Assembly: GCA_937625935.1 (NCBI GenBank)
Contig: OW569364.1
Location: 124,001-188,000 of the forward strand
From: Tetramitus jugosus
Taxonomy: Eukaryota > Protista > Heterolobosea
DNA: 64,000 nucleotides
Direction of reading: 5' to 3'
The notes beneath the pieces are model-generated. The model saw nothing but the letters and a program-made list of their open reading frames with translations. It ran no database searches and had not been told where the DNA came from. Below, piece after piece: positions 1 through 64,000 of this stretch. The position numbers were made by a program, and so were the translations under genes. Each line of letters opens with the position of its first letter. Within the stretch, counting starts at the first letter, position 1.

Positions 1-3000
1 GGTATAAATTCTATTCTCTGAAAGTTTTGTAATGTGGAGTAGTTCTTGCCACTAAACGACCATATTCTATACTCATCATCGGCACACGTTGGCAGATTTT
101 GAACTCTCGCAATGAATGAATAAGGTTCGAACTGTCTTACTACAATATGCGGATCTTCAATGAGTATATTGGTGTTATCAAGCAGCAAATCTGGCATTTG
201 GAAAGATGCATGTGCTATTCCAACTTTCCTTGCATTGTGAAATACTTCTACCTCAATAATCGAAGGTAAACGACCCATAAATCTAGCCGGCAGGGATATG
301 TTCGCTGTATTGAGAGTTGACAAATAGGAAATCACACTCGATTTCATATCAGCTATTTCATGCATTGACCATGTATAAGTAAAATCTCCCTCAAAACCTG
401 CTATTGTTGCAGTAAAAGTTGCATCTTCACAGTATTTTGTTGGTTGTATGATTACAATAGTGACTGTGACAGTTTTGTTGCATGATGATCCTGCAAATCC
501 TTCGTTACAAACGCAAATATCGCTACCTAAACATGTTCCATTCCCAGAGCATACAAGAGGATCACTCACACTCCTACCAAAACATTGGCCACACATCATG
601 TCCTCTCTAGTAGTATTGTTGGGTTGAAGTTTTAACAAGGTAATGGAAAGAGGTCGATAAGAGCCAAATTGTATGCCATCGAGATAAAGTCCATTTAAAT
701 TCCACGATTGAGGATCGTGACAATTACTGAACCACCATCCAGATTCTTGTGAAATTGCACAATTAAGAGCGGCGACACTTGAATAATTATCGTACGTGCT
801 GAAGGGCACTCCCATTTGCGATATCTCTGGTCCCATTTGAACTGTCAGAGGATAGTTTTGTGTAGAAGAACCAACTTGCATTTGTCCAACATATGATGAT
901 AGTTCGATGTCAGATCCCCAAATATCCAAACTAGCTTGTTGTGAAGAATTTGCTAATAGGTTCAGATTTTCAAGACCAATGAAAAAGTCACCATCCAGTT
1001 CACCAAAACCATTGACATAATCCGTCCATGGCTTGTTAAAATCGACGGTCCCATGTATTCTCTTCTGAATAACGAGAGATGCAGCGGTCATATCACAATA
1101 GACGAGCATCGACTTACAATACGGATAAATTCGATAAACCCCAGAAGGAGAGCTTGGCCATAAATCGAGAATACTTTTACAGTCAATCAACTCACTAGCT
1201 TCTGTAATGTTAAAGAATTGAACTTCCACTACTGAACCGGTCGAATTAAGATAGGGAGCATAGAGTACTGTTATGTTTCGGGTGATATCCGCGCCATTGC
1301 CAGTCATTTGGCTTACAATTGAAGACATTGATGCTCCCCAGTCATTGTACTGAGCATTCAACACTGAGTGACCATTATACACAATACTCTTGTTAGTAAA
1401 TTGAAACCTATTACGATTGACTCTCACTTGCCCTGAAATCCTTAATAGACTGTCAAACCCTGTCGAATGGTTGTCAGTAAAATTGTTCCCTCTAAAGTCA
1501 GATAGCGAACATATCTCTGGGAATACGAGAGAAACGAACACGTCTGATACTATATTATCAATGAAAGTATTACCAATGATAGACATTGGACCTGTGCAGT
1601 AAACAGGACTTTCGAGAGAGAGAAGTGAAGAAGCAGTCATATTTTGAAAAATATTCCCTCGAATCGTCAAGATCCCTTCTCCCTTCTTGTTCACTCTCAC
1701 CGGACCTGAACATCCTTGAAATGAATTGGCTCCTATCGATAAAGTCCAACCTGTTCCTGATTCACTTGTGGTGTTGAGAGGCTCTTGTAAATTAAAAAAC
1801 ATATTGCTTGATACACTGACAGCTACAGAAGCTACATCTACCTGGACGCCCTGTGATGGTCCTGCGAATGAATTACCATCGATCAAGAGCGTTCTCCCAG
1901 ACTTCATGACTATATTCATGATCTGAGTTCCATTCGTTTCAAATATATTGGTGCTAATAAGAGAGGATGCTGTTGGTACTAGGTCGGTTGTAGATAAGGA
2001 TATGATCGGAATTGAAGACATATTTGATCGGAACGTGCTCGCTTGAAGGTAAAAAATTGGCGAGTCTCGAACTTCAAAGCTGGATGCACCGAGAAACTTA
2101 GAATTCATCACATCCACCCGTCCACCAACAACTTTAAGAGTGACTCCAGTTATCTCTGCATGATCTAAATGTATGGTTGATCCTGTATCAACATATATCA
2201 TTGGATGTTGAATACTCCCCTGCTGGCATCGAATGTAAGCAGGTTGCTGAGAAATACCCTGTATAGACAAATATAATGACGAAACTATCGTAGCGCCATC
2301 ACTAACAATAACTGTCGCCCCAGATTGGATCACGATGCTTTCATGCAAAGTGATTGAGTTCTTAACCACATACGTAGTGTTTGTTAGGAACGTAAAAGTT
2401 GAGATGTTACCGTGAATTAAGACAGTGGGACTTGTTTCTGATCCTACTACGATAATCTGATTGTTCAGTGAATCTGGAAATGGAACGCCCGGAATCCACT
2501 TTTTGTTGATTGAACTACTACTCGTAGCCACTATAATATTGCCTCCACTATCAACAGATACTACTTTTCCTATATCAGGACCATCACCTCCAAACACATT
2601 ACATACTGGCGTCATTGTTGATGGAGTGAATAGAAATTTACATATAAATCCATCTGGTACGATGGTGCTCCTAGACGACATCATCACTCCCCCTACAGAG
2701 ACATTACCAAATATACTTCCAGAAACTAGCAGAATATTTGACAATGGATGGTCACTCGAGAAGCTATGAATTTCTAAGGAACCTTGAGATCCAGAAGAGT
2801 TCACAAATGCTATGTTATCAGTAGTAGTCGAGTAGGCCCAAACCTGAGATCCAGTCGGCTCTATGGCAAAACTGAGATCTAGTTTTCTGACAACGAGCTT
2901 TGCTACAGTTTGGGGACCAACAAAACGAATCATGTTTTCTTGGTTTGTCACCTTGTATTCAAATATGAAATTTTTGGCATCAAGAGGTAGGACCATATTA

Positions 3001-3716
3001 TTAAATGACACAGAACTATCCACTGTGCCACTTATAGTTACAATGTTTTTGTAAGCACTGATATATCTTCCAGTATTTTTGCCCGAACCATAGCCTGGAT
3101 TCCCTAGTGGATAAAACTGTCCATCATGATAGCTCCACAGAATAATTCTTGTAGCACCTGTTGAATTTGCCTCAAAACCTGTAAAATAGGTCACATCAGT
3201 CACAGGATCAGTCGCAATATCATAAATTTTGGATCCATTTGCCAAGCTATTGTTAGATAAAGCAGTACCATTCATGTAGAACAAACTTGTAAAACCTTGC
3301 CCATTGATCTCTCCTGCCACAAATATTTTGTTGTTGCCATAGGCCACAGCATTGGGAGAATACGGAAGCACTCTGGTCCACTTAGCAGCACCACCCTTGG
3401 CCATCAACATCACAAACCCAAATGAAGTGACATCCTGCAGTGCATCAGAATTTAATATTGCCTCCTGAACTACAAAACCAATTGTCTTCGTATTATCTGC
3501 TATTCCAACGACAATGAGGTCATCATTAAACAGCACATTGGCAACATCAGTAATGTTCATTCCTCCACTTCTACTCATTGGTGTTTGCCACCCGAGTGAG
3601 AAAGGAGAATCAAGAGTGGTGGCAACAACGGAATGGAACCAACATAGTTGAAACATACATGCCCACAGCAAGAGGGCAAGTAAGTGGTAGAAATTGAATC
3701 TGTGGGCAGTGTTCAT
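1..3716 (-). CDS. Large secreted/surface multidomain protein, 3' end outside the window: signal peptide, probable beta-propeller, parallel beta-helix region, fibrinogen C-terminal (FReD) domain, EGF-like domain, probable REJ/PKD-like region
   Basis: Missing from the ORF track because it runs off the window. Hand translation from ATG 3716 gives MNTAHRFNFYHLLALLLWACMFQLCWFHSVVA (signal peptide). At ~1185-620: DCKSIL..SGVYRIYP..VYCDM..VIQKRIHGTVDFNKPWTDYVNGFGELDGDFFIGLENLN..GVPFSTYDN..NCA..SGWWFSNC..NLNGLY. At ~585-480: EGF-like CFGRSVSDPLVCSGNGTCLGSDICVCNEGFAGSSC. Frame spot-checked open at several places, not every codon. Confidence 0.85.
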   Translation of the reverse strand, partial: MNTAHRFNFYHLLALLLWACMFQLCWFHSVVATTLDSPFSLGWQTPMSRSGGMNITDVANVLFNDDLIVVGIADNTKTIGFVVQEAILNSDALQDVTSFGFVMLMAKGGAAKWTRVLPYSPNAVAYGNNKIFVAGEINGQGFTSLFYMNGTALSNNSLANGSKIYDIATDPVTDVTYFTGFEANSTGATRIILWSYHDGQFYPLGNPGYGSGKNTGRYISAYKNIVTISGTVDSSVSFNNMVLPLDAKNFIFEYKVTNQENMIRFVGPQTVAKLVVRKLDLSFAIEPTGSQVWAYSTTTDNIAFVNSSGSQGSLEIHSFSSDHPLSNILLVSGSIFGNVSVGGVMMSSRSTIVPDGFICKFLFTPSTMTPVCNVFGGDGPDIGKVVSVDSGGNIIVATSSSSINKKWIPGVPFPDSLNNQIIVVGSETSPTVLIHGNISTFTFLTNTTYVVKNSITLHESIVIQSGATVIVSDGATIVSSLYLSIQGISQQPAYIRCQQGSIQHPMIYVDTGSTIHLDHAEITGVTLKVVGGRVDVMNSKFLGASSFEVRDSPIFYLQASTFRSNMSSIPIISLSTTDLVPTASSLISTNIFETNGTQIMNIVMKSGRTLLIDGNSFAGPSQGVQVDVASVAVSVSSNMFFNLQEPLNTTSESGTGWTLSIGANSFQGCSGPVRVNKKGEGILTIRGNIFQNMTASSLLSLESPVYCTGPMSIIGNTFIDNIVSDVFVSLVFPEICSLSDFRGNNFTDNHSTGFDSLLRISGQVRVNRNRFQFTNKSIVYNGHSVLNAQYNDWGASMSSIVSQMTGNGADITRNITVLYAPYLNSTGSVVEVQFFNITEASELIDCKSILDLWPSSPSGVYRIYPYCKSMLVYCDMTAASLVIQKRIHGTVDFNKPWTDYVNGFGELDGDFFIGLENLNLLANSSQQASLDIWGSDIELSSYVGQMQVGSSTQNYPLTVQMGPEISQMGVPFSTYDNYSSVAALNCAISQESGWWFSNCHDPQSWNLNGLYLDGIQFGSYRPLSITLLKLQPNNTTREDMMCGQCFGRSVSDPLVCSGNGTCLGSDICVCNEGFAGSSCNKTVTVTIVIIQPTKYCEDATFTATIAGFEGDFTYTWSMHEIADMKSSVISYLSTLNTANISLPARFMGRLPSIIEVEVFHNARKVGIAHASFQMPDLLLDNTNILIEDPHIVVRQFEPYSFIARVQNLPTCADDEYRIWSFSGKNYSTLQNFQRIEFI

Positions 3717-4060
3717 TTGAATTTGTTGAGTGTTGTGAGAACTCACAACGAATCGGTAGAAAAGTTCAACCTGCACTTGACATGACACTCGAGTTACCCT
3801 GGGATAGGGTGGGGGAATTGTACGCGCGATGGAACGGAAAATACCAGGTATCAGAATTGCTTCTTTTGGTGAACATACCTTCGACAGAAAGCAATCTTTC
3901 GTGAAAACTCACTGACATCAAGTAGATCATATCAGAAGTCGTTTTCACATGTGGATGTCGATGAGAAGAGTTACTGTAGTTGTTCACCTTGTTTTTATCT
4001 TGGAAGATAAAAGTTTTTTGTGATTTTCCGACAGAAACAAAACAAAAACAAAAGTTTGAC

Positions 4061-5259
4061 ATGGAGGACACTGTATCGATTGCCCGGACTGATATGAGCT
4101 CTTCTTCGAAGAATCACCTGTAAGTGTTTGAGCAGTCTTGAATTAATAGTAGCAAGTAACAAAAAGCTTACTCTTTTTCATTGTTATCTATTTACAGATA
4201 CAAGCTATTGGTTGTCGGTGATTATGCAGTAGGAAAAACTTCATTGATTCGCAGATACTGCACTGGAGAATTCACATCCAACTACCGTATTACCATTGGA
4301 GTTGATTTTTGTATGAAGCATATGGACTGGGACGATAGCACATCAGTGTCACTTCAGTTGTGGGATATTGCAGGTATGACTTTTTTCTATCCATGATGGA
4401 TTTTTTTGGTGAGATCCATGTGCTTTTTGCAAACTCGACATTTTTTGGTGGTGATGTGTTGTGATGATCGTGGATGATTGAGCGGTAGTTAGTTGTTCTT
4501 TGTGTGTAACAAATGGCGCCATTTTTTTATTGTAAAGTTGGATGACGAAACTTTTGAGGCCATGATGAGCTTACACCAAGGCTTTTTTGTATTTTTGTTG
4601 ACAACATACAGGTCATGAACGTTTTGGAGCCATGACACGAGTTTACTACAAATTTGCAATTGCTGCTGTTGTTTGTTTTGACATTTCCCGTCCATCTACG
4701 TTGGACAATGTCAAAAAATGGAGAGATGATATTACGGACAAGGTTGTGTTGCCTGATGGTTCACCCATACCAATGATTTTGTTGGCCAACAAGGTAGGAT
4801 ATACGTTTTTCCTCAGTTTTATTTCATTTTGACTATAAAACTTCTAACACAACAAAATTGTGTGCTGATAATTAGTGTGATTTGCCTGATATTACCATTG
4901 ATAAGGCCAAAATGACACGATTTGCTACTCAAAACGGGTTCTTGGCATGGTTCGAAACCAGTGCTAAAAACAATTTGAACATTGACAATTCGTTCAAGAC
5001 ACTTGTTGGACACATTCTAAAGCTAAGCAAGACAATGAGAATTGCACCACCAGATACCAATATGAACACTGGATCTCTCAATGTTATTGGTGCCACATCA
5101 ACCAAGAAGGCACTTCCCTATAGAGACTACTCTGATGAATATCAGAGCAATGGCAATGTGGATGATGAGGAAAAGCAACGGAGAAACGAAGGACGAACGA
5201 GCACAGGCAACAATGGCGGTGCTTCTCAATCAAGATTTTCAAACAGTTGCTGCACATGA
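4061..5259 (+). CDS. RAB32: Rab32/38-family small GTPase; 4 exons (4061-4119, 4198-4373, 4612-4793, 4876-5259)
   Basis: GDYAVGKTS, TIGVDF, WDIAGHERFG (WDIAG is the Rab32/38/29 hallmark), LLANKCD, ETSAK and C-terminal CCT. GT-AG introns join the pieces in frame. Confidence 0.9.
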
Positions 5260-5622
5260 TGCGTGTGGTGTGGAGATGATCCATGTTTGTTCACATGTGC
5301 CACACAATACGATATTTATATGTGTGCATGTGTTGAGCGGCAGCCCATGTGTGCAATGTGGCAACAGTGTGTATGTGGAGTAGAGTGGAGTAGTTGTGTT
5401 TACGTGTGAAACAGATCTGGTGGCATATTTGATTCCAATACTACCTCTCTTCTCCGACGACTTCATTGGCACATTTATCTCTTGTTTGAGTGTGTAGGAT
5501 ATACGAATATATTTTCTTTCAACTGGAATTCTCATTCTCTCGTTATTGTTGTTCTTGAGTGACACTATCCAGTGTTTCGGCGGCCAAATGTTGATTTCCC
5601 GGTTACGGTTTTTATTCGTTTC

Positions 5623-7077
5623 ATGACCCCTGGTTCAAAGCAAACATCAAAGGAGACGATGCGTTCAAGTAGTACTCTATCGTCGAGAGACAGAAAGCGA
5701 AGTAGAGGTTCGAACAAGGGTTCTTCATCGCCTCTGCAATCGCCCCCGTCCGAGAGCCCACAGAAGGGTCTATTCATATCGAACTGTCTGACTCAAACTT
5801 CTGGACTTGGGTCTTCTTCCGCCACTACTGTCCATTCTTCTCGGTCAAGAAGAAATTCAACTCCTCCTGTGAGCTCCTCTTCCGACGGCTATCCAAACAA
5901 TCTAAGTACACTCTCATCTTCGCTTCCTTCGCTCCAATTCAAGAGACCAACAACAAGAAACGACCATCGACATGCCCGAAAACAAATGTTAATGAATTCA
6001 ACTACAGCAATTACTGGTGTATCGGGACATTACAACAATTCAAAATATGTATTGGAGGCTATATGTGACACATTGGAACAGATGTCTCAAAATGATTGGC
6101 TACTCGGTGGAAGTTCGAACAATTCAACCACCGGATCCAGTGCTAACAACAGTTATGTTGATGAGTATAAACTAATGACGGACTCGACATCCTACCAACA
6201 CGATTACAAAGATTGGAAAAATAAAACCAAGTTGGTAAACGGATCTGCAAAGAAAGCTGGCCGGAAAAAGAATACACCTAAGATGGTTTATCAGACAGCT
6301 CCATTTGGAGTACTACTATCAGAACCTATGAAGTCATTGTACAATCAAGACTTTGATATCTGCACAGAAAAGCTAGATATTCAAAACAAAGACAGAATAC
6401 TAAAAAATCCTATTCTGAACAATCCTTGGAACAACTTATCAGATACTGATACGATCGATGAGCATGATAATGAAACCAAGATAAACGGACAACACACAAC
6501 CCTTTTAGAAACAGTGAATGAGAAGGGCATCGAAGAGGAGGAGAAAGGAATACAAGAGGATAGTTCCAATGTTACAGCTGTTGTGACGTCTGAAGTCAAA
6601 ACCAAAGAACCAACAGATCCTGTCCTCATGAAGACAAATACATTATTCTTTTCGAACCATCCTTCAGAGAGGAACATCTCTGTGGAAGATTTTGAAGCTC
6701 AGGATGTAATAGGTCAACATCGACCAAAAACATCAAGTTCAATGGACAGTAACTATCTGAGAAGACAAAAATCAGATACGTGTTCGGTATTCAGCTATCG
6801 AAGTTCATCTTCGCATTCAAGCAGGAGATCTGGAAGATCTAGATCAAAACTCGGAAAGCCAGTCTATCTACAGCGGTATCAACCCCTATTGCAAGAGATT
6901 GGGAGTGAGATGTATACAAGCCCAGAGGTTTGTAACAATGATATCGTTCCCAGCAGAATCGCAACTCCAATACGGAGAGACGAACTTTATAGGATCGGGG
7001 CAGAGACTGGTAGAAGCACTAGCTCAAGACTCTTTGGCTCTCGAATGTCTGTCGATATTCTGAATTGTTCTTTATAA
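5623..7077 (+). CDS. Ser-rich low-complexity hypothetical protein
   Basis: ~485-codon open frame from the first ATG; no recognisable domain. Confidence 0.65.
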   Translation: MTPGSKQTSKETMRSSSTLSSRDRKRSRGSNKGSSSPLQSPPSESPQKGLFISNCLTQTSGLGSSSATTVHSSRSRRNSTPPVSSSSDGYPNNLSTLSSSLPSLQFKRPTTRNDHRHARKQMLMNSTTAITGVSGHYNNSKYVLEAICDTLEQMSQNDWLLGGSSNNSTTGSSANNSYVDEYKLMTDSTSYQHDYKDWKNKTKLVNGSAKKAGRKKNTPKMVYQTAPFGVLLSEPMKSLYNQDFDICTEKLDIQNKDRILKNPILNNPWNNLSDTDTIDEHDNETKINGQHTTLLETVNEKGIEEEEKGIQEDSSNVTAVVTSEVKTKEPTDPVLMKTNTLFFSNHPSERNISVEDFEAQDVIGQHRPKTSSSMDSNYLRRQKSDTCSVFSYRSSSSHSSRRSGRSRSKLGKPVYLQRYQPLLQEIGSEMYTSPEVCNNDIVPSRIATPIRRDELYRIGAETGRSTSSRLFGSRMSVDILNCSL

Positions 7078-7093
7078 AGAGGTGATCAAGTTG

Positions 7094-8827
7094 TTATATG
7101 ATACTCCGTTTGGACAGTCTCTCATTCAAGGAAGGAACTCGTTCTTTTGTTGTACATAGCGTAGATCGACTTCTACCATTCTGGATAGATGATATTCTTC
7201 GAAGACAGTATTCTGAGAGATACTCACTTTCCTGGAAGTCACTCAATGATAAAACATTAATCCTGTTGGTTAACCAGAGCACCTCAGATGAGAAAGCAAG
7301 GAAATCGTCTCGTACCTTGAAAAACTGAAGCAAATCATTGTATCTTTTGATGATGGGAAACTGAAGGATGAAATGCAGCTTCCGCAAGCACACAGGGCAC
7401 AAAAACATTGGTGCTTGATCATCTTCGTAAAGTGAGGCCGTTCCATTCATTAAACAGGCGAAGTATATACAATGTTTAAGCCCAAAAATATGGAGTACCT
7501 CATGAGTGACAGTTTTCAAAGACCTTCGAAGTATGGTACTGATCCTACAGCTTTGGTACTCACATGATCCCACCTTTGGGAGAGGAGTGCACACCTCCGT
7601 ACGGCTTCTGGTCTTCCGATTGTTTAACTTGACGAATAGAGGATCATATCGAGAAAAACTAAAGAGTCCACAGCGAGTACCAGCCCATCCAACAACAAAT
7701 AAGTCAGCATCATCCATGTATAGATCCCACATTGTGATTCCAATCACGCATACAGCATCCCGTGGTATCATACTCTCTATCATGGCTAAAATATCAGAAA
7801 TGTACAGCTGTGACAGATCGTGATCAATAGCTTTGCGACATGCAACTGGACGGACATCATTCTCTGCAATTTCAAAGTACACACAACAATTAGTGTTACT
7901 TTGTTCATTGTCCTTTTGTGGTTGAAACTCCAACTTGTTTACAGGATCGTCCTTCTCATACCAACTCTCATTGCTTTTCACATAGTTATTTGGAGCAAGG
8001 GACTCTTTTGGAATGCTGTAACGTCTCAATGTTTGAAACTGAACATCTTCAAATGACTCCCCGTGATCTGACAACAATGGAAAAGGTCCATGGTAGATAC
8101 TTGCATCAAAGTCACTTTCACTATCGATTTGAACCTTAGCTGTTTGAAGAGATCTCAGTCGAAGTGCTTCCTTTGACTCTCGCTTTCTATTCTTCTCGTC
8201 AATAACTCCTGTCTCGCGTTCCGTCGAGAGATTGCAAGAACCTTTGGTTTCCATGTTCGTTGTTGGTGCAGGAGGATAGCCTTTTCGAACTTGAATTGCA
8301 GGCATATTCTCTATCAGATTCGGCATCTGAAGGAACACTGACATGTACTCCGAAAGTACCCGCAAGTCTAGAAGACGATCCACCCCAAATGAGCCGATAG
8401 GCAGCATGTACACCTTGTTTCTCTTGGTGTCATTATCGTCACTGTAATTGGTGATTGTATTCAAATTTGATTGAACGAAATCTTGAAAAGTTTGTCCCTT
8501 CTCCGTGTATTGACTCAACCAATCGGAAGGACCTGGAATGGGCAAGGGAAGGAAGCAATGTTCTGGTTCCAAAAGAGGAGGAACAGGCTCCCCAATGGCA
8601 CTGCGAATCACAGAGTCAGTCGGGCACTGGAATGGAGTAATTATGGTGCTGGTTGATGAATCCAGGTCCTCACTCATTGTTTCAATGGATAATGTCACAT
8701 CAGTAGAGGTTTGGTTGACTGGCGAGAACACCGGTTGACAATTGTCCGTGCTTTGCTCATTGTCTGAAATGGGAGTATCCTGGGCTTCTTCGGTTGTATC
8801 CATGCTATGATACGTACCATTATCCAT
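7094..8827 (-). CDS. AMZ2: Archaemetzincin-type zinc metalloprotease (peptidase M54)
   Basis: HEVLHIFGLKHCIYFACLMNG zinc motif, CPVCLRKL Cys cluster, N-terminal PGPSDWL..E.GQTF. Confidence 0.9.
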   Translation of the reverse strand: MDNGTYHSMDTTEEAQDTPISDNEQSTDNCQPVFSPVNQTSTDVTLSIETMSEDLDSSTSTIITPFQCPTDSVIRSAIGEPVPPLLEPEHCFLPLPIPGPSDWLSQYTEKGQTFQDFVQSNLNTITNYSDDNDTKRNKVYMLPIGSFGVDRLLDLRVLSEYMSVFLQMPNLIENMPAIQVRKGYPPAPTTNMETKGSCNLSTERETGVIDEKNRKRESKEALRLRSLQTAKVQIDSESDFDASIYHGPFPLLSDHGESFEDVQFQTLRRYSIPKESLAPNNYVKSNESWYEKDDPVNKLEFQPQKDNEQSNTNCCVYFEIAENDVRPVACRKAIDHDLSQLYISDILAMIESMIPRDAVCVIGITMWDLYMDDADLFVVGWAGTRCGLFSFSRYDPLFVKLNNRKTRSRTEVCTPLPKVGSCEYQSCRISTILRRSLKTVTHEVLHIFGLKHCIYFACLMNGTASLYEDDQAPMFLCPVCLRKLHFILQFPIIKRYNDLLQFFKVRDDFLAFSSEVLWLTNRINVLSLSDFQESEYLSEYCLRRISSIQNGRSRSTLCTTKERVPSLNERLSKRSII

Positions 8828-8926
8828 GTCTCTTTGTTTGAATATTGATGAAAACTCAACAACACGGGTTCTCGGCTCTGTCTGATCAGAACCAGAAGAT
8901 TACCTAATTCCGCTCTTTTATCCGTG

Positions 8927-8936
8927 CCCGCCAAAA
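8927..8936 (-). promoter_or_regulatory. E2F-like site (TTTTGGCGGG) in the AMZ2/ORC6 divergent promoter
   Basis: CCCGCCAAAA on +, matching TTTSSCGS on -, ~70 bp upstream of the ORC6 ATG. Replication-licensing genes are typical E2F targets. Confidence 0.4.
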
Positions 8937-9005
8937 TAGTTGAAATTCATCCAAAAAAAGGAACGTTAGCATTTTTCGTTGAACATCACGTCCGGTCACA
9001 CTTGC

Positions 9006-10016
9006 ATGAGTATGTCGTCTTCTTCACTGTCCATACAGCCTGCTGTTGTCCAAAAAGCTGGTGTGAGCAAATTGGTGAACCGTGCGACGAACAAGGCCAA
9101 CGAGTACTTTCGTCTCATCAATGCCAAGTGTCCTCCTTATGGTGAGCTTCCGACGCCTCAAGCCAACATTGCAAAGGTCATGATCTGTATACAACTCGCT
9201 TGCATCTTCCATGATATTCCATATGACAAGTCAGAGCTTGGTCGGCTCAGTGGTGTCTCTCAACAAGACTACATTGCCAGTTTAAACATTGTACGGAATG
9301 TTTTGGAACTGAAGCCTCAGATACAGTTCTCGGTGTTGTGCAAGGAGTTTGGATGCCCTGGAATGAGCAATGCAGCGGAAAGATGTCTCGACATGTACAA
9401 GAAGAAGTTTGTGGAGAAGGTGAGCGACTTGAATAAGAATCGTGTTGATTTTTCAGCACCAGCCTACAAGGCTGTTGCATTCTTTATTACGGCTCGACAC
9501 TTGAAGTTTAAGGTTGATCGAAACAAATTGATGGAGGTGACAAGTTGTACCAATGTTCAATTTAGTAATGTTTTGTCTTCCATGACAGAGTTGTGTGATT
9601 TGAAGGAGTTGATTGTAACTGACTCATTGAAGGATATAAGAGAGCGTGTCACAGAACAGCGGAAGAAAAAGTTGGAAAAGGAAGAGAAGAAGAATCAGCC
9701 TGAGCAAACCGAACAGGAGAAGAGTGCAAAAATAGAGGCTCATTTGACTGAGCTCATGAAGAAGAATCGGTACCTTGATGTGAACACTGAGCTTTCCAAC
9801 ACAGCTGTCGAGAAGTTTATTCAGGCTGACAAGAAGAAACAACCCGAGAATGAATCAGCAGAGAACAATACGAACTCTACCCACACTGCGCAAACCAATA
9901 ATAACAGTACACTCAAGAGACCTCGACCACAATCATTCCTTGAATCTGAAAAGGTGAAACCAAAGTCTAAGAAGATGAAACAATTGGTTTTGAATTTCAA
10001 TAACAATCCAGAATAG
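9006..10016 (+). CDS. ORC6: Origin recognition complex subunit 6
   Basis: KANEYFRL..ICIQLAC..LSG..LC.EFGC..DFSAPAYKAVAFF..KFKVDRNKL pattern. Confidence 0.85.
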   Translation: MSMSSSSLSIQPAVVQKAGVSKLVNRATNKANEYFRLINAKCPPYGELPTPQANIAKVMICIQLACIFHDIPYDKSELGRLSGVSQQDYIASLNIVRNVLELKPQIQFSVLCKEFGCPGMSNAAERCLDMYKKKFVEKVSDLNKNRVDFSAPAYKAVAFFITARHLKFKVDRNKLMEVTSCTNVQFSNVLSSMTELCDLKELIVTDSLKDIRERVTEQRKKKLEKEEKKNQPEQTEQEKSAKIEAHLTELMKKNRYLDVNTELSNTAVEKFIQADKKKQPENESAENNTNSTHTAQTNNNSTLKRPRPQSFLESEKVKPKSKKMKQLVLNFNNNPE

Positions 10017-10037
10017 AATTATTTATATATATAAGAC

Positions 10038-11189
10038 TCATTTTGGTGTTTTCATCTTTTTCAAGGCTCTTTGATGGGCAAGGGCACCTAGAGCACCATC
10101 AATCTTTCTTTTCTTAGTCTTTACTTTCATGGCATCATAGGTATGCAAGAACTCATTGTACTCTCCCTTGAAATCCTCGTCAGTTTTCGGTGTGGGAATA
10201 ACATCTTCTTCGATCTCTATGACTTCATTCTCCGGATTGAGCAACTCTCTGACTGGCTTGTTCACGGACGGAGCGTTTCGTCTCAAGAACTTTGTAATCT
10301 GAGAGAGTTGAGTAGCAAACTTTGAACTTGGTACTACTACCTTGATCACTGGCCCAGACTTGGAATTCGGATCAAATCTAAGTGCAAACACAATCTTCAC
10401 TGCAGATTTGGCATCTTTAACTTTCTGGAGAGAAGCAGAGACCCGCAAAGCACTAGTAATTTGATCAGAAAGCTCTTTGGTGAGCTTCTTAGCGTGAACG
10501 TGACTCCTAGCATCATTTAAATGGGTATTGCACGTCACTAAATGGTTCTTCAATTTAGGGTTACAAGCGAACCAAAACATGTAGAATCTAGCGAGAATAT
10601 AACGGTCTCTTGAATCATAATTCGAGTTCTTAATCAGTGTAATCGTACGCACAATCTCAGATATAATCTTTTCAGCCAACTCAAATTCATAACAGTACAT
10701 GCACGACTCGACCAATAACTCTAGTAAAATGGGCTGTGATTCAAGAATTGTCTTATAGTCCAATTGCGATAACTTTCTTAACAATTCGACCAGGATATCA
10801 CCACCCTCACGCCTATTTCTCTGTTGTTCAAACAAAATGATAGACACATACTTTAGCAACCGAACGAAATGAACATCCAACAACACTTGGTTCAATTCAG
10901 AGACACACTTGGCAAACGGCAGAACGACATCATAACAAAAATCGATGAGAAATGATTCGGGATTGGATAGCTCAGGCTCCAAAATCAATTTGCCTTGAAT
11001 TCTCTTCATGAACAAATATGCTGTATTACGGAGTCTGCTCTTGACAAAAGCCGAGAACAACTCGACATCTTTGGCATCGAATGCCTGTGAAAAAACTTGG
11101 AGACCATCTTGTTTAAAATTGATGCCTTCCTTTAAGAACTGGGCATGGGTCTTATCTGGTGGAGAAACAGTCGTTTTTCCCTTGGGCAT
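10038..11189 (-). CDS. Hypothetical helical protein with basic C-terminus
   Basis: Long ORF. Start placed at MPKGK (11189) to avoid overlapping the divergent neighbour; the ORF track extends to 11306. Confidence 0.6.
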   Translation of the reverse strand: MPKGKTTVSPPDKTHAQFLKEGINFKQDGLQVFSQAFDAKDVELFSAFVKSRLRNTAYLFMKRIQGKLILEPELSNPESFLIDFCYDVVLPFAKCVSELNQVLLDVHFVRLLKYVSIILFEQQRNRREGGDILVELLRKLSQLDYKTILESQPILLELLVESCMYCYEFELAEKIISEIVRTITLIKNSNYDSRDRYILARFYMFWFACNPKLKNHLVTCNTHLNDARSHVHAKKLTKELSDQITSALRVSASLQKVKDAKSAVKIVFALRFDPNSKSGPVIKVVVPSSKFATQLSQITKFLRRNAPSVNKPVRELLNPENEVIEIEEDVIPTPKTDEDFKGEYNEFLHTYDAMKVKTKKRKIDGALGALAHQRALKKMKTPK

Positions 11190-11276
11190 CTCTTGGTTCC
11201 TCCAACAAAAGTCTTGTCTTGTCTTGGCTTCCAAAAACACGAAATTCAAGTTCAAGTTTTTTAGAGATTGTTGCAC

Positions 11277-12835
11277 ATGCGTAACGAGCAAATTTTTCGA
11301 AAGCATTATGGCGCTGACTCTTTCTCCGTCTACAAAGAAACGAACATGTACGAGCAGAGAAAACTAGTGGGGTTTGGAAGAACTACTCGGACTCGCCGAC
11401 GATATCTCATTTCGAACACCGAAACTTTTTTGTTTGCTTCTTACTATGCAGCTACAGTTGAAATCCAGAGGATGATCAGAGGATTTCTGTGCAGGAAGCA
11501 TTTGAAGGAGTCAGAACCTGTTTATCTCAATAAGAAGAAGGAACTAGAAAAGGAGAAACAGAGAGAGATTCGAGAATTGTACTCTGATGTCACAGAGAAA
11601 ATGAAACTCTCGGATCAAACAAGTGAGGAATTCTTGAAGCGTTACCGTAGTGTGGTTCAGGCGAGAGTCTCATGTGTGCTCTATCAGTTCTTTCATGGAC
11701 CTAAAATCCAAAGAAACGTAAGGAAATTTGGTTTGTTGTTAAGATCGAGCATATCCCGTTCTAAATTGTGCGAAAGATCTGTGCTTTCTATTCAAGAGCA
11801 GCGACTGTTATTCAGAGGGGATTCAGGAAGCATAGAATACAACTGTGGAGGAAGTATGGCTCCAACATATTTGTGAGAAATGGAAAGATTAGATTCTTTA
11901 ATGAAAGAGATGATGCTGCAGCACGGATTCAACGATGTTGGAAGAGTTTTGTTAACCGCAATATCTTCAAGTTCTATCAAAAGTTGATTTCATCTCGTGA
12001 GAGGATGGATCCCTACATCGTTTTAAGAAGTATCAACCCAGTGGAATCTGGACTCATTGACGCGGCTTCAGGTCTTCACATTCGATTTCGACTCGGAGGA
12101 ACTGTGTTTCCACCCATTGTTTGTTACAAAATTTATACGCACAACCCAGTGATTGATATCAACTCTTTTGCACCGAGAGACTACACGAAATATGAACATA
12201 TTAGAGAACCAAAAGAATACCATTCGCATCCCATAGTTGTAAATGATGATAGACGAGGCTGGTATCAGAGACTAGAGATGAATGGATGGCGACCAGTTAC
12301 AAACGGTAGAATAACTGAAACCGAATACAATGACAATTCGACCAAGTTGTCCAAAAGTTCTATTCGATCTCGACTTTCTCAAGATACTTCGGCAACTTTC
12401 CACTACAGTTCTGTTCAGCGGCGACAGGATATCATCGCTCGAAGAAAAAGGAGAAAAGTAGAATGGATGAAGAAATTGTATGGATCAAATTTGACGAGAG
12501 ATACCGGGAAGGAGGGGGACCCTAATCTAATCGGGGAAGAATTGAAGGACTTTGAAACTGTGGATGAGGACGAACTACAAGGTGTAATCGACTGGTCAAA
12601 CTCTCTCAACTTCGAAAGATACATTGAAGAATGGACCGGATTAGCAATTACTCTTCCTTCTGACCAGAAAACTCATTTGGCCAACGACCAGAGGAAGGTA
12701 GCAAATGAACCAGCTCAACCAGTTTTGACTCGAGGTTCTCACTCGACAGAGAAGTCCCCAATGCTGGATGATAACACGAACCTAGCATATGAACTGGAAA
12801 GGGAGAAGATATATGGAATGCTAAGTAAGAAATGA
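11277..12835 (+). CDS. IQ-motif protein with C11orf65/MFI-like domain; probable intron 11718-11776
   Basis: Three IQ motifs (IQRMIRGFLCRK, IQRGFRKHR, IQRCWKSF) followed by INP.E..L.DAASG..IRFRLGG..FPP...YKIYTH and GWYQR.E.NGWRPV. A GTAAGG...AAAG intron joins the two ORFs in frame. Confidence 0.7.
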
Positions 12836-13013
12836 ACATTCCACTTCATCCCCAAAACAATTTCACAATCGGGTAATCCTCTCGGAAGTTTAGGTCTATA
12901 ATTATTCAATTTTTGCGCCAAAACGCCGCTATTTAAGATCTCGCCCTTCAAAAATCACACAAACAATCAAATAGCAGAATCAAAAAAAACGCAATAACAA
13001 CAACAACAGCATC

Positions 13014-14105
13014 ATGTTTCGACTCGCTACATCCAACACACTCAGAGGTTACAAGTTGGCCCAACGTTGCGCCTTCCAACAACCTCAACAACAACAAACA
13101 CGTACCATTTTCAACAACTTGAAAAACAATTTTAACAAACATCAACAACACAATAGCAACTATTCTGAGCAATCATCCAACTACAATAGCAAGAGACAAT
13201 ACTCTCCACATGTATCCCAAGGCAACAACACTGGTGCACTCATCACTGGTGCAGCAGGCACACTTGCTCTCATTGGTTTGGGTTACTATGGACTAAAGTA
13301 CATGAACAATCCACAACAAGTTCAAACCTTTAATTCAGCAGGTCAACCCGTTGTCTACACTGACACATCAAAGTCATTGAACGAAGGTGTTCAAGCCTAT
13401 CTTGCAAAGACATTTGGTTATGTGGGAGCAGGTGCAGCACTGACTGCGACATCCGCTGTCGTTGCATTCAAATCTGGCTTTGCACAAAAAATGATGTTTA
13501 TGGGTCCATTGGGCAGTATTGGTCTGTTTGCTGCTACGATTGGTGCCATGTATGCTGTAAGAGCAATTGATCCAAATAATGCTCTGTTGAAGCACGCTGC
13601 ATTTGTTGGATTCAATGGAATCATGGGTGCCAGTTTGTGCACACTTGGTTTCTTTGCACCAGTCAACATTTTGGTGAGAGCCGGATTGTACAGTTTGGGC
13701 ATTGTTGGTGGTCTCTCTGTGGTGGCCATGAACGCAAAGGAAGAGAGATTCCTCATGTGGGGCGGTGCTCTTTCTTCTGCGTTGCTCGTGTTGGTGATTG
13801 CCTCCTTTGGACGCATGTTCCTACCAGCACGATTCATTAGAACATCCAACGCACTGGACAATTTGTGGTTGTACGGTGGTTTGGCAGTGTTTGGTGGATT
13901 GATGCTGTACGATACTCAGAGAGTCATGAGAAATGCAAAGCAATTTGAAGAAGTCAAGAGATTGACGGCTACTCAGGTCGGACACAGACAATTGGTCAAT
14001 ATTCCAAAGCCTGACTACATTGCCGAGTCCATTAGCATTTATTTGAACTTGATTAATATCTTTATTCGAATGGTTATGATTATGAGTAACCAAAAGAAGA
14101 AGTAA
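13014..14105 (+). CDS. GHITM: Mitochondrial Bax-inhibitor-1 family protein (GHITM/MICS1/TMBIM5)
   Basis: Mitochondrial-type presequence, multiple TM segments, LYGGLAVF..LYDTQ and SIYLNLINIFIR motifs. Confidence 0.9.
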   Translation: MFRLATSNTLRGYKLAQRCAFQQPQQQQTRTIFNNLKNNFNKHQQHNSNYSEQSSNYNSKRQYSPHVSQGNNTGALITGAAGTLALIGLGYYGLKYMNNPQQVQTFNSAGQPVVYTDTSKSLNEGVQAYLAKTFGYVGAGAALTATSAVVAFKSGFAQKMMFMGPLGSIGLFAATIGAMYAVRAIDPNNALLKHAAFVGFNGIMGASLCTLGFFAPVNILVRAGLYSLGIVGGLSVVAMNAKEERFLMWGGALSSALLVLVIASFGRMFLPARFIRTSNALDNLWLYGGLAVFGGLMLYDTQRVMRNAKQFEEVKRLTATQVGHRQLVNIPKPDYIAESISIYLNLINIFIRMVMIMSNQKKK

Positions 14106-14315
14106 TAAAGTGAATGAGAGGCCCAGTGATGAACGAACATGTATAGAAGGTCGTTCTCTACAACAACAAGCCCTTGAACCATTGTAATAAACACTCCATT
14201 TGATTTCAAGCAAAGTTGCCTTCGTCGCAGTTATTTGACATATTTCCGATACAGATCCTTGGTCACAGAACACTCGAGGCGAAAAAAGGAAACATTTGAC
14301 AACAACAAACAGATC

Positions 14316-15209
14316 ATGAGTGGAGAACATCAAACAAAGAATTTACTTTCCAATGTCTCACTTGGTTTCATTGGCAGTGGTCAAATGAGTACTGCCATTA
14401 TCAGAGGTCTCATTGAACGAAAGACACTCAAGCCAAATCAGATCCATGCGACAGACATATCAGAACAACCATTGACTCACCTAAAGCAATCATTGGGCGT
14501 TCACACACACTTGAACGACAACAAAAAAATTGTTCAGTCTTGCGACGCTGTGATTTTAGCTGTAAAACCAAATCACGTCGCGACAGTTTTGCGGGAAATT
14601 TCAAGCGAAATGGCGCGAAAGAGTATTTTGCTCATTTCCATTGCCGCTGGTGTCAATCTACAGTCGATGGAGCAATTTTTGACTGAAGATGCATCAGAGA
14701 ACAAGAAGAATAGCTTTAGACTTGTTCGAGTGATGCCAAATGTGAATTGTCTCGTTGGAGAAGCTGCTTCAGGTTACTGTATGTCTCAAGGAGCTATCGC
14801 TGGTCAAGATGATGCTCTCACAAGTGCCATTTTCTCCTCTGTTGGAATCATTGAACAAGTGCCAGAATATTTGATGGATGCTGTGACTGGATTGTCAGGA
14901 TCAGGACCTGCCTATGTCTTTGTGTTTATTGAAGCTTTGGCTGATGGTGGTGTTCGTGCTGGCTTACCAAGGCCAATTGCACTCAAGTTGGCTGCACAAA
15001 CAGTGTTGGGATCGGCAAAATCATGTCTTTCAAGCACAGGCAATAATCATCCTGGTCAATTGAAAGACATGGTTTGTTCACCTGCTGGCACAACAATCAG
15101 CGGAGTGCATGAACTGGAGAAAGGATCAATGAGAGCAGCTGTGATGAATGCTGTTCTGGAAGCTACCAGAAGATCAAAGCAATTGGGTCTTCCGAATTCA
15201 AAGTTATGA
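14316..15209 (+). CDS. proC: Pyrroline-5-carboxylate reductase
   Basis: GFIGSGQM, LAVKP, SIAAG, RVMPN, TGLSGSGPAY, SPAGTT. Confidence 0.97.
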   Translation: MSGEHQTKNLLSNVSLGFIGSGQMSTAIIRGLIERKTLKPNQIHATDISEQPLTHLKQSLGVHTHLNDNKKIVQSCDAVILAVKPNHVATVLREISSEMARKSILLISIAAGVNLQSMEQFLTEDASENKKNSFRLVRVMPNVNCLVGEAASGYCMSQGAIAGQDDALTSAIFSSVGIIEQVPEYLMDAVTGLSGSGPAYVFVFIEALADGGVRAGLPRPIALKLAAQTVLGSAKSCLSSTGNNHPGQLKDMVCSPAGTTISGVHELEKGSMRAAVMNAVLEATRRSKQLGLPNSKL

Positions 15210-15276
15210 TGTGTTTGTTGAACAAAACTTATTTTATCGTTTCTTTGGTTGACTCGTACAATAAATTAACTTATGA

Positions 15277-17436
15277 TTAAATTCCCTTCACTTTTACTTC
15301 TACCTTGAACTTCCACACGTTGTCTGGCTTATGTGTGTAATTACTGAGGCTCAAATCAAACAGTGGACTAAACATTTCTGTTCCGAAACCAGCACTATCC
15401 TCAAACGTGAAGTTAACCCATTGAGAAACCTTATCGCGAGATACAAAACCTGGTTGGCCATTGTAAAGTAGAGAGAGACGAAATTCCGCATGGCAAGGAT
15501 TGTCGTGAGCATCCAAACAATTGAGATAGCATCCCAAATGATCTGGATGATCACGATTGGTTCCAATCTCCAGTGCGAATTCTCGGCCACTGATTGTGAA
15601 TGCTTGACTCTTGATTGAAGTGCCAATTTGTTTCAGGTGGTCATACATTTCGGTAGAAACATCCCAAGTATAGCTATGATTGGCATAAGATAGACGTCTC
15701 ACTTCTTCTTTCAATGCTCTGTTGGACCTTTCTAAGTCCTCAATCTTTTGTTGAGTACTCTTGAGATATTGAGCAACAATTTCGGTTAGAGACTCGGCAA
15801 AGGCATTACTGTCGGTGTTGGTTGACTTTCTCCGTTTCATAATAGTCAGGGCTTCACCTAATCTATCTCGTTTTATGAGCACATCCACCAAAACACTTAT
15901 CACTGATTCAGAAACATCGTACTTGTCATGAAGATACCTTAGCACTTTCTCGCAAAATGAAAGAGTCTCACCTGTACCAATCTCTCGAAGATAATTGACA
16001 CAGTCCATACACTCTTGTATCTCAACATCTTGAGCGAAGTGCCTTTGACGGACTAGAAGTAGTAAACGATCGTACATTATCATTAGCTTTGGAATCGTGT
16101 TTCTATTAGAAATGTTTTCCTTTGCTCCATTGATTGCTTTTCGAACCAAATCCATTGAGTGACGCGATCCAATCTTGTACAACTTGCTAAGGTGGAAGTT
16201 AAGATCATAGAGTTCCATTTGATCCTCGATGGAAGTGGATAGTCTCTTCTTCTTCAATCGGCGATCTTGTTCACTAGCAATTAACTTTTTCATAAGTCTC
16301 TTTGATGTTTTCACTGTTGACCAATGAGACAACAACAAGTCGACGCACATGGGCTTTAATTCATCGTAAGTAGATGAGAGGTTGGAAACGAATGCAAGCC
16401 TCTCAACGAGAATGCTCTCAATTTCTTTGGACATGTCATCAGTGTATGATGTCGTCACTTGGTTTAGCATCGATGAGAATAAAGAGTAGAATGAAGTGAT
16501 TGCATCAATCTCACGATCAGATATATCGTCGTTCGGGCGGCTCCTCTTTGTTCCTGCTTTGTCCTTGCTTGGTCTAAGTTCCTCTCTCAGTTTCTTCTTG
16601 TTAAATCCGAGCATACAATCAAGGGTACTTTCGAATGTTGTGATCATGACTTCGTCTTCTCCTTGTTCTCTATGTAGTTCGCCCATACTCTTCATTGCTG
16701 TCCATATTTCAATCTGCTGTTCGAACCTTTCAATCTCCGATTGATATTCTTTGGACTCCACCTGAACTAACTTGAATCGTATCAATAGTTCGTGATATCG
16801 AGGTTGACTCGAAGTATCAAGCTCATTTAACCTCTCAAACAACTCTTTCAAAAATTGTTCCATAGTTTTCTTCTCTCCCTTCTCGTTTGCCAGCTCTTGA
16901 TTGACACTCATGTGATTTAGTATGTAATCAATTGCTTCATAGCACTTTTTCATATTTCTTCGCCTAAAATCATCCAATTCGGATCGTTTGGCATGATTTG
17001 GTATTAAGTTGGATGAACTCAACGGCTCATTTGTCAGTGGCGAAGTATAGATGACATCTTCATCATCCTCTTCTCTATGAAATGATCTCACTGCTCCTCT
17101 CATGAATCTATTTTCCTCCGCGTCCTCTTCCTCTTCTTCATCCGTGAAATCATATGCTTCCTCTCCTTCTGCTCCTCCTTCATTCTCGTCTTCAATCACC
17201 TGAACATCTTCATCATCATCATATCCCATAAAGGATGCTTTTTGAGTTCGAAACCAACTCGCTGCACTTTCTCTATCTACAGTGTGTCCATCTGACATGA
17301 ACACTGGATCTTTCATAATGGACAGTGAGATGGGACATCGGTACTTGTGGGGATCTGAAGTCAACTTGGTCAGATATTGGAAGAGATCTGCTTGAGTTTG
17401 GATTTGATCCTTGCCTAGAAATGGGACTTGCAACAT
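15277..17436 (-). CDS. U-box + coiled-coil + MATH-like domain protein (putative E3 ligase)
   Basis: CPISLSIMKDPV..DGHTVDR..TSPLTNEPL..LIPN (U-box); C-terminal YTW..SQAFTISG..LGCYL..GFG (MATH). Confidence 0.8.
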   Translation of the reverse strand: MLQVPFLGKDQIQTQADLFQYLTKLTSDPHKYRCPISLSIMKDPVFMSDGHTVDRESAASWFRTQKASFMGYDDDEDVQVIEDENEGGAEGEEAYDFTDEEEEEDAEENRFMRGAVRSFHREEDDEDVIYTSPLTNEPLSSSNLIPNHAKRSELDDFRRRNMKKCYEAIDYILNHMSVNQELANEKGEKKTMEQFLKELFERLNELDTSSQPRYHELLIRFKLVQVESKEYQSEIERFEQQIEIWTAMKSMGELHREQGEDEVMITTFESTLDCMLGFNKKKLREELRPSKDKAGTKRSRPNDDISDREIDAITSFYSLFSSMLNQVTTSYTDDMSKEIESILVERLAFVSNLSSTYDELKPMCVDLLLSHWSTVKTSKRLMKKLIASEQDRRLKKKRLSTSIEDQMELYDLNFHLSKLYKIGSRHSMDLVRKAINGAKENISNRNTIPKLMIMYDRLLLLVRQRHFAQDVEIQECMDCVNYLREIGTGETLSFCEKVLRYLHDKYDVSESVISVLVDVLIKRDRLGEALTIMKRRKSTNTDSNAFAESLTEIVAQYLKSTQQKIEDLERSNRALKEEVRRLSYANHSYTWDVSTEMYDHLKQIGTSIKSQAFTISGREFALEIGTNRDHPDHLGCYLNCLDAHDNPCHAEFRLSLLYNGQPGFVSRDKVSQWVNFTFEDSAGFGTEMFSPLFDLSLSNYTHKPDNVWKFKVEVKVKGI

Positions 17437-17685
17437 TTGTGTCCTTCAAGAATATATAAATATGTATCACGTCAGGTGTATCGTGCTTTGGTTTTTCTTT
17501 CTACGACTTCTCTCGACACTCACATTCCAGTTTTATGACCTGGAAGAAATCTGTCGAGAAATTTTTGGAATGAAGAAGGTCGGGATATCTTTCACCGAAA
17601 CTATTGAAGCGCTAAAACTTGAATCTCCGTTCTTCACCGGAAAAACAAACCATCTTTGCAAAACACCAAAAAAGCATCAGCAAAC

Positions 17686-18943
17686 ATGAAGCAATTTTCA
17701 AAGCCTCTTGTTCGTACTCTGTTGCGCAACAACACTACCACCACTATTGGTAGTCGCATGTGCACCTCATTCATCATGACATCTACTAGCAACAACCACC
17801 AACTATTCCTCCCATCATCTCATTTTTTCAATCATTATCAACGTTTCTACACAACAACAACAACATCAACAACATCAACTCCACAAAATAAAGATGATGA
17901 TGCATCAACAACAAGCAAGACAGAAGAAGAAGAATCAACTACTACCACTACCAAACAATCACCACTCGAACGACTCATTGAACAAGAAAATGCAGAAGAA
18001 TTGAAATTGTTGCAATTGAGACAACAACAGCAACAACAAGAACAGGAACAGCAAAAATTGAAGCAACAACAAAAACAAGAAAATGAACAAGAAGAAGACG
18101 CTGAAGAAGAAGAGGAAGAACAACCGCGAAGAAGATCACTTTTTGAACGAGTGTTCACTGTGCGTAACATGTTGATGCCAGTGACGGCACTCATTGCATT
18201 GGGCATCTTTTATTTCTATGATCCGAGACAGGATTATCGTGAACGTCAAATTCAAGGTATGTCATTGTTATTATTGTTTATATATATATGTATGCTTCAC
18301 TTCATGTTTGTTGTTGCAACTGTTTGTTTCATTGAAAAATTAACTAATATTTAATTTGAATGTTGTTGTTGTTGTTGTTGTAGAGAAACAAAAGAAGCAA
18401 AAAACAGTCAAAACAGTGGGTGCACCAGTCATTGGAGGATCATTCACACTGGTGGACACTGAGGGAAGACCAGTGACCGACTCTGAGTTTAGAGGCAAGT
18501 GGATGTTGGTCTATTTTGGATTCACCAACTGTCCTGACATTTGTCCAGAGGAGATGAGAAAGATGACTAGAGCGTTGCGCATGCTAGAAAAGAAGGATAA
18601 GGCATTGTCCGAAGAGATTGTTCCCATTTTTATTACATGTGATCCAAATCGTGACAGTATTCAAGCCGTGAACATGTATCTAAAGGAGGGATTCCATGAG
18701 AGATTTGTTGGCTTGACTGGAACACCAGAGCAAATCAAGAGAGCATGTCAGCGATACAGAGTGTATTACAGTGCACCGGATTATGCTGAAGGAAAGGAAG
18801 ATTACTTGGTGGATCACTCCATTTTCTATTATTTGATGGATCCTTATGGTCACTTTAAGGAATACTTTGCAAAGGGTGTGCCAGTCGAGGACGTTGCTGA
18901 ACGATTGGAACAGATTTTGATGGAGTATCAAGAACAAGATTAA
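17686..18943 (+). CDS. SCO1: SCO1/SenC copper chaperone; intron 18257-18383
   Basis: IGGSFTLVD, YFGFTNCPDICP, YLVDHS; single TM segment before the intron. Confidence 0.95.
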
Positions 18944-19048
18944 AATGCATCTGGCAGAACACTTGGGGGACTCAAACAATGAATAATAAAAAATGATAGA
19001 CCTATTCGACCTTTTATTTGATTGTTTATTCTCTTGTTAGTTTACATT

Positions 19049-19342
19049 TCATTTCTCTCTGATACGTATTCTCTGAACTCTCCAATGTGCCCAGTACTCT
19101 CGACACATGACAAATCCAAGAAAGAAGCACGGTATCAGACAAATGCAATACCCAAGGAATGCCATGAATGCAATGGCGTATTCTCTAGGTGGAAAAAAGA
19201 AACGCAACCAAGCTTTTCCACTGTCAGACACCTGAGGTTCCAACAATGGTATGATCAAAACCCAAATCATATAATACACGAAATACATGGCCGTAATGGC
19301 CAGTCCAATCGTTCCACAGATGCGATCTGAGTTGGCTGGCAT
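19049..19342 (-). CDS. DPM2: Dolichol-phosphate mannosyltransferase subunit 2
   Basis: Small two-TM protein with D..G....F.YY..WV..P and FFPPREYAI. Confidence 0.8.
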   Translation of the reverse strand: MPANSDRICGTIGLAITAMYFVYYMIWVLIIPLLEPQVSDSGKAWLRFFFPPREYAIAFMAFLGYCICLIPCFFLGFVMCREYWAHWRVQRIRIREK

Positions 19343-19515
19343 TCCAGGCTTGATTTCAACAAAAAACGAACGTGACTTGAAATTTCTGATCGGGAAGCGC
19401 AGAAAATGCAAACTTCAACGAAAAATGTGAAGAAAAAAAAAGCTTGCGTGCTTTCACACAGCACAGAGGAATTGCGGAACCAAAAAAACCAAAACGAACA
19501 ACATTGACATAAAAA

Positions 19516-21059
19516 ATGGTAAAGCTTGATGCGTCAAATCTGAGATACTTGTCAAATGATGAGTTTAGAGTGTTGGTGGCTGTGGAAATGGGTATGCGTA
19601 ATCACTCCCTTGTTCCTACTCCACTTATTGAGAGAATTGCTTGTTTGAGACATGGTGGTGTTAGTAAGCTTTTGGGCAATCTTTTGAAATTCAAGTTGTT
19701 GCATCATGATGCCAAACGATGTATGTAATAGCATATTCTTTGAGGGCGCCGCTCACATTTTTCCGATATGTTTTGGCGCCAAAAATGTTCATCTACAGAA
19801 AGAGCAACAAAAAAAGCTTACACCACTTTTTGAATGCTAAAAATCATATAGACGATGGATATCACTTGACCTACCCTGGTTATGACTACTTGTCATTGAA
19901 AACTTTTATGAAGAGAGGCACAGTGTATGGTCTTGGTCGTCAAATTGGTATTGGTAAGGAATCTGACATTTACTGTGCTGTTACTCCTGATCAAGAACAA
20001 CAAATTGTCATCAAGTTCCATCGATTGGGCAGAGTAAGCTTCAAAACCATTAAACAAAACAGAGATTATCTCAAGGGCAGAAAATCAACCAATTGGCTCT
20101 ACTGTTCTCGTCTCAGTGCACTCAAGGAATATGCATTTATGAAGGCACTGTACGAAACTGGAGAAATACCTACACCAAGACCACTGGACCAGAATCGTCA
20201 TTGTGTCTGTATGGAATGGATCGATGGTTCCGTTCTGTATCAAATCAGAGAACTCACTGATCCATTGGCAACGATGAAGGAATGTTTGGATTTGATTGTG
20301 AGATTGGCAGAATATGGATTGATTCATGGTGATTTTAATGAGTTTAATTTGTTGGTGAAACATGATGATGAAAAAATTGTTGTGATTGATTTCCCACAAA
20401 TGGTGTCCACTTCGCACAGAAATGCAGAAATGTACTTTGACAGAGATATTGAGTGTATACATGCGTTCTTTGAGAAGAAGTTTGGTGTGACGTATGATTA
20501 TTGGCCAAATTTGGAAGATATTACGAAATCGAAATCGATTGATGTTGAATTGGCTGCCAGTGGTTTCTCAAAGGAACACGCTGATGAGTTTGACAAGATT
20601 CAGGAAGAGTTGGCCGAAGAAGAAGGAGGCGAAAATAGTTCCAGCGAAGAGGAAGAGAGCGATGATGAAGAGAATGTTGAGGAGACTGAGAATGCCGATG
20701 GAACAAATTATAATATTAATGAAGAGGCTATTGTGTTCGCTGGTGGTGCAGAACAGAATGAAAAGACCGAAGCAAAGGACAGTGAAAATTCTGAGGACGG
20801 TGATGAAGTAGAATCGTCCGAACAACCAAAAGAATCAGAAGAAAACAATGAAGATGAAGATGAGCAAACAACTAATACTGAAACCAAAAAACGAAGAAAG
20901 ACGAAGGGCATAGATGAAGAAGACATCAAGAACAAAGTGCGGCGAATTCTTCACCAAAGACAAATCCGAAAGGACAATGTCATGAAGGCTGCAAAGAGAA
21001 ATGTCCAAAAGGGCAGCGAAAAGAGAAAAATTAGAAATGCTCTAAATGATGAATGGTAA
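19516..21059 (+). CDS. RIO2: RIO2 atypical kinase; intron 19721-19851
   Basis: FRVLVAVEMGMRNH, GIGKESDIY, HGDFNEFN, IDFPQMVS; acidic C-terminus. Confidence 0.97.
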
Positions 21060-21122
21060 ATAAAATTCCTATTTCCAACAATCATAAAAGAAAGGATATT
21101 GATATCGTGAACCATTCGCCTT

Positions 21123-22603
21123 TTATTTCTCCTTGCTGGTTTGTGTCTTCTTATCCTTGGTGGACAGACTAGACAAAATATCGTACATTAGACCAACAAA
21201 CACGAGCAACACACCAATCCATTCCCAGGATCCCATCTCATGACCGTACCAAAATACAGAGAACAAAATGGTAAAGAACTTTCTAGTGGTTGTCACAATC
21301 GAGCACACCAGTGGTGAATAGCTAGCAATACACCAGAAAATGAAAATCTGTCCAGTGGCCATACAAACAGCAAAAATAGCAATATCGGTGATAATCTCTG
21401 GATAAGCAAAGCAAAATGACACTGCAGGTACCAACTGTTGCGAGATCATTAGAGCAACACCAACAAAGAACACTGCAAAAGTGTTCATGTACAACATCAT
21501 TTCATCGGCAGTCGGCTTACTTTCTCTGCTTTGCATCATGGATTGAATTGCATTTGTAAATCCATCACTAAATAATGACAATAGCAACAATATCAATCCA
21601 TAAGTGTTGTTATCATTGTAGTTGGTGCTCTTCTTGCCAGATGACTGGATATGAACAACAAGTGTGTGAATCATCATGTTGTTTGAATCATAAAATCAAA
21701 AATGTGTAGGTGTTGATACATACGAATCGAGAGAGCATAAAAACAGAGATACCAATACTGAGGAACAAAACAGACACATATCTCGACAATGGATACGCCT
21801 TTTTTGCAATCAAAACACCAAGTGCCATCACTGGAATGGATTTGCATGATTTTGCAAGCACTTGAGTTGGGTAATTGACATAGACCAATGCTGCATTGCT
21901 GCAAACAAATGCAAGAACGTAGGCAAATGAGGCCATGACATAGAACTTGATTGGCACATTGGATTTGCGCGTCTCAGAAGGGAAGAAATTCATCTTGACA
22001 TATGCTACAATGGCGTTCAATGAGCATTGAACAAATACGAGGAACAATGGAAAGTTAAAGTATTGATCATCGTTTCCATAAGGTCTTCTTGTCCTGTTTG
22101 TTGACAAAATCAATTTGTGTGAAGTGTGGTGTGGTTAGCTCTTGGTGATCTCAATTGTAAAACACAAAACGGCGCGCAAATCAGACTCCGACATGGTTTT
22201 TGTAATTGTATCCTCAAAGGAATTTGGCGCGCAAAAAGCTTTCGCGAAAAAAAATAACTTACACTCTCTCTTGATAGACAGACATGATCATGAACGAAGC
22301 ATAGATACCAGCAACACATTTACCCATATCAATAATTTGACTCAATTGACCACCTGCCAACAAACCACCACCAACACCAGTCTTTGATGATATACCAGGT
22401 GATGAAGGAGAAGTAGCAAATGGATTATTTGACTTCCTAAACGTATTCATCAATGGATCGTGGTGATTCTGCGTGTGATGATGTCTATGATCTAGAGCCC
22501 CAGTGTCAATGGTAATAAAAGTCTTGGCCTGTTGTTGTTGTTGTTGATGTGTCGCATTAGCTCCTCCTCGGTTAGTGCCCTCGCCATGATTGTTCATGTA
22601 CAT
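21123..22603 (-). CDS. SLC35B1: Nucleotide-sugar transporter, SLC35B1/HUT1-like; exons 22603-22263, 22093-21724, 21644-21123
   Basis: YQER, SNAAL.YVNYPTQVLAKSCKSIPVM, DGFTNAIQ, TTTRKFFTIL; C-terminal K.K ER-retrieval-like tail. Confidence 0.9.
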
Positions 22604-22840
22604 TGGAGTATTGTGTGTGTGTAATTGAGAAATTGTTGTTGTTGTCTTTTTGTTTTTTTGTTGTCGGGATCGTGTATGTTTGTCTTGGATTGACACGTGT
22701 CGTTGTTATTGAAATGATTGAACCATTGAATCCATGTTCAATCGGAGTATTGTTAACTGAGAATAACTGCCGCTGCAGAGTATTTACAGTGATGGTTTGC
22801 TATTGAGTAATTTCTGGTGCCAGAACAAACAAATTGTGTC

Positions 22841-25525
22841 ATGTCGTTTCATCATGGCTACTTGGAAGCCAATGAGTACCACTTTAAAGATTTTGAGGGA
22901 TCTGTCGCTTATAGAACCATCGATGACAGCTATGAAGCCAAAGTGAAGCTCATAGTGACTTCTCATCACTTATTTGTCGATTTTCTTGGCAAAAATGAGA
23001 ACTTAATAAGAGGAAACAGAAACCAATGCTCATTGTTTCCCTTGTTGTTAAAAATTAGCTATTCAAGCGTTGAGAATGTCAATTTGAACACCAATGGTTC
23101 TCTGATGGAAGAAGTGACCATCCAATCGAACAAAGTTGTAGAATATAGAACGCTTGAGGAAACGAGCGTTCTAGATAGAGTGTTAATGTCCGTCATAAAT
23201 GTTGGTGCTGACTTTTTCTCATTGTTTAACAACATGAAAGTCATCTGTGGAGGAGATGAGGACGACAATCAATTGGACTCTGCCATACTTAAACACGAAC
23301 TATCGTCGATAGAAGAAGTTCTAAAACACTTGAATACCAAGAACATTAGTACTACTTATCATTCGACAGTATTTATGGTGGATCTCTATTTTAGAGACAG
23401 GGGAATGATACTCCTGGGTGATGATAGTTTGTTCTTCTTTTCATTTCGGAGTCCACTCTCTGATTTTGTTCAAGTGGAACAAGATGCGATTGTGAAGGTA
23501 GAAAAGAAGCCGTGGCGAATGCATAAGACAGCATTAGAAGTCTACTATGAGAGTGTCGCGACTGGAAGTATTTTTATTGCATTCTCTTCGGCAAAGGAAA
23601 GAGATGTATTCTACGACAAGCTCAGTGGTCTTCCCAGTGTAAAACGGAACTCATTCTCTCTAGAAGATTGTACGAAACAGTGGAGTGAGAAGTTACTAAC
23701 AAATTACGAGTATCTCATGATTCTTAATGAACGGAGTGGTAGAACTTTTCATGATATCAGTCAATATCCAATCTTTCCTTGGGTGCTTAAAGAGTTCGAG
23801 AGTTGTAAGATAGACATTTCCCATTCCAAATTTTATAGAGATTTGTCTGTCTCAATCAAAGAAAAATCAAACTTGGGATGTCTTCTCCACGCAGACAATG
23901 TTGCGAGATATCTAGGCAAGAAACATCGAATGTTGTTCTCATCGACTGATCCTTTTGTGGGATTAAATAAGGAATGGAACTTAGCCAAAAACTCAACTAC
24001 AACAATCAACGAAGTAATGCCAGAATTCTATCGCGATTCAGAATTCTATGGAAGTTGCAAGGAGGATCAGTATCCGAAGTGGGCAAAAAATAGCAGAGAG
24101 GTGATGCTAATCATGAGAGGCTCCCTAGAAAGTTCAGTAGTGAACAAAACGATTCATAGATGGATAGACAATACCTTTGGTGTCGGACAGAGGTCTAATG
24201 ATGTATATGTAGAGGATCCAATCATTAATAAGAAACCTAATGGATTGATTTCTCTATCGAGTAATCCGGAACCCTTGTTTTCGAAGAGACACCCACCGAG
24301 AGAATCTTCGAACACTTTAAACTCCAATTTTGATCAGACTAGAACCTTGAAACAACAATACGAAATAGATGTCGTTAAGAAGGATGAGCTAATCAATAAT
24401 CTTCGACAGATTGTTCAGGTGCTTGAGCAAAAGTTGGATAGGAAAAGCACTGGGGAGATTCAAACCTCCCAGAATTCAATAGATAACCCGAAGGGTACTA
24501 ATTTCCTAATGAAAGACTTATCGCCAGAGGAAGCAATATCTTCTCTAGAGAAAGAAGACAGAATAAGAGAACAACAACAGATGATAGATGAATTGGCCGA
24601 CCAGTTGTTGAGCTCTCAACTCAAATACAGTGAGTTAGAGGAAAAGTATAACACTCAAGTACTCGCTCGTGGTCGTCTCAGAGGTCATAATTCGGTAGCC
24701 AAGTGGGAATCAATGTTCAACGAATTATCAGGAAAGTATGATCAACTATACAAATCTTACAAGTGCACAGTAGAGGAAAGAAATGGACTCAAACAAAAGA
24801 ATAAGGACGCTTTATCTTCTCTTAGTAGTGCCGAGAAACAAATGACGAGAGAAGTCGGAGCACTCGAGAGTAAGTTACAACAAACGTTAAAAGAAAAGCT
24901 CACAATCTATGATAAGCAACTGGAACTGGAGAATAAGTACAATCAGTTGCAAACCGATTATCGCCAGTTAAGGATTAATATGCACTTCTTGGAACAGAAG
25001 GTTCGAGATGACACCAAAATACGAGAAAAAACTCAAAGTTTGTTGTCAGAGGCGACTCACAGAATTCCTACCTCCATAGGAATATATGGCAAACAAGAGG
25101 GAGAGATAGACTTTGATGTTAGGTCCTTGAACGACACACTATTGTCACCACCAGAGAAGATTTCTCCATTCATACGCAACAAGAGACCTGTGGTCAATAG
25201 GAGTTTTTCTTCAGTTGACGATCTGGAGACATCAGAGCTTGATTTATCTGTGCGTTCATCTTCCCCAACCTCCAGAATCTCCACCAAGTCAAGATATTCT
25301 GAACCTTCAACATTATCACGTTCTCCAATTCGAACAACTTCACCAACCATCACACGATCCCCTACTCAGAGAACTGGATCACCTTCAAATGGAGCGAGAA
25401 GACCTGCGACTTCTCCTGGAATTAATTCGAAAACTCATGTGAGTGCCAGCAAGAAGCACTCAATTGCTTCACTTCCAAAGACGCAATCAAATACTAAGGG
25501 TGCAGGAAGTCCAATATTTAAATGA
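22841..25525 (+). CDS. FAN/NSMAF-like PH-BEACH protein with shortened BEACH domain and coiled-coil/Ser-Pro tail
   Basis: LTNYEYLMILNERSGRTFHDISQYPIFPWVL, YRDLS, EVMPEFY, PKWA, IHRWID..FG. Confidence 0.85.
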   Translation: MSFHHGYLEANEYHFKDFEGSVAYRTIDDSYEAKVKLIVTSHHLFVDFLGKNENLIRGNRNQCSLFPLLLKISYSSVENVNLNTNGSLMEEVTIQSNKVVEYRTLEETSVLDRVLMSVINVGADFFSLFNNMKVICGGDEDDNQLDSAILKHELSSIEEVLKHLNTKNISTTYHSTVFMVDLYFRDRGMILLGDDSLFFFSFRSPLSDFVQVEQDAIVKVEKKPWRMHKTALEVYYESVATGSIFIAFSSAKERDVFYDKLSGLPSVKRNSFSLEDCTKQWSEKLLTNYEYLMILNERSGRTFHDISQYPIFPWVLKEFESCKIDISHSKFYRDLSVSIKEKSNLGCLLHADNVARYLGKKHRMLFSSTDPFVGLNKEWNLAKNSTTTINEVMPEFYRDSEFYGSCKEDQYPKWAKNSREVMLIMRGSLESSVVNKTIHRWIDNTFGVGQRSNDVYVEDPIINKKPNGLISLSSNPEPLFSKRHPPRESSNTLNSNFDQTRTLKQQYEIDVVKKDELINNLRQIVQVLEQKLDRKSTGEIQTSQNSIDNPKGTNFLMKDLSPEEAISSLEKEDRIREQQQMIDELADQLLSSQLKYSELEEKYNTQVLARGRLRGHNSVAKWESMFNELSGKYDQLYKSYKCTVEERNGLKQKNKDALSSLSSAEKQMTREVGALESKLQQTLKEKLTIYDKQLELENKYNQLQTDYRQLRINMHFLEQKVRDDTKIREKTQSLLSEATHRIPTSIGIYGKQEGEIDFDVRSLNDTLLSPPEKISPFIRNKRPVVNRSFSSVDDLETSELDLSVRSSSPTSRISTKSRYSEPSTLSRSPIRTTSPTITRSPTQRTGSPSNGARRPATSPGINSKTHVSASKKHSIASLPKTQSNTKGAGSPIFK

Positions 25526-25632
25526 TCAGATCTTACTGCCAGGTTAAAGCCGTTGAAAAGAAGGCCTTAATATTATTCATTGGAAGTTCGAAATATCCAA
25601 TCTTCTTCTTGTTACAAGTTCATTGGTCAACT

Positions 25633-26691
25633 TTATTGATAATCTTCGATCAGTTTTTCGCTGACACCAATAAGTTGTTGCTGCAAAGATTTATCTTTAG
25701 CATAATGGCCGGTCTCTCTTGGCTTCAAATCATCCAAGTACAGTCCATTATAAGCGAGTGCCTTTGGTGAAGCAGCAGCAAATATGGAGGTCTGGGCACC
25801 TGCCTGAGTCGACTTGAAGAACATGAACTGAAGCAACAGATAGAATGGCACGACGAATATTCTTTTCCATAGTGGCCATTCATACACTTCACGGTCCATG
25901 TCTGATTTGATTGCTCCAGGGTGGAGTGAAACTACAACTACATTCTTTGTTCCCTCTTCTTTCAAAGTGTTTGTCAAATGCTGTGCATGGTAAATGTTGC
26001 ACAACTTTGTGAAACCATACTGTTTGAGAATACTGGCTGTCTTGATAGCACTCTTCTTCAATACAGGCAACTTTGTGTGCCTCTCAAGGTTGTCACTCGT
26101 CAACTCTGACACCATTTCGTGTGCCCCAGACGCCACAATCACCACTCTTCCGGGATCCTGTTCCGTGTTACTCTGCTTCAACAGTGGCAACAATTTCTTG
26201 GTGAGCAAGTAATGACCCAAATGATTCGTTGCGAACATTGGTTCCACACCTGTCGTCGCCTCCTCAACATTATTCGTCATGGTTGCCATTCCTGCATTGT
26301 TGATCAACACATTCAACGGCAAGTTCAATTTCTTGAAATTTTCCACAAATTGAACCACACTATCCAAATTACTCAGATCCAGTTTGAGCACCGTAATTTG
26401 ACCTCCGTTGGCACTCTTGTTTGTGTCGCGGCAATCCTGTTCAATGTCTTGTTTGGCCTTGTTGCCCTTGTCGACGGATCGAACAGCAATAATAACATGT
26501 GCACCACTCTTGACCAGTGCTCTTGCAGTGTACAGTCCAATTCCAGTGTTGCTACCAGTGACGATCACAACCTTGTTCTTCATGCTTACACTCTCATCTG
26601 TGTAGACAGTGGTCAGAGTGACATAGAGCTTGCATGCAATGGCAAACAATGGGGGAACAGCGAGAATCCAGGGCAATAGAGTATGGCTCAT
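25633..26691 (-). CDS. Short-chain dehydrogenase/reductase (retinol dehydrogenase-like)
   Basis: TGSNTGIG, NNAG, YGFTK, HPG. Confidence 0.93.
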   Translation of the reverse strand: MSHTLLPWILAVPPLFAIACKLYVTLTTVYTDESVSMKNKVVIVTGSNTGIGLYTARALVKSGAHVIIAVRSVDKGNKAKQDIEQDCRDTNKSANGGQITVLKLDLSNLDSVVQFVENFKKLNLPLNVLINNAGMATMTNNVEEATTGVEPMFATNHLGHYLLTKKLLPLLKQSNTEQDPGRVVIVASGAHEMVSELTSDNLERHTKLPVLKKSAIKTASILKQYGFTKLCNIYHAQHLTNTLKEEGTKNVVVVSLHPGAIKSDMDREVYEWPLWKRIFVVPFYLLLQFMFFKSTQAGAQTSIFAAASPKALAYNGLYLDDLKPRETGHYAKDKSLQQQLIGVSEKLIEDYQ

Positions 26692-26975
26692 TTTTATTCA
26701 GTCTTGTTTCTTGTTTGTTGGTGTTTGCTCAGAAGTTGCCATGTTCTTCCGCTCTGATAAGAAAGTTCTGATTGTGCGCAGCAATTCCGCAATGCCATGA
26801 TCTGAACTATATGGCGAATTTGAGGATTTTGTAAGGTGAAGTCAATGGAGGTTTTCTTTGTGGCTCACACTTTCGGTCCTAGTCAAGACTTAGTAGTTGA
26901 CCTCTAGGGTGCAACAGACTTATCTTTGTGCACCACCCAACAAAAATCAACAATTAGTACAAACAAAAAAAACCA

Positions 26976-27359
26976 ATGCCAATCAAGGAGCTGTCCACAC
27001 TGACTGATTTACAATTGATTTTGTCTCCATCCAACTACAATCCTCTGGGTAAGATTGTAGTGTACGTTTACGAAGAAGGATCTCCCAATCACACTGAGAT
27101 GAAAGCAACTTTGGAGCTCATTTCCCGTGAATGCCCTCACAGTCAATTCTATTGCACAAGTATGGAGATTCTGAATATGGCAGACGATTCAAACGAAATT
27201 GACTTTGTAGAGTCACTTGGCATTTTTGCATATCCAGTGTTCATTGTACGAGGCAGAGATCAGAGAAATGTACTGCAGATCTCAACTCGGATCAACCTGG
27301 TGAATTCGATGAAAAAAGTCGGTGTTCTAAAGGAGGAAGCGAACATCTCCCTGCAATAA
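26976..27359 (+). CDS. Thioredoxin/phosducin-like fold protein lacking CxxC
   Basis: IVVYVY..SPNH..M...LE.IS..P...F and GI.AYP.F.V follow the Trx-fold pattern; the active site reads SPNH. Confidence 0.55.
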   Translation: MPIKELSTLTDLQLILSPSNYNPLGKIVVYVYEEGSPNHTEMKATLELISRECPHSQFYCTSMEILNMADDSNEIDFVESLGIFAYPVFIVRGRDQRNVLQISTRINLVNSMKKVGVLKEEANISLQ

Positions 27360-27404
27360 AAGAAAATGAGATTCAGTTCAGAGTTTTATGATTCACCCTT
27401 GAAC

Positions 27405-28638
27405 TTAGTTCTGTTGTTGTTGTTCTGGTTGCTCAGTGTTCTCATCTGTGTTTTGATTTGTATCAGCAGAGGTCTCCAGTGGTGTTCCTCGTTGCTCAAC
27501 CAACTGCTCACTCACTCTCCACAATCGTTCAATCATATCTTCATTCTGTGCGAGTGCATTTGGCTTGGCCATTCTTGTCTGATTAAAGTACTCTCCCTTG
27601 TATTCGTTCAAATTTGGCTCTGTTGATGCCCACACGATATACTTGCTAATCTCTTCAGGTTTCTTCAGCATTCTAAATGTCTTGAGGAATTGAAGGACTT
27701 GAGGGTTTCCGAATTTGTCATAAAAGTGAGTGAGTGCAGCTCCTGGATGAATGGCATTGACAGCAATAGGAGAATTCATTGCGTCCAATGCTCTTTGAAG
27801 ACCAAAGGTGAACATAATGAGAGACATCTTGGAAAAGGCATATGCATGAGTCGAATAATACTTTAGCTCTTGTAACTGTTCCATTGTCAATGCTGGCTGA
27901 TCCTGTTGTCCTTCTTGCTGCTCAACATCTTGAGTCAAAATGGAAGGCAAGGCCAACTCTCCGTGAGGACCCTTCATTGGATTGTAAAACTCTGAAACAT
28001 CATCTGGCACATGAGAATTGAACTTTGAGGCATCATTCAAAAAGAAATGAGCCTTCGAAGTCACATTGGTAATTCTGGATTGAGCTTGATCAGTCACCGA
28101 AGATGCCATCAGAGGCAACAACAACTGTGTCAAATAGAAATGAGACAGATAGTTGACTTGAAAGTGTGTTTCAATGTTTTGAGCAGAGATTGGATTGAGA
28201 TGACGCACAGCATTGCTATCCCACATGCCAAAACCAGCATTATTAATCAAATGATGTAGCTCTCCATGCTCAGCAAGCACCTTGTCTGCTGCGAGCTTCA
28301 CCTGTGAGAGATCATTGAGATCCATGGACACAAAGTGAACATTCTTGTTTTGTGTCGCGTCTTGAATTTTGGCCACTGTTTCTGCTCCCTTGATATCGTC
28401 TCTTGTGGCACAAATGACCTTGGATCCCAAGTTGGCAAAACGAACAGCTGTAGCATAACCCTATATAGATCACAATAAGCACACAACAACGCAAAGCATG
28501 TTTTTTCTGCTTTAGCTCATGAGGACACAAAAAATCAAAAGAAATGCATACCAAACCAGAGTTAGCTCCAGTAATGAGAACTGTCCTGTTTTCTGCGCAT
28601 GCCTTTATCGTTGATAAGCCAGAGTGTTTGTTTCCCAT
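27405..28638 (-). CDS. Short-chain dehydrogenase/reductase; intron 28461-28551
   Basis: TGANSGL|GYATA across the intron, NNAG, YAFSK, HPG; N-terminal MGNK (possible myristoylation). Confidence 0.9.
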
Positions 28639-28897
28639 TTTCACACAGATTTTTGGCGGCAAAACATGCAGATTTTTAGCGGCGAAATGATAATCAGATT
28701 TGTGTCAATAATACCATTTCCGGTACTTAAGACCAAACGGACACTTTACAATAGCACATTATTTCACGTTTAGCCATATCAGGACGCGTGTTGGGTTCGA
28801 GATTTGGATGGTTAGTTGGTTTTAACAACTTTTCTCTCCGGGTTGATGTGTCCCTTGTCCGTTTTGATCACCTCCACCATTCAAATAACAAATACAG

Positions 28898-29971
28898 ATG
28901 ATACCAAACGACGAAGACTCTGACAACACACGGAACACCAACGTCGTCTCACGTGAGCCATCTGATGCTGCTGCCACACAAGCACCACCGGTGGTGACAC
29001 AACAAGAGGAGGACTCTCCCAGGAACACGATTGTCACTGCTTTCGAAGGTGACCAACGAGGAAGCACAAGCAACAGCAGCACTCGAAGATCCACGACAGA
29101 CAGCACCACCAACAGCGCAAGAACAACAGTGTTTCATCTCAATGAAAGCCATAGAACACAGTCGAGAGGAAGAAAAAGAGCCTATCCAGGTCAGTCGTAC
29201 TTCAAATGGAAGGACGATTCAATCAAGCAACAACCAGTCAGCGCAAAGAAATGGAAACAACTCAGTCCTAATGACTACATCCGAAAGGCGAACACCACTG
29301 AATATCAGAGTACGAGCAGCACCAGCAACAGTAGCACCAGCATGAGTAATGACTTCAACCAAAATGCGACGAGCAGCGGGATGATTTACAGCGGAAGGGG
29401 GACACTGAGTACGACTGCTGGAATGGAAGAAAGCATGAACCGAACAAGCACAACAACGAACAATTCTGGAAGTGCTCCGCAATTGATGCAACAATCGATT
29501 GAGCAAACTGGAGGATCGGGTAGTGTCGAAATTGACTTTATTCTTGATAGAAGAGGTGCGAATGTGTTTGTGAATGAATCGAGCGACTTTTATGCAGCAC
29601 CGTTGTTGCGGCAGAATCATCAAACGAGATCAAACGTAACGTTTCAACGAGATACAGTCGAGCTATCAGTATCCCCTCCACTCCCTTCTCTTCAAACATG
29701 GCAGGAGCCACAACCAACTAGGATATTTTCCCAACAATCGAACTCTGGGGTATATGAGAGAAGTGAGCTCCTGAGCTCTCGAATGCCAAATGATTTAAAA
29801 GAGGGAGCTGCTATGAATGAAGGAATCACCACGTCAACCAATCAAATGCGCACTGTGGTTCGACGAGAAGAACCCGAACCAACACAAGAAAATGAGCAGG
29901 AGAAAAAGAGACGGAGATTGGAACGAATAGCGATCAAAAATTTACTAAACTATGATAATAATTCTGACTAA
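28898..29971 (+). CDS. Disordered S/T-rich hypothetical nuclear protein
   Basis: 357-aa ORF with NLS-like RGRKR and KKRRR and C-terminal IAIKNLLN. Confidence 0.65.
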   Translation: MIPNDEDSDNTRNTNVVSREPSDAAATQAPPVVTQQEEDSPRNTIVTAFEGDQRGSTSNSSTRRSTTDSTTNSARTTVFHLNESHRTQSRGRKRAYPGQSYFKWKDDSIKQQPVSAKKWKQLSPNDYIRKANTTEYQSTSSTSNSSTSMSNDFNQNATSSGMIYSGRGTLSTTAGMEESMNRTSTTTNNSGSAPQLMQQSIEQTGGSGSVEIDFILDRRGANVFVNESSDFYAAPLLRQNHQTRSNVTFQRDTVELSVSPPLPSLQTWQEPQPTRIFSQQSNSGVYERSELLSSRMPNDLKEGAAMNEGITTSTNQMRTVVRREEPEPTQENEQEKKRRRLERIAIKNLLNYDNNSD

Positions 29972-30071
29972 CAGAACTCTCATTAAAGAAACTCTCTCGT
30001 TTATTGTTTGCATTCTAGAATGGTAGATTGTCGTTTAGCCCTTCAAAATTGACTGATCACACATACATGCT

Positions 30072-31274
30072 CTAATAGTTAACAGTTTTCTTGATCAATT
30101 CAAAGTTCTTAACAGCGTCAGGAACGTAGAACTTTTCGTGAACAAGTGGGAATGGAGTATCGAGACCGCACACTCTCATCACTGGTGCCTCCAAGTGCAA
30201 GAAGCACTTTTCTTGAATCGTAGCAGCGACTTCAGCACCGAATCCACCAGTCAATGGAGCTTCATGACTAATCAGACATCTTCCAGTCTTGTGAACAGAG
30301 TTGACAACAGTTTCCACATCCCATGGCAAAATAGTTCTCAAATCAATCAATTCACAGTCAATTCCAATCTCAGCAGCCATTGCACATGCCTTCTCAAGCA
30401 CATACATTTGACTTCCCCAACCAATGATGGTAATGTCCTTACCCTCCTTGATCACTTCAGCCTTACCAATTGGCAGTGTGTAGTCACCGACTGGAACTTT
30501 GCACTCGGAGCTACGATACAAAATCTTTGGCTCAAAGAAAATGACAGGGTTAGGATCACGGATGGAAGCCAACAAGAGACCCTTTGCCTGCAATGGATTT
30601 CTAGGGATCACAACCTTCAAACCAGGCGTATGTGCAAAATAGGCTTCAGGACTCTGAGAGTGATAATGACCACCATGACCCACAGCAGAGCATGGAGATC
30701 GGAATGTTAATCCTCCGACATTGAACAAATTTCCGCTTCTGTATCTGTATTTGGCCGCCTCATTTACGATTTGATCAAAAGCAGGGAAAATATAATCAGC
30801 AAATTGAATCTCAGCGACTGGTGTATAGCCCAGAGCTGCCATACCAATTGCAAATCCAGCAATGCCTTGCTCCGACAGCGGAGTATTAAAAACTCTATTT
30901 TTTCCGTGCTTCTCTAGCAAGTCAACAGTACAACGGAACACGCCTCCAAATGCGACATCCTCTCCAAAAACAGCAGTCTTTTCATCAGTGTCCATTGCAA
31001 TTTTCAATGCATCATTGACAGCTGTACAAAGATTGATTTCTCTAGAGTTTTGAGCTTCGACATCAATCTCTGACTTGGTGTAGTTGTAGACGAGCTTTGG
31101 TGTAAAATGTTTGGAGGTGTACTTGCTCACGTCAACCTTTTGATTGTCGAGCGTTGAGCGAGCCGTGTAGACCATGCATCTCTTTTGTTGTTGTTTTTGT
31201 TGTTGTTGTTGTTGGAAAAGAGATTTGATGCAGGTGTTGACAAGGGTCCTGTTGTTCTTCTTGTTGATCATCAT
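30072..31274 (-). CDS. BCKDHB: Branched-chain 2-oxoacid dehydrogenase E1 beta
   Basis: [60 protein letters not shown]. Confidence 0.97.
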
Positions 31275-31869
31275 TATCGTTATTTTTTGGTGGTGTTGTG
31301 AACGTGTGAACGTGTGTTTGTTTTGATGTCGATGCTCTCTGGCTTTTTTTTTCCCCCAAGATTGATTTGTGTGATATCAATGACGATGCGACGTGTGTGA
31401 ACAACAGGGTGTTGGCCCAATATTTTTCGATGACGGGAAAATCTAATCGACTGATTACAATTGAAGGGACTTTTTGCTCCTCAACAACAAGTTGGGTGGT
31501 AAAAGGCACCACTGGTACCGAACTCTTTAATCATACGCACTTGATCCAGGGCCGATGGTATGTCAAATCTCACATATATGTGTATAGATCGATAATGGAA
31601 TTGAGTGTTTTGGTCAACTGGGCAGTTCATCCAATGACCAGCCCCTTTTTCGACATGAACAACTTCCTTCGTGTTCAACAGATTTTTTATTCAACTAACT
31701 GCAATAAAAAATGAATCTAATTTATTATGAACTGTTGCTACACTTACCAGGACAGAAGAATATCTCAACTTGACCCAGTTCAATACCCCAACCCTATCAT
31801 TGATTTGACTACAAACACAGAACCCGTGATGAAAACGGTTTGCTGTTAAAATGTTATACCACGGGAAGT

Positions 31870-33830
31870 CTACAAGATTTCTGGATACTTCTTCTTCAAC
31901 TCCATCAAGCCATTCTTCTTTCTTTCCCAGTATGGTTTCTGGTCATGGTAGAAATCATATTTCGCTCTTTTTTCTCTGTCGTAGTAAACTCCCAGAGCCA
32001 TCTTGTGTGGGTTGAATGTCTCGGCCAAGTTGTAAGTTCCTTCCAACAGGATACGATGCAATAATGCAGGCACCATCTCCGTCAGAAGATATGCAAGAGT
32101 TGAAATCTGGCCAATGACAATCTCCATCACCTCTGAAAGCCTCTTTTTTTTGTCAAGAGGTTCTTCTGCAATGGTCTTGCCAAACTCCAAAATTGCATTT
32201 CCATACACCTTTTGATCCGGACTTGAATGATTTAATTCATTGATGAATTGTTTGAATTCTGCTGATTCTCGATTCATGGTTTCATAACTCATGCGATAAG
32301 CTCGAGTAGTATACAACGAGTATCGGATGCTAATGAAATTGTAATTTCCTGGAAAGATGGTGTTCTCTGAAGCTTTGAACATAGTCTCGACAATACTCTT
32401 GACATTCTCAAATTGTTTTGTATAGGAGCTCTCTGCTTCATCACACCTAAGCCTGGCGAGGAAGTAAGCTTTGAAATCTTGATCTTCTTTACCCACATCC
32501 GTGTTGCTTTCTACATAATTTCTCAAAAGTTCCATTGAACCCTTAAACTTTTCTTGGAGGAATTCCATTGTATCCTTGTGAAGTCTCATTCTGGGTTCGA
32601 CAAGTAGTTTTCTCGGGAGATCGGTGGTAACTCCAACCGACTTCTCTATTCCACCTGATTGTCGCGCATTTGCATCCACCAATTTATAGTACTCATGGAA
32701 TGGCTGTGTCAAGATAACACGGCCGAGTATACCTGAAACAATTTTTTCATACTCATCCTTTAACAAAGTAGCAAAGATATCTTGTCCTAAAAGTCCACCC
32801 TTGATACTAGTTGAAACCTTCTCAATGAAGGGAATGTAACCTGAAGATGAAAAGGGAACAAATTGAGGTTCATTGTCCAAGAGTGCGGTAACTTCCGTTA
32901 AGGATTTCTTAATAGTATCTCTAAACTTATCTCCTCTTAGTAGATCCTTCATCTTGAAGATCAACTCATTAGCCAGATACTGTCTGAGTTGGTCAATGCC
33001 CAACTTCTTCTCTTCAACACAATGACCTAACAAGTTCTTTAGCTGTGTGGCCTCATACTCTCCAATTTCTTTGAACGAAGCTTCCTTATCGTCAGACTTG
33101 TTGATCACTCCAAACCAGCGCAAACCAAAGCCATCCTTTCCATTTAAAATGTTCTCAGCAACTTCAGCATTGCTACCTTCGTCAATCTTAGTGATAACTC
33201 CGACCACTCTGCTCTTCCAGCGCTCTCCCACCACTTCCTTTACAAAGTCATTGTTTTTCTATAAATTTCATTCAAAGCTTTACGCTTTTTGTCGATGTTG
33301 TTGTAGCCAGGAACATCTGTAAATGAGAGACTGACCTTGAACTCGTTGGATTCCACTAGAATCTTGATAGACTCAGATGAAAAATCGCCTTTGTTAAGTG
33401 TTTGATTGCGAGTCTTACGTCTCTTGTTGATGTCCTCCACAATCGTGGTGACCTCATCTCTCATTTCCTCAGGTGAATCATACTCTTTCCATACAGCTGA
33501 CCCAAAAGAGTATTGTTCAATCTTGATAGATTTTGACTTTTCTTCATCCCTTAATCTCTCTTGCTCTTCATAACTAATAGATAGCTTGAATTTTCCCTCG
33601 AGAGAAGGATTGTTCAAAACAGTGACTTCAATTGGACATTTAGTGCAAACACCGTTCTTCACAGGAAGAATGTTCATTCCAATAATTCTGGAGAGCAGGG
33701 AAGATTTTCCACTATTCTCAGCTCCGAGTACGACGATTGATGGTACCTTGAGGTCATGTTGCATATCAGCGGATAGGTGCTCCTTGAAATCTGCGAGAAG
33801 TCGAATCAAGTGGGTGTCTTGTAATTCCAT
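31870..33830 (-). pseudogene. Dynamin-family GTPase gene broken by a frameshift/deletion near 33255
   Basis: G1 GAENSGKS, G2 CTKCP and G3 DVPG lie in ORF 33240-33830. G4 TKID and WFGVIN lie in another frame (ORF 31870-33234). Confidence 0.8.
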
Positions 33831-34390
33831 GTTGTTTTGATTAATCAGTGGGATTAGGTTTGTTTTTGCTTTGTTGTTGGGAAGAAAGAAAGAACCTTTT
33901 GCTTTTAAAGTGTTGTAAATGAGAAACCGTTGCAGGACGGTCCAGGTCGTATATTTACGATTTTTTCGTTTCCTGCAAGTAGCGCGTCGTCACAACGCAT
34001 CCGACAACTCCAATTCTCCCGTTCGGTACAAACAAATCAATTTACAATTAAGTTATTATTCGATTTTCACCTTCACTTTTTACAACGCACATCACAGTAA
34101 TGTAGCAAGTACTGCATTCCCAGAGAGGCAACCTTGCTCCTCCGAGTTGTACAACTCGTTTGCTGATGGCATAACGGTTTCGTTATCCACGTGGATCGCA
34201 TCTCAGAAAGGCGTCAGCCACATGCGGAAGACTCCTCGGGCGGCGAGATAATTTTCCACGCGTCGGGCTTCCAGTTTGGACGGGCGATCGCCCAGATTGA
34301 AGTGTGGTGCATCTTCAGAAGGGGAACATGATTTATTTTTAATGTTGTAACAGCCCTCAACGAATTTTGAGGTGTGGGAGAACCCCCCAT

Positions 34391-34398
34391 TATAAATA
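34391..34398 (+). promoter_or_regulatory. TATA box candidate
   Basis: TATAAATA ~150 bp upstream of ATG 34543. Confidence 0.35.
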
Positions 34399-34542
34399 AG
34401 AGGTTTAGAAAGTTGTCTTGGGTTGAAGAATTAGTCAAAGTTGCATAAGTCGTCCTACAGCATAATCAAAGCTCACTTGTCTCTGATCCCTTCATTCGCT
34501 TGATCCAATCCTTTTCTCTCAACCACCCTCTTTTCTCTCACA

Positions 34543-35469
34543 ATGAACTGCTCACAACAAGATGTTGCCTCCATTATCGCCAAAGTCGTCTTTTGCTCTG
34601 CTACGAGCATTGAAACACGAAAGTTTGCCGTCCACAACAAGGATTTTAAAAACTTTTGTGCTCTAGTTCATGAGAGCTTACAGTATTATTCTGACTCCAC
34701 AATGTCCTATTACGGTGATGAGTCCATTGAAATGTTTTATCAAAGTGTTGAGTCCAATCAATGGGTTCACTTTGATTGTGAATCACAGTGGGAGCAAGCA
34801 AAGGAAATGTTTGCGCCCACTAATCGTAAAAGCTCTGTTGATGCACCTCATAATGAAACAGCTGCATCAACATTAGAAAAAGAAGAAGAAGGCAAAAGCT
34901 CAAAGAGCACAAACCACAAAAAAACTAAGAAATCATCCTCGTCTTGTCGTTCTCTGAAGATTAAAGTTCAACTCTATGATAAATGTGTAGATATTAAGCA
35001 GCACTGTTCACTGAACAGTAGAAACTCCAACTGTAGCAGCAGCAGCTCAAACAGATCGAGTTCTAAAAGACATTCTAGGTCTGCTCCCAGTGCTCTCTAC
35101 TTTGCTCCTACAAAGCAAGAGCTAACCGTGTCGTTTTCAAATTTTGAAGATTTGAAACGTATCATGGAAGAGAGAAATAAAGCTGAGGCAGCAGAAGCTG
35201 AACAACTGGAGAAGAATATTTCTTCCTCTCAGAAGACTAGTGTAAATAGACGGAAAAAGCACTCATCCTCCCGTTCCAGTGGAGATGAATCAACAAAGAA
35301 GAAGAAGAGAACGGAGACGACAACTTTGTCGCCAAAGAGCAGAAAATCTTCCCGTACGGAAGCAACTTCCTGTGCTTTGCAACAACAGTCATCATCTTTC
35401 CATTTCTCTGACTTGTGGGGAGAATGTAATAATTGGGCTGGGCACTCAAACACCTCATCAATTATTTGA
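34543..35469 (+). CDS. Hypothetical protein with PB1-like N-terminus and Ser/Lys-rich tail
   Basis: AKVVF....ETRKF and Y...E...WV.F...QWEQA resemble the PB1 pattern. Confidence 0.6.
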   Translation: MNCSQQDVASIIAKVVFCSATSIETRKFAVHNKDFKNFCALVHESLQYYSDSTMSYYGDESIEMFYQSVESNQWVHFDCESQWEQAKEMFAPTNRKSSVDAPHNETAASTLEKEEEGKSSKSTNHKKTKKSSSSCRSLKIKVQLYDKCVDIKQHCSLNSRNSNCSSSSSNRSSSKRHSRSAPSALYFAPTKQELTVSFSNFEDLKRIMEERNKAEAAEAEQLEKNISSSQKTSVNRRKKHSSSRSSGDESTKKKKRTETTTLSPKSRKSSRTEATSCALQQQSSSFHFSDLWGECNNWAGHSNTSSII

Positions 35470-35572
35470 GATATTTTTTATTAAATCAACGGACACAATT
35501 TTGCTAAGAAGATGACAACCGTTTGTTTATTCTTTTCAAACTCGTTTTGGTGGCACCGCCGGTTGTAAGCAG

Positions 35573-35975
35573 TCAAGAGGACACACCACCAGTGGCATTA
35601 TCCTCTCCGAACATATTTCTGGCTGCTAAAGCGACACACAACTTACGACCACCTAATTCTCGATCATTCAAGTTTTTCACTGCACTCATTGCAGACACTT
35701 CGTCCTTGTATTCACAAAAAGCGTAACCCTTGGACAATCCAGTGAGACGATCACACATGATTCGAAAGTTGACGATAGGACCCACTTCACTAAAGATTTG
35801 CATCAGTTTTTCCTGGGATGAATCAAAGGCAATACTTCCAACTGTGTTGAAAGATTCGAAAAAAAGGGACAGAGAAACAGCAACGAGATCAGTGTTAGTG
35901 TTTTGAGATATGTGAGGACACAGGACATGAGATAAACGTACTAAATACGCACCGAGAGGGTTGATTTTGGTCCAT
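35573..35975 (-). CDS. Stand-alone CstF-64/Rna15-type RRM protein (100 aa); intron 35842-35941
   Basis: Spliced product MDQNQPSRCVFIGSIAFD..IFSEVGPIVNFRI..DR.TG.SKGYAFCEY.D..SA.SA.KNLN.RE..GR.L. Confidence 0.8.
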
Positions 35976-36276
35976 TGTTTTTTCGATAGTGTCGCGGACC
36001 AGTGACAAATCATTCGCTAACTTCAGACGAATCACCCCAACTACAGTATTGTGCATCTCTTCAGAACATCTTCAACCAGCCATGTTCACCACTTCCAGTT
36101 CTATTGATGTCTTTTCGTTCAGTGCAATCTCCCAAGTGCACCACGCGTGTTTAGCTCTTTAATCGGACAAATTCAATTCAATTATTTTCCACACAACAAA
36201 ACACAACAACAACAACTAACGAACCAACGAACCAACTCAACCCAATCCATCCCACCTCCAAATTCTTACACTTCCA

Positions 36277-37410
36277 ATGACCAACGAACAACAACAACAA
36301 CAATCAGTACCATCCAGCATCTCTGACAGCGTACTCAAAAAATCAAATGATTCCATGATTGACAAATCACACATTATAGAAGGCTTTGATTTCAACAAGG
36401 GCGTCCAATATGATCAAATGTTTGATTCTTACAAGTACATGGGATTCCAAGCGACAAACGTTGGTAGAGCGATTGATCAAATCAATCAAATGATTGACTG
36501 GAGAAATGAAACACAAGAAGAAAATCAAGAAAATCAAGAACAAGAGGAAAAAGATACGAGAAAAGCTTTGGGTCATGAATGCAAAATTTTTCTAGGTTAC
36601 ACATCCAATATGATCTCTTGTGGCATGAGAGAAATTATTCGATTTCTTGTTCAGCACAAAATGGTGGACTGTATCGTGACTACGGCCGGCGGTGTCGAAG
36701 AAGATTTGATCAAGTGTTTGGCCGACACGTACCTCGGAGATTTTAATTTGTCGGGAAAGCAATTGCGCGAAAATGGATTGAACAGAATCGGAAATTTGTT
36801 GGTTCCAAATGACAATTATTGCAAGTTTGAGGATTGGATCAATCCGATATTGGATGAAATGCTAAAGGAACAAAAGGAGAGCAATGGAGAGGTGATTTGG
36901 TCTCCTAGCACCATGATTGCTCGATTCGGAAAGGAAATTAATGATGAGCGCTCCGTTTACTATTGGGCTCAAAAGAATGATATTCCGGTGTTTTGTCCCG
37001 CCATTACCGACGGTTCCATTGGCGACATGATTTATTTCCATTCGTTCAAGAGCCCTGGTTTGATTGTGGATATCGCGAGCGATATCCGATGCATCAACTC
37101 AATGGCCGTTCATGCAAAGAAGACTGGAATGATTATTCTAGGTGGTGGTGTCGTCAAGCATCACATTTGCAATGCAAACTTGATGAGAAACGGAGCTGAT
37201 TTCTCAGTGTTTATCAACACTGGTGTCGAGTTTGACGGCAGTGATACAGGTGCTCATCCAGATGAGGCAGTGAGCTGGGGTAAGATTAGAGCGGGATCCA
37301 CCGCGATTAAGGTTCACGGAGAAGCCACGCTCATCTTCCCCATTATCGTTGGACAGACATTTGCTAAAAAGTATCACCAATTGCAACAGCAAAAGCAACA
37401 ACAACAGTAA
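36277..37410 (+). CDS. DHPS: Deoxyhypusine synthase
   Basis: [44 protein letters not shown] (catalytic Lys intact). Confidence 0.97.
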
Positions 37411-37512
37411 AAAGCTAGCTCTCTCCCTCACGCATTCAATCAAAAACAACAATCCTCTTCAATTTACGGTATTTTTTCCTTGCTTTTTATTGACTAACAA
37501 AGGCCTTTGTTT

Positions 37513-38053
37513 TTACTCAGAGTGTTCAAAATCAATGACAGCTCTAATGAATGAATACAAATAGAATCCAAACAACAGCACATAATACACAATGTGTACA
37601 ATGGATTCAGTCTTCCTGGCCTTGACTTCCTTGTACATTTCAGTTGGATCAATCTGATAGCTCTTGTCCAAGTATCGCTTCAAGTGATAGGCAAACACTG
37701 GCAAGTTCAACACGAGTGCGACCCATGTGCTTGGCAAAAAGACTGCCAAGATCAACATGAGAACAATGTGAGAAATGTACTCAATTTTGAGCATTGTGTT
37801 CACTGTTCTGCTCAATGACAAGCTACTGATTTGACTGTTTTCAAATTCAAGGAACGTAATCAACTATTTGTGTTCATGTGTGATGAAACGAGAGATGACA
37901 ATTTTCATGTTAGCTTTTTGATCAATCGACAAAAAAACAAGAGAAAAAAAGCTTTGCAATGTGTGAATAAGGGTGGCTACGTACGTAAATTCCGTTCAGG
38001 AATGGGTGGACAATGCTGAACAACCACACGAGCAGCCATAGTATGAAAATCAT
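37513..38053 (-). CDS. Cornichon/Erv14 ER cargo receptor; intron 37864-37984
   Basis: Three TM segments, EY..H, LNLP..AYH, IDPTEMY, F.FYLYS.I. Confidence 0.85.
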
Positions 38054-38309
38054 TTTTTTTTGTTATTGTTGGTGATGTTGTTGCTTTTTGTTGATTTTTT
38101 TTGATCGCGGCCAACAAATGAAAACGAAAAATTCGATGACAAATTCTGAGCTGTGTCGAGGAAACTATTGGAAGAATAGATATTTTTAGCAGTTTTGACC
38201 AAGTGTTCTTGGGTGAAGGAAAGAGTACGACGTCACTTGTTAAATGCTTTGAGTAATACAGTGAGAGTTTATTCTATACATGAATTAGTTTTGTTTGATG
38301 TTGGTCAAA

Positions 38310-39470
38310 TTACCAATCACCATCTCTCACTTCATTCTTATTATAGTACAATGACTTGACTTGTGAAGATGCAAGAGAAATCGATGAGTCATCTTGTTGT
38401 GGCCAGGCATACTTGTTTTTGTCCATTTCACTCACTGACTTGACTTGATTCAGTATGTTGGATTGAGCAATGCTCTGTTGGGGTGACCCATTGTAAATGT
38501 CGAACCATGGATAACCATAGGAGGAGTAAGTTTGAGCTGAAATAGGAGTTGGCGGTGCCTTCTTTCCAGTAATTTGCTCGTACATCTCACTGTTCACTAT
38601 CCGTACAAATACTCTAGCAAAGCATGTTTGATCCCAGAATTGCAAGCCATATTCATCCTTTGTGATCTCTTGCTTCATGCTACCACCTGCAGATAATGAC
38701 ATTTCCTTTGCTTCCTGGACAGGAGCTTTTTCACATCGTCTAGAGGAGTTTCGAGGTACTGACTGTGACAATTCAGATTCACACTTGGCACTTGAGGAGA
38801 ATGACTGAGTTAGTTTTGGAGCGGAGAAGACCATAGAGCTTGACACACTCTTCTTCTTCATCATTGGATGAGATGGTTTGTCGAAAGCAGCAATTCTCCT
38901 TGGAGGGAACTTTTTCAATCTCTCACTTTCCTTGCTATCGAATACCATTAGCTGAACACCACCAAACTTGTCCTCTCCTGTGACTTGAGCTTCTACGCTA
39001 TACCCTGATCCTAATGGCATGGCCACAAATTGCTTGATAGTTCCTTTTCCACCTGCATTAATTCCATCGAGCCATGGTTGCTTTGGAATGGTCACATAAT
39101 CTTCACTCTCCAATTGATTGGTCCATGGTTTTCCATTAATTGCACTCACCTTGCCTACTGCAATTTTCATAGCTTTTGGGCGATCTGTTTTCCCTTGAAA
39201 CTGCATCCACATTGCCTCTCTCTGATGCATTGGGAAGAAGATACCACCTGTCCTCTTCCACTCTTCAGGAACTCTGTCCAAGTAATCATCTACCTTGCAA
39301 ATGGGAAAGTGTCCAAGTGAAGGAGGGAGAGGATACACTTTACCGTCATCTGGAATTCTCAAGGTTCGATGAAAGAGGATTGAGCAAGAGTTGAAGTCAT
39401 TGCCCATTTCCTTGATAATCAGGTGGTCTCCTGTGACTTCGACTGTTAATTTCTTATTATTGTTCATCAT
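38310..39470 (-). CDS. Conserved uncharacterised protein (RTLRIPDD / QPWLDG / QFVAMPLG family)
   Basis: Intronless 386-aa ORF with motif-like blocks FHRTLRIPDDGKVYPLPP.LG.FP, PMHQREAMW, QPWLDG, QFVAMPLGSGYSVEAQ.TG, PPTPISA..Y...G.PWF. Confidence 0.8.
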   Translation of the reverse strand: MMNNNKKLTVEVTGDHLIIKEMGNDFNSCSILFHRTLRIPDDGKVYPLPPSLGHFPICKVDDYLDRVPEEWKRTGGIFFPMHQREAMWMQFQGKTDRPKAMKIAVGKVSAINGKPWTNQLESEDYVTIPKQPWLDGINAGGKGTIKQFVAMPLGSGYSVEAQVTGEDKFGGVQLMVFDSKESERLKKFPPRRIAAFDKPSHPMMKKKSVSSSMVFSAPKLTQSFSSSAKCESELSQSVPRNSSRRCEKAPVQEAKEMSLSAGGSMKQEITKDEYGLQFWDQTCFARVFVRIVNSEMYEQITGKKAPPTPISAQTYSSYGYPWFDIYNGSPQQSIAQSNILNQVKSVSEMDKNKYAWPQQDDSSISLASSQVKSLYYNKNEVRDGDW

Positions 39471-39708
39471 CGTTGGTTCTCTTTACTGTAGTAGTTCTTG
39501 TTGTTGTATTGTTTGAGAATTGCTTGGTGGAAACATCCCTGGTTTTTGAGGGCAGAGCGCAACCAGATCAAAGCTCCTCAGAACTGTAAACACAATGTCT
39601 CGAACCAAAATGTTCGAGGGAGGAGGAGAATTATAAGTTCTGAGCCGGAAACTCGAAAACGAACTCTGGCCAAAGAACAGACATCGAAAAGCAACAAACA
39701 AAAAACAC

Positions 39709-40704
39709 ATGGAACCAACGATGAATGACTCTCCAAACAAAGATTCTCATTCTGAATTGGAAGAAAAACTGGAAGTAGAGGCAGAATTATTGACTCAAAA
39801 CATCTACGAATTGTTGTCATGTGATCTACAAATGTACCTGTTAACATTCTTGACCATGGGGGACCTGTATCAAATCTCATTGAGCTGCAAGCATGGTGAA
39901 TTTTTGGTGTTGAGTGCTGAAGCAGATTGTTTTGTGTGGAAGATGATGGCCCATCACCTCGGTTTCAACAAGCAAGAGACCATTCGATCACTCGTGCAGG
40001 AATTGCACGTCAAAGATGAAGCGCGAGAAGAGCTCGCTTTATTTAATGTCAATGGTGATGCACCACCAAACATGTGGAGAGAATTGGTGCATTCAAACTT
40101 GATCAAATGGGATGCCAATACGAGAACACCGGACTCTGATATCAAAATGCACAATAACGACAAGACTATTTCTTGTGTGAGAGAGAGCAAGTGGGACACT
40201 ATCCGAACCAATAGAAAACTTGAGATGGGGCTTGTTCATGGTTGGGAGTACGCTCTGGATGAACATGACAATGGAGGTTACAATGCCTATCGAATTTTCG
40301 TTGGAATCGAGAGAGGTACTTATGCATTTACTGAAGTGGGGACCGACAAGATTATTGGCTACAGCAGTCAAGGCGTTGGTTACAATATTGGACAACATTC
40401 TGTTCACAGAGAACACTCCTATGGGCTCGATGACAGATCAGTTCTGTATGAAGAGGGTTTCAAGTTCAGTTCAGGTGACACGATTGCTTTCAAATTCGAT
40501 TTGAAGAATTTGAGCACCTCAAACACAGCGACCATGTATCTCTTCAAGAACAATCAATATTTCATGACCATAGCTGACATTCCAACACAAGATATCGTGT
40601 ACTATCCTGCCATTTCCGTCATTGGTTGCCAGAGGGTATCCATTCGAATGAAACGACCATCCACTCTTGACACTACGAACAGGACACAAATCTCACAAAT
40701 CTAG
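39709..40704 (+). CDS. F-box + SPRY/B30.2-like protein
   Basis: LSCDLQMYLLTFL...DL..ISLSCK (F-box); IFVGI, GDTIAF.FD, LFKN, YYPAISV (SPRY). Confidence 0.8.
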   Translation: MEPTMNDSPNKDSHSELEEKLEVEAELLTQNIYELLSCDLQMYLLTFLTMGDLYQISLSCKHGEFLVLSAEADCFVWKMMAHHLGFNKQETIRSLVQELHVKDEAREELALFNVNGDAPPNMWRELVHSNLIKWDANTRTPDSDIKMHNNDKTISCVRESKWDTIRTNRKLEMGLVHGWEYALDEHDNGGYNAYRIFVGIERGTYAFTEVGTDKIIGYSSQGVGYNIGQHSVHREHSYGLDDRSVLYEEGFKFSSGDTIAFKFDLKNLSTSNTATMYLFKNNQYFMTIADIPTQDIVYYPAISVIGCQRVSIRMKRPSTLDTTNRTQISQI

Positions 40705-40940
40705 TCTAATCCAATGAAGTTTCCTGATATCTCCTTTTTTCAGGTCTACCATCGATGTCAACTAATTGATGATCGATGGTCTTCTTTTGGCCTTACTTGT
40801 TTTCCTCGCACTATTCGTCCTAAGCCTACCATTGCGCCACTTCTGATTGTCGAACCAAAGATCCACAGATTTAGCTCTGTGTCTACTCACCTTCATTTGG
40901 CCTCAGAAGCGGCCAAAGTATGTGAAAAAACAGGATAGAT

Positions 40941-41059
40941 GTCTACGTTCATACAATGGTGGAACCACCTCTTCCCATTTCGAATAGAGAAGTTAAGCAC
41001 CATCTGGCTGAGTTAGTATTGAGATAGGAGACTACTCGAGAACCCTCAGTAATGTAGGC
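40941..41059 (+). rRNA. 5S rRNA gene, copy 1
   Basis: 119 nt, GTCTAC...GTAGGC terminal stem, box A AGTTAAGC, GTTAGTA, box C-like GATAGGAGAC, followed by a TTTT Pol III terminator. Confidence 0.95.
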
Positions 41060-41299
41060 TTTTGCATTCTCACAGCACGCATTTTGGTGGAGATGCATTT
41101 GATGAATGTGATCAAATCTGCGACCCAAAGAGCTGTGATTCTAGGATCTGAGTACACATTGGGAGAGAGAAGAGGAACATAAGAGTAAGAGACCCACTTG
41201 AGTTCTGAATAAGGTTGATACTAAGTGTACCACAACCAAGCACACTCTGTAACTACCTCGAATTTAGACCAAGTTGCCATTGGATCTGTTGCTGATTCT

Positions 41300-41836
41300 C
41301 TTTTACTGTACTGATGAAGTATTTATCCTGTCATTCCCCATCCATTCCATAAAGAGCTATCGAACTGGACTCGCAATAACCAATCACCTTCTTTTTAAAG
41401 GCATTGTCTCTTCGGCTACGATACCAACGAGGTGTGTGAGTACCCTTCGAGAAAAGGAATCCTCTCTGTGATGGATTCTTGATCACATCCATCCAGTGTA
41501 AGTCTCCGAACGCCAGTCAAATACTGTAACGAAAATGTCTTGTCTGTAATTTGTTTGCAACCACCGATGTGGAAAATGCTCATCCACCACATTCTGACGC
41601 ATGGTCAAGCAAACGTTAAACAATGTTCCCTTTCCTAATCGAAACCAGTGTTCAATTTCTTTCTCTTCCTAGATCTCTTCTTGTTGGCCATCTATTGAAT
41701 TTAAATTGATTGATTCCTTTGCAAGTGTAACTCAATTGCAACCATTCTCGAGTGTCACAAAACTCAATGACTTCCGACCAGGTATCCGTGCAAAGAGCAT
41801 TGTAGTCCCACACAAAAATGTTCAGCTGAAGTTTCC
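41300..41836 (-). pseudogene. Degenerate F-box/LRR gene
   Basis: Fragments in different frames with stops: LCTDTWSEVIEFCDTREWLQLSYTCK (F-box, ~41720-41800) and FHIGGCKQITDKTFSLQYLTGVRRLTLDGCDQESITE (Cys-containing LRR, ~41465-41575). Boundaries are approximate. Confidence 0.7.
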
Positions 41837-42349
41837 CTCAAGTTCCACAAAACCATAATAAAAACGGACCATTTCATCCTTGCCATCTCTTTTGTTGCAT
41901 CTCAGGCCATGAGTAGTAAGCAACCACTACAGCAATTTTCCTTATTCATCGTTCAAGAAAAATCCCGCAAGGGGTGGTTACTGTTTTGTCCTTCGCTGTT
42001 CTAAAGCTGGTCGGAATCAATGCTATTGATTACCTTTTGTCTTCGTTGTCGTGAACACCGATTTCTTCACTCCTCCAGATGGAAGACCTTCAGTGACCTT
42101 CGCAGAAGCAGGTGATTTTGTTTAATACACCCATTTAGGTTGCTCACTTTATTGTCTGTTGTTTTCATCAGCCATCGCCCAGAGCAATGGCCCTTGGTCA
42201 CCATTCTGATTCCCCATGCTTAGCGTCATTCCTGTTGTTTTGCTTTCGTTGGCGTGAATAAGTGGAGGTGATACACCTCCATTTCACACAATTCACAAAT
42301 AGCAGAAGCAGGTGAAAACGTGGAAATAGCACAATTTCAATTCTAAGGT

Positions 42350-42468
42350 GTCTACGTTCATACAATGGTGGAACCACCTCTTCCCATTTCGAATAGAGAA
42401 GTTAAGCACCATCTGGCTGAGTTAGTATTGAGATAGGAGACTACTCGAGAACCCTCAGTAATGTAGGC
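42350..42468 (+). rRNA. 5S rRNA gene, copy 2
   Basis: Identical to copy 1 over 119 nt, followed by TTTT; different upstream flank. Confidence 0.95.
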
Positions 42469-42589
42469 TTTTCACATTTTAACTTGCTCTGGTGATAGCG
42501 CAGGACAATGCAGAGTTAAAGGAAGGATCTTTGTTTCATGAAGTTTTGTTTATGAAATGTACAAGATGTGTGATGTCTCTCATCATCAC

Positions 42590-44121
42590 TTACTGGCAGG
42601 AGCAATCCTTTTTCTTCTTTTCATCCTTCTTGGTAGATGAATTGGCTGGAGCAGAGGCTTCTCTGCATTGACGAACCTGTTGCACCAACAGTTCAAACGC
42701 CTCGTCAATATTGACTCTTCCTTTGGCAGATGTCTCAATAAATGCACAACCGAATCGGTCGGCCAAATCTTTGCCTTGTTGCGTCGATATCTTTCTCTCG
42801 TTCGCCAAATCGCACTTGTTACCGACCAATACAATGGGTATGTTTTTTTTACGTTTTGCCATCATCACCTTGCTATGAAGGGTTTCCAAATGCTGGAACG
42901 ATGGGGCATCAGTCACCGAGTAAATCAAGAAGAATCCTTCCACATCTACAAACAACAACAACAAACAAAAGTTGTGTGTAAGCAACAATTGTTTTTTAGA
43001 GAAGCTAACAACAACAACAACAACAACGTAAACTCATTTTGAATCTTCTCTTGTAGTTGTTGTGATTCAATACATACTTTGCATGTGCTCTTCAGCAAGT
43101 GCCGTATACTTTTCATTTCCAGACGTATCATACACTGTAAAATCAACCACTTTGTCTCCTACTTTCTTTGATGTCTCATACTGTATCAACACAACATTGA
43201 AAAAAAACAAATACAGTGTTAGTTCTGAGCTGCTCATCAAATTTCACACACAAAAACAATAAACACAATTTTGTCAAAAACGCTCAATTAAAGAGAGAGA
43301 GAGTTGTGTGTGTGTGTGTGCGTGTTTGTGAGAGCTATCATGCATCATTCAATCTAGTATGTGCAGCCTTCTCATCATCATATGATGTTTAAATAAAAGA
43401 TATGTGTCATTTCACAATGATTACTCATTCCTCTCAATGTCTTTCTGACAAATTGCGACACTCATCTATTCGCTCACTCACAATACACTCACAATACACT
43501 CGCTAAATCACTCACTTGCACACTCTCCACATTTACACTCACACACACACACTCTCTCTCACTGTGATGCGAAACACGTGGTCTCATAAACATCTAGATG
43601 ATTTGTTGTTTACGAAAAAAAAACACACACGTACAAAGTCCTCCATGGTTGGATCATGATCTAATCATCCATATCATCATTATCATTACACAGTCAAATG
43701 TTCCACCGACATGTATGATATCATATACATGATTCGATCGAACGTATTGCATACAAAATTTTATCAGTAACATCATCATCATCAAGTTTGTTTCGTTTCG
43801 TTGTTGTCATTCCACATCATTTTTCCAAGGCATTCCAAATGGTTTGCGCAATTGATGTCATTGTTGTTTTGTGTCAAATGCATTTTTTTTTGTGCAAACA
43901 AAAACAGCCAAAAAAAAAATTTTTTTTGCAAGGACAAAGAATGTGTGTCAGCATCTATATGTGTCTATCAATTATCTAGATATCTCAAAATTCTTTCATC
44001 ATTCGACACACAACGTACCTTCCAAGAACTCTTGTCGAACAAATTGAACGACAATGCAAGTTTTTCCGACTGCAAAGGCACCAAATGTGCCAAATTCCAT
44101 AGTTTCTCGTGTTGAAGCCAT
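42590..44121 (-). CDS. Atypical Ras-family GTPase; exons 44121-44019, 43660-43635 (26-nt micro-exon), 43180-43078, 42945-42590
   Basis: GAFAVGKT, DHDPTMEDFY, DTSGNE, GNKCDL, ETSAK, polybasic tail and CSCQ CAAX. All junctions are GT-AG and in frame. Confidence 0.88.
43291..43330. repeat. (AG)n/(TG)n microsatellite in a Ras intron
   Basis: aagagagagagagttgtgtgtgtgtgtgtgcgtgt; a complementary (CA)n(CT)n tract lies at ~43540-43562. Confidence 0.7.
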
Positions 44122-44517
44122 TTTTAAGTTGAATGAGATTCGTGTTCTTTTGTTGGTTTGTTTGGTTCTTCTCAGCTGAAATTCTTTTTTGTTGTTGGTT
44201 GGATATTTCTCCTTCTTGAAGATTTTTTTTGACGTTTGGACGTCTGGCTCCGCTACGACATTGACCAAAACAGGAATGGCTACGAAAAAGCGGCGACACT
44301 ACAGGCTACGATATGAGCACTTCTTCAGCCGGAAGTGTAACTTGCATCCAAACTTGAATGATTTGCATCTCCAAAAATTCTTTTGGAGCCTTATCTTTCG
44401 GGACATAGTTTTTTCTTTGGTTTTTAGAAACTTAGTTAAGCAACATCTGAGAACCATAACGTCTACTAAAGTATTGGTGAGAGTTTATTAGCCTTGAGAG
44501 CTTGCCATCGTCACATC

Positions 44518-45168
44518 TTAGAGAAAGTCTATTGTCACATCTGACAACTTGACTTTCCCAAGTGTTAGCAGCAAATTCTTTCTAAAACCTGAAATCTGTT
44601 TCTCATCTGTCTCAACAAGATAGGGTCTGAACTGATCTTGTTCACCTGGTAATATCACTGCATAGACCCAAACTCGGCGAATCTGATCATTTTCACAGCA
44701 CCGAATCAATTCTGCTTGCCATGGTTCTTTGTCACTTGTCTTGGGTAGTTTCATTGTCACCTTCTTTACTGATAAAATTCGATCAAATGTTTCAAGCACA
44801 AACTCATGAATCATGTCTGACTTCACCTTTCCCTGACACAGCAACTTCACTGTTTGACTCGAGGGTACTAACACTGTGACGTCATGCATTGCCAAGATTT
44901 TCAAGTCAAAGCACTCTCCTGTTTCAACTGTTCTTCCCTGAAAGAACATCCAATGTTGGGCAAAATTTCTTCCAATTAATCTCTTCGTTTTTGCAGTCAC
45001 ATGAAACGTGAACGATTCATCACCACACCGCTCACTCTTTTTGTTGAGCAACTTTCGAATGCGGTAGCTGTGCTGGGCAACCTCTTGGATGCAGATGCAG
45101 TGATTCACTTGCACTTCTCGAGCGGGAAGCGTCACTTGCACCCAATCTTGAATGCTTGGTATATCCAT
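44518..45168 (-). CDS. Tandem paralog 1, diverged eIF5A-like protein
   Basis: Clear paralog of the two upstream ORFs; colinear similarity to eIF5A by eye (see findings). Confidence 0.65.
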   Translation of the reverse strand: MDIPSIQDWVQVTLPAREVQVNHCICIQEVAQHSYRIRKLLNKKSERCGDESFTFHVTAKTKRLIGRNFAQHWMFFQGRTVETGECFDLKILAMHDVTVLVPSSQTVKLLCQGKVKSDMIHEFVLETFDRILSVKKVTMKLPKTSDKEPWQAELIRCCENDQIRRVWVYAVILPGEQDQFRPYLVETDEKQISGFRKNLLLTLGKVKLSDVTIDFL

Positions 45169-45366
45169 TTCTTTTGGAGTTTTTTCTTTCCGGACATGTT
45201 GTTTAGTTTGGAACTCAGTGTTGGGTACTGGAACTTGAGCGTCAGCGCGAATCGAAACAGTGATTCCATGTCTGACACATAACAAAGCTATTGGAGGAGT
45301 CTTGTTAGTTAAGTTGGTCCCACTGTATTATAACTCGCTCCGATTAATTGTCATGGTCATCAAAGC

Positions 45367-45957
45367 TCAGAGAAAATTGATTGTCACATCCGATAACTTC
45401 AGATTCACAAGCGTCACCAGCAAATTCTTTCTAAAACCCGTAATCAATTTCTCATCTGTCTCAGCAAGATAAGGTCTGAATTGATCATCAGGCAACATCA
45501 CTGCAGAGACCCAAACTCGACGAATCTGTTCTCTCTCCCAGTTGTGCACGAATTCAGCACTTGTTTCAGACAATTTCAATGGCACTTCTTCGATTGACAA
45601 GCATCGATCAACAGGTTCAAACAAAAACTCGTGACTCGTTGCTGACTTTCGCTTGAACTGCAATTTCACTGTTTGATTCCTGGGTACTAACACTGTCAGC
45701 TGATGTTCGACCACCATTTTCAACTCTAAAGATTGTCCTGTCTCAACTTTTTTCCCCTGAAAAATCATCCAATCTCTCATAGAATGTCTTGTCTTTCCAA
45801 GTACCCTCATCCTTCTTGCAGTCACACGGAAAGTGAATGATTCATGGTCACATACCTGGCTTGGATCAACAGCTTTTGGGATGTAGTTGTTCACTTGTAC
45901 GTCTTGCGCTCGAAGTATTACTTGCACACAATCTTGAATACTCGGATGCATCTCCAT
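45367..45957 (-). CDS. Tandem paralog 2, diverged eIF5A-like protein
   Basis: Shares IQD.VQV...A..VQVN, FTF.VT, QIRRVWV.AV.LP, TDEK.I.GFRKNLL with paralogs 1 and 3. Confidence 0.65.
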   Translation of the reverse strand: MEMHPSIQDCVQVILRAQDVQVNNYIPKAVDPSQVCDHESFTFRVTARRMRVLGKTRHSMRDWMIFQGKKVETGQSLELKMVVEHQLTVLVPRNQTVKLQFKRKSATSHEFLFEPVDRCLSIEEVPLKLSETSAEFVHNWEREQIRRVWVSAVMLPDDQFRPYLAETDEKLITGFRKNLLVTLVNLKLSDVTINFL

Positions 45958-46148
45958 TCTTTGTCTTTTTTGGTTTGGTAATGTGTTGTTTGGTTCGAGT
46001 ATCTGAGTCTTGTTGAGTCTCGTGGGTTGTTAAGAGACTTGGGCTTAGAAGCGAACAATATCTGCAATGCTTCAGACAATTTTCTCAGGTGATTGAAAAC
46101 TGCAAGCAGTGAACTTTTGTGCGTGGAGAACCGACTCAGTATCAAATC

Positions 46149-46724
46149 TTAGAGAAAGTAGATTGTCACGTCTGATAACTTGACACGCTCAAGAATCACC
46201 AGCAAATTCTTTCTAAAACCTGTAATCAATTTCTCATCTGTCTCAACAAGATAAGGTCTGAATTGATCATCAGGCAACATCACTGCAGAGACCCAAACTC
46301 GACGAATCTGCTCCCTCTCCCAGCACTGAATCAGCTCAACACTTGTTTCAGACAATTTCAATGTCACCTCTTTCTCGGACAAGCATCTATCAATAGGCTC
46401 AAACACAAACTCATTACTCGATGTTGATTTCTTTCCTTTGTACAGCAATTTCACTGTCTGATTTCTCGGAACGAACACAGTCACATCCTCTCTCACTAAT
46501 TTTTTCAAGTAAGATCTCTCTTTTTCAAATGTATTTCCCCAAAAGTATATCAAAGGGCCGTTGATGGCGCAGCATCTTCCTCGCACCCTCTTCTTTCTAT
46601 CGGTCACATGGAAAGTGAACTGTCTCTGGTCAACTACTTTTTGGAGGCATATGAAATGGTTCACTTGAACTTCTTGCGCTGGAAGGTTTACTTGTACACA
46701 ATCTTGAATGTTATGCATCTCCAT
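46149..46724 (-). CDS. Tandem paralog 3, diverged eIF5A-like protein
   Basis: As above; the 3' half is nearly identical to paralog 2 at DNA level. Confidence 0.65.
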   Translation of the reverse strand: MEMHNIQDCVQVNLPAQEVQVNHFICLQKVVDQRQFTFHVTDRKKRVRGRCCAINGPLIYFWGNTFEKERSYLKKLVREDVTVFVPRNQTVKLLYKGKKSTSSNEFVFEPIDRCLSEKEVTLKLSETSVELIQCWEREQIRRVWVSAVMLPDDQFRPYLVETDEKLITGFRKNLLVILERVKLSDVTIYFL

Positions 46725-46803
46725 CTTTCTTCTGTTTTTTTTCAGAGTGGCAATGTGTTTTTGGAACTGGGTTTTTGTATTGAACTCAGGGAGATTACAA
46801 AAA

Positions 46804-47967
46804 CTACGGCATAACGTGAAGTTGTTGGGTGGGGCTCTTGTTACCTTTGCCGCGTACTAGGAGAGATGCCCGCTTCATTTGGTTTGTTGGTGGGAGTTTC
46901 CTTTGGGTAGACGGCCGAGAGTCCTTCGTGAATCGAACACTGCCATTGGAACAAATCGAAGCTATTTTGTGGTCTGAAAGAGCTGAGGTAGGTCTGACTA
47001 TTAGCTGTTCAGGATAGTATCCCAATGTTGAATTACTTCGAGACAAGACACCTATAGTAGGTTCTATTTTGTTCGGTTTAGGGTGATCAATCCTCATTTG
47101 AAGTTGAAGACGACTTAATCTCCCCTCCATATCAATTCGGTCAACTTTCATCTTTTCAATCTCGGAGTCCTTGTCTCTCAACTGTTTCCGTAGAGCGGCT
47201 ATTAGATGATTGTTGCTTTCCAACACTTCTTGACCTCTAGGATCATATCTTCTGTGTTCCCTTTGAGTGTTCATACTCACTAACTTTAGTCTTCTTTCTA
47301 AATCAGTTAATTGAGCTTCTAGAGTTTCGTTCTTCTGGATCCACATTTCCTTCTCTTCTTGAGTTCGCATTAACTGTTCATAGACGATATTTGTATTCAT
47401 GTTCTTTGGAGACCTTACAAACCCATGACTTGGGTCGTTCAAAATATCAGGTAGTGTGAACTGCTTTGATTCAAGTTCTGCTATTCTCTTTAGCATGATT
47501 TTCTCCTTTTCGTCATAATCAGCCTTACAAGTATCCATCTGTGCATTTAGCGCCGATAATTCCTTCTTCAATTTGTCCATCTGTTCTCTTAACAGTTCAT
47601 TTTCTTTTGTTAATGATTTTATCGATGTTTGTTCTTTGGTTGTAACATGCTGAGGTATTGCAACTGGAATGATGTCATTCTTTTTAGATCGAATTCCCAC
47701 TGGTGACCTGACCATGTACTGTAGATCTGTGCGCGGTGTTAGCGACCAAGACAAGTACTCGTCGTTTGATATGTTCATCAGAGAAGATATCGCATTTCCT
47801 TCCATTGAGGACAATGTCAATTCCTCCTCTTGCTCTTCGTCCTCTTGGTTGGCTGGCTCTTCGTCGTTCCTAGGAAGGAACCTTTTCAGGTCTAACTGAG
47901 GTTTCTTGAATGTTTTCACTTTGGAAGGAGGTTGTTCCTGTTTTGCAAAATTGTCGTCTTCATCCAT
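46804..47967 (-). CDS. Coiled-coil hypothetical protein
   Basis: 387-aa ORF with long E/K/Q/L heptad-like stretches. Confidence 0.7.
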   Translation of the reverse strand: MDEDDNFAKQEQPPSKVKTFKKPQLDLKRFLPRNDEEPANQEDEEQEEELTLSSMEGNAISSLMNISNDEYLSWSLTPRTDLQYMVRSPVGIRSKKNDIIPVAIPQHVTTKEQTSIKSLTKENELLREQMDKLKKELSALNAQMDTCKADYDEKEKIMLKRIAELESKQFTLPDILNDPSHGFVRSPKNMNTNIVYEQLMRTQEEKEMWIQKNETLEAQLTDLERRLKLVSMNTQREHRRYDPRGQEVLESNNHLIAALRKQLRDKDSEIEKMKVDRIDMEGRLSRLQLQMRIDHPKPNKIEPTIGVLSRSNSTLGYYPEQLIVRPTSALSDHKIASICSNGSVRFTKDSRPSTQRKLPPTNQMKRASLLVRGKGNKSPTQQLHVMP

Positions 47968-48329
47968 GACCTTCTTCTTTTTTTGAAGACTCTCGGTTCA
48001 AGATTGGTTCGTAGAATGATCGGTTGAATTTCACCGGTCGCACAGAGAAGTAGACCAAAACTCGAATGTTCACCAAAGATCTTGGACCAATAAGAGTTCT
48101 GAACTTCTTTTACATTCACTAAAACATTATCATACAGGGGCAACAACTCAGATACACTTGATACTTGCCAACAAATTTACAACACGTGTGGAAAATTGCA
48201 ATCTAATTTTGGAATTGGAACAAAAAAAAAGCTTGCGAAAAACACCTCAAAACAACATCAAACAACAACTCAACTCGCCCAAAGCGATCTTATTCTTTTT
48301 TCCTCACCTATCACAACAAAAAAAAGAAA

Positions 48330-49696
48330 ATGACAGTCGTGCAAAGTATTCTCCATTGGTTGTACTCCATCTTCCGTCCGTGCTTCAACTTTCGTCTCTT
48401 TGGTGGCGCATCCAACTCTGCCAACAACAACGCAAGTGCCTATGCTACGTTGGATGACGATGAAGAAGATACGGATTCACATCCTCATACACCATATCAT
48501 AGCATGTACAATGAGACATCAAAGCTATTGAAATTGATTCATGATCAATATGGAAATGTTCATCCCAATTTCTATACGAGTGGTGATTTCAAGTCCGTGA
48601 CTGATTTAGCGAAACGTCAATACAAGGTATTGCTCGTGTATTTGCACTCGGATGATCATCAGGATACTCCTGATTTTTGTAGGTATGTGTTGTGTGTGTT
48701 GGGTGACAAGACAAATTTTTCATGATTCATTGATTTGTTGTCATCTTGCCATTTTATTGTTGTTGTTATTATTGCATTTTTTTTGTAATGTTGATTGTTG
48801 TCTCACACGAGTGGTGTCAATCTTGTGTGTCTTTGTATCTTTGTGTGTTTGTTGTTGTTGTTGTTGTTAGAAATGTACTGTGCACAGAAGCATTCAAGGA
48901 ATATGTCGATGAAAACTTTTTGTTCTTTGGTGCCAATGTGTCGAGTCGGGGTGGTTTCGAACTCAGTGCTAGTTTGAGAGCTACGACTTTTCCATTTTTC
49001 GCTGTCATCTATGTTGTTCAGTCACAGGTCAATGTTGTTGCGCGATTGGAGGGCTCTGATGTCTTGGATCTCGATTCTCTCATGGTTCGATTGATGGACG
49101 CACATGACAATGCACTTCCACAACTAGTTGTACAACAGACAGAAGACAGTGACCGCAGTTCGACAAGAAGACAAATTGAAGAACAAGATTTGGCATTTAA
49201 GGCTGCGTTGGAGCGAGATAGACAAGCTGCAGAGGAGAAACAGAGAAGAGAACGAGAAGAACAGATGCGAATCGAACAGGAAGAGAGGAAACAGAGAGAG
49301 AAGAAGGAGAGATTTGAGAGAATTCAGAAACAACGATCTCAAATGAAGGCCAATTTGGCACCGGAACCCGATGTGCCCAATGCAGAAATGCGAAAGCAAG
49401 GCGTGTCATTGATCAAGTTTAAGCTACCGAACGGATCTCAACTGCAGAGAAAGTTCCACAAGGATGACAAGATTGTTCGACTGTACGAGTTTGTTCATAC
49501 TTTGGATTCTTCGATGAGTTCCTGGGTTCCTAATGAGAAGAGCGATGTGACAGATTATGAACTGACATTGAACATGCCAAAAAAGTTGTTGGATCCAAAT
49601 TCAACCTTGTCCGAGAGTGGTTGCTTCCCAAATGCACAAGTGTTTGTGCGTGAGACGTATTATGAGGATGAAGACGAGGAGATCACATTGGCTTGA
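48330..49696 (+). CDS. FAF2: UAS + UBX domain protein (FAF2/UBXD8-like p97 adaptor); intron 48683-48870
   Basis: YG..HP.FY.G, KVLLVYLHS.DH.DT..FCR.VLC, EEQD.AF..ALE.DR, KLPNG...R.F. Confidence 0.88.
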
Positions 49697-50002
49697 ATAA
49701 ATCATGTATAACTGTAGTCACACTTGTGTATGTATTTCTTCGTCAGTCTATTCAACGTGTATCAGCGAAAATGATGGAATATTGGTGTTGTTTCATGTAC
49801 TCGCGTTCAATGTGACAAAACCAATCTTATGGCATGTAGCCGTGATAAAAAATAAACTCTGAAGAATTAAGAATGCTTAGTAGGGGATTGAGAAAACAGA
49901 AGAAGAGAACCCTTGAATACTATGTTCCCGTCAAACAGTCCATACAATTCATGTTCGAGCTGGCGTTCGAGTTCAGAGCTCTGATTTGATTGTTGCTGCC
50001 TG

Positions 50003-50050
50003 TCTATTTGAAATGGGAAGAGGTGGTTCCACCATTGTATGAACGTAGAC
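50003..50050 (-). pseudogene. Truncated 5S rRNA gene (nt 1-48)
   Basis: Reverse complement matches the first 48 nt of the intact copies with 1 mismatch, then diverges just before box A. Confidence 0.9.
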
Positions 50051-50371
50051 ACTGTTAAGTGGAATTAACCTACTTCCGCGCCCTGCTGTGCAAAATTCAA
50101 GGAATGACGGAAGAGAGGTAGATGCCCTCGAACTAGAGATACAACTGCCAAGAAAGCTAAAACATACGTGAACAGTGTGAAGCGGATGTATCTCACGACC
50201 CTCAATCACCTGTTCACATCAACTAAAGAAAAACAGAAGAAATGACGCTCTACGAGCTTCATTGGGACATAATGTAGATAACCAGGGCCAACGGCCGAAA
50301 TGGTTGCATAAAAAAACAAAATGGCTTGTCGTTGGTCCTTCCTATGTCGATTGCTTATTTCTGACGACCCT

Positions 50372-51358
50372 TTAACACAAAATACATTTTCCACTCGCGT
50401 TTCTGCGCATGTAATATCCGATGAGTGCGCATCTTGCCAGAGTGTCATGAAACTCCACATGTAGATTCTGTCCGCTGAGTGCACTGGTTTCTATGTACAA
50501 CATACAGTTATGGTGTTGGGCCAAGCACTCTCCTTCTTCTTGCGTGACCATATCCAAAACATTCGATAAAGGATGAGAAGGTCTGTCTCTCAAATCGATT
50601 TTGGTTCCCACTAACATTGCGATTGCTTCAGGCCAGTGATGCATGATTTCAAACAACCACTTCTTTGTAATGTTCTGAAAGCTCGAATGATTGACAACAG
50701 AGAAGCACACGAGGAAAATATCAGTGTCTGGATAGGATAGAGGTCTCCACCGGTCATAGTCGTCTGACGCAGCAGTGTCCCAAAATATGATTGATCTTTT
50801 CAATCCTCCCCACGTTGTCTCAACACGATAATTTTCCATTACATTGTAGTACTCTGGGAAATACTTTTGATCAGCTCTGATTTGTAGACGTGTCTTACCC
50901 ACGGATCCATCTCCTATGACAACAACCTTGATGTTATCCAGTTTTTTCTTCTTCACTTGAATCATGTCAACAGAGAACTCATCTAATCCATTGAAGCCAA
51001 GGTATTTATGATGTGGACGATCCAATATTGAAGGTACAGTAACCATGTCTTTCTTTCTTTTTTCAATAACGTCAGACAAGACTTGTTTTAGAAGCAGTAC
51101 TTTGTCCCTGTAGTTGCTCACGGATTGGCTGCGCTCCAGAAAACTCGATTTAATGGATTCATATCTAGGACGATCAATGACAGAATGAAACACAGGCTCC
51201 CACAAGTGATTGTGCCCTGTTAGTTCAAACATGTTCCATGACTTTTGCGCAAGCCTCGCGTGACTCAAGTCACAAACTTCCAAGAAGGACAGAATAACAA
51301 GTGAAACGTCATCAGGCAATAGCCAATGCAAGTCACTCTCCTGTTCAAGTTCACACAT
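50372..51358 (-). CDS. F-box + Rho/Rac-like GTPase fusion with CAAX
   Basis: LPDDVSLVILSFL...DL...RL..KSW (F-box); KVVVIGDGSVGKT, WDTAAS, RPLSYPDTDIFLVCFSV, GTKIDLR, ETSAL; ends CILC. Confidence 0.88.
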   Translation of the reverse strand: MCELEQESDLHWLLPDDVSLVILSFLEVCDLSHARLAQKSWNMFELTGHNHLWEPVFHSVIDRPRYESIKSSFLERSQSVSNYRDKVLLLKQVLSDVIEKRKKDMVTVPSILDRPHHKYLGFNGLDEFSVDMIQVKKKKLDNIKVVVIGDGSVGKTRLQIRADQKYFPEYYNVMENYRVETTWGGLKRSIIFWDTAASDDYDRWRPLSYPDTDIFLVCFSVVNHSSFQNITKKWLFEIMHHWPEAIAMLVGTKIDLRDRPSHPLSNVLDMVTQEEGECLAQHHNCMLYIETSALSGQNLHVEFHDTLARCALIGYYMRRNASGKCILC

Positions 51359-51561
51359 TTGTTGTTCGACTCGTTCAGGTTGTTTTTTTCTTCCCTAGTG
51401 GGGAATTTCAGATTTTCCCACAACCTTTCCTGCCTTCAGTCATCTATGGACCATGAGGGTGCTAAAATCTGCACAAGTGCTGTTACTGCCCGCTTTTGCG
51501 CGCTCCGGCATCTACTTGTGGCACCAGAAACGGCCAAAGTATGTGAAAAAACAGGATAGAT

Positions 51562-51680
51562 GTCTACGTTCATACAATGGTGGAACCACCTCTTCCCATT
51601 TCGAATAGAGAAGTTAAGCACCATCTGGCTGAGTTAGTATTGAGATAGGAGACTACTCGAGAACCCTCAGTAATGTAGGC
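51562..51680 (+). rRNA. 5S rRNA gene, copy 3
   Basis: Identical 119 nt followed by TTTT; shares ~37 bp of upstream flank with copy 1. Confidence 0.95.
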
Positions 51681-51721
51681 TTTTGCAATTTCTTGACTTT
51701 GCCCAATCAAAAGAGAAAAAC

Positions 51722-52114
51722 ATGCAAGCGTGTCCAGTGTGCCAATCTGATCTGATCCAAGTGAGATTGCACTCAGATAGTCAAGAACGCATGATCCTTT
51801 GTTCGAACACATCATGTCATTATCCCATGTTTGAAGAAAAGCCAATCTCTCATTTCCTCATTCCACAAGCTGCACCTAGAGCTAGTCAAGTAACAGAGTC
51901 CGTTGGAACTTCCTTTCAAAGTGAGGTTCCATTGTCGCGTCACCAAAGCTCCATCCCAACACGAGAAGCAGCAGCACAAGAAGAGCAATCAGTTGTCAGT
52001 GCACAAGTCACGACAACAGTAACAGAAAAAGCAACTGTTGAGACACAGAGTCATCCTCCAGGAAATCAGAACCAAGGCACCTTTTCATTCATCGAAGATG
52101 ATACTTTCCTGTAA
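51722..52114 (+). CDS. Small protein with N-terminal zinc ribbon
   Basis: MQACPVC...LCSNTSC.YP (CxxC...CxxxxC) followed by a disordered tail. Confidence 0.6.
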   Translation: MQACPVCQSDLIQVRLHSDSQERMILCSNTSCHYPMFEEKPISHFLIPQAAPRASQVTESVGTSFQSEVPLSRHQSSIPTREAAAQEEQSVVSAQVTTTVTEKATVETQSHPPGNQNQGTFSFIEDDTFL

Positions 52115-52293
52115 GGCAGCAGCATCACATCAAAACTCACCGTATCGGGGAAAAACTCTTGGTTCCAAAATGGAAGTGCCACAAGGGCTGTTTCTGAACA
52201 AAGGTCGAATTGATGCGCATCCCTTTTCTTTGAAAGAGCAAAAAACAAACGAACAACGCTTCCATCACAATAACTAATTCATATAGTGTAAAT

Positions 52294-53549
52294 ATGTCTT
52301 CACATCAGAAGCAACAACAAAAGAACGGTGAAAACAATGTAAGTCAATTCAAAAAAGTAGGTGTCATTTTCAATCCAGCTGCCAACAAGGGATATGCCAA
52401 GATCATGTTCGAAGAATTGGTTCATCCATTGTTGATCAAGTACTTTGGAGAGAGAATTCATCAAGTGTTTGAAACGAGAAAGGCAGGTGGTGGTTTCGAT
52501 GGTGCAGTTCAAATGGCAAAAGAAGGATGTGATCTTATTTTAGCTTGTGGTGGTGATGGCACTCTTCACGTATGTATTTGTCGTGTTTGTTTGTTTTGTG
52601 ATTGTTGTTTTGAATAAATGGTTGCTTGAAGCTTAGCTGGTCAACGAGCTTAATTGTCGAATGAGATTTTTACTAAACACGCTTACTTTTTCTTTTTGAT
52701 GTGTGCGAGTAGGAAGTGGTCAACGGTTTGCTAAAGAAGGCACAGAACAGTGATGCACAAGAGTTGTTGCCTGCCATCTCAGTGTTACCATTGGGAACAA
52801 GTGATGATTTTGCTACGCATGTTCAACTCTCGTGCAAGTGTGTTCCTCAGTTGAGCAAGGAAGCAGCATATGAGTCGTTTGTGGAGTCCTTGAGTCGATC
52901 AGGAACAGTTTTGAATATTGATATTGGCTCAGTGACTGCCACAAAGGTCTCTATCAATCAAGAAACACAAGTGTATGATAAATTGAACGAGCAGAATACT
53001 GAATATTTCATTAATGAAGCATCGTGTGGTATTGGAGCGGATGTGATCGATACGGTGAACAGAGCATCGAGTCTGTGGAACAAGGCATTCTACAATTCAT
53101 TCCAAGCACTGTGGAAACAGTTCACTTATCAGAACAGAGACTTGGAATGGAAGTTAACAAATGAGAATGATGAAACAGTTGTGGATTCTGGTGTGAGCCA
53201 ACTGCTTGTGATGGGCAATGCACGTTACTTTGGTAATGGTATGATGATTTGCCCTGATGCACTTTTGAATGATGGACTGTTCCAGATTACACATCTGAGC
53301 AATGTAAATGCAGTCAACGCACTGTCAATCATTCCAAAGTTGTTCAGCGGAACACAGTCGCAACATCCAAAGGTGACACATCACACTGCCGTCAAGGCAG
53401 AGGTTTCCTGCATACGTTCAGATGCTGATGCTATTGTATTGATTGAGGCCGATGGTGAGATTGCTGGTGCTCTGCCTGCTACTTTTTCAATTGTCAGAGA
53501 TGCCATACGGTTTGTAGTGCCTTCCACGCATCCATTGTACGGACACTGA
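52294..53549 (+). CDS. DAGK/YegS/sphingosine-kinase-like lipid kinase; intron 52570-52712
   Basis: IFNPAA, GGDGTLH|EVVNG, PLGTSDDFA, GN.RYFGNG, EADGE. Confidence 0.9.
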
Positions 53550-53721
53550 TTGTTGACGTGACCATGATGACGCGTGTGTGAAAGATAAAAAAAGAATCCA
53601 TGTGAGCAGCAAACTCTTTTTTCTGTTCTGAACAGAACACACGAACAAAATCTTTCTAATTCGAACAAACCCACACAACAACAAGGATTACACACAACAA
53701 CTATCATAGCTTCTCTCTGTC

Positions 53722-55371
53722 ATGTCGTCTCACAACAACAATTCGATTCCTCCTCTTCACCAAACACTCTTGGCTGACTATGTGATCATTGGTGCAGGAT
53801 CATCTGGCTGTGTCATTGCTCACAAATTGGCCAAGACTTTCAAGAACGATCGAATCATTGTACTGGAAGCTGGAGTGAGCAATGATTTGTCATTTGTTCG
53901 AGATTTTAGAGAATCCTTGTACATGCCATCGGACGAAGTACCAAAGATTGACTGGAATTATCAGTCAGAGGTGCAACGTGGTCTCAACAATCGAGTTTTG
54001 CCAGTCTCGAGAGCCAAAATGCTAGGAGGATGTTCCTCTCATAACCAATGTCTCTATGTGAGAGGATCACCTGCCGATTATCAATACTGGCCTTCGAATT
54101 GGTCCTACAGTCACGTTCTCAACAACTTTAAGAATATTGAGACTGTGATGGACGATGATCTCAAGGGTCCATTTAGAGGAACCAATGGACAATTGAAGAT
54201 TTCTTCGTTCCACAGTAGAAAGAACGAGTTGACTACACACTTCCATAATGCATGTGTTCAATCTGGATACAAGCACGTTCAGGACTATAATGTACCATTG
54301 CCCGATCATGATCAAATCTGTTCTTACATGCAGTTCAATGTAGGATGGGAAGACAATAAGAATCATCGACAAGACGCCTATACGACTTTCTTGAAGCAAG
54401 TTGAGAATCAATCCAATGTGGAACTGATTACTCAGGCACATGTTTCAAGAATTTTGTTCAAGCATGATCCAAGTAATCCATCGATTGAACCAGTTGCATC
54501 TGGTGTAGAATTTTATAGACATGGTAAGAGATATGTGATTGAAGTGAAGGAAGAAGTCATTCTGTCTGGAGGAGCCATTGGTAGTCCTCAAGTTCTTCAA
54601 TTGTCTGGTATTGGTGATGCAACTCATCTGCGTTCTGTGGGTGTGCCATTGGTCAAGGATTTGCCTGCTGTTGGAAAAGAGCTGCAAGATCATTTGATTA
54701 CCTTGGTCATGCATAAGATGGATGAACCTTTACACACCGAGCATGGTAATCTTGTTGATGTCAACATGTTTGTCAAGAACCAGAGCGATGGCACATATTA
54801 TTTGCAAATGTACAATATCATGTTCCAAAGGGGTATTCCACTGTTTGGTGTTGAACCCAACATGTTTGGTTGTGAGTCTATCCTTTTGACTCCTGATAGT
54901 AGAGGTGCGGTGCTCATCAAGACGAACAAGCACACCGACGATCCAGCAATCAACTTTAACTTTTTGGACAAGGAGAGAGATTTGAAGATAATCATTGAAG
55001 GCATTAGAAGAATTCGTAAGATTATTGATAATTTGGAGAATGTGAAAGCACAGGAGATTGCTCCAGGAAGAGACAAGCAATCAGACGAGGACTTGACAGA
55101 ATACATCCGTAATGTTGCTTTCCCAATCTTCCATCCAGCTGGAACTTGCAAGATGACTCAACATTTTGATAAGCAAACATCTGTTGTTGACTCGAGATGC
55201 AGAGTTTGGGGTGTGAAGAAACTGAGAGTTGCTGATGCTTCCATTATGCCACGTATCGTCTCTGGAAACACCAATGCCCCCAGTTTGATGATTGGCGACA
55301 AGTGTGCTGAGATCATTATCGAGGATAGATCAAAGTCCAACAACAATTTCCCTCTTTATTCCCACTTGTAA
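53722..55371 (+). CDS. GMC oxidoreductase (choline dehydrogenase-like)
   Basis: DYVIIGAGSSG, LEAG, LGGCSSHN, GAIGSPQ.L.LSGIG, FHPAGTCKM, LRVADASIMP..SGNTNAP. Confidence 0.95.
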   Translation: MSSHNNNSIPPLHQTLLADYVIIGAGSSGCVIAHKLAKTFKNDRIIVLEAGVSNDLSFVRDFRESLYMPSDEVPKIDWNYQSEVQRGLNNRVLPVSRAKMLGGCSSHNQCLYVRGSPADYQYWPSNWSYSHVLNNFKNIETVMDDDLKGPFRGTNGQLKISSFHSRKNELTTHFHNACVQSGYKHVQDYNVPLPDHDQICSYMQFNVGWEDNKNHRQDAYTTFLKQVENQSNVELITQAHVSRILFKHDPSNPSIEPVASGVEFYRHGKRYVIEVKEEVILSGGAIGSPQVLQLSGIGDATHLRSVGVPLVKDLPAVGKELQDHLITLVMHKMDEPLHTEHGNLVDVNMFVKNQSDGTYYLQMYNIMFQRGIPLFGVEPNMFGCESILLTPDSRGAVLIKTNKHTDDPAINFNFLDKERDLKIIIEGIRRIRKIIDNLENVKAQEIAPGRDKQSDEDLTEYIRNVAFPIFHPAGTCKMTQHFDKQTSVVDSRCRVWGVKKLRVADASIMPRIVSGNTNAPSLMIGDKCAEIIIEDRSKSNNNFPLYSHL

Positions 55372-55568
55372 AGGATCCAATTCGCATTACAATACCTCGC
55401 ATTTCATTGTATCACAGAAAGCAATGATTTTCTCCGATGCAATCTCCCGCGCATTCTTCATCTTTTTGGTTGAACGAAAAGCTCCAGCCAGTTCTCGAAG
55501 ATCAACAACGAACGGACACAAAAAAAAATCATCGCACAAGAAAAACAACAAAATCACTTACACAAAAA

Positions 55569-57121
55569 ATGTCGACACGTTACATGGACCACGCACCACC
55601 CTCTCGCTGGTCAGATGAAAAAGCTTATATACCTGGTGTTCCTACTTTCATACCCTATGGCATTAGCTGTGAAGCTCTCGAAGCACTTTTAAGTATGTAG
55701 CAACTAAACCAACCAACAAAAAACAACAAACATTCACAAAACTCACACACTTTGTTTTTTTGTATATAGTTCGAATTCGACTCGAAGAAATCAACAAGAG
55801 AATCACAAGCGGAGAAACAATCACTGTGCATGAGACAGAGGCCAGATCACCCTCTCCACCACCCACCTATGACAACACTGGTAAGCGTACCAACACTAGA
55901 GAGATTCGAATGAAGCAAAAATTGGTTCGAGAAAAAAATTCGTTAATCGAGAGAGCCATGTCACTCAATCCACAGTTTAAACCACCGGCAGACTATCGAC
56001 CCGAACCCAAGAAACTCACCAAAAAGATTTATGTTCCAGTCAAGAAGCACCCAGAGTACAATTTTATTGGTTTGATCATTGGACCGAGAGGCAACACACA
56101 AAAAAAGATGGAGAGAGAAACGGGGGCAAAGATTGCAATCCGTGGCAAGGGTTCTGTGAAGCCCGGCAAGGGTCGAAAGGACGGAAAACCGAATCCAGGT
56201 GAAGAAGACGAGTTGCACGTGTTGATCACAGCAGACACGAATGATCAGTTGGAGAAGGCTGCTGAAATGGTTCACAAATTGCTCGTCCCTGTCGAAGAAG
56301 GCAAAAATGATCTCAAGAGAGAACAGTTGAGAGAGTTGGCAAGGATTCATGGTACGTTGCGAGACGATGATGTCAATCGACCACAATTGGACGAAAATGC
56401 GAGTTTGTACGATAAGTTGAGACAATATGGATCTGCGAGAGAAATGTATGAGAGAAGATCAGAGTTTATGAGTGCACTGTCAGAGGAAGACGCTGCCATT
56501 AATGATCAAAAATTGCAATCCTTTTTGAATGAGGTTGGCATGGACGGAGCACGGAGGTTCCTGGGCAAGGACAATAACATGGACAATGCAGAGGAAGAGT
56601 TGGCACCATGGGAGAGAGACGATCAAGATGATGGTCAACCTTGGAATCAATCTTCTCAGCAGCAACAGAGTCATTCGCAACACCATCAACATCAGCAGCA
56701 CCACCATCATCAACAGCACCACTACCACCACTCAAAGGATCAATCGAGATCTTCTTCTTCATCAGATGTTTCCCAGTTGCCTCCACCTCAATTCCAGCCA
56801 CCACCTGCCCCTGCGACAACGACTCAACCTGCCATATCTGCTCCACCAACAGCAGTCTATCCCAGTTATCCCACTGCTACTACTGGTGGAGGTGCCTACG
56901 ATGCACAAAATTATGCTTACTGGCAACAGTATTCTCAATATTATTCTCAAATGGGAATGGCTTCACCTGCCCCACCCGGTATCACACCACCCGGCACGTA
57001 CTATGCACCATCTGTTGTCGCACCACCTGGCACCGCTCCACCACAATTATACAATATGACTCCTCCTGGCACTCAACAACCAACAACCAATCCTCCATAC
57101 ACGCATTCTTGGAATCAATAA
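55569..57121 (+). CDS. SF1: Splicing factor 1 / branchpoint-bridging protein; intron 55693-55769
   Basis: SRW ULM-like motif, RSPSPPP.YD..GKR.NTRE, KH-QUA2 [25 protein letters not shown], Pro-rich tail. Confidence 0.95.
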
Positions 57122-57279
57122 GTGTGAAGTAAGAATAAAAACAAATATGAGAAAGTGTCGTCAAAAGTAGAAAACTTCTTCTTGCAACGTACTTGTTTGT
57201 TGATTGCCAAACATCTCCACAAGCATATTTGAACAATTTTTAGATACTTACCTTCTTCGCTCTCAACAATATGTAAGAC

Positions 57280-58020
57280 TTACAAGAGTCCATATCCATC
57301 AGCGTTAAAAAATTCTGGCTGCTCACCTTCAACATGAAGATCAATGCTACGAGAACCATCTGGTGTGTCAATAAACACCTTGTAAACACCCTTTCTCTTC
57401 AAAGTGAAACCATTAGCACCATAGGTTAGATTCACATTTCTTCCCTCCACCCATTTCTTGTCTGTATCACCCGACCTGCGCACCAAATTAGGTAGCGGTT
57501 CAAATCTTTTGAATCGAAAAGAGCCAGGTTCGGCAGTGTAAACTGTTGTTCCAGAACTCTTGACATCAAAGGTGTCAGAATACGGCAAACCCTCACAGTG
57601 AATATCAAGAAATAGAGGTCCGTTCCTTACATGTTCAAGATGTTGAAGCGGATTCTTAATTAATATCTTGCTCTCTTGATTCAACTTCTCATTTGTAGCA
57701 TGAAAACTGAGTTCATGAAAGTTCGAAACACCAACTCGAAGCCAGTGTCTGATGAAACGTGCAACTCCAACCCAGCAATTGAACGACCCTGGAGACTGTG
57801 CTTCTCTACTCTAACTAGGCAAAATAATTTTTCATTTTTGTTGGGCAGAGCTTGAAGCTAACGTTTCTGGAATGTTGGAGAGGAACATGTTTGTGTCGAC
57901 AACCAGCGAGAAGAATTCTTTTCCATCTTTGGTTACGGAACGAGTGAACACTCCCTTTCCGTCTTTGGTGGAGGATCTACCAGAGTTGAGTTCTCCAAAC
58001 CTAGTGGTGAAGTGAACCAT
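57280..58020 (-). pseudogene. Possible frameshifted gene of unknown function
   Basis: Three successive protein-like segments in different frames (MVHFTTRFG..., NEKLFCLVRVE..., HELSFHATNEKLNQESK...GLL*); I found no intron that joins them. Confidence 0.35.
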
Positions 58021-58511
58021 CCTGTGTGACTTTGTTGAGTAGTTGTTTTGTTGTCTTATGATTCGATAATGATTTGACACCTGTAAGTCAGTTTCTGCTT
58101 CCTCTAGAATTTCCTCGACCAAAAATCAGATGTTTTTTTACAAGGACCCAACCAATCCATACGTCCCGAATAAAAATTTTGGCGACAACTTTTACGGTCG
58201 TTTTTCTGATTTTCCCAGTTGGAGCTCCACATGACTTTTAAAAGTCGACCCCTGAACAATACAAAGTGGACACATAAGTTTTTTCGTTTTCATTGCAGTG
58301 TTCACTGTCGAAAATTGAAAGGTTGATCTTCGAGGTAAGAACTTTTCGAACAATGAAGCAATGTTCTCCCCTTCCACTTTCCTTAACATGAACGGAACAA
58401 CATGCAACCTTGGAGCAAATAAAACAAAGGTAGTATCAATTTTTCTTTTACCGAAAATTAACAAAGCCTTTGAGGTGTCTCGTGTGACCTCTTCTCCGCC
58501 TACCACTTAAA

Positions 58512-61193
58512 CTAGCGCAGCAATGCTCCATGCCAGGGCAACAAATCCACACAACCGATCACCTTCTCTTGCTTCCAAAACACAATCACTGGAGTTTCGA
58601 TAGCAGATACTCGGCAATGCTCAAGACCTTGAAACACTTGATTCATCAAAACCTTGAACGAGATGCACACTCCCTCCTGCTTTTTCACTTGAATGCCCAC
58701 CACTTGAACAACTCTTTAACAATGACAGTTAGATGATCAAGAATAAATGAAACAGCTACACCAAGTCAACATACCTTCCATCTCTTAATCTTACAGTGGA
58801 GTTATTGTACGACCTTTGTCTTACATATGCAGCGCATCAATTGAATACCAGTCTTTTCTCATGTACTTGTAGTAGCCCTCCTCCTTTTTCTTCACTCTTC
58901 CAAACACATGCACCCCGTCCAGCCGAACACCATCAGAGCGAGACCCAAATCGTCTCTTCTACAAGGGTAAGTAAGAATTGGTTGAGTTCATTGAACAAAG
59001 TGACAACAACATTGATACTACTTACACTCATTGCATGTAACACTTTCACCGTTCCTTTGTGTGTCATGCAGTTCAAGCGATCTTCGAGATGCTGCAACAA
59101 GGGAATAGCCTCACAAATACCTTGATCCACTCGATACGTTCCGTGGATGGATCGAAGAATCACTCGGTTAAAACTCTCAAACGGGAATGCTGTGTAGCAC
59201 CAGAGAGGTCCATGCCTCTTCACAATCAACCAAATGGGTAAGAAGATGAACATTTAATGTAACATACCGATCACCATACACTTCCTGGAACTGAGTCACA
59301 TAATGTGTCAGCTCCATTTGTACTTTATCCAATTGTTGCGTTGACAGTTCAGGTTGAAGCAGGTCATACAGAGCATTGACCAGAATCATGTGGTGGTCAA
59401 AATAGGGAGTGTTTGCTGGAAACAAGTGTTTTGTAAGTCTCGATGTATAGAGCATGAACACAAGACACTCTGATGCTTTAATTAAAATATCGATGATGCT
59501 TGATGATTGATCTGAGATTTCGTCGAAACACAGATGGAAGCTGTTGCTGCAAGAGCAATTGATCGAATGACTCCCACATCTGCTTGCTCACTCTTGCTCC
59601 CAATCTGTCGTTATACTGCATGAGTGCCATGAAGAATGATTGTCAACAAAGAGTATGTGCCTTGGAGAATGAGTGTAAACAATGAAACGTCACATACCTT
59701 GGATTCTGTCCAAAGCTTCATCAACAAGGAGAATACTCCCTCCAGCAAATGCATAATATCAATACTTCCAAAACTTGTCCATTCCCAGTAAGGAAGCATT
59801 TCTGAGAAGATCGAAATACCAGTGTGTCCATTGATGACTGGTAGATCAGACCAAGCCACTCCTTCACTGAGTAGTGTTCGATACTTGTTGTACACTTCTT
59901 TCACTTGAGTCTCTGTTCTCAGGGAGTGATCAAACACAAAATCTTGGATCGTCTCAACAGAGGATAACAAAACCTCTTATCAATAGTGCAACCAGAGTGA
60001 TTGCAAAATCCACAGGCGCCCCTTCCACCGTGTTGTTGTTGCATGAACAAACCTGCTTTAGCCGGTAGATCGCAACAAGAGTTGATACATCGGAGCCGGA
60101 ACAACTCTTCTTTACCGTGTGCATCCTGCCCTCTAATACCTTGATCAGCCTTCTTCAATTCAGTTGCTAGCACCGAGAACAAAATGTTCGATGTTGGCTT
60201 GTTCTTGCCAAACCACACGCCACAGAAGATGACATTTTCAATCTTCATCCTCTCGTTGAAAGGCAGCTCGTTGCACACCATGAAAATGGGAATGGCAGTA
60301 ACGAGACTGCTCTTCCACTTTGTGGCACCGTCATAATTCACCAGAAAAGAGTAGCACCCTCTGGTTGTTGTCACAGGAGCAGCAATTCTCTTGTAAACTT
60401 CACCGTCATAAACATCACTAATCATATCAGATGATTTACAATGCCTCAGGCGATAGTGCTGGGCGAGAGTGTAAAACCTTTTGTCCACTTTCATTCTGTC
60501 AACAAACTGCTGGACCGGATTGTTCCAAAGGAAATACTCCATGGCACAATTCCTATTGTGCTTGCAAACACTGTTGCCCGTCACAAAATTGTGCTCGCGA
60601 CAAAAGTAAATCTTGTTCATTCTTGAGTGGTGAGCAAGGCACTTGAAAAACTTGTGCTTGGATGTCACTAGAGCACTGTTCTTGGGAAGAAACGTCTGGA
60701 GGAAGGTCAACGACTTTTCCAAACCTGACTTGCTCAGATTGAGTTGGACCATGAGATACAAAATCAAAGTATAAGCAGTATACAAAGAAATGGGAAGATA
60801 TTGACACACCTTTTGATCCCATAGTGGATCATCACTATGAATCGTGGAGATTCCATTGGTGTAATCATCTCCGATGACTGACCTTGATTCTTGCATCTCG
60901 AGCACGGGTCGAGCTTGAGCCAAGTCTTCTACATCAACGGACGAGAGTTTGGCTTCAATGAACTCTTCATCACCAAGCATTGGTTCACTACCACCAAAAT
61001 CAGTTGTTTGGCATTGGATAGAGGGCACGGCAGTGGTGATTAGTGGGCTTGGGTTCAGTGGAGTGTTGGGTGTTGTTTGGACTGTTGAGGAGCAACAATC
61101 ATATTGATGATCAACAAAGCTATATGTTGGATTTTCCAACATGTTCAACAACACTTGTCGCCTAGTTCTTGTTCTTGTCGTTCGATACTTCAT
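58512..61193 (-). pseudogene. EnSpm/CACTA-type DDE transposase, intron-containing, with at least 3 frameshifts
   Basis: DVYDG..Y, NYDG, PIF...NELP..ER...N, CDLPAKA..CGFC, DIMH, KASE, NVHLLTHL, GPLW....FPFESFN. Breaks near 59960, 59480 and 59223; intron ~59617-59698. Confidence 0.88.
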
Positions 61194-61316
61194 ATAAATG
61201 GACGTGCTTGTAGGTTTTTTGAGTGAGAAACTTTGAGAATTGTGATTTATTGTATCCACGAGCGGCTGAAGTCGGAGCTTTGTCTTGAAGACGAAACACA
61301 CTTAAATTGAACAAAC

Positions 61317-62657
61317 ATGAGCACTAGAACATACAAAACTCTTCATGTGGAGAAGTTTTCATCCGCAGATCGTTTAGCTCTCATCACCTTCTTGTCACAG
61401 GACTCCAACAACAACTACAGCAAACTGTCCAAAAAACAACTGCTGTATGTATGGCTGTCCTCAAAGGACAAAGTAATACAAAAAAACAAGAATGAAAAAA
61501 AGTTTACTGGACTCTCGTATGACGATTTGGCCAAGAAACTCAAGGAGTACAAGGTAGAGTGTCTACCTTTTGTAAGACAACTACCTGTCGAACCATCTGC
61601 CAACACAAAGAAAGGGGCAACTTCTTCATCAGGTACTACTAACCTGACAAAATTCAAGCCATCACTCTTGCAAGACGGTAGTCGTGTCGAGCTGCTGTGC
61701 GCAGATGGAGCGCATTTTGGAAGTGCAAATATCTGCGGTGACATCCCCAGCACTCAGGAGGACAAAGTGACTGTCTCCATCATTTTCATTAATGCTCAGT
61801 TCGCCTCAGATTTTTATCTTCCAGAGGAGACAGAGCCGGTATGCGTTGGTTCTGTCGTCGGTTGGGATAAAGTTCTCATTGTAGACCAAGATGAATTCAC
61901 CAAGAGTAGTTCTAATGAGGATAGGGAGCGCTTTAAGCATGTGGATGACTTCTTCGATGTCAGAGGGAGCTCCCAAATCATCGCTCCTCCACCAGTGGTT
62001 CTTACTCAAACGCAAGAACCTCAATTGCGTCAATCAGATCAGGTGCCTCCTACACAAGATAGTGGGTTTGTCACGGTACCGGTGGAAGAATTTGAACGAG
62101 GCAAGGATGCACAAAGAAGATTGGTTGAAGCTCTGGAGAGACTGGAGAACTTGAAGGTCTTTGAAGCATGGTTCATGAAGACCCAAAAGACAGTGATAGA
62201 AAAGATGGCTGAAGTGACTCAGGGAAAAAAGGGCCAGTCACTGAACTTTGAAACTGGGTTCAAGTTCAACAACAAGTATTACAAAACAACTCCCGAGCAA
62301 CACCACAAGTTGAGTCTTTCCCAACCGAATGTGGTTCTCAAGGCCTTCTTGGAAATTGTCGCCTCCGATTGCCAGTTGGATTTGGTAAACGTGTCTTACA
62401 GTCGTCCTGGATACACAGGTACAGATAGGATTAGATTGGATCGTCAATTGGTAAACAACATTTGGGCTTGTGTCCGAAAGTCATTCAACTTCTTCATTGG
62501 TGCGAATGATGCTTCCATCACGAAAGCTTTGGGTAAGACATTGGCAGACTTTCACAAGGAGCGCCTGGTGAAGAAAGGTTCAAGTGAGGAGGTCATCGAA
62601 GATAATGTAGACGACGACGGAGTGGAACCTCCTGCCAAAATTGCTCGTCATCAATAA
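61317..62657 (+). CDS. Transposon accessory ORF2, coiled coil + C-terminal BEN-like domain
   Basis: Intact 446-aa ORF inside the TIRs, divergent from the transposase; C-terminal NLS-like PPAKIAR. Confidence 0.7.
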   Translation: MSTRTYKTLHVEKFSSADRLALITFLSQDSNNNYSKLSKKQLLYVWLSSKDKVIQKNKNEKKFTGLSYDDLAKKLKEYKVECLPFVRQLPVEPSANTKKGATSSSGTTNLTKFKPSLLQDGSRVELLCADGAHFGSANICGDIPSTQEDKVTVSIIFINAQFASDFYLPEETEPVCVGSVVGWDKVLIVDQDEFTKSSSNEDRERFKHVDDFFDVRGSSQIIAPPPVVLTQTQEPQLRQSDQVPPTQDSGFVTVPVEEFERGKDAQRRLVEALERLENLKVFEAWFMKTQKTVIEKMAEVTQGKKGQSLNFETGFKFNNKYYKTTPEQHHKLSLSQPNVVLKAFLEIVASDCQLDLVNVSYSRPGYTGTDRIRLDRQLVNNIWACVRKSFNFFIGANDASITKALGKTLADFHKERLVKKGSSEEVIEDNVDDDGVEPPAKIARHQ

Positions 62658-62876
62658 AAGATTATGACAAGGTAAAACAATTTCTTTCTGTTTTTCTTTT
62701 TGGACCCATTTTGTTTTTTTTGTATTTGACGTGCCAACTTTTAAAAGTCGAATCGTAAGTGAGAACGACGCGGGAGAAAAAAAGTCGACGGTTCATCTAT
62801 CGTGTCAACTTCCAAATGTTGGTGGACAAATTTTTACTCGGGGTATCAATCAGTGTGAAAACAAATAATGAAGATT

Positions 62877-63932
62877 TTATAAATAGGTCGTGTCTACGTT
62901 GTGGCTGGCGACTAACGGAGGAGTAGCCGAGATAGGAACTTCAGGTTCCTTCAACTGCTCTTGTTGATACCATTCTACGGCAGACTTTCTGTACAATCGT
63001 TCGTGCTTTGGATTCTCAAGTCTGTTGTTGACGAGAGCACTAACCAGAGCTAGACTTACAATGATGTAAGAACTGAGCAACACATTCCTGCCGGTCAGAA
63101 TCTCAAAGAACAAATTGTAGAATTCGAAAATGGCCAGATAACCAAGTGCGACATAGAGTCTCTTCATAGACATACTCTTTCTCATTACATTTCGAGCTAC
63201 CACTTGAGGATGATAGACTGTCTGATACTCTGCCACTCTACTCTCAAATGATATCATGTGTCTGATGGCCTTGGACGCGAAAATGGCTCCAAACATGAGG
63301 ATGAAGCCCAAGTTAATAGAAATCATCTGGTCAAAGAATGATTGAAAACCATCTCCAGCAGCAGGCAAACCATTTGGAGGTGTCTTGTTTAGAATAACAA
63401 CCAACAATTTTAGAACAATTGTGGGAATGACAGTAAATATCAGCATGAACAATGTTAGAATGGTAAATAACAAAGCAACCCTAGCTCTGGATGCTACTAA
63501 GTATGGAAAATTAAATTCAAGAATATAAGCAGACTGAACCGGTGTTTTCCCAGAGTGCAATGCCTCAGTCTCAAGGCATGCGAATGCATTGTCAGCCAAA
63601 ATGTACACGTGGATGTAGGCCAGAAACAGAATGGTGAACCGACTTGTCAGATTGATCAAAATATCAGCCAAGAATCGAAAGACTCGACTCACTGTACTGG
63701 TATCTGTCATGTTGTTTGCTGCCACAAGAAAACCCAATTGTGCAATCTTTTGCATGAGGATCAGTGCTATGAGAATGCACGTTGTGACAATGATCCATCT
63801 GGTTTGGATCCGATTTCTCTTGAGAGATGTGAGACAAGTAATCCCAGTGAGCAACAAGAGAAATGTAAAGAAGCAAATGAAGAATCCATTTGCAATGTAT
63901 TGATACACATCTTGTCCAAACACTCGAGTCAT
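62877..63932 (-). CDS. Multi-pass (about 7 TM) membrane protein
   Basis: Six to seven hydrophobic segments with a polar C-terminal tail; GPCR-like topology, no family motif recognised. Confidence 0.7.
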   Translation of the reverse strand: MTRVFGQDVYQYIANGFFICFFTFLLLLTGITCLTSLKRNRIQTRWIIVTTCILIALILMQKIAQLGFLVAANNMTDTSTVSRVFRFLADILINLTSRFTILFLAYIHVYILADNAFACLETEALHSGKTPVQSAYILEFNFPYLVASRARVALLFTILTLFMLIFTVIPTIVLKLLVVILNKTPPNGLPAAGDGFQSFFDQMISINLGFILMFGAIFASKAIRHMISFESRVAEYQTVYHPQVVARNVMRKSMSMKRLYVALGYLAIFEFYNLFFEILTGRNVLLSSYIIVSLALVSALVNNRLENPKHERLYRKSAVEWYQQEQLKEPEVPISATPPLVASHNVDTTYL

Positions 63933-64000
63933 ATTGTTGCTGTTGGATTGGTAATACAATACTTTAGTTTGAAAAATGAAGTGTTTGAACTGAACTACTC

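Follow-up and report, generated by a model that had tools for sequence, protein, structure and literature searches.

eIF5A is among the most conserved proteins of eukaryotes. The textbook case of a free-standing duplicate of eIF5A that was repurposed for a new job is Hex1. The route taken by Hex1 (HexA), the protein of the Woronin body, was duplication of eIF5A followed by the acquisition of new features (PMC6371581). The conserved loop SKTGKHGHA is the part that deoxyhypusine synthase (DHPS) draws into its tunnel (PMC10042821). In bacterial EF-P and EfpL the corresponding loop is variable, sometimes lengthened and tipped with an unmodified Arg, and EfpL acts with such an Arg on a prolonged loop (PMC11611912); these factors have three domains and conserved ribosome contacts. 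Nmd3, a large conserved 60S export adaptor, contains an unmodified eIF5A-like domain with the same two-barrel fold, which sits in the ribosomal E site (PMC5536393) and which sequence profiles miss.

The genes considered here lie in a stretch of 64,000 nucleotides from the heterolobosean Tetramitus jugosus (hereafter the window). They form three ORFs in the same orientation, pA, pB and pC, with pairwise identity of 56-66% (table 1). A sequence-only reading of the window had described them as three intronless paralogues of 191-216 amino acids without annotation, and this is borne out both by the uninterrupted ORFs and by the databases, as there is no credible match in Pfam, NCBIfam, PHROGs or PDB sequences. 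It had also described a tandem trio; the three tandem ORFs are real, but the family has a fourth copy, pD (220 amino acids, C33:238188-238847, 40-45% identical to the trio), which was found in the search of the whole genome (26.35 Mb, 56 contigs). The four-gene family is real, and it is fast-evolving. A fifth weak genome match, on contig C11, is an antisense frame of a coiled-coil gene, and a match of pD to aminoglycoside adenylyltransferase (E 8e-4) is far below the cut-off and is not shared by the other copies; both are regarded as noise. Our preferred explanation, to which we assign a probability of about 0.52, is that these genes are a lineage-restricted family derived from an eIF5A-type duplication and neofunctionalised in the manner of Hex1, and that their products are not elongation factors.

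Table 1. Features of the window discussed in the text (coordinates are those of the window).
Feature	Position	Strand	Remarks
DHPS gene	36277-37410	plus	PF01916, E 3.5e-123; catalytic WGK motif; sole full copy in the genome
5S rRNA genes, three, dispersed	40941-41060, 42350-42469, 51562-51681		identical Rfam scores; flank the trio
Ras-like gene	42590-44172	minus	three introns, 26-nt micro-exon at 43635-43660; splicing in two RNA runs
pC	44518-45168	minus	216 aa counted from the first ATG; uninterrupted ORF
pC basic loop, residues 62-72	44953-44985	minus	predicted hypusine-loop place; 3 residues longer than in eIF5A
pB	45367-45957	minus	196 aa; uninterrupted ORF
pB basic loop, residues 50-60	45778-45810	minus	predicted hypusine-loop place; 5 residues longer than in eIF5A
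pA	46149-46724	minus	191 aa; uninterrupted ORF
Gene-conversion tract, pA/pB	46199-46298 (partner 45417-45516)	minus	100 nt, 98% identical amid 58-78%
pA basic loop, residues 45-55	46560-46592	minus	predicted hypusine-loop place; 5 residues longer than in eIF5A
Coiled-coil ORF adjoining pA	46804-47967	minus	387 aa; hardly any contigs in the RNA library
Fusion of a Ras-family GTPase domain with a weak F-box-like N-terminus	50372-51358	minus	

Outside this genome, no homologues were found in a set of 5.8 billion proteins, in 1.84 billion representatives, in metagenome and viral contigs or in ESM Atlas features; these searches returned only one near-identical fragment (P0121) and weak matches to polyubiquitins. 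As the protein collections include sequences of Acrasis and Willaertia, the family appears to be limited to one lineage, that of T. jugosus. The polyubiquitins were matched by the family profile through a short FxGKxxExG stretch, at about 5.5 bits per repeat, summed across repeats and with the helix core misplaced, and the likeness is considered an artefact. This match, together with the two-barrel fold shared by Nmd3, could be taken to mean that a different SH3-plus-OB module gave rise to the family, the eIF5A-like domain of Nmd3 being one candidate, or that the family has a ubiquitin-like N-half. However, no signal was obtained against the Nmd3 domains of this genome (z at most 0.6) and the top-ranking structural matches included no ubiquitin fold, so that an origin of this kind is improbable. 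The two Nmd3-like genes of the genome, at C24:138391-138687 and C18:122881-123204, with open frames of 485 and 652 amino acids, are both above the PF21192 cut-off.

The by-eye alignment that first connected the trio with eIF5A proposed residue-by-residue colinearity along the whole fold, and no standard method gives this significance. The profile search suggested as a check yielded no significant eIF5A match: the family does not match PF21485, PF01287 or TIGR00037, which in this genome are matched by two genes only, on contigs C34 and C25; family members score at most 1.5 bits in hmmsearch with profiles of 54 eukaryotic and 74 archaeal sequences; HHalign of the family against eIF5A gives a probability of at most 1.4%; and free pairwise global alignments miss the proposed register. 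The second eIF5A of the genome (C25) gave no signal as a stepping stone to the family, and an organellar EF-P that might serve as a bridge was not found. The failure of the HMMs is not a refutation, because the same eIF5A HMM misses the eIF5A-like domain of Nmd3 to the same degree (1.1 bits), although this domain, unlike the family, does thread in the C-domain (z 3.5).

Threading with seven ungapped eIF5A blocks arrived without guidance at the proposed register in pB, in pC, in pD and in the family profile. The signal is weak (z 2.0-2.4) and depends on the block design: nine blocks give z 1.2, and the C-domain threaded by itself gives -0.1. The best diagonal of pD is gapless over 57 residues, which correspond to eIF5A residues 31-87 in the N-domain, and it keeps K41, G43, H47, A48, G60, K61, P68 and V75, that is, eight of the 23 conserved columns. 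This number was reached by 3 of 2000 shuffles and by no decoys, and it concerns one of four copies and was noticed after the fact. When the pD segment is unrestricted, the same diagonal ranks first (p 0.02-0.07 under the two softest profiles), and its score is attained by 2 of 76 decoys; the p values for the SH3-like N-barrel on this diagonal, about 0.002-0.07 altogether, are not corrected for the four copies or for hindsight.

The C-terminal half provides evidence of a different kind. The full-length model, with pLDDT of 33, did not retrieve eIF5A, and its matches to jacalin and other folds are meaningless at that value. The C-half was modelled from five family rows only and without templates, eIF5A rows being kept out because including them would have been circular, and the resulting model (pLDDT 42) has the order strand-strand-strand-helix-strand, as in the OB domain of eIF5A. 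When this model was ranked against 48,161 PDB representatives, the Naegleria eIF5A came second (Z 3.5, rmsd 4.2, 70 aligned residues, chain 85-157), the Trichomonas eIF5A 9th, an archaeal IF5A 22nd and Hex1 (8qlu) 23rd. All four chains were matched on the C-terminal OB domain, colinearly and with Z of 2.9-3.5. The PDB contains at most 35 distinct eIF5A-family sequences; therefore, four of them in the top 23 constitute a marked enrichment, and one that had been predicted in advance. The Z-scores, however, are low and equalled by those of FAD-binding barrels and of other OB folds. For the structure models neither Foldseek, which had been proposed as a check, nor the ESM Atlas gave anything clear.

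These results must be weighed against the possibility that the family is an orphan, beta-rich and unrelated to eIF5A, that the by-eye alignment was primed by the DHPS gene and that a small barrel, if the C-half has one, is of different origin. All standard profile tests are negative, pairwise global alignments miss the register, the structural Z does not exceed 3.5 and is shared with unrelated barrels, and the trio has dispersed 5S genes on either side and, not far away, a Ras-like gene and an F-box-GTPase fusion, all of which would be in keeping with an unrelated orphan. Such an origin would not, however, readily account for the four representatives of the eIF5A family that rank among the first 23 of 48,161 structures and match on the very domain that was predicted, for the gapless match of pD at eight of 23 conserved columns or for the order of secondary-structure elements, which is that of eIF5A. 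We consider it a tenable but doubtful alternative. The proposed eIF5A-type fold has modest support from the C-half ranking, the pD diagonal and the register found unaided, and against it stand the lack of any significant profile and the pLDDT values of 33 and 42. Taking the sequence hint in the N-domain and the fold hint in the C-domain together, we estimate that the family probably, at about 60%, descends from an eIF5A-type gene.

If this homology holds, the hypusination motif has been lost. The quoted loop peptides KRLIGRNFAQH, MRVLGKTRHSM and KRVRGRCCAIN are present in the trio, as is the common C-terminal end, but the SKTGKHGHA loop with its acceptor Lys is absent from the family. The loop at this predicted position has kept a strongly basic character, an Arg and a Gly in it are invariant, and its length, counted from strand 3 to the Gly of strand 4, is the same as in eIF5A in pD and greater in the trio. 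The identity of the tip residue depends on the register. It was initially held that Lys is kept in one copy and replaced by Arg in two; this is true of one register only and needs anchoring on the invariant Gly, and when the hypusine position is anchored on the gapless pD it is occupied by Phe in pD, Ile in pC, Arg in pA and Leu in pB. The loop was also thought to be the most variable part of the proteins. Its dN (0.41-0.68) is indeed higher than in any other aligned part of the trio, but differences in length are greater in the insertion after strand 2, and dN/dS of the loop is 0.3-0.6, which gives no sign of positive selection. The acidic C-terminal domain typical of eIF5A has likewise been lost: the net charge of the C-domain is -2 to +1 in the family, as against -10 in eIF5A and -8 in the second eIF5A paralogue, and the pI is 8.5-8.9, as against 5.1 for eIF5A. 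With the hypusine-loop motif gone, the family most likely does a different job.

A canonical eIF5A gene, for which a search had been advised, was found on contig C34 with its loop intact. The second paralogue, on contig C25 (L091:1261-1827, minus strand), encodes 188 amino acids, is 34% identical and has an acidic N-terminal extension; it keeps the Lys in its loop KSKPGKHGKAK and is above the TIGR00037 cut-off. A 44%-identical relative of this paralogue (P0125), with the loop KAQPGKHGSAK, comes from sequencing-run assemblies. The cell is therefore not dependent on the trio for eIF5A function, and the paralogue on C25 shows that in this lineage eIF5A has been duplicated and a copy has diverged. 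The named eIF5A relatives closest to the eIF5A of this genome are heterolobosean. A sequencing-run assembly also contains P0002, a close eIF5A relative and another diverging eIF5A copy, in which the loop start is altered (TFAKTGKHGHAK) and the STANV segment is changed.

Two functional proposals made for the trio can be examined in this light. According to the first, the proteins are hypusine-independent eIF5A-like factors that enter the E site with an unmodified Arg or Lys on the tip of a lengthened loop, as bacterial EfpL does. Several such ribosome-binding paralogues with Arg/Lys loops of different size would then provide stage- or motif-specific control of elongation beside the two ordinary eIF5A genes. 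The basic loop with its invariant Arg and Gly would suit such a function, for which EfpL and the E-site position of the unmodified Nmd3 domain are precedents; but loop length differs by up to five residues and the tip residue differs across the four copies, the acidic C-domain surface has been lost, and the large insertions, the dN of 0.2-0.5 between paralogues and the 18 amino-acid differences between versions of pC are unlike a ribosome-docking factor. The presence of two recognisable eIF5A genes also speaks against this role, and both the proposal and the elongation control that would follow from it are unlikely.

The second proposal is that the proteins are DHPS decoys or regulators or, in the case of pB, an alternative substrate of DHPS, kept near its gene. 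DHPS is indeed where it had been placed, 7,108 bp from the trio, and simple geometry gives a chance of about 0.0013 that one of the two family loci would lie this near the single DHPS gene, although the pairing was picked after the fact and among many windows. In addition, pB is the sole copy with Gly-Lys in its loop. This loop nevertheless retains just two of the SKTGKHGHA residues and is longer by five. Between DHPS and the trio lie two unrelated ORFs, two 5S genes and the Ras-like gene, and neither pD nor either of the true eIF5A genes is linked to DHPS. We agree with the caution expressed at the outset that the proximity is probably chance, with no functional link, and a role of the proteins as decoy or substrate is very improbable; the nearby DHPS gene may itself have prompted the eIF5A idea. 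Neither functional proposal is supported, because the motif bound by DHPS and the acidic C-domain surface are lost, loop length varies, and two Lys-bearing eIF5A genes exist elsewhere in the genome. A new Hex1-like family was the third possibility suggested by the sequence-only reading, and among the three it fits best.

The genes of the trio are under purifying selection. Pairwise dN/dS, which had been proposed as a check, is 0.24-0.42 within the trio and 0.30-0.35 against pD, and thus not near 1, and the deficit of non-synonymous changes is significant (Fisher p 4e-5 to 5e-13). Conservation is higher in the C-terminal part with its extension than in the N-half, and this is so even against the unlinked pD (dN 0.30-0.41 as compared with 0.56-0.64). 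The copies differ in detail: pA is missing one codon and is without the Gly of the predicted beta4-beta5 turn.

Expression, likewise proposed as a check, is indicated by run X4, an RNA library in which the three GT-AG introns of the neighbouring Ras-like gene are spliced and a poly(A) end is seen. Its contigs span pC and pB and, in pA, the 3' part at the least; pA has the thinnest cover of the trio. The contigs contain no joints and indicate presence, not level. The adjacent 387-aa ORF is mostly without contigs in X4, and genomic DNA is therefore disfavoured as their source. The contig over pB (45465-46006) is exactly the genome sequence. The contig over pC differs from the genome by 28 substitutions, all coding (9 synonymous and 19 non-synonymous), and by at least one extra codon, and these substitutions are indistinguishable from neutral (p 0.15). 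As a nearby intron is similarly divergent, this variant is probably a second haplotype, and it may be an allele mosaic. In the variant (44591-45071) none of the 18 amino-acid changes falls in residues 43-79, where the loop sits. Short low-depth pieces of pB in runs X13, X14 and X16 are of uncertain nature and were left out of the expression evidence.

The array is dynamic, with tandem duplication accompanied by gene conversion between pA and pB (table 1). A metagenome contig (L009:48-753) carries a pA/pB hybrid gene followed directly by the flank of pB and a pC-like start, and array structure therefore differs between strains. No 5S rRNA genes are found within about 10 kb of pD.

Comparison with the known systems leaves the family outside each of them. 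It resembles eIF5A/aIF5A (PF21485 + PF01287) in the predicted order of elements, a predicted OB-like C-half, the N-domain diagonal of pD and a similar core length, but differs in having no Pfam match, no hypusination motif, variable loop length, a neutral C-domain, insertions, a C-terminal extension and fast evolution. With Hex1 it shares the proposed route of duplication and a place for Hex1 among the structural neighbours of the C-half. However, phmmer from eIF5A still finds Hex1 (E 1.5e-5), whereas the family is undetectable; no Hex1 chains occur among the PDB sequence matches to the family at E up to 10; Hex1 has a C-terminal peroxisomal signal, whereas the family ends hydrophobically (YFL, NFL, DFL and VVY in the four proteins) and without an SKL-type signal; and the family is of independent origin, in a heterolobosean. 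Nmd3 offers a parallel for an unmodified eIF5A-like fold beyond the reach of profiles, but its domain has no sequence similarity to the family, which lacks a PF21192 match and the N-terminal Nmd3 domains. The variable loop recalls EF-P and EfpL, but the family has neither an EF-P profile match nor a third domain, and no EF-P occurs among the top 50 structural rows for the C-half model. Judged by the tests that define eIF5A, Hex1, EF-P and Nmd3, the family cannot be filed under any of them; it is a probable eIF5A-fold derivative family, confined to one lineage.

The following course of events would be consistent with these characteristics. An eIF5A-type gene, with its SH3-like barrel followed by an OB barrel, would have been duplicated to give the four-gene family, which would have diverged quickly and, like fungal Hex1, acquired a new function. 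Its proteins would carry no hypusine and would be released from a role in the ribosomal E site; they may be soluble, mildly basic, Cys-rich binding or assembly factors. The constrained working surface would have shifted to the OB barrel together with a C-terminal extension, which is conserved and about 30-45 residues long. The extension is predicted to form an amphipathic helix and a terminal hydrophobic strand that would suit self-association or docking onto a partner. The freed basic loop, variable between copies, may tune binding to RNA or to acidic partners.

If the fold is not confirmed, this is an ordinary small orphan family. If it is confirmed, the family would be a second, independent and far more diverged case beside Hex1, and the genome of T. 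jugosus would hold a graded series, from a canonical eIF5A through a mildly diverged paralogue to an unrecognisable derivative. It would then follow that derivatives of this kind are concealed among orphan genes, where profile searches miss them.
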